NCBI GenBank assembly: GCA_965263355.1 | Contig: CBDHHL010000032.1 | Location: 2,176,001-2,240,000 of the forward strand | Length of the DNA stretch: 64,000 bases | DNA from: Leptolyngbyaceae cyanobacterium | GTDB taxonomy: Bacteria; Cyanobacteriota; Cyanobacteriia; Phormidesmidales; Phormidesmidaceae | Direction of reading: 5' to 3' | Shown here: piece by piece, positions 1 to 64,000 of the stretch | How the letters are laid out: each line of letters opens with the position of its first letter | How positions within the stretch are numbered: the first letter of the stretch is position 1 | The notes under the pieces: model-generated | Seen by the model: the letters and a program-made list of their open reading frames with translations, nothing else | Told to the model about the DNA's origin: nothing | Database searches by the model: none | Translations under genes and position numbers: made by a program

Positions 1-18
1 ATTTCTGGAGCCTCTACG

Positions 19-1128
19 ATGCGTTGTTGCCCGCCCTCTGATATTGCCTTTTCTCAGGTACGAGAAGATCCTAACATTGAACTCCAGGTGATTGATCAAC
101 TCATCGCATCCAGCTCCCATCCATTGCGAGTCTTGATGGTGGCATCGGGGGGATGCACGGCATTGAGTTTATTGAGTCGACCTGGGATCGCACACATTGA
201 TGCAGTAGATCCCAACATCGCCCAGTTACATTTGGTGGAGCTACGCCGACAGGCATTGATGGGATTAACGCTGGAGGAGCAGCTGCACTTGCTGGGGGGC
301 TTAGATTGCCGGAATCTTGAAGAATCTGGGAATTTGAACCTTGAGTTATATGGCCGGGTGCGATCGCACCTACCGGATACAACCCGACACTACTGGGACC
401 AGCATCCCGAACAGATTGCCTTTGGTGTCAATCAAGTGGGTCGTTTTGAACAACTGTTCCGAGAATTATCGACTCAGTTTGCCGCCATTGGCCTAAATCC
501 CCTGGATGATCCGCTAACAGCGATCCAGCATCCCCAGTGGAGTGCTATTTTTAATACCGTCTTTGAACGGCATAAGCTGATAAAAACCTTTGGCGAGGCA
601 GCGGTCAATTACTCGATGGATCGGAGCTTTGGCGATCATTTTGCCGATGTATTTGCCAACGCATTGACCCGATTTATCCCAAACGAAAACTATTTTTTGA
701 CGCAAGTATGGAGCGATCGCTACACCACAGGTACCAAGGGCGTTCCCCCCTACTTGCAGTCCTCAGCCCAAGAGATTATTCGTGCGCTCGATGTCAATCG
801 CCTAAAACTGCACCACGGAACGTTTACCGACACCCTGGTGCACCTAGCAAATGTTGACCAGCCAGCGAACCAGTTTGACCTGATTCAGTTCTCCAACATT
901 TCCGATTGGATGCCCATTCAAGAGCTGCATTCGATGATGAGACTAATGGTGAACTGTCTGGCACCTGGCGGAGCCATTATTGGCCGCCGATTAAATGGCG
1001 ATCACCAGTTAGCCTCGATTATGGCAGAGCATTTGACCGTGGATAAATCTCTCAGTCAACGACTGCTAGAGGGCGATCGTTCCTTCTTCTATCGAGAAGT
1101 TGTTGTCGGTTTTTGGGCTCAACCATAA
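19..1128 (+). CDS. DUF3419/BtaA-like SAM-dependent transferase
   Basis: N-terminal F-SQVREDP, VASGGCTALSLL, AVDPNIAQLHL, GRFE, ENYF and LSNISDW-like motifs typical of the DUF3419 (BtaA-like) family. Confidence 0.75.
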   Translation: MRCCPPSDIAFSQVREDPNIELQVIDQLIASSSHPLRVLMVASGGCTALSLLSRPGIAHIDAVDPNIAQLHLVELRRQALMGLTLEEQLHLLGGLDCRNLEESGNLNLELYGRVRSHLPDTTRHYWDQHPEQIAFGVNQVGRFEQLFRELSTQFAAIGLNPLDDPLTAIQHPQWSAIFNTVFERHKLIKTFGEAAVNYSMDRSFGDHFADVFANALTRFIPNENYFLTQVWSDRYTTGTKGVPPYLQSSAQEIIRALDVNRLKLHHGTFTDTLVHLANVDQPANQFDLIQFSNISDWMPIQELHSMMRLMVNCLAPGGAIIGRRLNGDHQLASIMAEHLTVDKSLSQRLLEGDRSFFYREVVVGFWAQP

Positions 1129-1164
1129 GAAATGAGCGTTTAACACAATACAAGCTGACGAGTT

Positions 1165-1986
1165 ATGTTATTCCACCACGTATTACCCAACGAGCGCTCT
1201 CACTTTCAATCTCCCATTGCGGCCCTTGAAAAAGAGGCAGTCTATCCCATTGGGGATGATTTCTTTCAAATTGATCATGGTGATGACTATTTTGCCTTTT
1301 TTGATCGTCTGGGTCAGGTAAAGTACTACGTCGGTCTGGATAATGATCGCGTCGTTGCCGTCGGCGCGTGGGTCTTACGCCAGGTACCAGAGTATTTGGA
1401 AGAGTCACACCGTTGTGCCTGGTATCTATGTGATTTTAAGGTACATCCTGATTATCAGTGTCAGCTCCTGTCTCTCCGGTTGTTGCGATATGCGATCGCT
1501 CAAAATAAGGAAACTTGCGATCGCGGCTATGCTATTTCCATGAATTCAGGTTGCGATCGTGCTAACCGACTGGTCAACGCCTTTTGCCGCTTCCCCACCA
1601 TCCAGTTTCGCCATTCTACAAACTTAGGAATTTACAGCCTGGACGCAGCATCAATGCAGCTGTTAGCCCCCTTGTTAAGCAGCCACCGGGGACCCATCTC
1701 CTATCGCTCACTAAACGGAGTCAAAGACTTGCGCCTCCAAAGCAGCGGTCAGGTTCTCCCTTTATTACATGTGCAATGGGGTAATGGATATAATCTGGGG
1801 CATGCATCCCAAACCACCATACCTGAACCATGGGCAGGATACACTCACATGTTTTGTGTACCAGAAAAGGATGAGCTAGCCAGCATACTAACCCAGAAAG
1901 GCATTCATCCAGGAGCTATTGCCAGTGTGATCAGTCATAGGATGGATGGCAACGATTGGCGTTTCATTCTGACCAGCGATATTTAA
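1165..1986 (+). CDS. GNAT-like N-acyltransferase
   Basis: YPIGDDFFQIDHG..YFAFF and WYLCDFKVHPDYQ (acetyl-CoA-binding region); directly downstream of the DUF3419 gene. Confidence 0.6.
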   Translation: MLFHHVLPNERSHFQSPIAALEKEAVYPIGDDFFQIDHGDDYFAFFDRLGQVKYYVGLDNDRVVAVGAWVLRQVPEYLEESHRCAWYLCDFKVHPDYQCQLLSLRLLRYAIAQNKETCDRGYAISMNSGCDRANRLVNAFCRFPTIQFRHSTNLGIYSLDAASMQLLAPLLSSHRGPISYRSLNGVKDLRLQSSGQVLPLLHVQWGNGYNLGHASQTTIPEPWAGYTHMFCVPEKDELASILTQKGIHPGAIASVISHRMDGNDWRFILTSDI

Positions 1987-1994
1987 GTGCCGAA

Positions 1995-3023
1995 CTAAAA
2001 ACGATGAGCTGAGGTATGCTGAGTTGCGCGGAGTCCTTGTTTTTGATAGCGATTTACTTCAGTCAGTGTCAGCTGGAGCAATTGTTGCCCCAGTTTACTC
2101 GTCTCTGAGCAATCAGACTGGGTTTGCAAATGCATCGCCACATCTAGCGCAAAGCCTAGTTTTTGATCACAAAGGGCAAACATCCACAGGGTCAGAAAAT
2201 CTCGTATCGTTGCCCCTCTGGCAATTAGTGATTCCAGACTACGAAAATATCGAGCTTCCAGTGCTGTCGGACTGACTGGCAACCCCATAAAATCAATTGG
2301 TTCTTGGTCCGGTGGCAGCCGATAATCTGCTAAGGCTTGGCGTGTGCTTTGGTGAATCCGGGCAAAGCCTCCATTTTGAAGTTGTAAACTTGCTAACCAA
2401 AACCCTTCATCTAATAGGGCTTGATGACTTTCGGAAAAAGTATTTTCTCCCTCATAAAATGGGATTACCCCCGGCTCAATATCGATGGCCAGAATCCGCG
2501 AGCGGAGGGTTTGATGGATGCTCAGAAACAGGTCTAAATCCTTACCCTGGGAGTCTAGTTTCAACCAGTCCAGGCGATCAAGGTCTAGATCCGTCATCAC
2601 TTGATCTAACCGCATAGCCGGGAATTCAGTTTGGTCGTTGACCACAAAGGTTTCAGTAAATGTGTATTGCGCACATTGGGCCATATCGGGCTTTAAAGTA
2701 CTGGAGCAATAGGGATAATCCGTCAGAAAAAACTTAACCGTATTGGCATCACCGTCGGTGACAATCTTTTTTACGAGCTTAAAGTCCTGGAACCCATAGT
2801 GATTCGCTTCATTCAGTTCCCGCGCATCTGGGTCAAAGCCAATGTAGCTTGCAAAGAAAGCCAATTCCTGCCAAATCGGGGGCGGATCACCGGAAGCACC
2901 AATATCAACCAGAATAAAGCCTTGATCAGGAGCGAGTGTAGTTTGGATTAACTCAGTTAATGACGCCTGGAAAGATGGATCAACCATAGGTTTTGGGGTA
3001 TCCCAATGATAATTGAAGGGCAA
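1995..3023 (-). CDS. FkbM-family methyltransferase
   Basis: VDIGASG, GFDPD and LDWLKLDSQGKDL motifs. Confidence 0.75.
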   Translation of the reverse strand: MPFNYHWDTPKPMVDPSFQASLTELIQTTLAPDQGFILVDIGASGDPPPIWQELAFFASYIGFDPDARELNEANHYGFQDFKLVKKIVTDGDANTVKFFLTDYPYCSSTLKPDMAQCAQYTFTETFVVNDQTEFPAMRLDQVMTDLDLDRLDWLKLDSQGKDLDLFLSIHQTLRSRILAIDIEPGVIPFYEGENTFSESHQALLDEGFWLASLQLQNGGFARIHQSTRQALADYRLPPDQEPIDFMGLPVSPTALEARYFRSLESLIARGATIRDFLTLWMFALCDQKLGFALDVAMHLQTQSDCSETSKLGQQLLQLTLTEVNRYQKQGLRATQHTSAHRF

Positions 3024-3060
3024 TCGGTTGCCTGGTGATTATAAAGATGAAAATCGATGC

Positions 3061-3852
3061 TTATGACGCAGAATTGTCTCGCTTGGGGGGATGGGCCTGA
3101 TCCCACAGAACTGTTTCTTCGGGATGTTGAAAGTCATCTGCCACCACAAATCGAGCCGCCGGATCGGACTGTGGGTAAGTTTTCACATAGATAAGACAGC
3201 CTTCATCGGAAGACGGTTGATAGGGTTCATTGGGGATGTAACGCAGCCAAGTACTGGGGGGATAGCAGCCCCGTTCATCTTGCCAAGTACCCTGCACCAC
3301 AAAGATTTCCTTGATTTTCGTTTCCACTTGGAAATCTAATTGGGTGCCCGGTTGCCACCGTTCAAACCAAACTTTCTCATTAAACCCTGGTTGGGCATAA
3401 ATCGGCTGAATTTCGATGTTGGCATGGGGGCCGGGTTGCCAATCTCCCTCAAAAATATTTACCCGCAATTGTTCTCGGGTTTTGCCACCATGTTGACGTA
3501 GCTTCACAAAGGTCATACAGCCATGGTCACTGTGGGGTCGGTGAATAAACCCTTCTGGGTTTAACATGTAAGTGCCCGGCGGATGTACACCAGTTTCGTC
3601 AGCAAAATATCCGTCTAGGACCAGAATTTCTTCGCCACCAGGATGACCATGCAACGGGAAAAAGCCACCGGCATCAAACCGGGTAAGCATAGTGACCGGG
3701 TGATCTTGCACCTCATCATTGGACTCAAAGCACCCAAACCAAATGCCCGTAAAATCCGTGGGAAACCACGTGAGTGAATCGGGCTCCACGGCAACTCTTG
3801 TCAAGGAATTGGCATGGATTTGCTGAGGTTGCCATTGTGTATCAGTAGCCAT
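3061..3852 (-). CDS. ChrR-like double cupin protein
   Basis: HGHPGGEEILVLDG..DETG..PPGTY..NP..H.P repeated in two cupin halves. Confidence 0.8.
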   Translation of the reverse strand: MATDTQWQPQQIHANSLTRVAVEPDSLTWFPTDFTGIWFGCFESNDEVQDHPVTMLTRFDAGGFFPLHGHPGGEEILVLDGYFADETGVHPPGTYMLNPEGFIHRPHSDHGCMTFVKLRQHGGKTREQLRVNIFEGDWQPGPHANIEIQPIYAQPGFNEKVWFERWQPGTQLDFQVETKIKEIFVVQGTWQDERGCYPPSTWLRYIPNEPYQPSSDEGCLIYVKTYPQSDPAARFVVADDFQHPEETVLWDQAHPPKRDNSAS

Positions 3853-4182
3853 ACTGCATTCAACTAAGGTCTTAGGTTCAGATGCACAGTAATTATGCCA
3901 AATCTTGTGGGCCTAATTACTAGCTAACCCAGTATAGATTAAGAGCATGTAATCATTAAAAATCGCGATCACTTCAATCATCAAGTAATTGCCACAACAA
4001 CAGTCCAGAGTTGCTGCAAAAAGTACCTGTACTGTTATAAAACGAGCTAAACTCCTTGACTTTTCAGGTGATAAATGTCATTTACAGAGCGGCAATTTAG
4101 AAGGGCCTCATAGCCTTGCAAACGTTATCTGAACCGCATAACGTAGAGTTGTTGTGTCCAAAATTTTGGCTGTAGCATAGCA

Positions 4183-4845
4183 CTAGGTATTGTCTTGGGA
4201 CCAGACTCGCCCGCTTCGTTCAGTATCAATACGAAAGTCAGAATACTTGCGATTAAATATCTCTTGACCCAGCTGCTCAGCGGCCATAATCGGGGACCCA
4301 GGATCGCGTATCACCTCACTGCGACTGTTGCCAATACCCCTAACCACACCGACAAACTCAGAATGGGTATACCGAGAATATTCCTGAATCTGATGGACAA
4401 TCCCCAGCGATGCACCTGGATAGGTTTCTTCAGAAGCCAGCACCAAACCGATGCGCTTGCGAGTCATCTGCTCCATGACCTGTGCAGAGTCAGGATAGGA
4501 AGCCGCATAGTAACAAAATGTCCGATCAAAAAACACTTTTGTCTGGGCGGATAATCCATACCAATAAACTGGCGAACAAAAAACGACTCCCGCTGCTGGC
4601 AAAAAGTCGTCAAAAAATAACGCTCGAAAGTTATCTTCAATGGCACATTCACCATTGGGCAGACGACACTGACGACAATCCCGCAAAAAGTTTGAAACTG
4701 AGTCGTCAATAAAGCGGAGGGATACCTGGGTTCCTATCTCCTCAGCTCCCCGCTGAACGGCAGCAGCAAGGGTGGCTGAGTTGCCATTTCGACGAGGGCT
4801 ACCGACAAGAATAAGTAGCTTTTTTGAATCACTCATTGCAAACAT
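4183..4845 (-). CDS. NAD(P)H-dependent FMN reductase / iron-sulfur flavoprotein family
   Basis: GSPRRNGNS, CRQC..C and SPVYWYG..K.FFDR motifs. Confidence 0.85.
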   Translation of the reverse strand: MFAMSDSKKLLILVGSPRRNGNSATLAAAVQRGAEEIGTQVSLRFIDDSVSNFLRDCRQCRLPNGECAIEDNFRALFFDDFLPAAGVVFCSPVYWYGLSAQTKVFFDRTFCYYAASYPDSAQVMEQMTRKRIGLVLASEETYPGASLGIVHQIQEYSRYTHSEFVGVVRGIGNSRSEVIRDPGSPIMAAEQLGQEIFNRKYSDFRIDTERSGRVWSQDNT

Positions 4846-5134
4846 GGTTTCTACTAGACGAGTATTGCATCAAGCTCAAAATTTTGGCAGTCCTTACAGG
4901 GGCTTAAAGGATTAATGGCACATCGCAGAAATGGAGATTGGGCGTTGTGGAGACAATGCATCCTAACGCGTTTAGCCATTTCGTTTATGGAGGGTATCCA
5001 TTCAAGCCGGGAAATTCTGGTTAACTAGGAATCTAGAACCCAGGAGCCAGAATGGATAAGGGATATGGCTTCTGACTTCTGACATCTATCCTTGGGAAAA
5101 CTGCCCGCTTTAAGTTGGTACCCCAAATGGATTG

Positions 5135-6496
5135 TCAAAAGAATTTTAGATAGCGCTGGATTTCCCAATCTGACACATGACAGTGGTACTCTTCCCACTC
5201 CTGGGTTTTGAAATCTACATAGGTCTTATACATTAAGGGACCCATCACCTCTTTGCTAAGGGGATCGGCGGCGAAGGCTGCGATCGCATCCCCCAACGTC
5301 TTGGGCAACGTCTCAATCCCCATGGCCTTTAGCTCCTCCAGCGAATACAAATACATATTCTCTGTATGGGGTTCACCGGGATCCAGCCCTTTACGAATCC
5401 CTTCTAGACCAGCCGCTAAAATCATTGCCGCCCCCAGATAAAGATTGGTCGAAATATCCGCCGCCCGACATTCCACCCGACCACCCCCCATGGGAATCCG
5501 CAACATATTGGTACGGTTATTATTGCCATAGCAAATGTAAACCGGTGCCCAGGTAAATCCGGACATACTACCCTTACGCACCAACCGCTTATAGCTATTC
5601 ACCGTTGGACAGGTCACCGATACAATTGCCTTAGCATGGTTAAGAACACCGGCAATAAACTGATAGCCCAGCTTGGACAACCCCCGAGGATCGCTGGGAT
5701 CTTCAAAAAGATTCTTGCCAGTTTCTAGATCTGCCAGAGACATATTGTAATGGGCACCACTCCCTGTCTGGTTGGCAAAGGGTTTAGGCATAAAGCTGGC
5801 AAAATAGCCTTCTTCCCGCACCAATTCCTTTACCATAAAGCGAAAGAATGTCAGCCGATCTGCCATTTTTAAGGCATCACAGTAGGTAAAATCCGTCTCA
5901 AACTGGCCCTGGGCATCCTCATGGTCAAAGGAGTACACATCCCACCCCAGGCCATTCATAGTACTGACAATTTTGTCCAGAATTTTGTAGTTATCCAAAA
6001 CCGTGGGCAGGGCATAGGCCGCTTTGGGGAGTGTGTCGCGATCGCTAACCGGACCAAACCCCGTTTCAGTCTCTTTAAAGATAAAGAACTCTGTTTCAAT
6101 CCCTAGATTGAATCCATACCCCATCTCCGCTGCCTGCTTGAGCACATTTTTAAGAATAGTTCGACAACAGGCCTCAAAGGGTTTACCCACCAAGTGTAGA
6201 TCACTGGCAAACCAGACAATCTCTGGATTCCACGGCAATATTGTTGCACTGTCCGGGTCAGGCATTGTGCCCACTTCATCATCATTAATTTCTTGGGGGA
6301 CTCCATCCAGGGCCGCCCCCGTAAACAACTCTGACCCCTGCACCATGCGGTCAAAGTGACTCATGGGAACAACTTTACCCTTACACATGCCATGGATATC
6401 CACAAAGCTGGCCATAGCATATTTGACACCCTTTTCTGTCAGGGATTGTTGGAGCGATTCTAATTCGGGAGAGAGAGGCTTTAGTTCGGGGTACAT
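5135..6496 (-). CDS. glnT: type III glutamate--ammonia ligase family (GlnT / gamma-glutamyl-amine synthetase-like), copy 1
   Basis: GIETEFF, DHEDAQGQFE, FMPKPF, GSGAHYN, TVNSYKRL, YGNNNRT and ECRAAD glutamine-synthetase-fold motifs with the GlnT signature. Confidence 0.85.
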   Translation of the reverse strand: MYPELKPLSPELESLQQSLTEKGVKYAMASFVDIHGMCKGKVVPMSHFDRMVQGSELFTGAALDGVPQEINDDEVGTMPDPDSATILPWNPEIVWFASDLHLVGKPFEACCRTILKNVLKQAAEMGYGFNLGIETEFFIFKETETGFGPVSDRDTLPKAAYALPTVLDNYKILDKIVSTMNGLGWDVYSFDHEDAQGQFETDFTYCDALKMADRLTFFRFMVKELVREEGYFASFMPKPFANQTGSGAHYNMSLADLETGKNLFEDPSDPRGLSKLGYQFIAGVLNHAKAIVSVTCPTVNSYKRLVRKGSMSGFTWAPVYICYGNNNRTNMLRIPMGGGRVECRAADISTNLYLGAAMILAAGLEGIRKGLDPGEPHTENMYLYSLEELKAMGIETLPKTLGDAIAAFAADPLSKEVMGPLMYKTYVDFKTQEWEEYHCHVSDWEIQRYLKFF

Positions 6497-6574
6497 ATTA
6501 GAAAGAGGGCAAGGGAAAAGGGATAATCTTGTAGAGGCGGTGCCTTGTGCCCGCCCAAATGTCGAGCGTTTCTT

Positions 6575-7309
6575 CTATACAGAAATAATCTTCTGCGTCG
6601 GTTTAGCATCTACACAAAGCGCTAACCAATCTTCAGCAACTTGTTCTGCAAATGCAGCTGCACCATCGGCATATTGTTTTATCTGCTCTTGTATTTCCTG
6701 ATCCAAATTAGGATAGTGGGCATTGATCCAATCACTTTTAGCCGCTAACCAATCGGCAATAATGTCTGGTGTAACTTCCAGGTGAAACTGAAAACCATAA
6801 ACATTGGTGCCAATGCGATAGGCCTGATGCTTACAGCGGTAGTTAGTCATTAACAGCGTTGCCTGCACCGGTAGATCAAAAGTATCAAAGTGCCACTGCA
6901 TAATGTGTAAATCAGCAGGGCAATTTTGCAACCAGACCTCCGTGGTCGGGGACTCTACAACTTTTAGAGGAGAAAACCCCAGTTCAGGTGTACTGTGGGG
7001 ATAAACTTGCGAGCCAAACGCACGGGCAATAAGCTGCGATCCTAAACACACCCCCATGATGGGTTTATTCTCAGCATGGAACTGATGAATTAGCTCAACC
7101 ACCTGCCTTAGATGAGGGTACTTATCATCCTCATGGGCATTCATATGGCCACCTAGAATAATTAGTCCAGCAAAGTCACCATCGGGCAACATAGTTTGTT
7201 TCTCTGGCAACCAGATAGTCAACGCTGCACCCAATTTGACAAGCTGGTCACCCAAAACACCAATAGGATCACGAATACTATTCTGAACAACTAGAATTTT
7301 GACTTTCAT
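6575..7309 (-). CDS. class I glutamine amidotransferase (gamma-glutamyl amide hydrolase-like)
   Basis: GVCLGSQL nucleophile elbow, QWHFDTF, QFHLE triad. Confidence 0.85.
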   Translation of the reverse strand: MKVKILVVQNSIRDPIGVLGDQLVKLGAALTIWLPEKQTMLPDGDFAGLIILGGHMNAHEDDKYPHLRQVVELIHQFHAENKPIMGVCLGSQLIARAFGSQVYPHSTPELGFSPLKVVESPTTEVWLQNCPADLHIMQWHFDTFDLPVQATLLMTNYRCKHQAYRIGTNVYGFQFHLEVTPDIIADWLAAKSDWINAHYPNLDQEIQEQIKQYADGAAAFAEQVAEDWLALCVDAKPTQKIISV

Positions 7310-7590
7310 ATTGCCTTAACTCAAAAAATCTCTAATTTGCTAAAGCATGCTTCAAAACCTGACAATAGCATGCCGAAAAATCGTCATTAAAACTGTTTAA
7401 GTATGACTGAATTACTCTGCAAACTATGTCTTATTCGAAGGCACTTTATTCCCTGCTCATTCTTCATCCAAAGGTTATAAGTAAACATCTACTGGCGAAA
7501 TATATATTGGTTCATATCGTTAATGCAAAGCCTTAAATGCATATTTTTAGTCAATTTCGTAGCAGTCTAAATTAATACTTTTATAAAAAA

Positions 7591-7604
7591 GTACTAGGCT
7601 ATAC
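7591..7604. promoter_or_regulatory. candidate NtcA box in divergent promoter region
   Basis: GTActaggctaTAC matches GTA-N8-TAC, in an AT-rich intergenic region between the GATase/glnT operon and the AGCS transporter. Confidence 0.5.
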
Positions 7605-7788
7605 AACGCTAATTATTAAAGCAGTAGAGACTTATCCTTTAGGAGTTAGCTATTCACTAGAAACTTAAGGTTTTTGAGCATGCTATTTGAGTGTGCTGAC
7701 ATGTCCTTTATACAATACAAGGATGACTTTAGGTGCTGACTTGAGACTTGTTTGACACTTGTAAAAGTAGGCTTCAGGGACATTATCC

Positions 7789-9231
7789 ATGATAGATTTT
7801 CTCAACGATTTGCTATGGGGCAAGATCCTCATAGTTGTCTTGGTAGCGGTTGGGTTACTTTTTACCATTGCTTCACGATTTGTTCAGTTTCGTTATTTTG
7901 GTCAAATGTTTGCCATCATGGGGCAAGCAACTCACCATGAATCCGGTGGCCATCTCAGTTCCTTTCAGGCTTTAGTACTGAGTGTTGCAGGCCGAGTTGG
8001 CGCAGGCAACATTGCTGGTGTTGCTGTTGCGATTACCTTAGGCGGTCCTGGTGCAGTCTTTTGGATGTGGGTAATCGGCTTAATTGGTATGTCTACCAGC
8101 TTCTTTGAATGTACCTTAGCGCAGGTATTTAAGAATGCTGAACCTAACGGCACCTATCGAGGTGGTCCCGCTTACTACATCAAACGAGGGTTAGGAAAAT
8201 GGTGGCTGTCATCCCTGTTTTCAATCCTTCTGCTAGTCACCTTCGGCTTTAGCTTCAATGCCTTACAGTCTTATACGGTGGCAGCTTCACTCAACGATAC
8301 CTTTGGCATTCCTCCTCAGATTACGGGCTTCCTTTTACTGATTATTTTAGGTGTCACTATTTTTGGTGGCGTTAAGCGAATTGCCGAAGTGGCAGAATTT
8401 GTTGTACCAATTATGGCCGTGGGATATTTTCTGATGGCGGTGTTTGTCATCATTACCAATCTTGGCAATATTCCAGGTGTCTTTGCCCTAATTTTCAAAA
8501 GTGCCTTTGGTGTCCAGCAGGCTGTTAGCGGGGGGATTGGTGCCGCCATTATCTTTGGTGTTAAACGGGGACTATTTTCAAATGAAGCCGGTCTAGGTAG
8601 TGCTCCCAATGTGGCCGCCGTTGCCTATGTCAAACATCCTGTAAATCAGGGAATTGTTCAGGCGTTTAGTGTATTTATCGACACCATTGTGTTGTGCTCT
8701 TGCACCGCAGCGATTATTTTGCTGTCAACTGTATACGAACCTGGCTCAGACATTGGTGGGATTACCATGACCCAGTCTGCGATGGCTGAGCATGTCGGCG
8801 CATGGGGCCGAGCATTTGTCACCATTGCCCTTGTCCTTTTTGCCTTCACCTCCATGATTTACAACTATTATCTGGGAGAAAACAGCCTAAACTTTTTTAG
8901 TGAAGAAAATAAGATGTTGTTCAATGGCTTCCGGGTTATAACCCTGGCATTAATTGTCTGGGGCGCATCCCAGGACCTAGGCACAATCTTTGGTTTTGCT
9001 GATGTAACCATGGGACTGCTGGCATTGGTTAACTTAGTCGCCCTCGTCTTACTGTTTAAGGTTGGCCTAAAGGTAATGCGAGATTTTGATCGGCAAATTC
9101 AAAACGGTATATCCCAACCAATTTTTGACGCCAGAAAATTTCCTGAACTTGACCTTGACACAGAAGCTTGGGTCTTAGATACCCCTACACCCGCAATGGC
9201 ATCTATCTCATCTGAGATACAGACGCCATAA
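7789..9231 (+). CDS. alanine/glycine:cation symporter (AGCS family)
   Basis: RVGAGNIAGVA..GGPGAVFWMW, RGGPAYYI and KRGLFSNEAGLGSAP motifs. Confidence 0.92.
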   Translation: MIDFLNDLLWGKILIVVLVAVGLLFTIASRFVQFRYFGQMFAIMGQATHHESGGHLSSFQALVLSVAGRVGAGNIAGVAVAITLGGPGAVFWMWVIGLIGMSTSFFECTLAQVFKNAEPNGTYRGGPAYYIKRGLGKWWLSSLFSILLLVTFGFSFNALQSYTVAASLNDTFGIPPQITGFLLLIILGVTIFGGVKRIAEVAEFVVPIMAVGYFLMAVFVIITNLGNIPGVFALIFKSAFGVQQAVSGGIGAAIIFGVKRGLFSNEAGLGSAPNVAAVAYVKHPVNQGIVQAFSVFIDTIVLCSCTAAIILLSTVYEPGSDIGGITMTQSAMAEHVGAWGRAFVTIALVLFAFTSMIYNYYLGENSLNFFSEENKMLFNGFRVITLALIVWGASQDLGTIFGFADVTMGLLALVNLVALVLLFKVGLKVMRDFDRQIQNGISQPIFDARKFPELDLDTEAWVLDTPTPAMASISSEIQTP

Positions 9232-9256
9232 CAGAGTTGGAAGAACAAAACTCTAC

Positions 9257-9296
9257 AGGAGTCAGAATTATCCTCCTTACTAATTTCTGACTCCTA
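9257..9296. terminator. hairpin built from GGAGTCAGAA-type short repeat
   Basis: AGGAGTCAGAATTA...TAATTTCTGACTCCT inverted repeat just after the AGCS stop; related motifs near 5040-5085 and 58250-58280. Confidence 0.5.
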
Positions 9297-9340
9297 GATA
9301 TTAGTTTCCCCGATTAAATTTTTACCGAGAAGTCATTACC

Positions 9341-9356
9341 TGTAACCAAAGTTACA
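9341..9356 (+). promoter_or_regulatory. NtcA box upstream of second glnT
   Basis: TGTAaccaaagtTACA, a full TGTA-N8-TACA match, about 55 bp before the start codon. Confidence 0.7.
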
Positions 9357-9411
9357 AACATACCCCATTAAGGCTGTTTTACTGAGACTAAATGCTCAGA
9401 GGCTTCCGTGT

Positions 9412-10737
9412 ATGGTGGGCACACTTACGCAGACAAAAACACTTGTTGAAAAAGCGAAAGAGCTTGGGATTAAATTCTTTCTAGTTTCCTATACTGATCT
9501 GTTGGGGGGCACCAGGGCTAAGCTAGTCCCTGCCACTAAAATCGCATCGGTAGAAGAGGATGGAGCTTTCTTTTGTTCCTTTGCCTCCAATTTAGGATTA
9601 GGGCCAGATGCCCCTGAAATTGCGGCCGTTCCAGATCCAGACTCTTTAATTCAGCTACCCTGGGAACCGACGGTGGGTTGGGTCGCCAGTGATGTCTACT
9701 TTGAGGGTAAGCCATTTGCGGCTGCGCCACGCATGATGCTCAATCGGGTACTGGATCAATGCACTGAACTGGGCTACACCTACAAGGCGGGCGTAGAAGC
9801 TGAATTCTTTTTATTAAAGAAAACTGAAACGGGGTACGCCATTGCAGATGAAAAGGATGTGGCAGAACGCCCCTGCTATGACCAGATTAATTTAATGCGC
9901 CAGTTTGATCTGATCTCTACCCTGGTGGAGTACATGGAACAGTTGGGCTGGGGACCCTATCAATGTGACCATGAGGATGCCAACGGTCAGTTTGAGCTGA
10001 ACTGGACCTATAGTGATGCACGCACGACTTGCGATCGCCACGTTTTCTTTAAATATATGGTCAAAACCCTGGCAGAGCAGCGGGGGTACACCGCCACCTT
10101 TATGCCCAAGCCCTTTAGCCACATTACCGGTAATGGAGGCCATGTTCACAACAGTCTCTGGCAAGGTACCGTAAATAGCTTTGAAAAGGGTGCTGATGAT
10201 GGCGGATTGTCTCCCGTGGGTTATCACTTTCTGGGTGGTGTACTGGCCCATGCCAAAGGGTTAGCGGCCCTGTTTGCCCCAACGGTCAACTCCTATCGAC
10301 GTTTGGGAGCCAGCATGACCGCCTCGGGCAGCACCTGGTCCCCGCGCTATATCTCCTACGGCGGCAACAACCGTTCCCATATGATCCGTATTCCTGAATC
10401 TGGACGCTTTGAATGTCGGTTAATTGATGGTTCGGCTAATCTGTACCTTGCCCTGGCGGGACTATTAGCTGCCGGTCTGGACGGGATTAAAAAACAAACC
10501 TCTCCAGGTAAACGCATTGATGAAAATCTATTTGCCCGTGGAGATGAATTTCCCGATCTAGAAACGCTGCCAACTAATCTCTACGAGGCGCTGGAGGCAC
10601 TTAAGAAGAATGAGTTGCTGATGGAAACATTGGGAGAACTAGGCGCAAAGACATTCTTTGAGTTTAAGCACAAGGAATGGAATACATTTTGTTCTCAGAT
10701 AACTGAGTGGGAGATGAATCAGTACATTAATATTTAA
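9412..10737 (+). CDS. glnT: type III glutamate--ammonia ligase family (GlnT / gamma-glutamylmethylamide synthetase-like), copy 2
   Basis: RAKLVP, GVEAEFF, PCYDQ, DHEDANGQFE, FMPKPF, TVNSYRRL and YGGNNRSHMIR motifs. Confidence 0.85.
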   Translation: MVGTLTQTKTLVEKAKELGIKFFLVSYTDLLGGTRAKLVPATKIASVEEDGAFFCSFASNLGLGPDAPEIAAVPDPDSLIQLPWEPTVGWVASDVYFEGKPFAAAPRMMLNRVLDQCTELGYTYKAGVEAEFFLLKKTETGYAIADEKDVAERPCYDQINLMRQFDLISTLVEYMEQLGWGPYQCDHEDANGQFELNWTYSDARTTCDRHVFFKYMVKTLAEQRGYTATFMPKPFSHITGNGGHVHNSLWQGTVNSFEKGADDGGLSPVGYHFLGGVLAHAKGLAALFAPTVNSYRRLGASMTASGSTWSPRYISYGGNNRSHMIRIPESGRFECRLIDGSANLYLALAGLLAAGLDGIKKQTSPGKRIDENLFARGDEFPDLETLPTNLYEALEALKKNELLMETLGELGAKTFFEFKHKEWNTFCSQITEWEMNQYINI

Positions 10738-10742
10738 GCATT

Positions 10743-11123
10743 ATGTCCTCTGACATCAGCACCTATAACTTTCCCACCAAAATTCGCTTTGGTCCCGGTT
10801 CTCGCCATGAACTCACAGCGGAACTCTCTGCCCTAGGTATTCAGCGGCCCTTGATAGTCACCGATCGAGATGTTGTTAAGCTACCCTGGTTCTCTACCAT
10901 CGAGAATGCCATTACCAGCATTCCAGCAACTACATTTAGCGGTGTCTGGGGCAATCCCGTCGTATCCCAAGTTATGGCTGGACTAACCGCCTACCAACAA
11001 CACAATATTGATATTCCACCCTCTTTGGGGTCCATCGGCATATCAACAGCCATCGTAGGTAAGCTAGTGAGCATCGCCCGCCATCAAAGATGGCTGTCAT
11101 CCCCCTTAACCCAAGACCAGTAA
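10743..11123 (+). pseudogene. iron-containing alcohol dehydrogenase remnant (large internal deletion)
   Basis: YNFPTKIRFGPG..RPLIVTD..NP N-terminus joined directly to a C-terminal-type IPPSL..IGI segment; about 126 aa versus about 380 aa expected. Confidence 0.75.
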
Positions 11124-11542
11124 CTGAGGATAATTTCTACGCCATTTACCAAGATGCCCTTGCTGCATAACCTGCAAGTGGTGGACCGCCACCAATGGTA
11201 GGCTGTGCCTTTAAGTGATGGGCTGTGCTTACTGCTATCAGTGACGCTAGTGGGGATTGTCCGCTTAAAGGGGCTCATAAATCTGCCCCTTAGAGGAGCT
11301 AACAGATAATAAGCCTCCGGCAAAGCCGAAGGTAATTTAACTTGATTGATAGTTGCTTGCAAAATAGTTGTCTTCAAATAGCTGTCATATTGTTTACGAT
11401 GCTAGTAAGTAGGTGGTCCCAATTAACCATCAGATACCGAGGCCTCCTTCCGTCCCCCAATCTTGGGGGAGACCAGACTCAAAGTATGGAAAATTAGGGG
11501 TTTGAGAATATATGCGAAGGAACCAATTAAAGAGAGGTTAAT

Positions 11543-12130
11543 ATGGCAGTTTCGATATCTCGTGATAATTATTTGCAAGCTACTAATATTGTTAACTGGC
11601 AACATCCAACAGTTCTAAAACTGGCTAAAGAACTAGCTGTGGGCCATGGTAAGACGGATGATATTGCTAGAGCCTGTTTTCAATGGGTGCGAGATGAAGT
11701 TTGTCATAGTGTTGACTATCAACTAAATCCAGTGACCTGTCGCGCCTCAGATGTACTACATCATCGTACGGGGTATTGCTATGCTAAAAGTCATTTGCTG
11801 GCAGCGTTGCTAAGGGCAAATGGAATTCCGACAGGATTTTGTTATCAGCGTTTGAGCCTGAATGAGCAGGGGGCTCCCTACTGTTTGCATGGATTAAATG
11901 CAGTTTACTTATCTGAGTTTGGCTGGTATCGTATCGACGCTAGAGGAAACCGTGATGGCATTGATGCCCAGTTTACGCCCCCCGAGGAAAAGCTTGCCTT
12001 CACACTACAGTTTGCTGAAGAGGCTGATTTTCCTACTATTTTTCCAGCTCCGTTAGACATAGTTGTAGATGCCTTACAAAGGCATAACACTTGGGATAGC
12101 TTGCTGCAAAATCTACCCGATCTTCACTAG
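11543..12130 (+). CDS. transglutaminase-like family protein
   Basis: GYCYAKSHLLAALLRANGIP, HGLNA and WYRIDARG catalytic triad motifs. Confidence 0.85.
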   Translation: MAVSISRDNYLQATNIVNWQHPTVLKLAKELAVGHGKTDDIARACFQWVRDEVCHSVDYQLNPVTCRASDVLHHRTGYCYAKSHLLAALLRANGIPTGFCYQRLSLNEQGAPYCLHGLNAVYLSEFGWYRIDARGNRDGIDAQFTPPEEKLAFTLQFAEEADFPTIFPAPLDIVVDALQRHNTWDSLLQNLPDLH

Positions 12131-12230
12131 ATAACCAGTTAAGTAAAAACTTGCAAACCATCTGTGCGATATCTAAGGACCTACGCAAAAATAGACATTA
12201 CTATTATCAGCACATCTGGACTCTGTATTA

Positions 12231-12944
12231 ATGACTGCTACCTCGGAGCAAATTAAGGAAATTTTGGCGCTGCGCGATCGCAAAGTCGCCCCCAAGCAAA
12301 TTGCCCGTAAACTAGGTCTGCGTCCTGCCGAGGTCAAGGATATTATCCAGGCCCAGTTAAGCTCAAATCCCGAAAAAGATAGCCAGCCTGCAAAGCTTGA
12401 CAAACTTAAAGAATGCGTAATTGACGCCCAAGGATTTGATCGCTTTTTTGGTAGTCAAAATACAAAAAAAGATCGCAAAGGGTTATCCCAGATTATGATC
12501 ACCCGTACCAATGGTCTACACTATTTGGTCACCACCTTTCTGATCGATGCATGGTGTTTGGGGGTAAAAGATGCCATGGGACCTCGCAAAGTTAAAATCA
12601 CCGACTATCCATTAATGCGAGAGCAGGCCTACGCTACAACTATGGATGATAGCTACAAAACCATATCCATAGAACAAGCCCAGTCAGTGATCTATGGAGC
12701 TGTGGATTATGCTCAACGTCTAGGCATTGACCCCCATGAAGACTTTGTCCGGGCCAAAAGCAATCTCGGCCCTCGAATGGATAACCTACCCCGCCATGAA
12801 TTTGGTAAAAACGGTAAACCTTATTACTTTGCCGGTCCCTATGACAACTCCGACAAAATCCTTGCCAAATTACGAGAAAGCGTTGGCGAGGGCAACTTTT
12901 ACTACACCATTGGCATGGATTTAGGCATGGGTACTGTGCTCTAA
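12231..12944 (+). CDS. hypothetical protein with N-terminal HTH
   Basis: PKQIARKLGLRPAEV HTH; LIDAWCLGVKDA and GKPYYFAGPYD conserved cyanobacterial motifs. Confidence 0.6.
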   Translation: MTATSEQIKEILALRDRKVAPKQIARKLGLRPAEVKDIIQAQLSSNPEKDSQPAKLDKLKECVIDAQGFDRFFGSQNTKKDRKGLSQIMITRTNGLHYLVTTFLIDAWCLGVKDAMGPRKVKITDYPLMREQAYATTMDDSYKTISIEQAQSVIYGAVDYAQRLGIDPHEDFVRAKSNLGPRMDNLPRHEFGKNGKPYYFAGPYDNSDKILAKLRESVGEGNFYYTIGMDLGMGTVL

Positions 12945-12951
12945 AAATTAA

Positions 12952-13056
12952 CTAGTGCAGCGTCAAAGTTAAAAATTCGAGGTCAAAACTTTAGTGGCGA
13001 CTGCTATATATGCTTGCTGCTGCCATTACCTGAATAACTTTGAATCAGGGCATTAG
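12952..13056. mobile_element. MITE-like element, copy 1
   Basis: Starts CTAGTGCAGCGTCAAAGTTAAAAATTCG and ends ACTTTGAATCAGGGCATTAG; 5' end closely resembles the element at 34872. Confidence 0.5.
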
Positions 13057-13122
13057 CGTTAGAAGTTCTTATTTGCGGCTACTTAAACAAATTATGCACG
13101 ATTAGGACCAGGATAGTAAGGT

Positions 13123-13338
13123 GCTAAAAAGTGTGGTTTTTCCCAGTTATTTATAGAAACTCCTTTAAGCTTTACTTGTTAATCCCTTGTTGCTCAAAGC
13201 TTACACGAAGCTTCTTAGTTTGCCTCAAAACGTCAAAAGAATCGCACTTTTTGCCACCGACATTAGTGCATTAATTAGCCATTATTGATTTATTGCAGAG
13301 ATTCCTCAATATCAATTTATTGAAGACTTTCTCAGTAC
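13123..13338 (+). promoter_or_regulatory. conserved upstream module, copy 1
   Basis: GCTAAAAAGTG...CACTTTTT..CACCGACATTA..tandem ATTG/TCAAT-type palindromes; the same layout recurs at 22580-22795. Confidence 0.6.
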
Positions 13339-13413
13339 TTATAGTTTTACTTCGTCTAGCCAGTTCTCATAACTGAATAATATTTCTGGCTTTCCGACTA
13401 AGGATTTAAACTC

Positions 13414-14925
13414 ATGGAAAAATTATGTATAGAGACAGTCGCTGAGCTGCGAGCATTAGCACCCGGCGCAGCTAAATATTTAAAGTTATTGGGCTACCAC
13501 ACGCCCGGAGATGGCGGTGGCGGAGACTTTTACTGGGATGCCGCTGCCAATGAACCAGACAACAGCGGCACAATTATCTCACCAACCTGTAGTTCCACAG
13601 GTCGATGGAAGCGACTAACCAATGCTCCTGTCTCAGTTAAATGGTTTGGTGCCAGAGGTAATGGGACTGCTAATCCTAGCGATACTGCGGCCATCCAAAA
13701 TGCCATTGACCAGATGACCGACGGTATTTTGTTTTTCCCTTCTGGGAGCTACGTTATTGATCAAACCATCGAGGTAACTGACAAGTCCATCATCCTTGCT
13801 GGGGAAGGTATGAGTAGCACTGAGCTAATGTGGCTCGGGTCTCCCCAAGATGATGCGGTACGATTGCGACGAACGAAAGCAGCCGCCACATCTGGTAGCT
13901 ATACGACTGGTGCTGGCATCCGAGACTTACGAGTTTGTACCCATTACAGTCTTAACTGTACGGGGGCTGGAATTCACCTCGATAACGTATTAATGGCGAC
14001 CCTTGAACGGGTGTGGGTACGCTCTTTTACTGGCAAAGGCGCTTCAATCGAAACGTCAGGATGTGGCTTACGGATTGGCTCGTCATGGGGAACGGACAAT
14101 TTTCCGATCTCGGCGTCTCAAGATCTATACCTGGCCCATGTTCATCTTCAAGGCAATCAGGTCGGCCTGATTGTCGATGGGGCCAATCAGGTAACCGCCG
14201 TTAATTTGATGGTGAACCAGAATTTGCATACCCAGGCGTTGTTTAGGCTTGCGAGTGTTTTTCAGTGGTGTGGCGGTCTGATTCAGGGGGGTGCCTCGAC
14301 CTATGGATTGCACCTAGCACCGACGGAGAACATTGTTCTCCAGGACGAAAATAAAACAGAAATCCCAAGGAGCGTTCAAATGCTTTCGCTCGAAGGGGTT
14401 TGGTTTGAGTTCAGCGGTCCGCTTGAAGCAGTTATAAAGGCTTCACGTCCGCCCGGTAATCATAGTGGATGTGCCAATCTAAGTTTCTCAAACTGTCGAT
14501 TTACAGCGGCTTCGCCCAGCACTTTCTTTGATTTGTGTCTTTGCAAACGAGTCCATATTTATAACAATCGCGTACTCTACGATCGCACAAGTCAAACTCT
14601 ACTTAAATTCAGTAGGGTCCATGGTGCTTACGTTGGGTTTGGCGAGTACACAGGCGATGCCGATCCGATTATGTACCCCCATGTATTTGATATTGACGAG
14701 TATTCAGAAGTGATTTGGGTTGGAGCGCGTCGTAATAATGCAGCCATTGGCATTCATACGAATACTCCGCCTGTAGATGGCGAAAGCCTGAGGGTTGGCG
14801 GTCCGATTCAGTTGGCTTCCTATACGACAAAAGCACTTCCTGCTGGCGCTGTAGGTCAGACGGTTTTCGACACTACCCAAAAGGGGCTCAAGTACCACAA
14901 CGGGTCGGATTGGCTTCCTACCTAG
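13414..14925 (+). CDS. pectate-lyase-like right-handed beta-helix protein with tailspike-like N-terminal domain
   Basis: LGYHTPGDGGGGDFYWD..GRWKR head domain; VKWFGARGNG..DTAAIQNAID..FFPSGSY beta-helix cap. Confidence 0.75.
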   Translation: MEKLCIETVAELRALAPGAAKYLKLLGYHTPGDGGGGDFYWDAAANEPDNSGTIISPTCSSTGRWKRLTNAPVSVKWFGARGNGTANPSDTAAIQNAIDQMTDGILFFPSGSYVIDQTIEVTDKSIILAGEGMSSTELMWLGSPQDDAVRLRRTKAAATSGSYTTGAGIRDLRVCTHYSLNCTGAGIHLDNVLMATLERVWVRSFTGKGASIETSGCGLRIGSSWGTDNFPISASQDLYLAHVHLQGNQVGLIVDGANQVTAVNLMVNQNLHTQALFRLASVFQWCGGLIQGGASTYGLHLAPTENIVLQDENKTEIPRSVQMLSLEGVWFEFSGPLEAVIKASRPPGNHSGCANLSFSNCRFTAASPSTFFDLCLCKRVHIYNNRVLYDRTSQTLLKFSRVHGAYVGFGEYTGDADPIMYPHVFDIDEYSEVIWVGARRNNAAIGIHTNTPPVDGESLRVGGPIQLASYTTKALPAGAVGQTVFDTTQKGLKYHNGSDWLPT

Positions 14926-15094
14926 CCGAAAACAATTTCGAGTGGCAGTTGAAACCACAGCTCTTTGCGCCATACGTTCACCCAGTCGCGATTTCAATCG
15001 CTACAACTGGAGAACGAAATAACAATGATTTCAGGACTTTTATGAGTCCAGCAATCACAAAACTAACATCAAAACCTCAGGAGTAATACCCATT

Positions 15095-15766
15095 ATGAAT
15101 TGGACAATAAATTCTAAAAAAGAGCTGTCTTTAAACTCTCAAAAACATCTGAGAAAAATTAGCAAGATGTTCAAATTACAAAAGATTCTCAAAGTTTTCT
15201 TTTCGTTAATTCTTTTGGTGATGATTACTTTTTTCCCATCACCAGGAATGGTTGCGGAGGCGGCTGTCCCTCGATGGGCCTATAGCCGTGTCAATATCTC
15301 ATCATGCTATTTTCAACAGGCTGAGAAAATGGCTGAAAACGCCCTTAAAAAATCAAGTCTTAGAGGAGTAACGAAAAGTGGGAACGGTAATATTCAAGGT
15401 AATACGAGTGATGTGATGGTACTCGTATTTATTGAAAATACGAATTATGGAAGGAAAGCGATTGTTGTAGCCACTGGAAGTGGGGCTGACGGGTATCGAA
15501 ATAGCGTCAAAAAAGAGTTAGAGAGTCAATCACATCTGAGTAAAGCATTGGAATGCGGAATTGATAGACCTGGTGGAGACTATAAAAGCTTTGCTATTGA
15601 TGATGATCCACTGGACTGCATGAGAGCATGCTCTGGAGACTCTCCCTGTAAAGCCTTTACCTACGTTAAACCGGGCTATCAAGGCAGCAAAGCAAGGTGT
15701 TGGCTCAAAAATACCTTGCCTCCATCACGATTAAATTCGGCTACGATTTCAGGCCAATTTAGCTAA
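15095..15766 (+). CDS. secreted protein with C-terminal PAN/Apple domain
   Basis: Hydrophobic signal ending AEA; DRPGGDY..C...C..D..CKAFTY..CWLK PAN motif. Confidence 0.75.
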   Translation: MNWTINSKKELSLNSQKHLRKISKMFKLQKILKVFFSLILLVMITFFPSPGMVAEAAVPRWAYSRVNISSCYFQQAEKMAENALKKSSLRGVTKSGNGNIQGNTSDVMVLVFIENTNYGRKAIVVATGSGADGYRNSVKKELESQSHLSKALECGIDRPGGDYKSFAIDDDPLDCMRACSGDSPCKAFTYVKPGYQGSKARCWLKNTLPPSRLNSATISGQFS

Positions 15767-15811
15767 TTAATCTATTTGCAAACTAACACATCTTAACGTT
15801 GAGGGAATCCC

Positions 15812-16201
15812 ATGAAAAAGCTAATTCTAGTTCTACTTTTAGCCATCTCCATATTTATGGCATCACCACCACCGGCATTTGCATCTGTCCCCCGCTGGTC
15901 ATACCAACGTGGCAACATCAATGCTCTTAATTCCTGTAGATTGTCAGATGCTGAAGGGTTGGCACAAGACGCTTTGAAAAGTCTAGGCTTTAGAAATGTT
16001 CAAAGCAGTGGGCCGGGCAATATTATCGGCAATACTGACAACGTAATGGCTCTAGTATTCATCACAGATAAGACTCCAGGAAAGCGAGGAGTTGTCTTAG
16101 TGACAACAGGTAATGGTGCCGATGAATATAGACGGCAAACCTGGTCAAAGTTAGGGTCTAAAATCCTTTTCGATTGTGGCATAAATGGCAACCCTGTTTA
16201 A
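15812..16201 (+). CDS. secreted protein, paralog of the N-terminal domain of 15095-15766
   Basis: Signal peptide ending AFA; shared VPRW.Y.R.NI..C....AE..A..ALK and GNI.GNT..VM.LVFI motifs. Confidence 0.7.
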   Translation: MKKLILVLLLAISIFMASPPPAFASVPRWSYQRGNINALNSCRLSDAEGLAQDALKSLGFRNVQSSGPGNIIGNTDNVMALVFITDKTPGKRGVVLVTTGNGADEYRRQTWSKLGSKILFDCGINGNPV

Positions 16202-16354
16202 GGAGTAATAAGCCAATGCCTTTGATAGTTCTCATGCGTGCATTTATCAATGCTAACTGGGCTCTGCTTTAATGCGGACCAATATAAACGGTTTTGTGGG
16301 GCAATGTGCCCACAAAACCTGCCTAAAGTTACTTTATTTATCAGGAGCTTAACG

Positions 16355-18373
16355 ATGGAAACACTGTCAGTAAAATCTATCCAACAAACCTATCTCAACA
16401 CGATCGCCGATTTGCGAGCACTCCCTGTCGGCCCAGAATCATGTCCCGTAATCCTCGGTTATCATATGCCAGATGATGGTGGAGGAGGGCAATTCTATTG
16501 GGATACTACATCCACTGCTGAAGAAAATGGTGGCACCGTGATTAGGCCCAATACAGTGCCAGCTTCAGAGGCTGGGCGGTGGAGGCGCTTAGGAGAGCCA
16601 CATTTATCGGTAAAGGCGCTGGGGGCGATCGGTGATGGAAAGTCTCATCCTTTAGAGAACTTCTACTCGACGCTGTGCGACGCCAAAGCGGTTTATCCCC
16701 ATATCGAGACACACAAAACCAGCCTCGATACCGATGACGATTGGTGGAAATCACTCGAACTCGACTGGGTGGCTATTCAAGGCGCGATCGATATTTTTGC
16801 CCACGAGCCGCTCAAGTATTCTGCTATCTCAGTTCCGCCAGGTCACTACAAGCTTGAACGACCGTTGATTATTGGTAGATACAATCGCCATAGTCCACGC
16901 TGCCATTTAATTGGTGTTCCTAATGCTTATCCAACCACCCATATACCATCGGTTTCCGGCACCATTATTGAACTCAGTTCCTTTACCCTACCAACACTGA
17001 TCATTCAAGGAACCCGTGTTGTTTCGGCGACGGGAATTGTTTTTCTCAATGGCAATACGGCTCCTTCCACAAAGCGTCCAACGCTCGGAGATGAATGGAA
17101 TTCAGCCTTCTTTAACACCGATCCTAATAGCTGGCTCTCAGAATACGAGGAAGATGGACAGAAAAAATTAGTACGGGATAATCCCTATTCACCCCAGGCC
17201 GTCATCGCAATTGATCCCTTCGCGAATCAGCTGCCTAAAAACAACCCTGCCAATGCTTACCCAGGCTATGAAGACTACTACGGTGGTGCTACTTGGCCGA
17301 ATCCTGGGTATTCTTCAGCCATTACATTTCGCCAATGTGGGTTTCAGGGAGGTGTTGTCGGTGTGGCTGTTGCCCCATGTCCAGGGGTGGCCAATAACGA
17401 GAATTACGTCTTCGAGCATTGCTTTTGGGTGCACAACAAAACTCACCTTGCCATTGGTCACTCCCAGGCCCGTGCCATTAAGCTGGACAGCCCTCGAATG
17501 TATGGTTGCCATATTGCGATTGACTCACAGCAATATGGTATTGGTGATGCTCTCCCTGGTCAGCATCCCATCATTACTGGTGCGCCCAACATTGGTGGTT
17601 GCCAATATTTCTTAAACGTCAATACTGTGTCACAGGTGCTTAATATTGAAAATGCCCACTTTGAAAGTATGCTATCCCTCGGATGGATTGGGCATGGCCT
17701 CTCAGGTAGTAACAGTGGCGCATTGTTTACAGGGTGTAACTTTAACTTTCTAGAGACTAGAACGCCCCCTTATGTGGCGATTCCGTTTCACCTGCGCACC
17801 TTTGGCCAAGTCGAGTTTCACCGATGCGTTTTTTCATACAACGGCACGCAGCAACTGATCCGAGTATGGAACCATGAGGGACGCTGCTTCCTAAACAAAT
17901 GCGTCCTCAAGAACGGAGAGCGCAACGGCAACGTCATGATGGCTTTCCATGCCTATGATGACCGTCTTCAGATCGAGCATGTACAGACTTACAACAGTAG
18001 TAGTGGTCCAGTCTATGAGGCTGCTCCCAAACCTGGCATTACCTTTGTTCCGATCAACAAGAACGCCTATGTTCAAGTGGTGCAAAATGGGACGCCAGAT
18101 AAAGGAACGATTACTGTCACCGACACGACAGGCCTCCAAATCGGAGATGTGCTTGCGCTGACTGCAAGCCCAACCCAGATTCAGCCTGAGCACTATCCGA
18201 TTTGGCCTGCCCCTGATGATTTTGAAAATGCCTATCCCTACGCGTTTGATCAGCCGATTGGTGTCATCACAAAAATCACCCCCAACGCTGAAATAGAACT
18301 CGATAATCTCCCCCAGGACTTCCCTTTCAACCAGAATCTTCGTCTCCAAGCAATCCGTTGGGATATCGCCTAA
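16355..18373 (+). CDS. beta-helix / tailspike-like protein
   Basis: ATG after AGGAG; LGYHMPDDGGGGQFYWD..GRWRR head domain as in 13414; GAIGDGKSHPL..DWVAIQGAID cap. Confidence 0.7.
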   Translation: METLSVKSIQQTYLNTIADLRALPVGPESCPVILGYHMPDDGGGGQFYWDTTSTAEENGGTVIRPNTVPASEAGRWRRLGEPHLSVKALGAIGDGKSHPLENFYSTLCDAKAVYPHIETHKTSLDTDDDWWKSLELDWVAIQGAIDIFAHEPLKYSAISVPPGHYKLERPLIIGRYNRHSPRCHLIGVPNAYPTTHIPSVSGTIIELSSFTLPTLIIQGTRVVSATGIVFLNGNTAPSTKRPTLGDEWNSAFFNTDPNSWLSEYEEDGQKKLVRDNPYSPQAVIAIDPFANQLPKNNPANAYPGYEDYYGGATWPNPGYSSAITFRQCGFQGGVVGVAVAPCPGVANNENYVFEHCFWVHNKTHLAIGHSQARAIKLDSPRMYGCHIAIDSQQYGIGDALPGQHPIITGAPNIGGCQYFLNVNTVSQVLNIENAHFESMLSLGWIGHGLSGSNSGALFTGCNFNFLETRTPPYVAIPFHLRTFGQVEFHRCVFSYNGTQQLIRVWNHEGRCFLNKCVLKNGERNGNVMMAFHAYDDRLQIEHVQTYNSSSGPVYEAAPKPGITFVPINKNAYVQVVQNGTPDKGTITVTDTTGLQIGDVLALTASPTQIQPEHYPIWPAPDDFENAYPYAFDQPIGVITKITPNAEIELDNLPQDFPFNQNLRLQAIRWDIA

Positions 18374-18424
18374 CTGAATTGAACAGCCTTCCACATTTGA
18401 TTAATACACTAGAGGACTTGAATT

Positions 18425-18928
18425 ATGCCAGACGTTAAAAATGTGCAGTTGATTATCAATCCAGATGATAATAATAGCTCGCGTTGGATTGTAAACGTAA
18501 AAGGAATGGTTGATTTTGACCAAAGTGAAATAGGAGATTATGAACTTCAAATTTATCTCTATGCAGCTGATGCAGCAGAATTGCCTTTTCCTGTTGGGAA
18601 TCTCTTTCCTGACACCTCAAATCTTCCGATATATATGTTTCGATTTACGGGTACCAGTGGCTTATCTCTCGCAGGCAAACCTCCGGGTCGAATTATCCAG
18701 GCCACACCTGGAAAAACTTTAGAAATTGATGCGTCAGAGTTTGTTAGCAACGCAACTCTTGATGAAGATCCAGGTAAGGAGCAAGTAACTATCCCTAGCC
18801 CATTTGGACCAGTTAAGACAACTATAGAAAGACAAGATGAAATTCTTGCAGAGATTAGGGTTAGCTCAATCCCAGCGAAAGGTCTATCAAACATTGCCAA
18901 AATCAACGGAACAATATTCCGTTCGTGA
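18425..18928 (+). CDS. hypothetical protein
   Basis: ORF with GAGGA RBS inside a co-oriented cluster; LDEDPG..DEI.AEI motif. Confidence 0.55.
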   Translation: MPDVKNVQLIINPDDNNSSRWIVNVKGMVDFDQSEIGDYELQIYLYAADAAELPFPVGNLFPDTSNLPIYMFRFTGTSGLSLAGKPPGRIIQATPGKTLEIDASEFVSNATLDEDPGKEQVTIPSPFGPVKTTIERQDEILAEIRVSSIPAKGLSNIAKINGTIFRS

Positions 18929-19037
18929 GCAAGGGATTGCGTAGGGTGCCGCTAACGACAATGAAAACCTCATATGGCGGGTAAGCGGCACCGTTATGCA
19001 ATTAAAGCAGCATAGATCAGCGGACAGGAGTAATTCT

Positions 19038-20951
19038 ATGAAGTTCAACAACAAAATTAATTACACATTGTATCGCGATTTTCCAATAGGCCCGGTCGGC
19101 GGTGGTCCCGGATACCAAGCGGTCATTCAACCTGAGCCAACATTTACACAAGTCAATACTGTTACCGAATTGAGACAAGCCTTAACCAACTCTTCCATTC
19201 AAAAGATTTTCATACCTGGCCACCTGTCTTTTGAACTCAAAACGCCCATCGAAATCGTTACCGACGGTTTACTGCTAGCTAGCGATCGCAATCATTTCGC
19301 GAAAGACGGCAGTATTTTACCGGGGGCGCAGATCAAATTGGCTCATACTGGGACTGACGTGTCAAAATTCTTGATTGTTGTCAACGCCCAGAACGTTCGC
19401 ATCACTGGTTTATGCCTCATTGGAGATGGACCCACCGCGAAGGGAACTGGCGTGCATATTCGTCCAAAAGAGGGCGTAGACGTGCTGGAAATGGAAGTAG
19501 ACAATTGCGAGCTTTCCCACTTTGGTTATGCGGCCATTCGCATAGACGGCGTTCCCGATGATGCCACCATTGGAGCCAGTGCCCGAGTGCATCATAATTC
19601 CATTCATAACAACAGTCGCCCTGGACTGGGATACGGCATTGTCATCAATTACAAAAACGCCGCCGCCCAAATCGTCTATAACTATTTTGACCAGAACCGC
19701 CACTCTGTAGCTGGTAACGGACATGAAAACGAAACCTATACTGCGGCCTACAATCTGTCATGGGAAAACTCCGAGGACGGTGTGGAATACGATATGCATG
19801 GGTATTCAGACTTTAACAAAAACGATTGTCAAAAGCTGAAAGAATGCGATCCGTACACCCCTTGCAATATTGCTGGCACTACAGTAGTTCTCCTCAACAA
19901 CGCCTTGGTTCGTTCTACCTATTTCTTCCAACCAAGGGGCATTCCCACAGACGGGGCCTATGTCACCGACAACTTCTACAATGCTATTAATCGCTACAAA
20001 TTATGGCGGGGTGTAACACTGACAGAGTGCGAGTGCCCACGGCCCATCTACAAAAACGGCATAAATTTGGAAAACAGCATAATCCTGCCAGAAGAACAGT
20101 GGCCCCAATTTAACATGCATGTTTGGGATAATAATGTCAATCCGCGAGGACGCTATATCTGGTATATTTCCTGGTCAGGCGCAAATAAATGGCAGCCGTT
20201 GTTTTTCAATGCCTATGAAGATAGCAAACTTGCCTTTGGCGATTTCAATGGTAATGGCAAAACAGATATCTTTTATGGCAATGGTGAGAGTTGGCAAGTT
20301 TCTTGGAATGGCGTAACGCCCTGGGAAAAGCTTAATACATCCAGTTATCAAGTGGACAAACTCACGTTTGGTGATTTTAACGGTAACGGTAAAACGGATA
20401 TCTTTTTGGCCGATGGGTCGGAATGGCGAGTGTCCTGGAGTGGAACATCCAAGTGGGAACGGCTCAATACCTCCGGCTACACGACCGACCAATTGGCGTT
20501 TGGTGATTTTAACGGAGACGGCAAAACGGATGTCTTTTTGGCCGATGGGTTGGAGTGGAAGGTGTCCTGGGGTGGGACATCCAAGTGGGAACGGCTCAAT
20601 ACCTCTGGCTACACGACCGACCAATTGGCGTTTGGTGATTTTAATGGCGATGGTAAAACGGATGTCTTTCTAGCCGATGGTTCAGAATGGCGAGTGTCCT
20701 GGGGTGGAACATCCAAGTGGGAACAACTCAATACATCCGGCTACACGACCGACCAATTGGCGTTTGGTGATTTTAATGGCAATGGCAAAACAGATATCTT
20801 TCTGGCCGATGGGTCGGAATGGCGAGTGTCTTGGGGCGGAACATCCAAATGGGAACAACTCAATACCTCCAACTACAGGACCAATCAATTGATGTTTGGC
20901 GACTTTAACGGTAATGGAAAAACAGATATTATTCGGGCGAAGGCTTTTTAA
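19038..20951 (+). CDS. right-handed beta-helix protein with C-terminal FG-GAP/VCBS repeats
   Basis: ATG after AGGAG; HHNSIHNN..GYG..NYF..NRHS beta-helix; six GDFNG(N/D)GKTD motifs at 46-aa spacing. Confidence 0.8.
   Translation: MKFNNKINYTLYRDFPIGPVGGGPGYQAVIQPEPTFTQVNTVTELRQALTNSSIQKIFIPGHLSFELKTPIEIVTDGLLLASDRNHFAKDGSILPGAQIKLAHTGTDVSKFLIVVNAQNVRITGLCLIGDGPTAKGTGVHIRPKEGVDVLEMEVDNCELSHFGYAAIRIDGVPDDATIGASARVHHNSIHNNSRPGLGYGIVINYKNAAAQIVYNYFDQNRHSVAGNGHENETYTAAYNLSWENSEDGVEYDMHGYSDFNKNDCQKLKECDPYTPCNIAGTTVVLLNNALVRSTYFFQPRGIPTDGAYVTDNFYNAINRYKLWRGVTLTECECPRPIYKNGINLENSIILPEEQWPQFNMHVWDNNVNPRGRYIWYISWSGANKWQPLFFNAYEDSKLAFGDFNGNGKTDIFYGNGESWQVSWNGVTPWEKLNTSSYQVDKLTFGDFNGNGKTDIFLADGSEWRVSWSGTSKWERLNTSGYTTDQLAFGDFNGDGKTDVFLADGLEWKVSWGGTSKWERLNTSGYTTDQLAFGDFNGDGKTDVFLADGSEWRVSWGGTSKWEQLNTSGYTTDQLAFGDFNGNGKTDIFLADGSEWRVSWGGTSKWEQLNTSNYRTNQLMFGDFNGNGKTDIIRAKAF
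20230..20932 (+). repeat. 138-bp intragenic tandem repeats (FG-GAP)
   Basis: Recurring GGCTACACGACCGACCAATTGGCGTTTGGTGATTTTAA and related units. Confidence 0.85.
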
Positions 20952-21432
20952 TGCTGAATAAGGGCTTGAAAATCTTTCCCACGCATTCCCTTTCAGCATG
21001 AATCTTATCTCCAGGCAATCCGTGGAATATCGATAAAAAGTAGGTTTTGTCTGCCTAATCATCTAGGAAAATGACATAAATGCCATGTTTGCCCCAGATT
21101 GTGCCCTGAGAAGTGCATAATCTGGGGCTGTCTATCGAGCCTGCAGCAGTTAAAAGTTATGAGATCGCACCACCTATTTGAAAATCAGCTCAAAGTGTTT
21201 GCAATGGTACATGTGAAAAAGTGCTGTAAGGGGATATCATGTCACTTTCTGTATCGCGACTCGTTTTATAAATTAGCTATAAATCATGGAAACGCTGAAT
21301 TTCTGCAGATATTTCTAGGATTTGAGAAAGTCTCAACTTTTAACACACTTTTTAGCACTGACGTATTTGTCTGCATTAGGCACATTGGAACCACGGAACA
21401 AATCCACAATTGTTGTTAGTTGAGATAGAAAA

Positions 21433-22236
21433 ATGATTGATACCGTTACAAGAGTTTCTACTTTTGAGCTTCTGGTAAAACCTATTGTTGATTCCCAGAA
21501 TCCGCCTAACAGAACAATTATTCAGGGGTACTTCTTAACAATCGCAAATCCTTCATTTAGCAACCTAAGATTAAGACTAACCTTTTTCAGTGCTACACCT
21601 GACTTTAGCTCTAGCTCATTTTTGGCTTTTTGGGATTTTAATGGTAGTAACCAAGATTTGAGCGGTTCGTTATCAGGTTCAAGCATTACCGCTAACTTCG
21701 AAATCGAGCTACCAGGTTTGGAAACAGGCTTATTCTTGCTACAGCCAGACGTCACCAATCGAGAAGTCCTCATTAGCCGTAATACAGAAGTTCGAGGTTT
21801 TGTTGTACTTTCCATTGTTTCAGCTACACCTAGTGCTTTTGGTGGCGTAAGTGATGAAAGAACTTTGTTGCTATCTGCCCAACAGCGAGGAACTTTCTTG
21901 CCCCAGGGTAGCAATTTCCCGCCTCCTGGAGCCAGGGATTATGATCAGCTCGCTTACAGTTTGCCAATCCCGAATCCAGAAGTAACTCTCAAAGCAGGCT
22001 CTATTGTAGAGAATTCCACTTTTTCGCTACAGCAGACTACTTTGCTTGAAACTTTGCGAGAAGATCCTAATTTACTGGGCAGTTTTACACGCGATCCATT
22101 AGCACGGCAGATAGCTGCTATTACGGACAAACGAGAGCAGCGCCGTATGCTTGATATCTTGATTGAGCGTTTTCAGGATTCTCTAAACGGGGCTCGATCA
22201 GTATCAGAACCTATCAATCGCCAGGTCCTTAGTTAG
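21433..22236 (+). CDS. hypothetical protein (conserved cyanobacterial type)
   Basis: STFELLVKP..IQGYFLTIAN, LQPD, EVRGFV, RGTFLP and DQLAYSLP motifs. Confidence 0.6.
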   Translation: MIDTVTRVSTFELLVKPIVDSQNPPNRTIIQGYFLTIANPSFSNLRLRLTFFSATPDFSSSSFLAFWDFNGSNQDLSGSLSGSSITANFEIELPGLETGLFLLQPDVTNREVLISRNTEVRGFVVLSIVSATPSAFGGVSDERTLLLSAQQRGTFLPQGSNFPPPGARDYDQLAYSLPIPNPEVTLKAGSIVENSTFSLQQTTLLETLREDPNLLGSFTRDPLARQIAAITDKREQRRMLDILIERFQDSLNGARSVSEPINRQVLS

Positions 22237-22579
22237 ATATTGCAAAAAAATTGACCTAGACCTGATGAATTCACGGTGCCAGGTTTAGTTAGAGTGGAAA
22301 CTAATACCCTTACAGCATCTTCATCTGTTTTGGTCTAATGTGAGACTATAAAACAGTCAGATTCATGACCTGAAGCCATTAAGGAATTACGATCAATGCT
22401 GAGACATTAGCCATCTTTAATTTTAATTGACGTCCGATAAAAACCCACCCAAATGAGTTGTGACTATAAATCCAACTTGAATGGGTGGGTTATTTGTCTG
22501 CAGACCCCTAAATGAAATGGAGATTTAGCCCTACATAAATCAGTTAGGCCAAACTGGAATTTACACAGGGCTAAAAAAT

Positions 22580-22795
22580 GCTAAAAAGTGAGATCCCCTT
22601 GATTACTGATAGAAACATTTTTTGAACTTAGACTATCAAGTCTTGATTCTGGCAGATGTGCATGAGTACCCGCATAACGCTAAGAGACTTCTGAGAAAGA
22701 TACCACTTTTTCGCACCGACATTAATGTTTTGACTAGACATCATTGATGTATTGAAGGACTTCCTCAATTTGATTACTGAAGGAATCTCTCAGTA
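22580..22795 (+). promoter_or_regulatory. conserved upstream module, copy 2
   Basis: GCTAAAAAGTG...CACTTTTTCGCACCGACATTA..ATTGAAGGACTTCCTCAAT..ACTGAAGGAATCTCTCAGT; homologous to 13123-13338. Confidence 0.6.
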
Positions 22796-22856
22796 TTAAT
22801 TGAAGGTAAAACTTCTTCTGTATACACAAAACATACACGAAAAAGGAGGAAATCCC

Positions 22857-24290
22857 ATGTTAAAAATTCCTAATCACGAACTATTTTCTGATCATTCTTC
22901 TGTCTCGGGGATAGGAGGTGACATAGTGAATCAACCTTTAGAAGATGGCACTATGACAACTCAAGTAATCAACGATATGTTGACCGATTCAACTAACGGT
23001 CCTGTATCTCAAGTAATTGAGAATATCGTACCTGAAGTTCCAGTTGAACATAGTGAGCAGTTTTCTACTGCCGTATCCGGAAAAGGAGGTGACATAGTAA
23101 GTCAACCTTTAGAGAATGAGAGCATGATGCCTCAAGTAATCAATGGCATGTCGTCCGGTTCAGCTGATAGTTCTTCATCTCAAACAATTGAGGATATCTC
23201 ACTGGAAGATCCAGCTGAAAATAGTGAGCAATTTTCTGCTGCGATGTCAGGAGGATTCCAAGAGGTAACGCTTGGCGACGAAACTGATCAGTGTTCTGGT
23301 AGGCTCACTGTTTTAGATCGATACAATCGATGGATCTTTGTTCCACGAGGTCAATTGACAACTATTGATGTTGCAATTAGCGGAGGTGGATATTGGTATT
23401 GGAGGTGCGGAAATACAATTGAGAGATCTAGGGGTGGGTCAAATTTCCGACAGCGTGTAAAGCGTCTTAAGATTTTGCACAGCCCAAATAATCGTAAGAT
23501 CACCTGGCAGTGCTTCGATTTACTCTTCTCGGCAGAATTACCACTTTCAGCTGCCAAAAAGATTCGTTACAGTGGACTGTGGAATGCTGGTACAGAAGCC
23601 CAAGTTTGGTGGCCAAATTGCTCTGAGCAACAACTTCGGGCTAAGACCAGTGAACTATGGGGTAGCATGCGTTTAGCCTATATGCAGCCTTTTGTAGTGG
23701 GCAGCAAGATTCGCTACAATTGCTTATGGACAGCAGGAACAGCTGGACAAGTTTGGTGGCCAAATTGCTCTGAGCAAGATTTTCGCAAGACAACTAGGGA
23801 AAATTGGCATTGGGCACGTCCAGCACAAGTATATGCTTTTATTTTCAATGGTCAAGTTCGCTATAGTTGCTTGTGGAATAAAGGGACCCATAGTCAGGTT
23901 TGGTGGCCAAACTGTTCTGAGCGAGATTTCCGAAAAGAAACATCTGAAAATTGGAGTTGGGGACGTCCTGCACAAGTACAACCATTTATTGTGAATGGCC
24001 AAGTTCGCTACAGTTGTCTATGGAATGTAGGGAAACATGGTCAAAAGTGGAACCCCAACTGTAGTGAAACACATTTCCGTAAATGGACTTCAGAATACTG
24101 GAGTTGGGCACGTCCAGCACAAGTATATGGGTTCATTTTGAATGGTCAAGTTCGCTATAGTGTTTTGTGGAACGCAGGAACGCACGGTCAAGTTTGGTGG
24201 CCAAACTGTTCTGAGCAAGATTTCCGAAAAGAAACATCTGAAAATTGGAGTTGGGGACGTCCTGCTCAGATGCAAGCCTTTGTCGTCTAG
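22857..24290 (+). CDS. protein with duplicated acidic N-terminal leader and five ~51-aa Trp-rich tandem repeats (BTRD1/polyglycine-hydrolase-repeat-like)
   Basis: ATG after AGGAGG; repeats RYS.LWN.G...QVWWPNCSEQ.FRK.T.E.W.W.RPAQ. Confidence 0.7.
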   Translation: MLKIPNHELFSDHSSVSGIGGDIVNQPLEDGTMTTQVINDMLTDSTNGPVSQVIENIVPEVPVEHSEQFSTAVSGKGGDIVSQPLENESMMPQVINGMSSGSADSSSSQTIEDISLEDPAENSEQFSAAMSGGFQEVTLGDETDQCSGRLTVLDRYNRWIFVPRGQLTTIDVAISGGGYWYWRCGNTIERSRGGSNFRQRVKRLKILHSPNNRKITWQCFDLLFSAELPLSAAKKIRYSGLWNAGTEAQVWWPNCSEQQLRAKTSELWGSMRLAYMQPFVVGSKIRYNCLWTAGTAGQVWWPNCSEQDFRKTTRENWHWARPAQVYAFIFNGQVRYSCLWNKGTHSQVWWPNCSERDFRKETSENWSWGRPAQVQPFIVNGQVRYSCLWNVGKHGQKWNPNCSETHFRKWTSEYWSWARPAQVYGFILNGQVRYSVLWNAGTHGQVWWPNCSEQDFRKETSENWSWGRPAQMQAFVV

Positions 24291-24561
24291 TCTCTCTTCT
24301 TTCGTTCAAATGGCGCATTGATTTTAGTCATGCGCCTTGATTTATTCCTATCGATTCATCCAGCACGTCGAAGTCCTTTGCTGAGATGCACCACCCACAA
24401 GCTTAGTATGTCAGGCTTTCGTTAATAATTCCGTCAACCTAAACCTCAATCTGCGAAATGTGAGCAAGTCAGCGTGTAGAAGCAAACGGGTTTTCTTAAA
24501 TCAAGTTCTTGATTAAAAAGTTAAACCTCACAAAACCAGGTTGTTTCTACCGTGACGAACA

Positions 24562-27500
24562 ATGCTTGTTGACGAAGCACTTTACCTTTTAGATGCTGCT
24601 CTGAAACCTGCCCACCTGAGCGACACTCAGGAACTGGTGTTTCGCCACGTGTGGGACCAGAAAACCTACGAAGAAATTGCACAAACCAGTGGTTATGACA
24701 CCGATTATATTAAGCATATAGGGTCTCAGCTGTGGAAATCCCTCTCCCACGCTTTAGACCAAAAGGTAACCAAGAGTAATATTCGGTCAGTCTTGAGACA
24801 GGTTAACCAGAGACCAGCATTATCCGCGTCCACCAATCAATATCAAGATTGGGGTGATGCCCCCGATGTTTCTACCTTTTATGGCCGTACGGAAGAGCTT
24901 GCCACTCTTAACCATTGGGTTGTCAACGATCGCTGTCGTTTAATTACCGTTTTCGGGATGGGAGGTATTGGTAAAACCACCTTGTCTGTAAAACTTGCGC
25001 AGCAGATCGTTGTGTCAAGCGCTCAGTCCGAGCAAAATGCATTTCGATATCTGATTTGGCGATCGCTTCGGAATGCTCCACCACTAGTTGATTTATTAGC
25101 TGATCTGATTTATGCACTATCTAATCAACAGGCAACAGACTTACCTGAAGGGGTTCATGCCCGCATCCTTCTTTTACTTGATCATCTGCAAAACTCTTGC
25201 TGCTTGCTGACTTTGGATAATTTGGAAACAATCCTTTCCAGCACAAAGCAGACAGGTCACTATCGAGAAGGCTATGAAGCGTATGAACAACTTTTTGATT
25301 CCATTGGTAAAACTGCGCATCAAAGTTGTCTAATACTGACCAGTCGTGAAAAGCCTCAAGGTCTAGGTGTGCAGGAAGGAAAAACTCTTCCAGTTCGCTC
25401 TTTTCGACTAGTTGGTCTCACTCAGAATGAAGGGCGAAGTATCCTTGAAGCTAAAGGGCTCTCAGTAACATTGAAAGATTACCAAGTCTTAGTTGATCAC
25501 TATGCGGGAAACCCTCTGGCATTAAAAATTGTTGCCACGACAATTCAAGAGTTATTCAATGGAAATATTACTCATTTTTTGCAGCAAGGCTGCTTTATTT
25601 TTGGAGATATTTCCGCCCTTTTGACACAGCAGTTTGATCGACTGTCGCCTTTGGAACAGCAGGTGATGAACTGGCTGGCGATAAATCGTGAGTGGATATC
25701 ATTATCAAAACTTGCACAGGATATTGTCCCTCCCGTTTTACCAAGATCTCTATTGGCAGCTTTGGAATCTCTCAATTGCCGTTCCCTGATTGAGAAAAAA
25801 GTATCGTTACCTTGCTTGCAAGGAGTGAGCTGTTTTACACTGCAACCTGTGGTAATGGAGTTTATTACTGAGCGATTGATTGATCAGATTTTACAAGAAA
25901 TTTGCGCTGGGAAAAATGCCAATTTAAATGAATATGCCCTGATCAAAGCTCAGTCGGAAGATTACCTACGTGAGGCTCAGACATATCTAATTTTAGAACC
26001 GGTTGCCACCCAATTGTTGCAACACTTTGGTTGTCGAGAGAAGATAAAGCAATGTTTAGCACAAATTCTTGCAAATTTGCATTCTCAACAGACTTTAACC
26101 AAGCCATCTAATTTGTCGAAGTTAACATCAATACCTGTTGCTGGATATACTGCTGGCAACATTCTTAATTTGATGTGGTATTTGGGTATTAATCCTCGGG
26201 GGTACAATTTTTCAAATTTGCCCATTCGGCAGGCATTTCTTCAGGGAATTAGCTTGCATGACGTTAATTTTTCCGATTCGGACTTGGCAACATCTTTATT
26301 CACGGATTTGTTTGGGGAAGTTGGTTCTGTAGCAATTGCTCCCGATGGGAGCTTACTAGCCATGAGTTCCCATGGAAATATCCTGTTGTGGAACATAGAG
26401 ACGATGCAACATCAGCTAACCTTCACAGGACATCAACGCTTGGTTAGGTGCATTGCCTTTACACCCCAATCTATTCACGCTGAGGTAGCGCTATTATCAA
26501 GCGGTAGCAGTGACCGAACGGTGAAACTTTGGAACGCTATGAATGGTCAGTGTCTTAAAACGCTAAAAGGTCATACAGGACCAATTCATGCGGTTGCTTT
26601 CAGTGCTGATGGTCGCACTATTGCAAGTGGCAGTGGCGATCAAACTATAAGACTATGGGATATAAAAACTGGCCAGTGCTTTAGCGTATTGAAGGGACAC
26701 ACCAGTCATGTTTTATCTCTTATTTTTATGCCACATGAGGACATCCTTATTAGTGGCAGCGTAGACTGCTCTATTAGATTTTGGGATATCAGTACAGGGA
26801 CATGCTTACGCACATTACAAATTGAGACTGAGTTTGGTTGGATGTTGAGAATTGCCTTGAGTCCTGATGGGCAGACACTGGCGGTAGCTTACGATGGTAA
26901 AATTATAGAATTTTGGAATCTTGATACCGAAGAATGTTCGAAAACATTATTACCCTTTGGTAAGGGTGATGTAATACGAGCGATTGCCTATGCCCCAACC
27001 CCAAATGAGTTTTCTCGTCAAATGTTAGCAACTGGTGGAAGAAGTAAATCTGTCAAAATTGTGGATTCCTATACCGGTGAGAACATTCAAACTCTCCTAG
27101 ATGATAGTGATAGCACTTGGCAGATTCATTTCACCCCTGATGGTAGTAAGCTAATCAGAGTCAGTGAAAGTCAAAATGTTAGAGTTTGGAATACTATTAC
27201 TGGACAACGTCTTAGAACACTCCGAAGCGATGCTAACGGCATCACATCAGCTGCCTTTAGCCCAGACGGACGATTTCTTGCTAGCAGTTCAATAGATCAA
27301 CAAGTTCAAATCTGGAATATAGCTACTGGTACTATTGAAAAAACTTTATCGGGACATTTCGCTCCTATTTCGACTGTTGTTTTTGCTCCTATTGATAAGG
27401 GGAAGATTTTGCTTAGTGGGAGTGATGATAGAACTATCAAACTTTGGAACTGGCAAACTGGCGAGTGTTTGAGAACCCTTTGGGGACATAGTGATGATGT

Positions 27501-28212
27501 AGTATCTCTCAGTCTTTATCTGAAAACTCAGCTTCTTGTTAGCAGTAGTGGGGATCAGACAATCAAATTGTGGGACTGGCAAACCGGAGAATGTTTGCAA
27601 ACCTTAGAAGGGCATCTCCGGAGGATTCGGTCAGTAGTGTTTAGTCCAAACGGAGCAATGCTTGCTAGTTGCAGTGATGATCGAACCGTCAAACTGTGGG
27701 AAGTCGATACAGGGGTTTGCCTACAAACATTGCAGGGGCATGACTATCAGGTGATGAAGGTTATCTTCAGCCCCGATGGTCAAATAGTAGCGAGTTGTGG
27801 ATTGGATCAGACAATTCGGTTATGGGATGTTCAAACTGGGAGCTGTCTGCAAACTCTATCGGATAAATATCCAATTCGATCAATTGCTTTTAGTCCAAAT
27901 GGTCAGTTTCTGGCTAGCGGTAGTACTAATGGCCTGATCAAAATATGGAATGTGGGATCATGGACCTTTAGCAAGACATTACGTGGACATCAGCGGGAAG
28001 TTACAGCACTTACATTCCATCCCAATAGTCAGGATCTAGCGAGTGGGAGTAGTGATGAAACGATTAAGCTTTGGAATTTTAAGATGGGTGAGTGTTTAAG
28101 GACACTACGTACCACTCTCCGTTATGAAGGCATGAACATTAGTAGGACTAAAGGTTTAACGACTGCACAACGAGCCACTATGAAAGCACTAGGTGCGATT
28201 GAGATTGACTAG
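24562..28212 (+). CDS. wHTH-NB-ARC (STAND)-pentapeptide-WD40 repeat protein
   Basis: N-terminal TYEEIA..GSQLWK.LS wHTH; DWGDAPDV..FYGR, GMGGIGKT P-loop, LDNLE, LTSRE, GNPLAL; more than 12 WD40 repeats. Confidence 0.92.
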   Translation: MLVDEALYLLDAALKPAHLSDTQELVFRHVWDQKTYEEIAQTSGYDTDYIKHIGSQLWKSLSHALDQKVTKSNIRSVLRQVNQRPALSASTNQYQDWGDAPDVSTFYGRTEELATLNHWVVNDRCRLITVFGMGGIGKTTLSVKLAQQIVVSSAQSEQNAFRYLIWRSLRNAPPLVDLLADLIYALSNQQATDLPEGVHARILLLLDHLQNSCCLLTLDNLETILSSTKQTGHYREGYEAYEQLFDSIGKTAHQSCLILTSREKPQGLGVQEGKTLPVRSFRLVGLTQNEGRSILEAKGLSVTLKDYQVLVDHYAGNPLALKIVATTIQELFNGNITHFLQQGCFIFGDISALLTQQFDRLSPLEQQVMNWLAINREWISLSKLAQDIVPPVLPRSLLAALESLNCRSLIEKKVSLPCLQGVSCFTLQPVVMEFITERLIDQILQEICAGKNANLNEYALIKAQSEDYLREAQTYLILEPVATQLLQHFGCREKIKQCLAQILANLHSQQTLTKPSNLSKLTSIPVAGYTAGNILNLMWYLGINPRGYNFSNLPIRQAFLQGISLHDVNFSDSDLATSLFTDLFGEVGSVAIAPDGSLLAMSSHGNILLWNIETMQHQLTFTGHQRLVRCIAFTPQSIHAEVALLSSGSSDRTVKLWNAMNGQCLKTLKGHTGPIHAVAFSADGRTIASGSGDQTIRLWDIKTGQCFSVLKGHTSHVLSLIFMPHEDILISGSVDCSIRFWDISTGTCLRTLQIETEFGWMLRIALSPDGQTLAVAYDGKIIEFWNLDTEECSKTLLPFGKGDVIRAIAYAPTPNEFSRQMLATGGRSKSVKIVDSYTGENIQTLLDDSDSTWQIHFTPDGSKLIRVSESQNVRVWNTITGQRLRTLRSDANGITSAAFSPDGRFLASSSIDQQVQIWNIATGTIEKTLSGHFAPISTVVFAPIDKGKILLSGSDDRTIKLWNWQTGECLRTLWGHSDDVVSLSLYLKTQLLVSSSGDQTIKLWDWQTGECLQTLEGHLRRIRSVVFSPNGAMLASCSDDRTVKLWEVDTGVCLQTLQGHDYQVMKVIFSPDGQIVASCGLDQTIRLWDVQTGSCLQTLSDKYPIRSIAFSPNGQFLASGSTNGLIKIWNVGSWTFSKTLRGHQREVTALTFHPNSQDLASGSSDETIKLWNFKMGECLRTLRTTLRYEGMNISRTKGLTTAQRATMKALGAIEID

Positions 28213-29880
28213 TATTCTGACAGTAGTGGCTTGGTATTGCTCCCGAATAATAAAGGCTAGTTCCCGTGACTTTTCGGTGAATAAAAGATTTTCACCATAG
28301 TCTACGGGACAGTCAATTATGGCTGGAACATCAGCTTCTAAAGCATCTTTTAGGGTAGGAATAAAGTCTTCTGTAGCGGTTACCCGATAGCCCTGTAATC
28401 CAAAGCTCTTGGCCAAAGCAACAAAGTCGGGGTTGTTGAACTTAATAAACGCCGATTCACCATAGTGGTTATGTTGTTTCCACTCAATTAGACCATACCC
28501 GCCATCGTTAAAGATAATGGTAACAAAGGGAGTCCCCAAACGCAGCGCCGTTTCTAGCTCCTGGCAGTTCATCATAAAACCGCCGTCCCCCGTGACGGCA
28601 ACAACTTTTCGCTGAGGATAGACGAGTTTAGCTGCGATCGCACCCGGTATAGCAATCCCCATGGACGCAAACCCATTGGAGATCAAACAAGTATTAGGCC
28701 GTTCACAGTGATAATTACGAGCAATCCACATCTTATGAGCCCCCACATCCGACAGGACAATGTCATCTGGCCCCATCACCTGTCGCAAATCATAGAGCAG
28801 TTTCTGGGGTTTAATGGGAAACGCCATATCATCGCGATACTGCTCATAGTCAGCCCGCATTTCATCGCGCACCGCTTGAAATGGGTAACTCGACTGGGGC
28901 TTACGTTCTACCCGTTTTAAAATCTGTTCAAGCGAGTCCGCAAGATCCCCAATGACCTCTACCAAAGGCACATAGCTACTATCAATTTCTGCCGGTGTGA
29001 GTCCCACATGAACAATGGGAATTTGACCATCGGGATTCCACTTTTTAGGCGGATACTCCACCAGGTCATACCCCACCGCAATCACCAGATCGCTTTTGTC
29101 AATGGCACAGGAAATAAAGTCTCGCTGTTGCAACCCGACCGTCCACAGTGCCAATGGATGCTGATAGGGAATCACCCCTTTACCCATAAATGTATTGGTG
29201 ACCGGAATTTGCAATTCCTCGACCATTTTCATGATGGCTGTGTCGGCTCTCGCCCGAATGGCCCCATTTCCGACTAAAATCAATGGCCTTTTGGCGTGGG
29301 AAATGGCGTCAGCAGCAGTCTGGACAGTCTCGAAGGCAGCAAAGGTTTTACCATTATGGTCACAGGTTAACGGTTTGCCAGTTGCCTCCATATCCGCAAT
29401 ATTTTCCGGCAAATCAATATGGACAGCCCCTGGATCGCCAGTTTGGGCTAACTTAAATGCCTTGCGTACAATTTCCGCTGTATTGCTGGGCCTTACAATC
29501 TGAGTATTCCACTGGGTTACCGGGGCAAACATCGCTACCAGGTCCAAATATTGGTGCGACTCAATGTGCATGCGGTCAGTTCCCACCTGGCCCGTAATGG
29601 CTACCAATGGAGCCCGGTCTAAGTTAGCATCGGCCACCCCAGTAATCAGATTGGTTGCCCCCGGACCCAGCGTGGAAAGACACACCCCCGCTTTCCCCGT
29701 CAGCCGACCGTAAACATCAGCCATAAAGGCGGCTCCTTGTTCATGGCGGGTGGTGACAAACTGAATAGACGAGGTTTTTAGGGCCTGAAGTACCTGAAGA
29801 TTCTCTTCGCCAGGTACACCAAAAATATACTCCACTCCCTCATTTTCAAGGCAGCGGACAAGAAGTTCTGCAGTGTTCAT
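28189..29880 (-). CDS. ThDP-dependent 2-oxoglutarate decarboxylase (acetolactate-synthase-like family)
   Basis: FGVPGEENL, RHEQGAAF, GDGGFMMN ThDP motif; immediately downstream of SSADH, the arrangement known for the cyanobacterial TCA-cycle shunt. Confidence 0.8.
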   Translation of the reverse strand: MNTAELLVRCLENEGVEYIFGVPGEENLQVLQALKTSSIQFVTTRHEQGAAFMADVYGRLTGKAGVCLSTLGPGATNLITGVADANLDRAPLVAITGQVGTDRMHIESHQYLDLVAMFAPVTQWNTQIVRPSNTAEIVRKAFKLAQTGDPGAVHIDLPENIADMEATGKPLTCDHNGKTFAAFETVQTAADAISHAKRPLILVGNGAIRARADTAIMKMVEELQIPVTNTFMGKGVIPYQHPLALWTVGLQQRDFISCAIDKSDLVIAVGYDLVEYPPKKWNPDGQIPIVHVGLTPAEIDSSYVPLVEVIGDLADSLEQILKRVERKPQSSYPFQAVRDEMRADYEQYRDDMAFPIKPQKLLYDLRQVMGPDDIVLSDVGAHKMWIARNYHCERPNTCLISNGFASMGIAIPGAIAAKLVYPQRKVVAVTGDGGFMMNCQELETALRLGTPFVTIIFNDGGYGLIEWKQHNHYGESAFIKFNNPDFVALAKSFGLQGYRVTATEDFIPTLKDALEADVPAIIDCPVDYGENLLFTEKSRELAFIIREQYQATTVRILVNLNRT

Positions 29881-29910
29881 AAAAGATACCTAAAAGGGAA
29901 GGGGGAAGGG

Positions 29911-29956
29911 CCATTTTTTGTAGAGGTGTTCCATGGAATACCTCTACAAAAAATGG
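29911..29956. repeat. 46-bp near-perfect palindrome (GTAGAG REP-like)
   Basis: CCATTTTTTGTAGAGGTGTTCCA/TGGAATACCTCTACAAAAAATGG, one mismatch. Confidence 0.8.
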
Positions 29957-29957
29957 A

Positions 29958-31337
29958 TTAACTAACACAAACTGTCTTGGCATTGACAAATTCCAGGATG
30001 CCATGTCGACCGAGTTCGCGACCAATCCCCGATTGTTTGATACCGCCAAAGGGCAACCGGGGGTCAGATTTGACCATACTATTAATAAATACGGCTCCGG
30101 CTTCGATTTCATTAATCAGGCGTTGTTGCTCTACCGGGTCTTGGGTCCAACCACTAGCCCCTAAACCAAACGATGTGGAATTAGCCAATTGAATCGCTTC
30201 ATCTATATCCTGAACGCGGAAAATCAGGGCGACAGGCCCAAAAAATTCTTCCTGGTCGGCTGGGGTACCGGGGGGGATATGACTCAAAATTGTCGGTGGA
30301 TAAAAGTTTCCCAACTCTAACTCAGGTGGCAGAATCGCCTTAAGCTTTTCCACATTGCCCCCTACCAACGCCTTAGCCCCCGCGAGAAGACAATCATGTA
30401 CCTGTTTATCAATGTCTCGCAAAATTGAAGGGGTGGCCAGGGGGCCAATATCTGTTTCAGACCGCATGGGATCGCCCACTGTCAGAGCATTGAATTTATC
30501 TACCAACCGAGCTTCAAATTCATCGGCAATATCGCCAACTAAAATAAATCGCTTAGCTGCAATGCAAGACTGACCATTGTTTTGTAACCGGGCAATGACT
30601 GCGGCTTCAACCGTTGCATCTAGATCGGCACTGGGCAACACAATAAAGGGATCGCTGCCCCCCAACTCCAGCACCACTTTTTTTAAGTGCTGTCCAGCGG
30701 TTGCCGCCACTTGGGCTCCGGCAGGGCCACTGCCGGTCAAACTCACCCCCCGCACCCGCTCATCAGCAATCACCGCAGCGGTTTGCTCGGCACCAATTAA
30801 CAAGGTTTGAAAGGCTCCTTCAGGAAACCCTGCCTTACGCAATACTTGTTCGATGGAAAGGGCACATTTAGGGACATTAGACGCGTGCTTGAGGAGGACC
30901 ACATTGCCTGCCATCAATGCTGGAGCTGCTAAGCGAAACACCTGCCATAGGGGAAAGTTCCATGGCATTACTGCCAGGATGATCCCCAGGGGCTGATAGC
31001 GCACATAGCCAACGTCGGAGCGTTCATCGGCTAAGTAATCAGCCCCATGCTCGGCATAGTGACGACACACCCAAGCACATTTTTTGACTTCTGCGATCGC
31101 AGCCCCTAACGGCTTGCCCATCTCCTGGGTCATAATACGACCAAGAACATCAGTATGTGCCTCTAAATAATCAGCGGCAGCCTGTAACCAATTGCTGCGA
31201 TCGCTAAATGAGGTCCATCGATATTGTTGATATTGAGCCTCTGCCACAGTTAAACAGGTCTCTATCTCTGCCGGTGTCAGGGGAGTATAGGTTTTATAAA
31301 CTTTGCCAGTCGCCGGGTTAATACTTTTAATCGCCAT
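29958..31337 (-). CDS. gabD: NAD(P)-dependent succinate-semialdehyde dehydrogenase
   Basis: MPWNFPLWQ, LTGS, LELGGSDP, NNGQSCIAAKR, EEFFGP and PFGGIK motifs. Confidence 0.88.
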   Translation of the reverse strand: MAIKSINPATGKVYKTYTPLTPAEIETCLTVAEAQYQQYRWTSFSDRSNWLQAAADYLEAHTDVLGRIMTQEMGKPLGAAIAEVKKCAWVCRHYAEHGADYLADERSDVGYVRYQPLGIILAVMPWNFPLWQVFRLAAPALMAGNVVLLKHASNVPKCALSIEQVLRKAGFPEGAFQTLLIGAEQTAAVIADERVRGVSLTGSGPAGAQVAATAGQHLKKVVLELGGSDPFIVLPSADLDATVEAAVIARLQNNGQSCIAAKRFILVGDIADEFEARLVDKFNALTVGDPMRSETDIGPLATPSILRDIDKQVHDCLLAGAKALVGGNVEKLKAILPPELELGNFYPPTILSHIPPGTPADQEEFFGPVALIFRVQDIDEAIQLANSTSFGLGASGWTQDPVEQQRLINEIEAGAVFINSMVKSDPRLPFGGIKQSGIGRELGRHGILEFVNAKTVCVS

Positions 31338-31662
31338 CTTTGACCTCCCGTAGGTCTTCTCAGAGGGTTATCTCTACTGTGACAATTTCTGTATAAAGCA
31401 AACCGGGTTTTGCATTGATTATTTACTTTGTTAAGTATTTTTAATTAAACCCAGATAGCTTTTTATCTGGCGACAGTTAAGAACTTATTAAGTTAGGGAC
31501 TAACAATGAAATTTGGCAGTTATCTTGGTTATAAAGATACCTCCTAACTGCGTCTCCAGCCTCGTTGAAGCCTTTTTGGGTTAGTTAACAGCGAGGCTGC
31601 TACTTTTTAAAGGGCATTTTTCCCTTTAAAAAACCACCTGAGAAATTATCCACAAAAAACCA

Positions 31663-31706
31663 TCTCACTTTATATTTCTTGATAGTTAAAAAAATATAAA
31701 GTGAGA
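31663..31706. terminator. hairpin downstream of the TPR gene
   Basis: TCTCACTTTATATTT...AAATATAAAGTGAGA inverted repeat. Confidence 0.5.
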
Positions 31707-31734
31707 GTAACAATTAGCTTCTAGGGCGGTCCAA

Positions 31735-32679
31735 TTACTTTTCTAACCCAGCAATAAAATCAGTTGCTTCCTTGCCACAGGTCTCATGGGTGCCCCCCAA
31801 GGTGCGACACTTTTCTTTATAAATCCTGCGGGCTAGGCTGGGCGGCAACTGGTCAGCATACTCTAGGGCCTTCTCAAACATGGCAACACTGTCATCGGTC
31901 TCTTGCTGACGGCGGTGCAATTGTGCCTTGAGATAAAACAGTTCTGGGTTTTCAGGGGCCGTTTCTAAAGCTTGCTCAACAGCCTCCATCGCCTCTGTCA
32001 TCTGACCTAGATCACGATAGCCCAGGGCAATTCCCCGATAGGCTAAGTAGTCAGGATTACCATATTCCGACAGCCGCTCGATCGCCTTTTCTGGATCGGA
32101 AAATGGCAAGTTAACCGCCAGCATCAAATCCATATACCCTTTGATCAGATTTAGTTCTGGATCAGTGCTGTCAAGCTTTTCGGCTGCCCCAATATGACTA
32201 AATACCTGTTGCAACATGGCCAAGGCAGCCGGAGTGCTACGGGCCACACCCTGGGTACTCATCATATGGGCCCCTTGCATAAAAATACCCACCGCAGAAT
32301 AGATATGTCCCCGCAGTGGATCGGTTTCAAGTAACGCCTCAGCCGTGGAGCGGGTCAATTCAACCTCTGCCTCTAGGGCGTCCCAATCTTCATCTAGATA
32401 AGCAATGGACGCCGCCATACTATGAACCAACGGTTCATCTGCTTCAGTCTCCTTTGCCAATGTCAACGCCTCACGGGTGCCCACATAGTCTGCATCGCGG
32501 AAAAAGGCTTCAAATGCCGTTTCGGTATGGGGTCCGATATTGTGGTCATCCCCTGAGCGGAACGGATCACCCGCCAACGCCGGGGACGCCGCAACTGTCA
32601 ATGTAGCTGCCGCTAGTACCCCGAATAATTTTAGATAGCGGCTTGGGCGGATAAAAGAATTTAAAGCTCGAAACGTCAT
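31735..32679 (-). CDS. Sll0314/Alr1548-like TPR protein
   Basis: Signal peptide then AGDPFR; DPELNLIKGYMDLMLAVNLPFSDP; TPR helices. Confidence 0.8.
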   Translation of the reverse strand: MTFRALNSFIRPSRYLKLFGVLAAATLTVAASPALAGDPFRSGDDHNIGPHTETAFEAFFRDADYVGTREALTLAKETEADEPLVHSMAASIAYLDEDWDALEAEVELTRSTAEALLETDPLRGHIYSAVGIFMQGAHMMSTQGVARSTPAALAMLQQVFSHIGAAEKLDSTDPELNLIKGYMDLMLAVNLPFSDPEKAIERLSEYGNPDYLAYRGIALGYRDLGQMTEAMEAVEQALETAPENPELFYLKAQLHRRQQETDDSVAMFEKALEYADQLPPSLARRIYKEKCRTLGGTHETCGKEATDFIAGLEK

Positions 32680-32783
32680 AATGCCTATCTTGATGAAGTG
32701 AGCGCTAATGAGTATAGCGATATAGATAAAAAACCAGGGGTGATCTATGAAACTCTCTGAGCTGTCATAGTTTGAACATCATC

Positions 32784-34391
32784 CTAAGTTTGTGGTTTAG
32801 CGGGTACACATTGATATTGTTGTTGACGAGTACCTTCTGTATTAATGCGTTTACCAACCAAAAAACAGTTGTGCTGAGGCAGCTGAACAGTTGTGGGAAA
32901 AGGAGCTTGGCGTTTTGGTTCTACCAACCAAAGCACCAGAGCCTCGGCGGGAGTACTCTGGCTTAGGTCGGGTCGCCAGGACTGCACATCCGCTGGTTCT
33001 GTAAATGCCACTTGCGTGTTTGTATTGGGGGGCATTGCTAGGACATAGCTCAGGGCACGGGCACGATAGCTATCTTGCTGGGGGGCAATCAGGACAATTT
33101 TGGGGTCGGGATCGGCTACTAAACGACGTCCAATCTGACCGGGTAAATAGGGCTTAAGTAATGCAATATCATAGCTGATCAAGAGCTGGCTAAAAATACC
33201 GGCTGCGATCGCCACGCCCATTACCCAATTCCGCCGTCGGGCCAACGCCTGCGCTGCCAACACCGTCACCGCTGGATAGAGCATAAAAAAGTAGCGTGGT
33301 GCCAGGGTGAGATCTTTGCCCAAACCATAGGTGATGGACATCATTACCCCAAATATAACCAGGCTATAGCTAACCATGGGCGACCACAAATCTAGCAGCC
33401 CCTCTCCACGCCAGCCTTGAATAACCTGGTTTAAGACAATGCCAAAAACCATCAGCATAATCAACGCTGATGAAATGCTCACCCATTGTGGCACCTGCTC
33501 CACCGGTAGCAAAATCAGCATAAACACCCCTGCTACTAGGGACTGTAGCCAGGGCATGAGGAGCGTTTGCCAGATCGGGGCCGACTGACTCAGCCAGCTA
33601 GTGCCCCCTTCACTATAAAAATGGGTCAATGCGTTGGATAGCCAGGGCAGATAGAGTAAACCTGTCGCCCCCATGGCCAATAACCAGGGTAATGCTTGGG
33701 GCCGTCGATCGCGTCGCCAAAGAATCCGGCTAATGGTAACTAACCACTGGGCGATAATACTAAAGCCATAGAAGTAATGGACGTAAATTCCTAGAGTATT
33801 CAAGCCGATCCAGCCGATCCAGTGCCGGGGCGCTCGGTCATCCTGCAGTAAGGCGATCCAATTAACCAGGGCAAATGATGCGATCGCAACCGCTAAACTA
33901 TAGTGTCGTGCTTCCTGGGACAAGTAAATGCCATAGGGAGATACGGCCATCAACAAGGCCGCCAACCTGCCCACACGCTCACCACCAACACGGCGTCCCA
34001 GATAGAATACACCAGCGACAGCTACGACTCCCCACAGCACCGCAAATGCCCGCAGGCTCCAAATCGAGGTGCCCAACCCTTGCAACCAGCCACTCATCAT
34101 CATAAAGAACAGCGGCGGGTGATTGCTGTAGGTCGTCACCGTTTGAGCGGCCTGTTCAGGAGAGCTGGCCCCTACCAGCAGTGCCCGGTAGTCTTCAGGG
34201 GGGAGCAAGGTGTCCATGGGAATCTCATTTAGAGTCTTCCCAAGGCTATAAAATGCAGTGTAAAGTTCGTCTACCCAGAGGGGTTTGGCCCCTAGACGCC
34301 ACAGCCGTAACAGCGCCGCCAATAGCAAAATCAGCGGCAGGTGCAGTTGTTGAGGGTTACGCGTCAGCTTAGGCAAGGGATACTCTCGCAA
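32784..34391 (-). CDS. GT-C fold membrane glycosyltransferase (GT39/PMT-like)
   Basis: LWVDE, HPPLFF, SQEARHY motifs and multiple transmembrane segments. Confidence 0.82.
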   Translation of the reverse strand: MREYPLPKLTRNPQQLHLPLILLLAALLRLWRLGAKPLWVDELYTAFYSLGKTLNEIPMDTLLPPEDYRALLVGASSPEQAAQTVTTYSNHPPLFFMMMSGWLQGLGTSIWSLRAFAVLWGVVAVAGVFYLGRRVGGERVGRLAALLMAVSPYGIYLSQEARHYSLAVAIASFALVNWIALLQDDRAPRHWIGWIGLNTLGIYVHYFYGFSIIAQWLVTISRILWRRDRRPQALPWLLAMGATGLLYLPWLSNALTHFYSEGGTSWLSQSAPIWQTLLMPWLQSLVAGVFMLILLPVEQVPQWVSISSALIMLMVFGIVLNQVIQGWRGEGLLDLWSPMVSYSLVIFGVMMSITYGLGKDLTLAPRYFFMLYPAVTVLAAQALARRRNWVMGVAIAAGIFSQLLISYDIALLKPYLPGQIGRRLVADPDPKIVLIAPQQDSYRARALSYVLAMPPNTNTQVAFTEPADVQSWRPDLSQSTPAEALVLWLVEPKRQAPFPTTVQLPQHNCFLVGKRINTEGTRQQQYQCVPAKPQT

Positions 34392-34436
34392 AGACTGCCT
34401 TCAGCATAGTAACGGATTAACGTGGATTAAATAGCG

Positions 34437-34802
34437 TTAAGAACGACATCTAATCAGGGTTATCGACACTTTTCCGTCAAAATTAGGCACGGGAGCCGTC
34501 AGTTTGGTAACTGTCACTTGAACTTTTTCCAAACGGCTGTCATTAGCTAAGGCTTGAGTTGCGATCGCATCACCTAAACACTCAATCAATTTAAATTTCT
34601 CTGTCTGGATAATCCGTTGGGTTTGCTGAATAATATCTGCATAGTTATGGGTATCTGACAATTTATCAGATTTGCCCGCTACCGATAAATCGAGCCACAG
34701 CGTCAGATCCACCTCAAACCACTGCCCTAACACATTCTCTTCCGGCAGTACTCCAATATAACCATAGGCTCGAATGCCTGAAACCGTAATATAATCCGTC
34801 AT
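34437..34802 (-). CDS. folB: dihydroneopterin aldolase
   Basis: YGYIGVLPEE..GQWFEVD, T.NY, LIE and VTK motifs. Confidence 0.92.
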   Translation of the reverse strand: MTDYITVSGIRAYGYIGVLPEENVLGQWFEVDLTLWLDLSVAGKSDKLSDTHNYADIIQQTQRIIQTEKFKLIECLGDAIATQALANDSRLEKVQVTVTKLTAPVPNFDGKVSITLIRCRS

Positions 34803-34871
34803 AGAATTTTGAATATTATTATATAAAGTTTTTACCTGATCACGATGACTAGAGAACTTTGCTACAACAAG

Positions 34872-35007
34872 CTAATGCATCGTCAAAGCTAAAAATTCGG
34901 GTTGGTTACTGATGAAGAGTGGAGAGTAAAGCGTGACTCTTCATCCCTTTAGACTCTTTACTCTTTACCCGTCTTACCCAAAATCTTAAGGCTTGACAGA
35001 ACACTAG
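34872..35007. mobile_element. MITE-like element, copy 2
   Basis: CTAATGCATCGTCAAAGCTAAAAATTCGG...TTGACAGAACACTAG imperfect terminal inverted repeats; related to 12952. Confidence 0.55.
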
Positions 35008-35012
35008 CCTAA

Positions 35013-35876
35013 TCATAGTTTCTCAATTTCATCTGCATTTAGCCCAGTAGACTGAACAATATCTTTAACAGAAAGACCGAGGACTTTCAGCCGTTGAGCA
35101 ATCTGTTGCCGTTCTTCCTCCCGCCCCCGCGTTTCTGCTTTATCTTCTGCTTCTTCAATTAATGTTTGGGTTACATTAAAATTGTCACGATAAACTTTAA
35201 GACTCTCTTGATAAAGTGCCTGCTCTGTTTCTGAAAAGTTAGCAATTTTAGCGACTTCAAATAGCTGTTTAAATACGCCTTCCTGTAAGTTTTGAGGAGG
35301 TGTTTCGAGCTGAGCTAAATGTCGTAACAAAAACAACCACTTGTCTGTATGAGAATCAAGTTCTGTCAGGCTTTTCTTAAACTTGGGTAACTCGATGTAG
35401 ATAAATTTAAGCTTGTCATAGAACACGTCGCAGTGCTGATCTTTTAACTCCACTGTGTGGATCAGCGTTTCCTCATGCTTGTGTTCATCAAACGTGAAGT
35501 CCAGTACACCCACGGTATATACAGCAGTTAATTTATAATTCCATGGTCCTGTACAGGCCTGTTCTTGAATAGGAAATGTAGAGTAATAAACACTTCTATC
35601 TTTGAAAAATTTTTGCTTAGCTTTCTGGATTTCGACAATAAATCGTTCTCCGCTGTCCGTCTGACAATAGATATCAAAAATAGCTCTACGATCTGCCCAG
35701 GTTCTACCAATAGTTTCTGGATTTTTGAAGGTAACATCCTGAATATGGTGATAATCAGGCAGTAGGGTGTTAAGAAAGTCAATTAATAGTGCCTTGTGGG
35801 GTTCAGTGCCGAATAGACGTTTAAAGCCAAAGTCAGTGAGCGGATCTATGTACTTGTCGGGCAACAGGAAGACCAT
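35013..35876 (-). CDS. Rpn-family recombination-promoting nuclease (PD-(D/E)XK_2)
   Basis: PLTDFGFKRLFG, FDIYC..FIVEIQ, YIELPKF; C-terminal IA..L...GL..I...TGL tail. Confidence 0.88.
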   Translation of the reverse strand: MVFLLPDKYIDPLTDFGFKRLFGTEPHKALLIDFLNTLLPDYHHIQDVTFKNPETIGRTWADRRAIFDIYCQTDSGERFIVEIQKAKQKFFKDRSVYYSTFPIQEQACTGPWNYKLTAVYTVGVLDFTFDEHKHEETLIHTVELKDQHCDVFYDKLKFIYIELPKFKKSLTELDSHTDKWLFLLRHLAQLETPPQNLQEGVFKQLFEVAKIANFSETEQALYQESLKVYRDNFNVTQTLIEEAEDKAETRGREEERQQIAQRLKVLGLSVKDIVQSTGLNADEIEKL

Positions 35877-35989
35877 AGTTTATAACTGGTACATATGTTT
35901 TGAGTATAGTCCAATTTCTGAAGTGTACCGATTCTAGATTAAAGCGCCTTAACATCCACTCCTTGTGTGCGATTTCGTCAATGTCTGCT

Positions 35990-36490
35990 CTATAGCGCTC
36001 TTAGAAACTCCTTGAGTGGGTCAAGACAGGGATGATTCCAGTTCCAATAGTCCTGATTCATGGCGTAACCAACTCGCTGCTTCAGCTCGGGTCTGGATGC
36101 TAAGAAAGCAGTTACTTTTGCTTTAGCAAAATTTCTAGGGAGTTGGATCCCCTGACGGCTCAAGCATTGAAAATACTGCTCAACACAGACAATGACAGCA
36201 TCTGTTTCAAGCATGTTCAAACACAGGTCTTCTTGAACGGACTCAAAAGCAGCAGATGCATTTTGTTCTGCATCTCTGATAACTCCAATTGATTGAATGT
36301 CTAACTGTCGAAAATCGGGCTGATTAACCAAACCTTTTATGAAAGGCCGAAAATTCTCCACGTTGCGAAAGTCTAAAATTTGAAAGCCGTCTACTTCAGA
36401 AGCCTTCAAAAGAGCTTTTATAAATGCTTCTGTGTCTTTACCTTCTACCAATAACAACTTTGTGGCTAGAATCCTCTGTGATAAGGGCAT
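35990..36490 (-). CDS. DUF3226-like TOPRIM-related protein (possibly internally deleted)
   Basis: LLVEGKD, GVIRDAE, EDLCL and AKAKV motifs; abuts the upstream ATPase stop. Confidence 0.65.
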   Translation of the reverse strand: MPLSQRILATKLLLVEGKDTEAFIKALLKASEVDGFQILDFRNVENFRPFIKGLVNQPDFRQLDIQSIGVIRDAEQNASAAFESVQEDLCLNMLETDAVIVCVEQYFQCLSRQGIQLPRNFAKAKVTAFLASRPELKQRVGYAMNQDYWNWNHPCLDPLKEFLRAL

Positions 36491-37569
36491 TAGCGCACCT
36501 CAAAGAACGCTTGAACAGCACCTTCTAAGGCTTCTTGATCATATGTAACGGGTTTAAACTCGTCTTTAATGCGATCAATGCGATGTAGGCGAAAATCATA
36601 ATGTCTACTTTCAGAAAAAGTAGCATGAGCAGCTTCAATGCACTCATAGCTGTGAGTTGTTGAAATCACTTGCACATTAAACTGATGAGCAGCATCACTA
36701 ATCACTTTCCAAACATTTGAAAGAACAGAATGATGTAACCCATTTTCGATTTCATCAATCAAAACTAATCTATCTTTATTAGTTGTCAGAGTTAGTAGGA
36801 TGGATACTAAGCGATTTAACCCTTCGCCCATTAAAGACAGGGGTATAAGTCGTGGTAAGCCAATATCTCCATATAAGGTTGGAAGCCCATCTACTACGAT
36901 AGTTCTGATTCGTTTTAGCCGTGGTTCTATCAGCTTTAAACTCTCAACTAAGCCATAATCACTATTTATTAGCTCTAATTGTCCAAACATTTCGGCCTGG
37001 ATCCTGCTACTTTGACGCTCATTAGCTAAAATAATAGACACAACAATAGGTGGAGCCCCTAATTCTGCTGATGTTCCCTTAAGCTTGGTACTATTACCTT
37101 CAATCCAAAACTCGTTTTCTATTGGTTGTCCTTCAGGCGGAACATAGCGTAGCTTTAGGATCTGACTCAAATTCGATGTGATTGCCCCTAATCCAGCTTC
37201 GTATTTTTCATGGTTGATAACGATTGTATTAGGAATCGCTCGATTGCTTTGAATATCAAGAGTGTGTGACTCTGATGTATTGATAGAACCTTTGATATGG
37301 ATAGTTTTCCTTTCATCAAAGTCTTTAAAGAGAGGAGCTAACAACAGTTCCTGAGCAATGTCTGAAGTAACTTTTTCAAGTGGACTACGCCTGCTAATGA
37401 GATAGGTCAATCCTGCTGGATTTGAACCTGCAGCCCATATGCCAATCGCCTCTAAGAAAGCAGTTTTCCCTACGTTGTTTTTACCTGCGATCAAATTAAC
37501 ACGACTAAGCCCATCGACCTTAAGCTGGTCGAAACAGCGAAAGTTCTCAATTTGAATCGAGGTTAGCAT
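36490..37569 (-). CDS. ABC-type ATPase (AAA_15/AAA_21)
   Basis: IENFRCF, GKNNVGKT, MGEG signature, LIDEIENGLH, STTHS. Confidence 0.88.
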   Translation of the reverse strand: MLTSIQIENFRCFDQLKVDGLSRVNLIAGKNNVGKTAFLEAIGIWAAGSNPAGLTYLISRRSPLEKVTSDIAQELLLAPLFKDFDERKTIHIKGSINTSESHTLDIQSNRAIPNTIVINHEKYEAGLGAITSNLSQILKLRYVPPEGQPIENEFWIEGNSTKLKGTSAELGAPPIVVSIILANERQSSRIQAEMFGQLELINSDYGLVESLKLIEPRLKRIRTIVVDGLPTLYGDIGLPRLIPLSLMGEGLNRLVSILLTLTTNKDRLVLIDEIENGLHHSVLSNVWKVISDAAHQFNVQVISTTHSYECIEAAHATFSESRHYDFRLHRIDRIKDEFKPVTYDQEALEGAVQAFFEVR

Positions 37570-37608
37570 GGGCTATCTGGGGAATTGCTTACGCTTAAAC
37601 TAACGCAT

Positions 37609-38922
37609 TTAGACCAAATCGCGATGGGCAAATGGTTTGGCATTCTCGCCAGAATAGGTGGCAACAATGTGACCATTGCCCACTACCTGATATTTGTAGG
37701 TGACTAAGCCCTCCAACCCTACCGGGCCGCGAGGAGGCATTTTCTGGGTGCTGATGCCCACTTCTGCACCAAAGCCATAGCGGAAGCCATCGGCAAAGCG
37801 GGTGGAACAGTTGTGGTAAACGCCAGCGGCATCTACCTGGGCCATAAAGTGATCGGCAGTCGTCTGGTCTTCAGTTGAGATCGCATCCGTATGCCGAGAC
37901 CCATAGATATTAATATGGTCAATTGCCGCATCCACCGAATCCACCACCCGAATTGCCAAAATCAAATCACTATACTCAGTGGACCAGTCACCCTCGGTTG
38001 CCGCCTGAATATCGCCTAGCACCTGCCGTGTAGTATCATCACCCAGCAGCTTTACCCCTTCTTGTTGCAATGCCTCAGCCAAAACCGGTAGGGCCTGAGG
38101 CGCAATGTCTTTATGTACTAAAAGGGTTTCAATGGCATTACAAGCCGATGGATAACCAATCTTAGCATCCACTGCAATTTTGGCAGTTTTCTCCAAGTCA
38201 GCTGCCACATCTACATACAGATGACAAATACCATCCGCATGGCCCAGCACCGGAATTCGGGTATTTTCCTGGACAAAGCGTACAAACGCATTAGAGCCCC
38301 GAGGAATAATCAGGTCCACATAGCTATCAAGTGCCAACAGTGCCCTGGTCTCCTCCCGTGTGGTCAACAGCTGCACGGCATTGGGGTCTACTCCCGCATT
38401 GGTCAGCCCCTGACGAATCGCTTTGACTAATGCCTGACAGGAGCGTACGGCTTCCTTACCCCCTTTGAGGATGACCCCGTTACCAGACTTCACCGCCAAG
38501 GTGGAAATCTGCATTACTGCATCGGGACGAGACTCAAAAATAATCCCCAATACTCCCAATGGGCAGGCAATGCGCTTAAGCACTAGACCATCATCCAATT
38601 CTCGATGAATCTGGACCGCACCAGCTGGGTCGGGTAGCTTAGCCACATCGCGCACCCCCTTGATGGCACCCTTTAGCTTGATAGCATCTAGTTTTAGCCG
38701 TCCGTAGAGGGGCTTGGCCAGGTTATCGTCTAACGCGGCTTTGAGGTCGGCTTCATTGGCCGCTGTAATATCCGCTGCTGCTGTTTCTAGCGCCTGGGCA
38801 ATGGCCTCGATGGCGTCGTTTTTTTGCTGGGTGGATAGACTGGCCAGGGTGCGGGCTGCTTGACGGGTATGGGTTGCGATCGCAACCAAAGAGTTCTCAA
38901 CAGCAGCCGAAGATACAGACAT
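37609..38922 (-). CDS. proA: gamma-glutamyl phosphate reductase
   Basis: [29 protein letters not shown] and [17 protein letters not shown] motifs. Confidence 0.96.
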
Positions 38923-39079
38923 GGGGTTCCGTGAATGTTAATCAATTATCTAGTTTATCCAGAATAAAGCTTTCAGGACCTTTAACAGCCTCTTGACTTA
39001 AAAGCGAGTTTTTCAAGATTAGATGGTGAGTAGAACGTAAAAAGTAGAGAGCACGCTTCCCCTCTTTATCCCTTCCCTT

Positions 39080-39904
39080 TTACCTCTTCGCTTCTTTCCC
39101 CTCCGCAATTTTCCGCTTTGCCCGTTGCCAAAGTGCCTCCAGTTCCTCAATGCTGTGATCATCTAACGGCTTTTCCGCCGCCTGCTCCAGTAAGCCAAAC
39201 CGTTGCACAAAGCGACGATTTGTCCCTTGTAGAGCCGCCACCGGGTCAATATCGCACCAGCGAGCCACCTGCATCAGACTAAACAATACATCGCCAAACT
39301 CAGCTGCCTGATTCTCAGCACTTTCATGGGCCAGTGCATGACGAAATTCCCCCAGTTCTTCCTCCACTTTTTCCCACACGCTATCCAGGGTTTCCCACTC
39401 AAACCCAGCCTTGGCCGCCTTTTTAGAAATTTTCATCGTTGCAGCCATGGGCGGCAGTGTGCGTCCATAGCTGGCCAGCTTCTCTGTCAGCGTATTCTCT
39501 GTATTGCCTTTCTCTGCGGCCTTAATGGCTTCCCAACTTACCTTCACCTCTTCAGGCGTAGAGGCCTGACTATCCCCAAACACATGGGGATGACGGCGAA
39601 TTAGCTTTTCCGCAATGCCTTGGGCCACGTCCCCTAGGTCAAACCCATCTGCTTCACTAAAAATCTGCGATTGCAGCACCACCTGCAGCAGTAGGTCTCC
39701 TAGCTCTTCAGCAATATGGTCACGGTCACCCTGCTGAATGGCATCGACCACTTCATAGGCTTCTTCAAGCACATAGGGAGTCAAACTTTCAGGCGTTTGG
39801 GCCAAATCCCATGGGCAGCCACCGTCCGGGTTACGCAGCTGAGCAACGACATCAATCAGCCGCTGGAGGGCATCCAATGTTTTAGATTGCAGATGTTTGG
39901 TCAT
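39080..39904 (-). CDS. mazG: nucleoside triphosphate pyrophosphohydrolase
   Basis: GCPWD, EEAYEV, EELGDLLLQ and KLIRRHPHVFG motifs. Confidence 0.95.
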   Translation of the reverse strand: MTKHLQSKTLDALQRLIDVVAQLRNPDGGCPWDLAQTPESLTPYVLEEAYEVVDAIQQGDRDHIAEELGDLLLQVVLQSQIFSEADGFDLGDVAQGIAEKLIRRHPHVFGDSQASTPEEVKVSWEAIKAAEKGNTENTLTEKLASYGRTLPPMAATMKISKKAAKAGFEWETLDSVWEKVEEELGEFRHALAHESAENQAAEFGDVLFSLMQVARWCDIDPVAALQGTNRRFVQRFGLLEQAAEKPLDDHSIEELEALWQRAKRKIAEGKEAKR

Positions 39905-40164
39905 GGATTTAGCAATAGAGGCAGGATTTGATTAAGCTCAGCTTATCTTTATACGATGGCCTTGATTGCGATGTTTTTTGTGAGTGCTGACGCTATCCAA
40001 TCGTTGGCATAGTGACTCAGCGTCCTCAGTTTTAGACCAGCCAACAATGAATGACTGCTATAAATTAAGCGCGCAAGGCTACAAATTCCAGTTTCTTTGA
40101 AAAAAAGTCGCCGTTAGGGGCCGTCATCTGTTACTATTTACTCCTGTGCAAACGCACAGTAAAC

Positions 40165-40237
<73 letters not shown>

Positions 40238-40368
40238 TCAAGGAAAGCCAAGCCTTAAGCCAGTTGCAGCGGTTTCTTTAGGAAGCTGCCGAACTGACTC
40301 AGCTAGTCTGAACTAGAATAAACTGACTAATTTTTAGATCAAAATTAGATCAGGAATTTGAGTTCTAC

Positions 40369-41496
40369 ATGGGGCGTAAATCACTCACAATCGAAGCCAT
40401 CAATGCCAGGTTGGAAACAGCTCAGCTGGGGCTAAAGATCTACCAGCGTGGCGAAAAGCTATCCATTCGGGGTACGTTGCCCCCCAAACCCAGTAGTAAG
40501 CGTACGAAACCCCATCAGCAGCTGATTAGTCTGGGGGTGTATGCCAATCCAGCGGGTCTGGAGTATGCCGAATCAGAAGCCTTTCGCCTGGGAGGGTTAC
40601 TGGCCCAAAAGCGTTTTAGCTGGGAGGTCGTTAGCCCAGACCCAGACCAGATTCCAGCTCAGGATCCTGAGGAAAGCTGCCAGGTGTGGATAGAACGCTT
40701 TCGGCAAGACTGGTTAAAGCATCAGGATGGCGATGAGGCAGTCGTTGAGCTGAAATGGCGCGAGCAGTTTTGGTATCCCGCCTTTAAGTGGCTATCCCCT
40801 AACGCCGCCCTCACGCCCTATTTATTAGAAAGTGTTGTGCAGCGGTGGAAGCCTAACAGTCGCAGTCGTCAAATTGCCTGCCAAAAATTGCAACGACTGG
40901 CAGACTTTGCCAACGTTAAATCAGATATTAAGGCTTACCAGGGCGACTATAGCCTCAGTAATGTAGAGCGGATTATTCCAGACGATCCTGATATTGTTAC
41001 GGCCATTGACAGTATGAAAAATAAGTCCTGGCAGTGGGTTGCCGGGATGATGGCCACCTATAATTTGAGGGACCATGAAGCCTTTCTGTGTGAGGTGGAG
41101 TGGCGAAAATACGACGGTGAACAATGGCTGGTGGCCTTGGTCCCCGATGCGACTAAGACGGGCAAGCGAGAAACATTTCCCTTACCCCCAGAATGGGTTG
41201 AACGGTGGCAATTGGACAATGTTCGTCGGCCTGACGTCACAGCGCGTATTAACAAGGATTATGGAGATCGCACCTCCACCGCATTTCAACGGGCCAAAAT
41301 GCCCTTCCCGCCCTATAGTTTGCGCCATGCCTGGAATATTCGCGCGGCTCTGTGGTTAGAACTGCCTACTGCAGTAGCGTCTCAGTTTATGGGCCACAAT
41401 CCTAATGTGAATCTGGGCACTTATCAAAAGCATATTTCTAAAGCGCGGGCGGCCCAAGCCTATTTTGAAGCGTTAAGACGCAAGCAGCGGGGATGA
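40369..41496 (+). CDS. tyrosine recombinase / island integrase
   Basis: Catalytic R(LRDHE), K(TKTG), LRHAW, MGH and Y residues; located just 3' of a tRNA. Confidence 0.88.
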   Translation: MGRKSLTIEAINARLETAQLGLKIYQRGEKLSIRGTLPPKPSSKRTKPHQQLISLGVYANPAGLEYAESEAFRLGGLLAQKRFSWEVVSPDPDQIPAQDPEESCQVWIERFRQDWLKHQDGDEAVVELKWREQFWYPAFKWLSPNAALTPYLLESVVQRWKPNSRSRQIACQKLQRLADFANVKSDIKAYQGDYSLSNVERIIPDDPDIVTAIDSMKNKSWQWVAGMMATYNLRDHEAFLCEVEWRKYDGEQWLVALVPDATKTGKRETFPLPPEWVERWQLDNVRRPDVTARINKDYGDRTSTAFQRAKMPFPPYSLRHAWNIRAALWLELPTAVASQFMGHNPNVNLGTYQKHISKARAAQAYFEALRRKQRG

Positions 41497-41524
41497 TCCT
41501 TCAGCTTCGCTCAGGATGTGGTGA

Positions 41525-41863
41525 TTAAGCACTGCGTAGGGGGGTGCGTTTTGCAGCTATGGTGCGATCGCGTGCCTGACATTTTTCAATATTCGCATAC
41601 CAATCAGGACGGCTAGACTGGGGAGAACGACGGTCTATGATCTCCTTGCCTGCTCGATAGTGACCAGACCTAACTTTATATAAACAGGCATCATAATTTT
41701 TGTAGCCCAACAGTTTCCACGCATCGCTGAGCTTGACCAGCTTTGCCGGTGTTTCCAGCTCAGAATTGAGGCGATTATGCAACACCTGTAGTTGTTGCTC
41801 TATATCATCCAGCCGGTGATGGAGTTGCCCAAACAATTCCTGTAGCAATTCTCCAGTATCCAT
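41525..41863 (-). CDS. small coiled-coil/HTH protein (possible excisionase-like factor)
   Basis: Convergent with the integrase; KLSDAWKLLGY helix-turn-helix-like segment; ATG start MDTGELL chosen. Confidence 0.45.
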   Translation of the reverse strand: MDTGELLQELFGQLHHRLDDIEQQLQVLHNRLNSELETPAKLVKLSDAWKLLGYKNYDACLYKVRSGHYRAGKEIIDRRSPQSSRPDWYANIEKCQARDRTIAAKRTPLRSA

Positions 41864-42374
41864 ATCAAATCCCCAACGGTAATAACAGGGTAAGAAACGG
41901 GGAGTATGCCAAACATGCTCAATATGCTTGGTGAACCTTGATGCCATTAATCTTAGGACACACCTATCAAGCAGAGCTGTACACATGCTGATTAGTTAAA
42001 CTTTCTTAACTCAACTGACTCCTGGACATCTTGCTTAAACCGTCTAGTTACAGAAGCTTCGATTCTATTAAATCCTTTTTCTATTAGCTTTGAGCGAAAA
42101 AATATTGAAATTACGCATTATGTCAGCATTGCTTCTGAGTGCTGAGCTGCGATTGAGGCGAAATTATCAAAAGTCAGCCCATGCCCCGCAGATAAGAGCC
42201 TTCCTCCCATAACGATCACAGGTAAAGTCTGCCACCAGATGGACGGTCTAAATACGTAGGCTAGTTGGCTGATTTTGAAAAAAATTACATCGAATCAATC
42301 TAACTGCGTTGTTTTTAGGATGAAATGGGCGAAGTGCCCATGGATACCTGTAGTGACGCTGTGAAATAAAGACC

Positions 42375-45300
42375 GTGCCATCTGTTTCGATTCCTGAACA
42401 AGGTCAGCTTGTGGATGTCCGTCAGAGTCGCTTTGTGGTGACGGATGTTCAGCAGACGGTGATGCCAAAGGTGGCAGGACTATCGCAGGCTTGTCATAAG
42501 GTGACGCTCTCGTCGGTGGAGGATGATGCTCTAGGCCAGGAGCTGCAGGTAATTTGGGAACTGGAGCCGGGTGCCCATGCCTATGAGAAATCTGAACTGC
42601 CAGAGCCAACTGCTTTTGATTCGCCGGAGCGGCTGGATGCGTTTCTGGATGCGGTGCGATGGGGGGCGGCTTCGTCAGCGGATATTCGGAATGTGCAGTC
42701 ACCGTTTCGTAGCGGCATTGATATTGAAGACTATCAGCTTGATCCGGTCGTACGGGCAATTCAGATGCCACGGGTGAATCTGCTGGTGGCGGATGATGTG
42801 GGTCTAGGAAAAACGATTGAGGCGGGTCTGGTTGCTCAGGAGCTGATTTTACGGCAGCGGGTGCGGCGCATTGTGATTGTGTGCCCATCAGCGTTGCAGA
42901 TTCAGTGGCGGGACCAGATGCGGGATAAGTTCGGTCTGGATTTTCGCATTGTTGATAGCGACTTGATGAAGCGGCTGCGGCGACGTCGGGGCATTCATGT
43001 GAATCCGTGGACTCATTTTCCTCGGCTGATTACGTCGATTGATTTTTTGAAACGGGACCGACCGCTACGACTGTTTCGGGAGGTGCTGCCTGCGGAAGGG
43101 GACTCTATCTATCCGCGTCGGTTTGATCTGTTGATTTTGGATGAGGCCCATAATGTAGCGCCGTCGGGCAGTGGTCGCTATGCAATCGATTCTCAGCGAA
43201 CAGCGGCTATTCGGCTATTGGAGCCGCATTTTGAACATAAGCTGTTTCTGACGGCGACACCCCACAATGGCTACCCAGAAAGTTTTACGGCACTGCTAGA
43301 GCTATTGGACAACCAGCGATTTGCCCGTGGGGTGTCGCCCGATCGCAACCAGCTCCAAGTGGTCATGGTACGACGGCTAAAGCGGGAACTACCGCCCCGA
43401 TGGGATGGGACACCGCGCTTTCCAGAACGCAAGCTGGAAGCGATTGGGGTGGACTATAGTGCCGAGGAAAGGGCGGTCCACCAGCAGCTGCAGGAGTATA
43501 CAGAGCTGCGGTGTAAGGGGGCTGAGGATGATGCAACGGAACTCTATGCGACGAAGTTTGTGCTGAAGCTGCTGAAAAAGCGGCTGTTTTCGTCCCCCGA
43601 TGCGTTTCGTACCACGCTAGCGCAACATCAGCAGTCCTTGGTTTCGGCGACGCGGCAGAAAAGTAAACGGTTTGCCAAGCCATCGGTGGGCATTTTGCGG
43701 CGGCAGTTGGAGCAGGTGGACGAGGAATTTGCCGATGATGCTGGCTATGAGGGGAGTATGGAAGATGCGATCGCATCCTCTTCTCGTCTATTTCGCTTAC
43801 CGAGCCCCACCGAACAGCAGCTATTAGACGCCATGGCCGCCTGGGCTGAACAGGCATCACGACAGCCTGATGCGAAAGCGCAACAGCTGCTGGAGTGGAT
43901 CAATACCGAGATTCGACCTGATGACACCTGGTCGGACCAGCGGGTGATCATTTTCACGGAATATCGGGCAACGCAGAAGTGGCTGTATAACCTGATGGCA
44001 TCAGAGGGGATGGCCAGTGACGAGCGGCTGATGACGCTTTACGGCGGCATGGATTCTCAGGACCGGGAAACGGTGAAGGCAGCGTTTCAGGCGAAGCCGG
44101 ATGTATCGCCTGTCAGGATTTTGTTGGCGACGGATGCGGCCTCGGAAGGGTTGGATCTGCAAAACTACTGTTCGCGGCTGATCCATTATGAGATTCCTTG
44201 GAACCCCAACCGGATGGAGCAGCGCAATGGCCGCATAGACCGCCATGGGCAGCGGGCCGATGCGGTGCAGATTTATCACTTTGTGGGTAAGGATTACCAG
44301 ACTACGGCTACGGCAGGGGTGAAGCCGGGGGAGCTGGAGGGTGACCTGGAATTTTTGATGCGGGCAGCGCTAAAGGTGGATGCCATTCGCGAGGACCTGG
44401 GGAAGGTGGGACCGGTGATTGCGGCCCAGGTGGAAGAAGCGATGCTGGGGCAGCGGGTGATGCTGGATACTACCCGAGCTGAGCAGGAGTCGGCACCGCT
44501 GCGACGGATGTTGAAGTTTGAGCGCTCCGTTCGAGATCGCATCGAGCAGCTTAAGGCTCAGCTGGGTGAAACGCGCACTAATCTGCGGCTGACGCCGGAC
44601 AATATTGCCTCGGTGGTGTGTATTGGTCTGGAGCTGGCGGATCAGCCGGGGCTGATACCCGTAGATTTGCCGGACGCTAAGGGGCCAGCGTTTCAGCTAC
44701 CGGCGCTTAAGGGGAGCTGGGCGGCCTGCTCTGAGGGATTGGCCCATCCCCACACCCAGGAAATTCGACCGATTGTATTTGATCCTGATGTGGCTCGTGG
44801 TCGGGATGATGTGGTGCTGGTGCATCTCAACCATCGGCTGGTGCAGATGTGTTTGCGGCTATTGCGGGCAGAGGTGTGGTCGCGGCAGGGACGACAGCGG
44901 CTATACCGGGTGACGGCGCGGCGGGTGCCAAGCGATGCGTTGGAGCATCCGGTGGTGATTGCCTATGGGCGGCTGGTGATCCTGGGGGGCGATCAGCAGC
45001 GGCTGCATGAGGAAATGATCACGGCAGGTGGCACGCTCAAGGAGGGGCGCTTTAGCCGCTTGAATGTAGGTGAGGTGCAACGGGCGCTGGCGGCGGCGCT
45101 GCCGGAGCGGGTGCCTGAACCCATGGAAGAACGGCTAACGGCGCTGTGGCCCAGTCACCAGAATCAGCTGTTGCGATCGCTAGAGGTGCGCATGGCGGAT
45201 CGGACTCAGGGGCTGCAGAAAAAGTTGCAGGAACGCTGTGAGAAGGAAGTGGCAGATGTGACGGCGATTTTGACGGAGCTGCGGCAGCGGATTTTGAATG

Positions 45301-45518
45301 AGCTGGAGCAGCCTGAGGTGGAACAGTTAGAGTTGTTTAGCACCACGGAAAAAGAGCAGTTCCAACGCAATCAGACCAGCCTGCAATTGCGAGTCGAGCA
45401 AATTCCTGAAGAAATTGAACAGGAGACAGCCCTTATCCGGGAACGCTTCAGGGAGCCAACACCGCGATTATTTCCATTAGCGGTGACCTATTTGATTCCG
45501 CAGAAATTCATTAACTAA
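42375..45518 (+). CDS. drmD: DISARM-type SNF2-like helicase DrmD
   Basis: PEQGQLV.VR N-terminus, LDAFLDAVRWGA, ADDVGLGKT, DEAH, TATPHNG, PWNPNRMEQRNGRIDRHGQ. Confidence 0.85.
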   Translation: MPSVSIPEQGQLVDVRQSRFVVTDVQQTVMPKVAGLSQACHKVTLSSVEDDALGQELQVIWELEPGAHAYEKSELPEPTAFDSPERLDAFLDAVRWGAASSADIRNVQSPFRSGIDIEDYQLDPVVRAIQMPRVNLLVADDVGLGKTIEAGLVAQELILRQRVRRIVIVCPSALQIQWRDQMRDKFGLDFRIVDSDLMKRLRRRRGIHVNPWTHFPRLITSIDFLKRDRPLRLFREVLPAEGDSIYPRRFDLLILDEAHNVAPSGSGRYAIDSQRTAAIRLLEPHFEHKLFLTATPHNGYPESFTALLELLDNQRFARGVSPDRNQLQVVMVRRLKRELPPRWDGTPRFPERKLEAIGVDYSAEERAVHQQLQEYTELRCKGAEDDATELYATKFVLKLLKKRLFSSPDAFRTTLAQHQQSLVSATRQKSKRFAKPSVGILRRQLEQVDEEFADDAGYEGSMEDAIASSSRLFRLPSPTEQQLLDAMAAWAEQASRQPDAKAQQLLEWINTEIRPDDTWSDQRVIIFTEYRATQKWLYNLMASEGMASDERLMTLYGGMDSQDRETVKAAFQAKPDVSPVRILLATDAASEGLDLQNYCSRLIHYEIPWNPNRMEQRNGRIDRHGQRADAVQIYHFVGKDYQTTATAGVKPGELEGDLEFLMRAALKVDAIREDLGKVGPVIAAQVEEAMLGQRVMLDTTRAEQESAPLRRMLKFERSVRDRIEQLKAQLGETRTNLRLTPDNIASVVCIGLELADQPGLIPVDLPDAKGPAFQLPALKGSWAACSEGLAHPHTQEIRPIVFDPDVARGRDDVVLVHLNHRLVQMCLRLLRAEVWSRQGRQRLYRVTARRVPSDALEHPVVIAYGRLVILGGDQQRLHEEMITAGGTLKEGRFSRLNVGEVQRALAAALPERVPEPMEERLTALWPSHQNQLLRSLEVRMADRTQGLQKKLQERCEKEVADVTAILTELRQRILNELEQPEVEQLELFSTTEKEQFQRNQTSLQLRVEQIPEEIEQETALIRERFREPTPRLFPLAVTYLIPQKFIN

Positions 45519-45519
45519 T

Positions 45520-46228
45520 ATGGTTAGTCTGCAACATCCACCTCAATCTAACGATGGAATTGATCAAAGTAGTTTTCGCAAATACATTGATCAATTCCAG
45601 GTAGCTTTGGACGATGAAATTAGAGCGTTACGAAACTCTGGCGGTCAGCGAACCCACCTGACATCTGGGACTTATCTCAGCAGGCGAAGCAGTGGAAAAT
45701 ATTTGTACGGATTTGTAGCTGATAGTGAAATTCGGTTCCAGGATGAAACTCCAATCGAATTAGAGCTACGGAATAGAAGAAAATCTGAGCCCATAAAAGG
45801 GATTCTTGTTTCTGTTGATGGCTTTGACGTAACGTTAGCCCTAGAAGAAAAGATTGGGAAAAAGGTATCTGCGGCAACCTTAAATACCTCACCTATATTT
45901 CTCTTAGAAGCTTTAAAAGGAAGTTTTGAACAAACTAAAAATCAAGGCACCAAGGCCAATATATATCTGGCCAATTTGTTGTTAGATCCAGTAGGAATAC
46001 CTGCTATAGACTGTACTGGCAACGCACGTAAACTCCTGACAAAGCTAGAGGAGCGATTTAATCAAGCGATTATCCGAAACTCTTCTCAAGAGCGAGCTGT
46101 TGAACAGGTTCTAACTAATCGAATTAGTTTTATTTGGGGACCTCCAGGTACGGGTAAAACAACCACCCTAGGAATGACGGTAGCGGCATTAACCCAGGCT
46201 GGAGAGTCTGTTCTAATCCTTTCCCACA
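45520..46228 (+). pseudogene. SF1 (UPF1/DNA2-like) helicase N-terminal fragment, truncated by IS66
   Basis: NSSQERAV..FIWGPPGTGKTT..VLILSH; homology stops where motif Ia (S.N.AVD) would continue. Confidence 0.75.
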
Positions 46229-47869
46229 GACCGTCCCAGGAAATTAAAGAAAACTTAGGGAATGAGGGGCTCGAACTTCGTTAGGTTTTGAGTATGGATA
46301 AAGAGATCGAAATTGCTGGTATCAAGGTTCCGCAATCAGACTGGGAGGCAACACCGCCAAGCATCCAGTCATTAGTAACGGCATTGGTAGAACGTCTAAA
46401 CTGTCAGAGTGAGCAAATAGCCCAGCTAAACGAGCGTTTAAGCCAGCTGGAAGAACGGCAAAATCAGACCTCGAAGAATTCATCGAAACCACCCTCGACA
46501 GATGGGTTTGGCCAAGGAGTAAAGGCGACAAAGAAGGCGAAAAAACGAAGGAAGTCGAGTTCATCAGAGTCTCCTCCTCGTCAAGCCCGTACGCTCAAGG
46601 CGAGTGAAGAGTGTGAGCGGAGTTATGACGTGAAGCCAACCATGTGCAAGGACTGCGGAGCTGAGTTGAGTGGAGATGATCGCCATCCACATCGGCATCA
46701 AGAGATAGAGTTGCCACCGATTGAACCGTTGGTGATTGAATACCGTCTACATCAGCTGAGTTGTTCGGTCTGTGGAGAGATGACCCGAGCAGGCTTACCG
46801 TTAGGCGTTTCCCCCTCCGGATATGGAGAGCGTTTGAGTGCCATCGTGAGTCTGTTGAGTGGACCGTATCGTCAAAGCTATCGTCAGGTTTGTCGACTGA
46901 TGGATGAGGTGTTTGAGGTGCGATTGTCCCGTGGCAGTATTGGTCGTTTGCGCGCAGAGGTGAGTGCCGCACTCGCAGCACCCGTGTCAGAGGCAAAAAC
47001 GTATGTCCAGTCTCAGCCGAGGGTCCATAGTGATGAGACGGGATTTCCCCAAGGGAATAGTGATGGCAAGAACCCCAAGAAAACCAAAGGGTGGTTGTGG
47101 GTGTTAGTGACCCCGTTAGTGAGTTTTTTTGAGGTGGTGTTTAGTCGGTCTCAGGCAACGGCTAAAGCGTTGATTGGTGACGCTTATCCAGGGATTGTCA
47201 TCTCTGACCGCTGCAGTGCTTACACCTGGATTGACCCCGACCACTGGCAAACGTGTTGGGCACATTTGAAACGCGATTTTACGGCCATGGCTGAGCGCTC
47301 AGGGGCTTCCCAAGATATTGGTGATGCCTTGCTACGTCGTCAGAAGCGGTTGTTTCGTTGGTGGCATCAAGTCAGAGATGGCACCTTGTCACGTGAGCAG
47401 TTTATCACCCAGGTCAATCGCTTACGGGATGGCTTTAAAGGGGTACTCGAAGAAGCGGCATCACTACCGATTAAACCAAAGGAAAAGACGCCGTTGGCGA
47501 AAACCGTTAGGACCTGTCGCCGGTTACTGAAGGTTGAACCGGCCCTATGGACGTTCGTCTATAAAACTGATGTGGAGCCGACTAATAATTCGGCTGAGCG
47601 TGCCTTGCGACCCGCTGTGATTTGGCGACGTACTAGTTTTGGGTCTCAATCGCAAGGCGGCAGTCAGTTTGTAACTCGAATGTTAACGGTCACAACCTCT
47701 CTAAAGGCTCAGGGAAGACATATTCTCGATTTCCTCACACAGGTCTTATTAGCCAAACGCAAGGGAGACCTTGTTCCTTCGCTCCTTCCTCAATCAGACT
47801 TGCCGGTCTCAACATCCTCTAACGATAGAATATTGCCTGCTGCTTAAAAGACTAATATGAGGGACACTC
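46229..47869 (+). mobile_element. IS66-family element (single-ORF type)
   Basis: Imperfect ends GACCGTCCC..AATTA and TAATATGAGGGACACTC; both flanking genes are truncated at these points; no target duplication. Confidence 0.65.
46294..47847 (+). CDS. IS66 transposase
   Basis: NSSKPPSTD, C..CG zinc ribbon, HSDETG, SDR, QTCWAHLKRDF and PTNNSAERALR motifs. Confidence 0.93.
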   Translation: MDKEIEIAGIKVPQSDWEATPPSIQSLVTALVERLNCQSEQIAQLNERLSQLEERQNQTSKNSSKPPSTDGFGQGVKATKKAKKRRKSSSSESPPRQARTLKASEECERSYDVKPTMCKDCGAELSGDDRHPHRHQEIELPPIEPLVIEYRLHQLSCSVCGEMTRAGLPLGVSPSGYGERLSAIVSLLSGPYRQSYRQVCRLMDEVFEVRLSRGSIGRLRAEVSAALAAPVSEAKTYVQSQPRVHSDETGFPQGNSDGKNPKKTKGWLWVLVTPLVSFFEVVFSRSQATAKALIGDAYPGIVISDRCSAYTWIDPDHWQTCWAHLKRDFTAMAERSGASQDIGDALLRRQKRLFRWWHQVRDGTLSREQFITQVNRLRDGFKGVLEEAASLPIKPKEKTPLAKTVRTCRRLLKVEPALWTFVYKTDVEPTNNSAERALRPAVIWRRTSFGSQSQGGSQFVTRMLTVTTSLKAQGRHILDFLTQVLLAKRKGDLVPSLLPQSDLPVSTSSNDRILPAA

Positions 47870-48810
47870 AAAAAAGACTGAGCGCAATTAAAGCGAGTTC
47901 GGTCTTCACCAAAGGCCGCTAACAATCGTGGCGCTAAATGAGGCCCAGCCCCTGGCAATGCCTTAAAAAGTTCTGCATCCGGCAGCGATTCAAATAACGA
48001 GGCAATTTGACGCTCAAACACAATCAATTGCGACAAGACTACTTTCAATAAAGCGACTAAGCCTTGCATTAACGCTTGGGCTGGAATGGTGATAGCGTCG
48101 TCTCGCGTCAAGGGTGGCCCAGCGTCTTGAATTTGCTGAGTTCGCCGTTGAATCGTGGTTTTGCGAATGATGTGATGGCTACGAAAGAAGTCTCTCAAGA
48201 CATCAGCTGTAGCAGCTTGAGCCTCTTGTAAATTGGGAAACTGTTCAAGGAATTCACAAAACGCAATGGTGTCTTTATCTTCAAACCAGTCGAGCACTTG
48301 AGGAAAATAGGATTTGAGTGCGGCGGTGATCCGATTCGTCAGCCGGACCTTCTCACCCACTAACATGCGACGGGACTCAACCCATTGTCTCAATGCACGA
48401 TGCTTCGGACAACCTGATGTCCAGATATCAAGTTTTTCACCATGTTTTTGCATCAATTCGACGATCAGTTTGGCATCGATGGGATCCGATTTGGCCCGCG
48501 AGGGCTGAAACGCTTTGCGATAGTTCGCGACCGTTCGAGGATTAACGGGCACCAGCACCAAATTCTCGTATTGACATAGGCCATAAAGGAGGGGGCCGCG
48601 TTTCTGCTCCAACCCAACCAGCAACTTGGACTCTCCATAGGTTTTTCGTAAGCGATTGACCCAATCTGCAATGGATTGGGGCTTGGATTGAATCGTGCAA
48701 TGCTCCCAGGTTTCGTTCTGGCAGTCATAGAGCGCAATATCATGTTTACGATCTGCCCAGTCAATCCCGATATAAGCCGCATATGCTGTTGGACTTTGAT
48801 TGAGTTTCAT
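47870..48810 (-). pseudogene. IS110-family DEDD recombinase, 3'-truncated
   Basis: YIGIDWADRKHD, GLE, KSDPIDA, LPGAGP..RF; ends before the G..P...SG catalytic-serine region. Confidence 0.88.
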
Positions 48811-48849
48811 TGTGCTAAATTGAGGGTGTTTTTGTTTGACGGAGAGTCT

Positions 48850-49147
48850 GCCACCAGTCGCCTTGCGAAGTGATTATGGAAAGGGTTATTTCCCTGCTCC
48901 CTGAGGATTCGTTGGGCAGCGATTGGACTGGCTTGAAGGGCGATTCGATATGTTAGTAGTCATCTTCTGACTGGCGCTGCATAGTCGTCCCCCCAAGCTA
49001 GCAGATTCTCTCCTTTCTTGACTCTATGCTTTTTTCCAGATTTAGAACATCTAAAGGGAGGAGCGATACGATATGTTAGTAGACATCTATACTGTCGTCC
49101 AATGCATAGTCGTCTCCTCCCGTTTTTCTATGCTCGTCCCCCCATAA
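48850..49147 (-). ncRNA. putative IS110 bridge RNA in the left non-coding end (two target-type loops and one donor-type loop)
   Basis: Three stem/internal-loop/hairpin modules at about 49055-49122, 48931-48998 and 48854-48926; loop sequences match attC and the element terminus. Confidence 0.7.
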
Positions 49148-49227
49148 ACGCCCATGCACACCGACCGCCGAAGGTGGATCGGTGTGATGCAAAGGTTATC
49201 TGCAGCGGGTGATGGGCAGCGTTATGC
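49147..49227 (+). other. attC site 1 (R'' box displaced by IS110)
   Basis: CCCATGCAC pairs with GTGATGGG leaving an extrahelical G; ends in R' GTTATGC. Confidence 0.75.
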
Positions 49228-49248
49228 GGCAGTACTCAAAGGTGCTTT

Positions 49249-49626
49249 ATGAGGAACAGGACCGTTTTAATCTCTCTATTCATCTTTTCTGGATCCTATG
49301 CATTAGGGAGCGTAACAAAACAGATCCGTCCACATATTGATTCACCATTGATACACGACGCAATTTTGGGTTGGTTTCCAAGTTTTATCTACGTATTCGG
49401 AATGCTTTATGTCATTCCTATCTATAAGCATCTCCTTAACCAAAAAGAAACTAAGACTAATTTTGCAAAGCTCTTTATGTGGGGAACATGTGGAGCTTGC
49501 TCATACGAGTTCTTACAGCTATTCATACCGTCACGAACATTCAGCCTCTTGGATCGGATTGCGACTATTACAGGTGGCATTGCCTCATGGTATTTGTTCG
49601 TGTGGCTGAGTCTTGACAAAAGTTAA
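49249..49626 (+). CDS. small membrane protein (VanZ-like), cassette ORF
   Basis: Starts about 20 bp after R'; hydrophobic; YEFLQLFIPSRTFS..D motif. Confidence 0.55.
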   Translation: MRNRTVLISLFIFSGSYALGSVTKQIRPHIDSPLIHDAILGWFPSFIYVFGMLYVIPIYKHLLNQKETKTNFAKLFMWGTCGACSYEFLQLFIPSRTFSLLDRIATITGGIASWYLFVWLSLDKS

Positions 49627-49802
49627 CGAAACTCTCGCTTTACCATACAATTGAGTTTCAGGCAGAATATATGTACTATTAAATTAGTAATGGTCAGCTC
49701 AAGCTCTTGTAAATATAGCTTAAAGAAGCCTTAGAAACCTTTATGGGATATACGTTCTTTATAATAAGAGCTGTAGATTAAAAGCCTATTGATATCTATA
49801 CT

Positions 49803-50039
49803 ATGCTAGCCACTAGTGAATCACTCAAACAGGATATTGAAAAGCTCACTGACGAGCAGCTGCAGCAGGTTGCTGAGTTTATCGCTTTCCTTAGGTTTCA
49901 AGAAAAACGGAAACGTATAACTCTTGATCCAGTCCTTTTAGCTCCCCTTGCAACTGAATTTGCAGAGGAAGATCGTGAACTTGCAGAATCAGGCATAGGC
50001 GACTATTCGGATATGCTTGCTCAAGAAGATCAGCTATGA
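49803..50039 (+). CDS. putative antitoxin (DUF2281-like)
   Basis: IEKL.DEQLQQVAEFIAFL; ATGA overlap with the toxin gene. Confidence 0.7.
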   Translation: MLATSESLKQDIEKLTDEQLQQVAEFIAFLRFQEKRKRITLDPVLLAPLATEFAEEDRELAESGIGDYSDMLAQEDQL

Positions 50040-50389
50040 CCAAACAACTTCATCGTGGAGAAGTCTGGCTAGCAAACCTCGATCCTACCCAAGGTTCTGA
50101 GCAATCAGGTATTCGCCCTGTCATAATTTTTCAGAATGATATTGTTTCAAAGTTTTCTACAACAACGATTACTATTCCTCTGACAACAAATAAGCGTCGT
50201 GCCTCTTTGCCAATTTGTGTGATGATAAACCGAGGAGATGGTGGGTTACGACAAGATTCTGTTGCGCTTTGTTTTCAGCTTCGAGTACTGGATAAAACGC
50301 GATTAATTAAGCGTTTAGGACAACTCAACCCACAGACAATTGCTGTGCTGGAAGAAGTCGTTTTAGTAACCTTAGGATACGATTTATGA
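50036..50389 (+). CDS. mazF: PemK/MazF-family toxin
   Basis: RGEVWLANLDPTQGSEQSGIRPVII.QND and QLRVLDKTRL motifs. Confidence 0.9.
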   Translation: MTKQLHRGEVWLANLDPTQGSEQSGIRPVIIFQNDIVSKFSTTTITIPLTTNKRRASLPICVMINRGDGGLRQDSVALCFQLRVLDKTRLIKRLGQLNPQTIAVLEEVVLVTLGYDL

Positions 50390-50410
50390 AAGTGTTAACT
50401 TGCTGGGCTA

Positions 50411-50488
50411 GCATAACCCTACGCAGGAGCGGACGGACAGAAAATTCTAAATACTTGATAACATACTGACCGCCGCTCAGCTTCAACG
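50411..50488 (+). other. attC site 2 (split at G|TT by IS1111-type element; R' completed at 51976)
   Basis: GCATAAC-CCTACGCAGGAGCGGACGG...CCGCCGCTCAGCTTCAACG, then TTAGAC after the IS. Confidence 0.82.
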
Positions 50489-51975
50489 ACTATGAAGCCG
50501 TGAACGTGTCAAGTGGGTTTCGGCATATTTTTTCAGGGAGTCTCTCATTTTTTATCCACATCAATCTCTCATCTTGTTGTTGACTAAGATGCTTTGTCTT
50601 TGTTATTCAGAATGTCTTTTTGATTGAGAATCAATGAGGCAAAGTGGATTTAACCGACTGTCCGAGGTGTCAATGCTTTTGAACTTATGTTCTACTGCAT
50701 TGCCTCAAGAGTTTTTGCAAAGGTGCATGGCTTATAACTCCTACGGAGACGCTACGCGAACGTTAGGGCAACCTTGTTGCAGATTACGTGAAGCTTCAAG
50801 CTCATGCTAGAGTCTCACTTTGCTCTCTCCATTCTCTCTTCTAAATTTTGTTCTCTATGGTGTTGGCTGAGCTAACTCTGGATTCCACGGCTGGTTGTGT
50901 AACAACATCGCCCAACATCGCACCAACAACTTCCGGGCAACGGCTACAATCGCTGTTTTCTTGCGGGTCTTCTGTCCTCCACTAATGCGGGCATAAGTGG
51001 CTGCCGCCCATTCGTTGTGACGTAACATCAGCCAGGACACTTCCACTAATGCCGTTCGGAGTAATCGAGGGCCTCGTTTAGTAATCTTGCCCAGGCGATT
51101 AGTTTGACCAGACTGATGCTGCTGAGGAATTAATCCAGCATAGGCAGACACTTGTCGCGAATTCTTAAATCGCTTTGGGTCATCCAAACAGGTGACAATT
51201 ACCTCGGCGGTTTTACGGCCAACCCCAGGAATCGTCTGCAATAGTTGGATACGCTCCTCCTGCTTGGCAAGTAGTTCTAATTTCCGTTCAATCGTTGCCA
51301 GGTGTTCCCATAGTTGGTCCAGCATCGTTAATTCTAAATCTAATTCCCCACGCCATAGATTGGTCTCATTGCACTCCACGAGTACTCGTCGGTGTTGGCT
51401 TAATTCGTCAATCCCCTGAACGCTCCAGGCTCGGTGGCCTGATGGCATTTTCACACCTTGTTGATCAAACAACGCGCGAATCGCATATCGCATTTTGAAC
51501 TCGATTGATCCGCCAAACCACCACTTTACGATATTTCACTAAGTGCCGATATTGGCGACTCTCTGGGGCAGGCACGTACACAGGGTTAATCTGCTCCAAA
51601 GCAGCCAGTTTTGCTAATTTCAAGGCATCGTCTTTATCGGTTTTGCGTTTGACGTTTTTCCACCGTCAGGCTTCCTGACTGGGATCGGCCACCAATACTC
51701 GATAGTCTTCGGCAACGCAGAGATCGTTTACCCAGCCGGTAATTGAACACGTTTCCACTACCACCAAGTCTGGTTGAGTACGATGTAATATTTCTTTGAA
51801 TTCCCGTCGGTACGTCTTGAACGTGTCAAATTCAGTCGCGTTACTCTCCGTGTCCAGCAGACACGATACACAGTTGAATTTGCCCAGGTCGATCGCTAGA
51901 ATCTTCATAACGTTTCTCCAAGTGTCAGAGGGGATAGCTGGATGTCTATAGCCTCTCACGGCTTGCATAGATTCT
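50489..51975 (-). mobile_element. IS110/IS1111-type element inserted in attC
   Basis: Sub-terminal inverted repeats CTATGAAGCCGTGA and TCACGGCTTGCATAG; long non-coding region 3' of the transposase; removing it restores CAACGTTAGAC. Confidence 0.85.
50855..51908 (-). pseudogene. IS1111-type transposase pseudogene
   Basis: MKILAIDLGK..VVE..KTDKDDA..IPGVG..GLIP..QSG; in-frame TGA (probably from TGG) at 51666-51668 and a 7-bp ATGCGAT tandem duplication near 51480-51493. Confidence 0.88.
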
Positions 51976-52043
51976 TTAGACAGAGTCGTCTGCGGGCGAG
52001 AGAGTCGAGAAGCGCCCAGTAAGTATGGCGACAGCAGAAAGGG

Positions 52044-53315
52044 ATGACCATGCCGGACAGTTTCGACGAGTTGAAGCCATATCGTTCGCTACTACTCGCA
52101 TCTGTTCGAGCAAGGGTGCGTGTTAGGCCACTCGTGAACAGAATCCTCGATGACGTACAGACTATCGTCGAGGACGGTACCGCCCTGAACTTTGGCTCGC
52201 GTCTCAATGATTCCGCACAGGGTAGGATCCACGCCGGCTTCCTTCACTATGTGGAGCAGCGGGCACCGGGATGGAGCGCCGAGGGCGTCACTGATACGCT
52301 CAATCAGCTGGTGGTAGTGTGCCGACTACGGAGGTTGGTGGCGTTCTACGTCTCTGACACCCGTATGCGCAAGGCACTCAAGAGCCGATTCGGCGATTCG
52401 ACATTCCCTGGATTCAAGGTGCTAGAGCCAGTACCCCGCGGGCGGCTCAACGCGGCGTTCTTGCAGGGGCCTACTCGAACGCTGTGGCTTTCCGGTCCAC
52501 ACCGTTGCGGCGTGGACGGCGAGGCGGCCACTGCAGAGGTCGCGGACCTTCACGCCGAGGCGCTGCAACACCTACGTAGTCCTAGATGGGTCAAGATTCG
52601 CTACGAATCGGGCCACACCCTGAGCGACGGTGTCATCTTCGAGCAGCGGCACCGCGACATGCCGTTTCAGGGATTCAGCTTTGTCGACGTCTCTGCCTTC
52701 GACGTGAAGAAGGAGAAGCCCAACCCGATCACAGAAGTCGGGACAGGGCAAGACTCGCTGTTCGATTGGACACATCGGTTCTGGCCTAATCTCGACGGCA
52801 CACAGAAATTGCCTGGCGGCTTCTTGATCTCCGACGACGGTACGATGGAAATCGCAGACTTCGTCCACCTCGATCAAACAGATGACGTGCCGGTAGTCTC
52901 GCTAATCCACGTCAAGGCAGCCGGTAGCGATAGCTCGAACCGAGGCATCTCCGTATCTAGTTACGAAGTCGTGACCGGTCAAGCCGTCAAGAATCTGCGC
53001 TTTATGGACCAGCTAATCCTCGCCGACGGGCTGGCCGATGGCCTGGGCAGGGCCATCAGTGGTGTCGCATTCCACGACCGCAACCCGAGCACGAGGCAAG
53101 AGATGATCGACGCTCTTAGAAGCATCGGCTCAAACTACCGCCGGCGAGTCGTGATCGTGCAGCCTCACGTGACCCGTACACGCCACGATGCAGCGCGAGC
53201 CAACCCGGACTCTAGCGACGCGGCACGACTGCGCCAGTTGGACACACTTCTACTCGGCGCAGAAGCCAACGCAAATGCTCTTGGGGCTGAGTTCATGGTG
53301 GTCACATCCGAGTAA
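52044..53315 (+). CDS. cassette-borne protein with probable C-terminal PD-(D/E)XK-like nuclease domain
   Basis: DDG..EIADF..LIHVKAA..YEVV.GQAVKN; GC-richer than neighbours; bounded by TTAGAC and GTCTAAC. Confidence 0.55.
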   Translation: MTMPDSFDELKPYRSLLLASVRARVRVRPLVNRILDDVQTIVEDGTALNFGSRLNDSAQGRIHAGFLHYVEQRAPGWSAEGVTDTLNQLVVVCRLRRLVAFYVSDTRMRKALKSRFGDSTFPGFKVLEPVPRGRLNAAFLQGPTRTLWLSGPHRCGVDGEAATAEVADLHAEALQHLRSPRWVKIRYESGHTLSDGVIFEQRHRDMPFQGFSFVDVSAFDVKKEKPNPITEVGTGQDSLFDWTHRFWPNLDGTQKLPGGFLISDDGTMEIADFVHLDQTDDVPVVSLIHVKAAGSDSSNRGISVSSYEVVTGQAVKNLRFMDQLILADGLADGLGRAISGVAFHDRNPSTRQEMIDALRSIGSNYRRRVVIVQPHVTRTRHDAARANPDSSDAARLRQLDTLLLGAEANANALGAEFMVVTSE

Positions 53316-53373
53316 CGCTCCCACAGAAATCCTGAGCTGGTTTGGAGTGGGGGGTGCTCGTCTGCGGGACTCT

Positions 53374-53514
53374 GTCTAACAAGCATTTGAAGCTGACGGC
53401 GGCATTCCTAACGAGTGCAAGCAGAGGATCGGGCGGCAATCGGATTTGAGCAGATTGGCCCTTGCTTGCACCTATATTGGTTGCCGCCGCGGCTTAACTG
53501 CAGCTCCGTTAAAT
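53374..53514 (+). other. attC site 3 (141 bp)
   Basis: R'' GTCTAAC, GCGGCA/TGCCGC and TGCAAGCA/TGCTTGCA arms, R' GTTAAAT. Confidence 0.82.
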
Positions 53515-53544
53515 TACAATACAGAGGATGCCGTACGTGCAAAT

Positions 53545-54912
53545 ATGAAAGACCAATCTGAGCCTCGACAGATTTTCATAAGTTACGCGTCCGCTGACCG
53601 GCATGTGGCGGAGAGAATCAGTACGAAGCTCCGAGAAAGTGGTTTTCGTGTATGGTTTGACCAATGGGAAATTGATTTTGGCGACTCAATAACCGAAAAG
53701 ATTAACGAAGGCATTGAATCCAGTGACCTTATACTGGTTTTGCTTTCTCCTGAGGCAATTGAATCCAAGTGGGTAAAGGATGAATGGACGCAGGATCTAT
53801 CTAGTGAGTTAGACTACCGAGCAATCAACGTTGTCCCGGCTATCATACGAGACTGCGAAGTGCCGGCTCTACTCGCTAATCGCACTTCCCTTGACCTTCG
53901 TGTAGACTTTGAAGCGGGTGTCGAGCTTCTCAAACAGCAACTTGGCGTTGCGGTCACCATTGACTTCAACAAATTATCCTCGCGTGATTTCGAGAACCTA
54001 ATCGCAGATTTGTTAGTGGAACTTGGGTTCGATGTTGATTTGACAACCGCAACGAGTGATAGTGGCATCGACATTATCGCAACACAGAAGCGCGCCGATC
54101 CATTTGGTGGTCAGGTTCTTAACGAACGCTGGATGGTACAAACGAAACTTTACCGCGACAAACGCGTTGGAGTAGCGTTTTTGCGCGAGATCGTAGGCTT
54201 GATGCAAATGCATAAGGAATTCGATCAGGCGCTGATCGTCACAACAGGCCAAATCACTTCCATAGCGCACGAATACCTTGCCTCTCTAACCTCACGCGTC
54301 CGTGTAATCGAGGGCACGGAGTTGCAACGCTTGTTGATGCAGCATCCCGTTGTAGCTAATAAGATGGTCATAATGTCAACATCGACAGCATTGCGCCAAC
54401 GTCTTGGCAATTGCCCTGCGGGAAAAGATGGATGGCGCGAATTTGAGGATGCTTGCGTCGAGGTTCTCACATATCTCTTCGTGCCACCCCTCAACAATCC
54501 TGTTGAACAAGCTCGCTCTTATTCTGGTATCGATCGACGTGATGCAGTATTCCCAAATCGCAATTTTGAGATCACTAACAACTGGGGCCGTCTCTATCGT
54601 GAACTCGGGGCTCGAATGGTGCTCTTTGAATTCAAGAATTACAAAGAAACAGAAATCGGGAAGGAGGAAACAAACCAAACGCGAAACTACCTAACCAAGC
54701 CAATGGGGCGACTTGCTGTTCTTTGCTGCAACAAACTGCCAAATGATGCAGCCCACAGGAAACGTAATTCCATTTACAGTGAAGATGGCAAGGTTATCCT
54801 TTTCATCACCGCAGATGATCTTAAGGAGATGCTTTACATTAAAGACAGAGGTGACGACCCTTCTGATTTCATTATGGATTCTGTGGAGAAGTTCTACATT
54901 CAACACGAATAG
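53545..54912 (+). CDS. TIR + Mrr-like restriction endonuclease + second REase-like domain protein
   Basis: IFISYASAD..WFDQWEI..SKWVKDE TIR; FENLIADLL..DSGIDI..VQTK Mrr_cat; FEDAC..RRDA..FEFKNY second nuclease domain. Confidence 0.8.
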   Translation: MKDQSEPRQIFISYASADRHVAERISTKLRESGFRVWFDQWEIDFGDSITEKINEGIESSDLILVLLSPEAIESKWVKDEWTQDLSSELDYRAINVVPAIIRDCEVPALLANRTSLDLRVDFEAGVELLKQQLGVAVTIDFNKLSSRDFENLIADLLVELGFDVDLTTATSDSGIDIIATQKRADPFGGQVLNERWMVQTKLYRDKRVGVAFLREIVGLMQMHKEFDQALIVTTGQITSIAHEYLASLTSRVRVIEGTELQRLLMQHPVVANKMVIMSTSTALRQRLGNCPAGKDGWREFEDACVEVLTYLFVPPLNNPVEQARSYSGIDRRDAVFPNRNFEITNNWGRLYRELGARMVLFEFKNYKETEIGKEETNQTRNYLTKPMGRLAVLCCNKLPNDAAHRKRNSIYSEDGKVILFITADDLKEMLYIKDRGDDPSDFIMDSVEKFYIQHE

Positions 54913-54969
54913 CAATGCAATCTAACATAGTCCCTGAGGTGGACATGGAAAACGCCCCTGGCTCTGCAG

Positions 54970-55054
54970 CCTAAACCCTATGCAGGAGCGGACGGAATTT
55001 ACAATCCAGGCATCAATATCAAAATATTGGCCGCCGCTCAGCTCCACGTTCGGC
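54970..55054 (+). other. attC site 4
   Basis: CCTAAACCCTATGCAGGAGCGGACGG...CCGCCGCTCAGCTCCACGTTCGGC; preceded by a truncated R''-like ATCTAAC at 54920. Confidence 0.75.
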
Positions 55055-55198
55055 TGCAATCGAGAAAAGAGACTCTGGAGGAGCCAGATCGGCGGTGGAG
55101 CAATCGCCCGTTGGTCAGTTGAGCGTAATTCAGATATCCCAACTCGCGCTAGGTCCCATAAAGTTGTTGTCGATAGCGTCAGCATACATCTTGTCAAC
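55055..55198 (+). repeat. ~145-bp post-attC repeat, copy 1
   Basis: TGCAATCGAGAAAAGA...GCAATCGCCCGTTG...GTCGATAGCGTCAGCATACATCTTGTCAAC, also at 56450-56594. Confidence 0.85.
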
Positions 55199-55602
55199 GC
55201 CTGGCCAAGCCTCAAAAGTCCCATTAGCTATCGGCGGTCGATTGCCTCAATATTACGATCGCCAATCGCATTAACGACGAGTGCGCTCGGTGGGTGTGCG
55301 GGGACTGCCAATTGGCTAAGGTTGCATTTTGTCAACGGTTGGTCAGTGGCCAAGGTCCCAATGGATATCGGTGGATCGCCTGGGGTAAATGGTTTTGAGC
55401 GGTTGGTGAATGGGATGGGTTCGAGTTGCGATCGGGGTATCCCACCCATAGATTTCCCCCCGAACCCTCCGTTGGTGAAGACTGAGGTAGAACTATCAGC
55501 TAAACTTGAAACGTGCTGTGCAGCCACAGAAATTCTCTGAGCAGCAAGCGCTGTGTTGAATATTGCGCAAAGATGCTCGATTTCCTTTATGTTCACCACT
55601 GA

Positions 55603-56018
55603 ATGCCTCAATACGATTTTTATCACAACACAGTCAAAATAGCTTTACTGAAGGATGGTTGGATAATCACCGATGATCCATTCACAATCGAATTTGAAGG
55701 TGTACGACTCTATGCTGATTTAGGCGCTGAAAAACTTTTCTCTGCTGAAAAATCAGATCTTAAAATAGCAGTAGAAGTTAAGGTATTTGCGGGTCCATCG
55801 CTGATTACAGATTTGCAAAAACGGTGGGTCAATATGGCATTTACCGTAGCTTTTTGAGTCGTACTGAACCTGAACGCCAGTTATTTCTGGCAATCGCACA
55901 AGATATTTATCAAGATTTCTTTGAGCGTCCAGCTATCCAAGCAATCGTTGATGATTATCAGATTCAGTTGCTTATATTCGAGCCTAAGTCGGAGGAAGTT
56001 GTTGAATGGATAAACTAA
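55603..56018 (+). pseudogene. xisH: XisH-family protein, frameshifted
   Basis: KDGW.ITDDP..YADLGAEK..AVEVK; a 1-bp deletion at CAAAAACGGTGGGT breaks the QKA.GQY segment. Confidence 0.85.
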
Positions 56019-56341
56019 CGCATTACAGACAAGTCATTAATGGCGTGATTAGCAATCATGCTAAGTATCGGCCTAGTCATGGTCAAATTGAAACATTGCC
56101 ACTTTGTGATGTCCACAACGATAACTATTTACTTCTTGATCTAGGTTGGGATAAGACAGGTCGTGTTCATTCAGTCGCTATTCATATCCGGTTAAAAGCA
56201 GACAAAATTTGGATTGAATGGGATGGTACTGAGACTGGCATTACTGATGAACTCTTGGTAGCAGGTATTGCTAAAGAAGATATTGTCTTAGGTTTCTATC
56301 GACCTGAAAGGCGAGAAATTACGGGCTTTGCTGTTGCTTAA
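56006..56341 (+). CDS. xisI: XisI-family protein
   Basis: MDKL..YRQ.I, KIWIEWDGTE.GI and DIVLGF motifs. Confidence 0.9.
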   Translation: MDKLTHYRQVINGVISNHAKYRPSHGQIETLPLCDVHNDNYLLLDLGWDKTGRVHSVAIHIRLKADKIWIEWDGTETGITDELLVAGIAKEDIVLGFYRPERREITGFAVA

Positions 56342-56376
56342 TCGTTTTGGTGACCAGCACCATTTTCATACTTGTC

Positions 56377-56450
56377 GCCTAACCCTACGCAGGAGCGGAC
56401 GGAGGGTAAAATTTAGGTGGCGATGCAAAGTTTCTGACCGCCGCTCAGCT
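56377..56450 (+). other. attC site 5 (R' box deleted)
   Basis: GCCTAACCCTACGCAGGAGCGGACGG...CCGCCGCTCAGCT runs directly into the TGCAATC repeat. Confidence 0.72.
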
Positions 56451-56594
56451 GCAATCGAGAAAAGAAATGTTGTCGAGGGTCAGATCGGTGGTGGTGCAAT
56501 CGCCCGTTGCTCAGTTGCGCGTAGTACAGGTATCCCAAAACATGACAGGTCCCACAAAGTTACCGTCGATAGCGTCAGCATACATCTTGTCAAC
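56450..56594 (+). repeat. ~145-bp post-attC repeat, copy 2
   Basis: Homologous to 55055-55198. Confidence 0.85.
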
Positions 56595-56779
56595 TATGAC
56601 ATTTCTGTCCGTCGGCTCACAGGTTTGCCGCTGGCTTCCCTTAGACCCCTCCTCGCGGAGACGCCCTTGCCTTAAGCTAGTAGTTGCTGTCACTCGGCTC
56701 CTATAACTTTCGAGCATTTGGACTTGATCCTCCTACAGGGGACTTTCACCCCATTAGTTCACGCCCATGCTGGGCGTAC
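56595..56779 (-). mobile_element. group II intron (class C, attC-targeting) 5' fragment
   Basis: Minus strand starts GTACGCCCAGCATGGGCGTG..GGGGTGAAAGTCCCC (5' end and domain I); abuts ACCCTACG of an attC exactly within R''. Confidence 0.8.
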
Positions 56780-56858
56780 ACCCTACGCAGGAGCGGACGG
56801 ATTGAAAAATCAGACAATAATCAATAAACGCTGACCGCCGCTCAGCTTCCCGTTGGGA
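56780..56858 (+). other. attC site 6 (R'' interrupted by intron)
   Basis: ACCCTACGCAGGAGCGGACGG...CTGACCGCCGCTCAGCTTCCCGTTGGG. Confidence 0.75.
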
Positions 56859-56939
56859 ATCGCATCCTAAGACACTCCAAATAATTATTTGGGTATAATG
56901 CAGATGAACTATCACTATAGTTGATAGCTATTTATACCT

Positions 56940-57085
56940 ATGACTGAACTCCTCCAACAGGCAATTGCAGAAGTTTCAAAGCTGTCTGACGAACAGCAAG
57001 ATGCGATCGCAGCCCGACTCCTAGCTGAGTTAGAGGACGAGCAGGCTTGGCAGAAACGCTTTGAGGCCACCACAGATACCCAATT
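56940..57085 (+). pseudogene. small antitoxin-like cassette ORF truncated by ISAzo13-type element
   Basis: MTELLQQAIAEVSKLSDEQQDAIAARLLAELEDEQAWQKRFEATTD then IS sequence; too short for the ORF track. Confidence 0.55.
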
Positions 57086-58102
57086 ATCAGTGTCAGGATA
57101 AACTGAAACAGAGAGCATTTATGACAAGTTAATGGTGAACACCTACCCTCCGGAAATAGAGACCCAGATGCAACGCTACTATGCCTCACTGTCAGAGAAA
57201 GAGCGCAGACGGTATGCCGGGATAGAAGCGGTGAAGCTGGGCCATGGTGGCATCAGCTACATCAGTCGAGTGCTGAGCTGTGACCATAAGACGATTAAAT
57301 TTGGGATGTCAGAATTGGCCGGGGATATGGAGCTGAATGCAGGGGGTATTCGTCGGGCAGGCGGGGGTCGGAAATCGGCCTTTGAAACGATTGAAGGCCT
57401 GGACGAGGCCTTTTTAAGAGTCGTCTCTCCCCATACGGCAGGCTCCCCGATGGATGAGCGGATCAAATGGACGAATCTGAGCCGTCCTAAAATTGCAGAA
57501 TTGCTTGCCGACGACGGCATTCGTGTGAGTGTGACCGTGGTGGACCAACTGTTGAAAAAGCACAACTATCGTCGTCGTCAAATGCGCAAAACCCGAGCAA
57601 CGGGCAGCCATCCCCAGCGTAATGCGCAATTTGAGAATATCGACCAGTTGCGCCAACACTACGAAGCCGATGGCAATCCCGTGATGAGTGTCGATACAAA
57701 AAAAAAGAATTGATTGGTCCGTTCTATCGAGCAGGCTACACCTACAACACCGAAGTGATAGACGTCTATGACCATGATTGGCAATCGTTGGCGGAGGGGA
57801 TAGCCGTTCCTCATGGTCTCTACGATTTGCGCCAAAACAAGGGCTATATTCAGATTGGGACCAGTCGAGATACCACTGAATTTGCCTGTGATTCCATCTA
57901 CCACTGGTGGATGCACCATGGCCGGTACGACTATCCTAATGCCACCTCTATCTTGCTTCTGTGTGATGGTGGTAGCAGTAACGGTGCGCGCTATTATATC
58001 TTTGAGTGACTTCATGGCTAAAGCCACGACTCAGACAGGCCTCAAGGTAGTCACAACTATCATTGATGCTGTGTACGAGACCGGCAGAAAAGCGACTAAG
58101 GC
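57086..58102 (+). mobile_element. ISAzo13-family transposase remnant
   Basis: LSEKERRRYA..GHGG..RRAGGGRK..KWT..RNAQF..SVDTKKK; frame change at the A-run 57698-57706; DTTEFA..DGG; internal deletion near 58005. Confidence 0.82.
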
Positions 58103-58240
58103 GGGACTGGTTCCGCCTGATGGGATGATTCAGCCAAAATGCTTGTAATGCAAGGGATACAGACGTTTTAGAAGAAGCTCGCTCAAATCGTTACTCTATA
58201 GGCCTTTCAGGCATTTTTCCCATTACACGGAACCAGTGCC
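58103..58240. mobile_element. 138-bp MITE
   Basis: Terminal inverted repeats GGGACTGGTTCCG and CGGAACCAGTGCC, extended by ATGGGA/TCCCAT. Confidence 0.65.
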
Positions 58241-58315
58241 CGGGGTTCGGAGTTCAGAATACCCTCCCCCTTCTGACTTCCGCATGCAGTCCTAGTCGAG
58301 ATTTCCCAGCTTAAG

Positions 58316-59677
58316 TCAATTAACCATATCAGCGGCGATCCGATTGCAACTTTCTACGAGCATTGCTAGTTCTACGGTAGTTAGGCGGCCTTGATCGATC
58401 ACCTTCTTACCATTGATAAAGCTATAGTCCACTGTAGGGGGCTGACAAAAAATCAGAGCAGCCACCACATCATGGTGGCTGCCCACAAAGGCAGGGGTAT
58501 CCAGGTTAAACGCAATAAAGTCTGCTGACATACCAGGGGCGAGATAGCCAATATCGTCGCGCCCTAGTACCTGGGCTCCACCTCGGGTAGCTAGTTCCAA
58601 CGTTTCACGGGCAGTAATTGCTGCAGCAGACTGATCTCGCACCCGTGCCAACAAAAAGGCCGTACGGGCTTCCTGTAACAGATTACTGGCATCATTAGAT
58701 GCCGCACCATCAACACCGATCCCAACATTAACCCCAGCCGATAACAGTTTTCTTACTGGGGCGATACCGCTGGCCAGTCGCATGTTACTGCAGGGACAAT
58801 GGGCCACTCCAGTATGGGTATGGGCAAATTTTTGAATAGTTGCATCGTTTAGCTGAACGCAGTGGGCATGCCACACATCTTCCCCCAGCCAGCCCAATGA
58901 TTCAGCATAGTCGCCAGGTCTAAGGCCAAATTTCTCTAAACTGTAGTCCACATCGCTTTTGTTTTCCGCCAGGTGAGTGTGCAAACGCACCCCTGAATAG
59001 CTGCGGGCCAGGGCAGCCGACTCACGCATGAGATCGGGCGAAACTGAAAATGGAGAACAGGGGGCCAACACCATGCGCAACATAGAATGTCGGCTGTTGT
59101 CATGGTATGTTTCGATCAGTCGCTGAGAGTCTTTGAGAATATCCGCTTCCACTTCCACTAGATGATCTGGCGGCAGTCCTCCCTGACTTTCGCCAACGCT
59201 CATGCTGCCGCGACTGGCATGGAACCGTAGACCAATATCCTGCACCCCACGAATCTCATCATCAAGGTTGCAATCATTGGGAAAAATGTAAAGATGATCG
59301 CTGCTCGTAGTACAGCCTGACAGCATCAGCTCAGCTGCTGCCATCTGAGCACTGGCATAGATAGCCTCACTGGTGAGGTTAGCCCAGATAGGATAAAGTG
59401 TCTGCAGCCAGTTAAACAGGTCGCAATCTTGGGCAGCGGGTATGGCCCGAGTCAGCGTTTGATAAAAGTGATGGTGGGTGTTGACTAGGCCTGGTAGAAC
59501 AATGTATCGATTTTGCAGATCGAGGACCTCGTTGGCAGCGATCTTACCCATCTCTTCCGTTCGTCCCACCTGTTGAATCACATTATTATCGACCAACAAT
59601 GCCCCATCCCGAATCTCTCGCCGCTGCTCGTCCATCGTGACCAGCGTATGGATATGTTTAACCAGTAGAGTACTCAT
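58316..59677 (-). CDS. 8-oxoguanine deaminase-like amidohydrolase
   Basis: PGLVNTHHHFYQTLTRA, LAPCSPFSVS, HTHLAE, HCPCSNMRLASG and GVDG..SND motifs. Confidence 0.88.
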   Translation of the reverse strand: MSTLLVKHIHTLVTMDEQRREIRDGALLVDNNVIQQVGRTEEMGKIAANEVLDLQNRYIVLPGLVNTHHHFYQTLTRAIPAAQDCDLFNWLQTLYPIWANLTSEAIYASAQMAAAELMLSGCTTSSDHLYIFPNDCNLDDEIRGVQDIGLRFHASRGSMSVGESQGGLPPDHLVEVEADILKDSQRLIETYHDNSRHSMLRMVLAPCSPFSVSPDLMRESAALARSYSGVRLHTHLAENKSDVDYSLEKFGLRPGDYAESLGWLGEDVWHAHCVQLNDATIQKFAHTHTGVAHCPCSNMRLASGIAPVRKLLSAGVNVGIGVDGAASNDASNLLQEARTAFLLARVRDQSAAAITARETLELATRGGAQVLGRDDIGYLAPGMSADFIAFNLDTPAFVGSHHDVVAALIFCQPPTVDYSFINGKKVIDQGRLTTVELAMLVESCNRIAADMVN

Positions 59678-59683
59678 GATTGA

Positions 59684-59693
59684 CTGTATACAG
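59684..59693. promoter_or_regulatory. palindromic operator candidate (GntR/FadR-like)
   Basis: CTGTATACAG perfect palindrome between the divergent deaminase and permease genes. Confidence 0.35.
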
Positions 59694-59785
59694 AAGAACG
59701 CTTTTTGTATGATAGTTGACTTTCAATGTTAGTTAGACACACGTAGTGCAGCCATTGAAAAAAGAAATAGAGCGAGGACAAAACG

Positions 59786-60031
59786 GTGAGTGAACAAGAA
59801 GGATTTATACAATATCCAGATGAAACCGTGGGAGATGTGCCCCCTGAACCTGCGATCGCGACCCCGGTAGATTTAATTTATGGCTTAGAGGCGAAGCCAC
59901 CCCTACAGGACACGCTCTTTGCAGCAGTACAGCACATACTCGCTAGTTTTGTTGGAATTATCACACCGTCACTCATTATTGGCGATATATTACCTCTGTT
60001 ATCATCAGGCAGATCCTCAAGCTTGAACTAA
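59786..60031 (+). pseudogene. NCS2 (xanthine/uracil) permease N-terminal fragment
   Basis: [29 protein letters not shown] followed by an early stop. Confidence 0.78.
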
Positions 60032-60730
60032 ACTCTGCTCCGTTGCAAAACAAGATTCAATCAAGAGGATCTGTTCCATTCACGTGAAAATTTTATCTCT
60101 GGTTATAACTCACCACCCGAATCAGGCTGGGGCCCAATTGAATATCCATCGCCCCGCCCTCCTTCAAAACCATTATCCCGAGCAATAGTATCGAAACCAC
60201 GATTAAGGGTAATACTGTATGTGTAGTTTGACGCATGTTACCTGTGTGATGAACTACATCGACAGGCTGTTGCTGGAACCAACGGCCTGTCACTATCTAA
60301 TTTCATCCCTATTAACGCGTAAGTGAAATCTCCCTGACAACTGTTGCAATTACAGAGACCTCCGTTGAACGCTTCAATATTTCTGCAGATAGATGTCCGT
60401 AGTGCCACTTATAAACCAGCACACCTTGATGTATCAATTCCTCTAAAATAGTAAGTCTATCTCCTTAGTTTCCAGGAGTTGATAGATCGGCTACGTAATT
60501 CTACAACAACTAGAAATGACCCAATGGCAGGCAGAAAAAAGACTCGTTAACCCTCAAAAAAAACTTGGCAATGTAAAGCATTATGTAGCAATGCCCTAGA
60601 AAAAGCTCTAAATGCTAATAAACCATTGATACCTAACAATATTAGTTGGTTTTACTCAGGTTAAGTATCTGCTTGGCCTCAAAGTCGCAGGCTAATCGGC
60701 TCAAAACCTGCTCACCACTTACCCCAGACC

Positions 60731-61552
60731 ATGACTCAAAAAACATTTGCCCAATACGAACAAGAAGGCTGGCAACGCAACGCCGCAACCTATGACACCA
60801 TTGATTTGCCCATAACCCGTCAGGCTGTGGCCCCTATTCTAGAAAGCCTTGGCAATCTGCAAGGTTTGCACATGCTAGAACTTGCCTCAGGCACAGGATA
60901 CCTGGCACAACAGGCAATAGCCCGAGGTGCAATCATAACCGGTATTGATATTTCACCCAAGATGGTAGATCTTGCCCAACAACGGATATCTAAGGGCGCA
61001 ACCTTTTTAGTGGGTGATGCCGCCGCTCTCCCCCTTGAGACAAGCCAGTTTGATGCCGCTGTCTGCAGCTTTGGCTTTCCTCACTTTGCTGAGCCCCAAA
61101 CGGTTTTACAAGAAGCTGCCCGAGTACTAAAGCCTCACGGTATACTGTCATTTACCATTTGGCCAGAACCCGACCCTGACAACAACTTTTTTGGCCTGAT
61201 CAAAAAAGTCTGCAAAACCTATGCCGTAATGGATGTAGACTTACCCCCAGCCCCACCTAGCCGCGCTTTGGCAGATCCAACAATCCGAGAACCAATATTA
61301 ACCAACGCCGGGTTTAGAGATAGTTCCACTCAACCATTAGATCTCCATTGGCCCTTACTGGGTCCCAAAACAATGGTGGATTTTATCCTGAAAGGCTCCG
61401 TACGCACTCGTATGCTCTACGAACGCCAGACACCAGAAATTCAGGCACACATTCGAGATGCGTTGGTTGCAGAAACAATGCCATATATCCAATCTGGGCA
61501 AGAGACTATTCCTTGCCCAGGTCTGTTGGTAACAGCATTCCTGGAGAAATAA
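60731..61552 (+). CDS. class I SAM-dependent methyltransferase
   Basis: LELASGTG, GIDISPKM, GDAAALP..FDA and RVLKPHG motifs. Confidence 0.88.
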   Translation: MTQKTFAQYEQEGWQRNAATYDTIDLPITRQAVAPILESLGNLQGLHMLELASGTGYLAQQAIARGAIITGIDISPKMVDLAQQRISKGATFLVGDAAALPLETSQFDAAVCSFGFPHFAEPQTVLQEAARVLKPHGILSFTIWPEPDPDNNFFGLIKKVCKTYAVMDVDLPPAPPSRALADPTIREPILTNAGFRDSSTQPLDLHWPLLGPKTMVDFILKGSVRTRMLYERQTPEIQAHIRDALVAETMPYIQSGQETIPCPGLLVTAFLEK

Positions 61553-61559
61553 AAACCTG

Positions 61560-61589
61560 CGTAGAGGCATTGCATGCAATGCCTCTACG
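61560..61589. repeat. 30-bp perfect palindrome (GTAGAG REP-like; possible bidirectional terminator)
   Basis: CGTAGAGGCATTGCA/TGCAATGCCTCTACG between convergent genes. Confidence 0.8.
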
Positions 61590-61600
61590 GGAAGGGTCGC

Positions 61601-61846
61601 CTAGGCCACTTTCACCTTCTTGGTCAAAATTGCCATCACCTCATTGGGCCGCCCAGTAGAGATTGGCTTACTCCAATCATTGGGCTCAGCATAGTGTTTG
61701 TTGTGTAACTCTTTGATGGTCAATTGTACGCTGAGCAGACTACCAAAGAGCATATGACGAACAACTTCAAACTGATGCTCGGGTAAGGCTTCTGGGGCAG
61801 GTGGAACTGTGGGTGCAACGGCACCCTGGGTTGGATCGGTAAGCAT
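61601..61846 (-). CDS. small conserved cyanobacterial hypothetical protein
   Basis: VRHMLFGS..TI..LH..YAEPNDWS motif. Confidence 0.6.
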   Translation of the reverse strand: MLTDPTQGAVAPTVPPAPEALPEHQFEVVRHMLFGSLLSVQLTIKELHNKHYAEPNDWSKPISTGRPNEVMAILTKKVKVA

Positions 61847-61933
61847 TCGCTTTAGTCTCCGAAATAATAGTGGTCAAAAAGCTGCGTCAGGAGTACACCT
61901 GATCGCATGCTTAGTATGACTGCCTTCCGGACA

Positions 61934-62473
61934 TTAGTCAACCAAAAAATGTTGTTCTGATAATTTTTCTGAAAACGATGCTTGAAAATTGGCTTGTTTG
62001 GCAATAAGTTCTAAAAATTTTGTTGTGGAACGGTCGGGAGCATAGACGCCATTTTCCCATTCACTAACGGTTTGCCGACGGACCCCCAACTCCTCAGCAA
62101 ACTGGGCTTGGGTAAGGCTCATATGTTTTCGCAGGGCTTTGATGGCATCCTGTTGCCAAACAACAGCCCCATCTTTTTTCTGAATGTTGTATTCTGCCTG
62201 AAATTTACGAAAGGTTGCTCGTTGTTGGGCTAGATCAACGGTGTCAATGTGATAGCCGGCATTGACCCAAGCCTTGGCCTGGAGAGCGCTATTACTATCG
62301 CGATTGCTCCACCAGTTTTTTTTGGTGAATGCTGACGTGGGCAATGAGTTGTCTATCACCGCTTCAATCTGTGAAAAGGCCAGGGTGATTTCTTCTTGAT
62401 TGCATTTTTGTAAATGTTCAAACAGCGGATAGTATTTGCTGCCAGGCTTGATGCTCATCGTAGAAGGGTACAC
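61934..62473 (-). CDS. XRE-family HTH protein with N-terminal SKY.PL..WW.N domain
   Basis: LRKHMSLTQAQFAEELGVRRQTVSEWENG. Confidence 0.82.
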   Translation of the reverse strand: MYPSTMSIKPGSKYYPLFEHLQKCNQEEITLAFSQIEAVIDNSLPTSAFTKKNWWSNRDSNSALQAKAWVNAGYHIDTVDLAQQRATFRKFQAEYNIQKKDGAVVWQQDAIKALRKHMSLTQAQFAEELGVRRQTVSEWENGVYAPDRSTTKFLELIAKQANFQASFSEKLSEQHFLVD

Positions 62474-62510
62474 GGCTTAGCTTCCATAATAAGCGATGGG
62501 TTTAAGTTGC

Positions 62511-64000
62511 TTACAAACCAATCAAAAAGAATGCGGCCCAGTCACGGGGGTTAGGGTGTTCTTCTAAAGTGCTCAGCATGGCCTGACGAAGGGCAACCGC
62601 TTTGTCTGGTTCAGTTTGTAGCTGTTGATAAAACTCGGTCATTAATAGGGCGGTGGCTTCATCGGGCACAGCCCAGAGAGAGGCAACAAGATTGTTGGCC
62701 CCTGCGGCTAAAAAGGACCGGGAGAGACCCACGACGCCATCCCCCGTAATCTGACCTCGGCCTGTATTACAGGCGCTGAGCACCACCAGGTCGGCCTGCA
62801 GGTCAAGCTGCATCACTTCCTGGGCGGTGAGTAGACCATCATCGGGCTGATCGAGATCGCGCCTTTCCCTCGTCGGTGTCAGAGCAATGGCACTACTTAA
62901 CCCATGCTGTTCGTCCATTAAGCCATGGGTAGCCAGATGAATAATATCGGCATCACTCAGCCGTGCGCGGACGGCGGTTTCGGTGGCCGCTGCCCCCAGC
63001 AGAGGGGTGGTGTTGAGGATGGGTGCGATCGCAATTGCCTCCGCCTCGGCCCCCGGCAAATCAGTTAACGGCGTCGGTGGTTCTCCCGCCATCATTGGCA
63101 CCGCAGGCATATCAGGATTACCCACAATCACAGCCGATGCTGCCTTTGCACGATCAATCCCCACCACCAGCGCCTGACCTGATTGATGCATCGAACGCTG
63201 TTGCAAGAAATTAAGGGTTTGTAGTGAGGGGGCCAGGCCCAACGTGTGGTTTTCAATCAAATAGTTACCCTGGGCATCCCGTAAAGCCGGAAACGGCACC
63301 AAAAACAGTTCACGATGGGGCACAATTACCACCTTCTCAGCGGCAGACACTGGCAAATAGTCAGCAATCGGTGCCATGGTCAGCTGGTAAAGCTGTTTTA
63401 GATTAGCCTGCGCCATCCTTGGCGATTGGGACGATTGAGCCGATTGAAAACTGTTATTCCATGGATTAAATCCACGTACCCCTAGACTATCCTGGTTAGC
63501 AATCAGTAGCTCTTTGATCGAATCAGGTTGCTGTGCCAGATCCACCTGCTCAAAATGGACCTCGCCTGTGGGAGTTACCACCCAAATAAATAAGCTCTGA
63601 TCCTCAAATCGACTACGACCGGGGGAGGGGTGACGAATAATGGAATATTGAACCAATGTAGTCGCCTGTTGTTTGGCCAGGGATTTAATCTCGGTGATGC
63701 CCAGTTTTATAACAGGCATCGGGGCGTCCAAGGTTTGTTTAGCCAACAACTCGGCAAAGGCTCTGGCTCGACCCCGTTCTGTCACCACTAAGGCTGCTTC
63801 AATATCTCCCTGCTCAATCAGCACCTGTTGTAGTTGGTCATACAGATAGGACTGAGTCTCAAATAGTGACACCTTATTGATGTCCTGTAGACCGGGCTCC
63901 AATGCTTCAAACTTATCTAGTGCTTTGTACAATATTCTCTGGGCTGTCGGCAGCTTGCCCTGGGCTCGGTCAATGGCAGCCAAACCACTGAGGGCATTGA
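62511..64000 (-). CDS. CHAT (caspase-like) domain protein, 5' part outside window
   Basis: ERGRARAF, IHLATHG, LVVLSACNTG..GDGVVGLSR, SLWAV and WAAF motifs. Confidence 0.9.
   Translation of the reverse strand, partial: NALSGLAAIDRAQGKLPTAQRILYKALDKFEALEPGLQDINKVSLFETQSYLYDQLQQVLIEQGDIEAALVVTERGRARAFAELLAKQTLDAPMPVIKLGITEIKSLAKQQATTLVQYSIIRHPSPGRSRFEDQSLFIWVVTPTGEVHFEQVDLAQQPDSIKELLIANQDSLGVRGFNPWNNSFQSAQSSQSPRMAQANLKQLYQLTMAPIADYLPVSAAEKVVIVPHRELFLVPFPALRDAQGNYLIENHTLGLAPSLQTLNFLQQRSMHQSGQALVVGIDRAKAASAVIVGNPDMPAVPMMAGEPPTPLTDLPGAEAEAIAIAPILNTTPLLGAAATETAVRARLSDADIIHLATHGLMDEQHGLSSAIALTPTRERRDLDQPDDGLLTAQEVMQLDLQADLVVLSACNTGRGQITGDGVVGLSRSFLAAGANNLVASLWAVPDEATALLMTEFYQQLQTEPDKAVALRQAMLSTLEEHPNPRDWAAFFLIGL

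Follow-up and report, generated by a model that had tools for sequence, protein, structure and literature searches.

A cyanobacterial IS110-group left end with a probable bridge RNA of two target loops for attC sites

Introduction

Bridge RNAs of the IS110 group are described as consisting of one target loop and one donor loop, and a conserved clade with two diverged target loops would differ from this description. In IS621 and IS622 (ISCro4), as far as the available parts of the reports go, the RNA is encoded in the left end with the target loop before the donor loop and is associated with a junction promoter (PMC11208160, 10.1101/2025.05.14.653916, PMC13626964). In the portion of PMC11208160 that was available, each left guide equals its DNA site and each right guide complements it. 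The accessible sections on IS621, IS622, and CazIS110 also indicate that the loops work as separate modules (10.1101/2025.05.14.653916, PMC13626964, 10.1101/2025.10.25.684509).

In the DNA analyzed here, a stretch of 64,000 nucleotides referred to as the window, lies the left end of an IS110 element that probably targets attC by means of a bridge RNA with two working target loops, A and B, followed by a donor loop, C. Judged by its protein and by the position of its RNA, the element is a member of the IS110 group; it appears to work like an IS621-type bridge system and departs from it in loop number, core, and architecture. The RNA layout and the guide rule described above seem to be shared, the recombinase is of the DEDD type (the full-length relative P0001 matches 8wt6, E 1.1e-10), and a 5' stem-loop like that of IS621 and IS622 is found here in single-loop relatives. 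In contrast to the accessible accounts of IS621 and IS622, there are two target loops, B and C appear to be closed into a three-way junction, a subterminal inverted repeat of 9 to 10 bp is present, and the protein has about 420 amino acids compared with 328 for the 8wt6 chain. Donor and target have one T alone in common at the crossover, with no shared dinucleotide core, whereas the available text on IS621 gives a CT core.

The IS1111-attC group has reportedly also been treated by Tetu and Holmes in 2008 and by Post and Hall in 2009. For ISKpn4, ISPst6, and ISPa25 of that group, the accessible part of PMC11187229 describes RNA-guided insertion at one end of attC, no target duplication, and subterminal inverted repeats, all of which the present element appears to share. 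The RNA of that group lies downstream of the transposase with one target match described, whereas the present one lies upstream and has two target loops; the same portion of PMC11187229 states that duplication is not characteristic of the family. The present lineage would be one more IS110-group lineage among attC-homing elements, in this case in cyanobacterial cassette arrays with toxin-antitoxin and TIR/Mrr genes.

TIGR-Tas arrays reportedly hold several dual-guide units in tandem. The recombinase appears to have a related RNA-binding domain (NF052498, a weak match below the cut-off, E 1.5e-7), but here two units and a donor loop lie inside a transposon with a recombinase, and there is no repeat array. 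In CazIS110-1, according to the available sections, a free target loop exists and acts beside the full bridge RNA, as A might; however, the abundant RNA consisting of the target-binding loop (TBL) alone is a piece of a single loop there and not a second encoded loop with another guide (10.1101/2025.10.25.684509). The closest precedent is an IS110 locus with several predicted donor loops, which likewise has more than one guide loop. The accessible part of that source describes donor loops in one locus and tandem noncoding repeats beside IS110 at at least 95% identity, and contains no conserved, diverged second target loop (10.64898/2026.08.14.744561). No natural bridge RNA with two target loops was found in the literature, as far as the texts were available (including PMC13604230, PMC3971601, 10.64898/2026.10.21.760802, and 10.64898/2026.03.19.712850), nor was a description of an attC-targeting IS110-group lineage of the present type; absence from print is not proven by this. 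Two target loops per bridge RNA, compared with one in the described cases examined, are the novelty of the system.

Layout of the left end

Modules A, B, and C were located on the minus strand upstream of the IS110 gene, and all pieces quoted for them in the first-pass annotation mapped to the places given there (A, 49121 to 49056; B, 48998 to 48931; C, 48926 to 48854). The left end has the following parts.

49122 to 49146, minus strand: IS110 left terminus, with the TATGG start at 49146 and an imperfect subterminal inverted repeat (relatives' junctions; 9/10 bp complementary to the right end in L001)
49056 to 49121, minus strand: target-binding loop A, a predicted added, free-standing hairpin (mapping, alignment, covariation, guide-site match)
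49106 to 49099 and 49079 to 49072, minus strand: left guide TGCATTGG and right guide CTAACATA of loop A
49014 to 49055, minus strand: A-rich linker with the conserved hexamer TAGAGT at 49026 to 49021 (hexamer in the relatives' alignment)
49001 to 49013, minus strand: predicted closing stem around B and C, 5' strand (consensus fold, double-sided changes at columns 157 to 166)
48931 to 48998, minus strand: target-binding loop B, in the putatively ancestral position (mapping, consensus fold, covariation)
48981 to 48974 and 48956 to 48949, minus strand: left guide TGCAGCGC and right guide CTAACATA of loop B
48854 to 48926, minus strand: donor-binding loop C (mapping; relatives' ends)
48906 to 48899 and 48879 to 48873, minus strand: left guide CCTCAGGG of loop C, identical to the right-end sequence, and right guide CCATAAT, complementary to the joined ends
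48841 to 48851, minus strand: predicted closing stem, 3' strand (single-sequence and consensus folds)

The closing stem (49013 to 49001 with 48851 to 48841) was absent from the earlier description; it surrounds B and C and not A. The A and B sequences of the window share 78% identity across 55 nt (E 1.2e-5). The 321 nt of the minus strand folded at -101.2 kcal/mol with a z score of -2.22, and 4 of 100 shuffled sequences folded equally well. The folding proposed earlier was thus modestly upheld, except that the two sides of the internal loop of A were partly paired with each other, not open, in the minimum free energy structure. By itself, the single-sequence fold supports the layout modestly; the comparison with relatives supports it far more strongly. 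No further copy of the left end was present within the 64-kb window, and no Rfam match was obtained for the left-end RNA. A scan of 48750 to 49300 for sigma-70 promoters and terminators detected nothing, including no full sigma-70 match at the linker.

The recombinase gene downstream of the RNA is interrupted.

47866 to 48810, minus strand: IS110 DEDD recombinase gene, truncated after about codon 315 (PF01548, E 2.6e-27; NF033542, 114.9 bits)
46233 to 47865, plus strand: IS66-family element cutting the recombinase gene (PF03050; ends and flanks)

The match to PF01548 was above the cut-off, indicating that the DEDD RuvC-like domain is present. The NF033542 score of the window copy was under the cut-off of 140, and that of the full-length P0001 was 172.9. 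P0001 is 97% identical to the window protein and contains the D17, E68, D109, and D112 motifs as well as a C-terminal Tnp domain (PF02371) with the catalytic-serine motif at 323 to 328, which is absent from the truncated copy. The window recombinase thus has no catalytic-serine region, and the element has no right end. Because the gene is cut by the IS66 element and the C-terminal part and the right end are missing, the window copy is evidently dead and unable to move by itself. The two 8-bp flanks of the IS66 element differ, without a duplication, pointing to a deletion. The nearest named relatives, at 95% protein identity, were found in Leptolyngbya sp. PCC 7375 and Heron Island J.

Conservation of the RNA among relatives

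Relatives were gathered by protein (33 loci in genomes and 59 in metagenomes) and by left-end DNA, and the parser returned 102 distinct left junctions. In this count of loops per element, which had been suggested earlier, two target-type loops with a usable flank were found at 50 of these and one loop with a donor loop at 16. The remaining junctions had one loop and no donor loop seen (35, many of them at contig ends, uncounted) or no flank (1), and the parser missed B in L027. The two-loop left ends comprised 33 nonredundant cyanobacterial sequences at <95% identity, all of which kept the layout; their recombinases are about 65 to 95% identical to P0001.

The full alignment (A1) contained 32 relatives and the window. 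L014, whose linker is 100 nt longer, was left out of it and kept in the alignment of A and B modules (A2, n = 68). In the module alignment, 94.3% of the cells in the stems pair, compared with 84.4% in shuffles (0 of 500) and 36 to 52% in slid registers. Double-sided changes were detected in 6 of 13 stem pairs, a pair count that was matched by 36 of 500 shuffles when taken by itself. These changes agree with the covariation expected for the modules from the window alone. The consensus fold contains a covarying closing stem around B and C, with A outside. Column conservation was alike in the loops of A and B (0.82 to 0.93) and was 0.55 in the linker. The linker hexamer was TAAAGT or TAGAGT in 24 of 33 rows and TAnnnT in 30 of 33; it is possibly an internal -10 element or a processing or cut site.

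Element ends and donor loop

Intact relatives start with TATGG and end with CCTCAGGG(A/C)CTAT. Their right flanks begin with GTTAG in 30 of 47 cases and with GTT in 44 of 47. The insertion point lies between T and GTTAG, and no duplication is formed, as indicated by empty sites of the attC family of the window and by empty and filled alleles in sequencing run X1. The terminus had been read as TTATGG in the first-pass annotation; TATGG from 49146 does belong to the element, and the T at 49147 belongs to the target according to the empty sites and the empty allele.

The left guide of C is the sequence of the element's right end, which is invisible in the window alone since that end is gone, and in intact relatives the right guide of C complements the joined ends. 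Moreover, guide and end change together in single-loop relatives: in L213 and L223, the donor guide and the right end both become CCTCAGAGG. These matches identify C as the probable donor loop. The proposal that the RNA is an IS110 bridge RNA, in which A and B are target loops and C is the donor loop, held in the tests on relatives. In L049, L148, and L187, palindromic inserts of about 25 nt break the left guide of the donor loop, possibly representing a small repeat element that targets the guide.

The spacing between the -35 sequence and TAT in the right ends was 17 nt in 32 of 47 relatives and 18 nt in 14 of 47. We infer that abutted ends place the TTGAC -35 sequence 17 to 18 nt before a -10 sequence built from the TAT of both ends and so form a junction promoter. 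No contig containing a circle junction was found in the four sequencing runs examined (4/4). When runs were searched with the element of a relative (L208), part of it was present in 20 of the 23 listed runs, one of which was an RNA run with a share of 0.07. An RNA contig of X20 spans part of the left end with 9 differing letters in 192; it is silent on ends, strand, and level and was given no weight in either direction. The right guide of A and B is longer by two bases (TA), which match the donor side of the product junction and may correspond to the handshake guides described for IS621 in the accessible part of PMC13626964.

Target sites

The element in the window adjoins an interrupted attC site.

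49147 to 49227, plus strand: interrupted attC site (sequence; hairpin test passed; unoccupied sites of this family in G001, with a spacer of 6 nt)
49147 to 49152, 49153 to 49160, 49208 to 49214, and 49221 to 49227, plus strand: spacer, L'', L', and R', respectively; R'' missing

The box names (R'', L'', L', R') follow the usual attC nomenclature. The site has the attC architecture (R''-spacer-L'' ... L'-spacer-R', complementary arms, and an extra base in L''). R'' was not replaced by the element, contrary to what had been thought; it lay beyond the right end, and this end has disappeared along with the 3' part of the element at the IS66 junction.

The strict attC hairpin test was passed by 30 of 50 two-loop flanks, compared with a mean of 0.6 and a maximum of 3 in shuffles. 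Together with the flank in the window, this supports attC as the target proposed in the earlier reading. The stricter expectation that all homologues insert at attC was met in part: several of the failing flanks look like degenerate attC by eye, but a few (L145, L179, L206) do not. A cruder classifier passed 23 of 50 flanks. In the two-loop relatives, the insertion point was fixed and lay at one end of attC, and spacers of 5 and 6 nt were both used. A division of A and B by spacer length (6 versus 5 nt) was considered and was unsupported (Fisher P = 0.24).

Some flanks were unusual. The left flank of L017 is a short tandem repeat and not attC, yet it matches guide A at 8/8, and a rearrangement is possible. 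L179, L202, and L204, all from G022, have a left flank in common, which did not pass the attC test and is possibly part of another mobile element; its empty form exists in run X1, and the G022 copies carry two variants of the A guide. In L163, the left end is joined to the apparent right end of a single-loop sister, which could be a donor-to-donor junction or an insertion beside the sister.

Origin of the second target loop

Distant relatives (about 40 to 50% identity) have one target loop that, by eye, matches their own, different flanks. There is also a single-loop group in cyanobacteria; it too inserts into attC, and a plain 5' hairpin precedes its closing stem at the place taken by A and the linker in the two-loop elements. 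This hairpin at the place of A suggests that B and C are ancestral and that A is the addition. Quick trees placed the two-loop elements in two subclades, in an unresolved fork with the single-loop clade, and a single origin of the duplication was neither shown nor rejected (support, 53). L010, L107, and L184 appear to have arisen by deletion between A and B, and B is interrupted in L180. L010 keeps a B-type guide and sits in an A-type site, a pattern that would fit the loss of A after insertion.

Match between guides and insertion sites

The match was scored for 48 distinct triples of guide pair and site (of 50), using 8 guide bases and the best of four registers. The better loop matched at 6.67/8, compared with 5.88 when sites were shuffled (0 of 20,000; n = 48). 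Whether left guides track the insertion sites had been proposed as a test. For A they did, since shuffling A among elements never reached the observed match (0 of 20,000). For B the outcome depended on the set: the shuffle gave P = 0.0075 over the 48 triples but was not significant on attC sites only in the structure-fixed register, either with the strict test (2,370 of 20,000, P = 0.12, n = 29) or with the cruder classifier (2,869 of 20,000, n = 22). With one site per guide pair, the B shuffle gave a median P of 0.014 and a worst value of 0.33. The shuffles overstate independence because elements and hosts are related, and the B shuffle errs on the conservative side owing to the similarity among B guides. 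Six of the 48 sites fit neither loop above 5/8, and the purity of sites for one loop was not above chance (3 mixed compared with 4.4, P = 0.29).

Single cases were also informative. In the window, the left target on the minus strand (49158 to 49149) matches guide A at 7/8 and guide B at 5/8; this insertion site speaks for A only. The near-identical elements L038 and L039 were split, the site of the former matching A at 8/8 and that of the latter matching B at 8/8. L115 sits in a site that matches A at 7/8, and its own unusual B guide matches two empty attC sites on the same contig at 10/10. The match is to the same family as the four attC-like sites of the window.

These data bear on the main rival to the use of both loops, which we regard as unlikely. 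According to it, A alone picks new targets by loose matching, and B is retained as a component of the three-way junction with C, serving excision, circle formation, or folding, and is attC-like by ancestry. A was the better loop at 28 of the 48 sites (B at 16, with 4 ties) and covaried with the sites much more strongly, the B-only shuffle failed on the attC-only sets, and it is B, not A, that is enclosed with C. In addition, single-loop relatives tolerate at least 3 mismatches: they averaged 5.5/8, with 7 of 14 at ≤5, in a set that includes the three deletion derivatives and misses several single-loop elements. Such high mismatch tolerance can mimic a second guide. However, 15 of the 48 sites fit B at ≥6 and better than A by at least 2 bases, and the B guide of L115, with 5 of 10 positions unlike the modal B, exactly matches the local attC family. 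B guides also widened the coverage of an independent pool of 16 sites from the single-loop clade, where B ranked within the top quarter among alternative guides of equal divergence for 16 of 21 pairs. On a small and biased pool of 26 empty attC sites, in contrast, only 12 of 21 B guides reached the top quarter, which counts against the use of B.

It is improbable that recognition of attC by the recombinase rests mainly on the folded hairpin of the bottom strand and the invariant right guide, with left guides of minor importance and the duplication serving the dosage or stability of TBL RNA. The proportion of flanks passing the strict attC test is compatible with this explanation, as are the target stem-loop reported, in the text available, as a specificity determinant for ISPpu10 and the dominance of TBL-only RNA in the accessible part of the CazIS110 report (10.1101/2025.10.25.684509). 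However, the left guides covary with the sites on the attC-only set as well (2 of 20,000, compared with 0 of 20,000 overall), and L145 matches its own variant of A at 7/8 at a site failing the attC test. Furthermore, a dosage copy needs no fixed guide differences, but the left guides of A and B differ by 3 to 4 fixed positions in 41 of 48 cases. Very improbable, and largely refuted by conservation, is a tandem duplication that is neutral or recent and in which one loop decays. L010, L107, L184, and L180 indicate that loss of the second loop can occur, but both loops have been conserved, with compensatory changes, across two deep subclades in which the linker has diverged.

The case for A as a working target loop is therefore strong, and that for B is good but not closed. 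The use of both loops is made probable by the statistics and the single cases. The earlier suggestion that two loops give access to several attC families gains from the same data; the part concerning B is weakened by the attC-only shuffle, which was not significant.

Proposed mechanism

The layout, ends, target, covariation, and guide-site match rest on sequence comparison, and from these we infer transcription, protein binding, and the use of both loops. Circularization would abut the ends and create the junction promoter, with the -35 TTGAC, 17 nt, and a -10 sequence from the TAT of each end, which would transcribe A, the linker, B, C, and the recombinase gene. A first recombinase dimer would bind donor loop C and read the joined ends, and a second dimer would bind A or B. 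The pairing of one donor-loop dimer with a dimer on either A or B, giving two attC addresses, is the likely mode of action. Each target loop would read the bottom strand of attC: its left guide would match about 8 nt across L'' and the spacer, the common right guide of A and B would read T-GTTAG of R'', and 1 nt of slack would absorb spacers of 5 and 6 nt. The element would then enter between T and GTTAG without a duplication. B and C would represent the ancestral three-way-junction RNA of about 173 nt, and A an old duplicate in place of the 5' hairpin that may act within one transcript with them or, after release, as TBL-only RNA. The divergent left guides would widen the range of attC families open to one element.

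The pattern suggests a natural RNA-guided recombinase with two addresses. If so, it would show that a target range can be widened or changed without losing the old target, by duplicating a loop and then retuning it. A duplicated and retuned target loop would make guide evolution directly testable, and a single RNA of this kind may serve as a ready-made scaffold for multiplexed bridge recombination. A more tentative extension is that the locus forms a natural minimal guide array, in which A is separately expressed or processed (with the junction promoter for A and an internal promoter or cut site before B and C) and the guides are retuned independently to the attC families of the host. In that event, one enzyme would switch addresses, possibly representing a step from single bridge RNAs toward TIGR-like multiguide arrays.

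Surrounding cassette array

The left end lies in a cassette array with the following features.

42375 to 46284: DISARM DrmD helicase and, after it, a helicase-like gene interrupted at the IS66 end (NF038317, 1,382 bits)
49249 to 56341: cassette cargo, comprising a VanZ-like protein (below the Pfam cut-off), a PemK/MazF-type toxin with a small upstream gene, TIR and Mrr nuclease, and XisH/XisI
50411 to 50502, about 54970 to 55050, 56380 to 56450, and 56778 to 56850: four related attC-like sites with degenerate R' boxes
50855 to 51968, minus strand: second IS110-family gene in the same array, fragmented and unrelated looking (PF02371)
54920 to 54944, minus strand: second footprint of the same IS110 family, about 18 nt of the right end joined to R'' of the TIR/Mrr cassette (sequence comparison)

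The right-end remnant at 54920 to 54944 indicates that the IS110 family hit the array at least twice. No integron integrase was recognized among the part of the window's open reading frames that was scanned, so the array may be a cluster without an integrase. One cargo open reading frame (52044 to 53315) is GC rich and encodes 423 amino acids without a Pfam match. A partial defense locus (DISARM DrmD) adjoins the cassette array.
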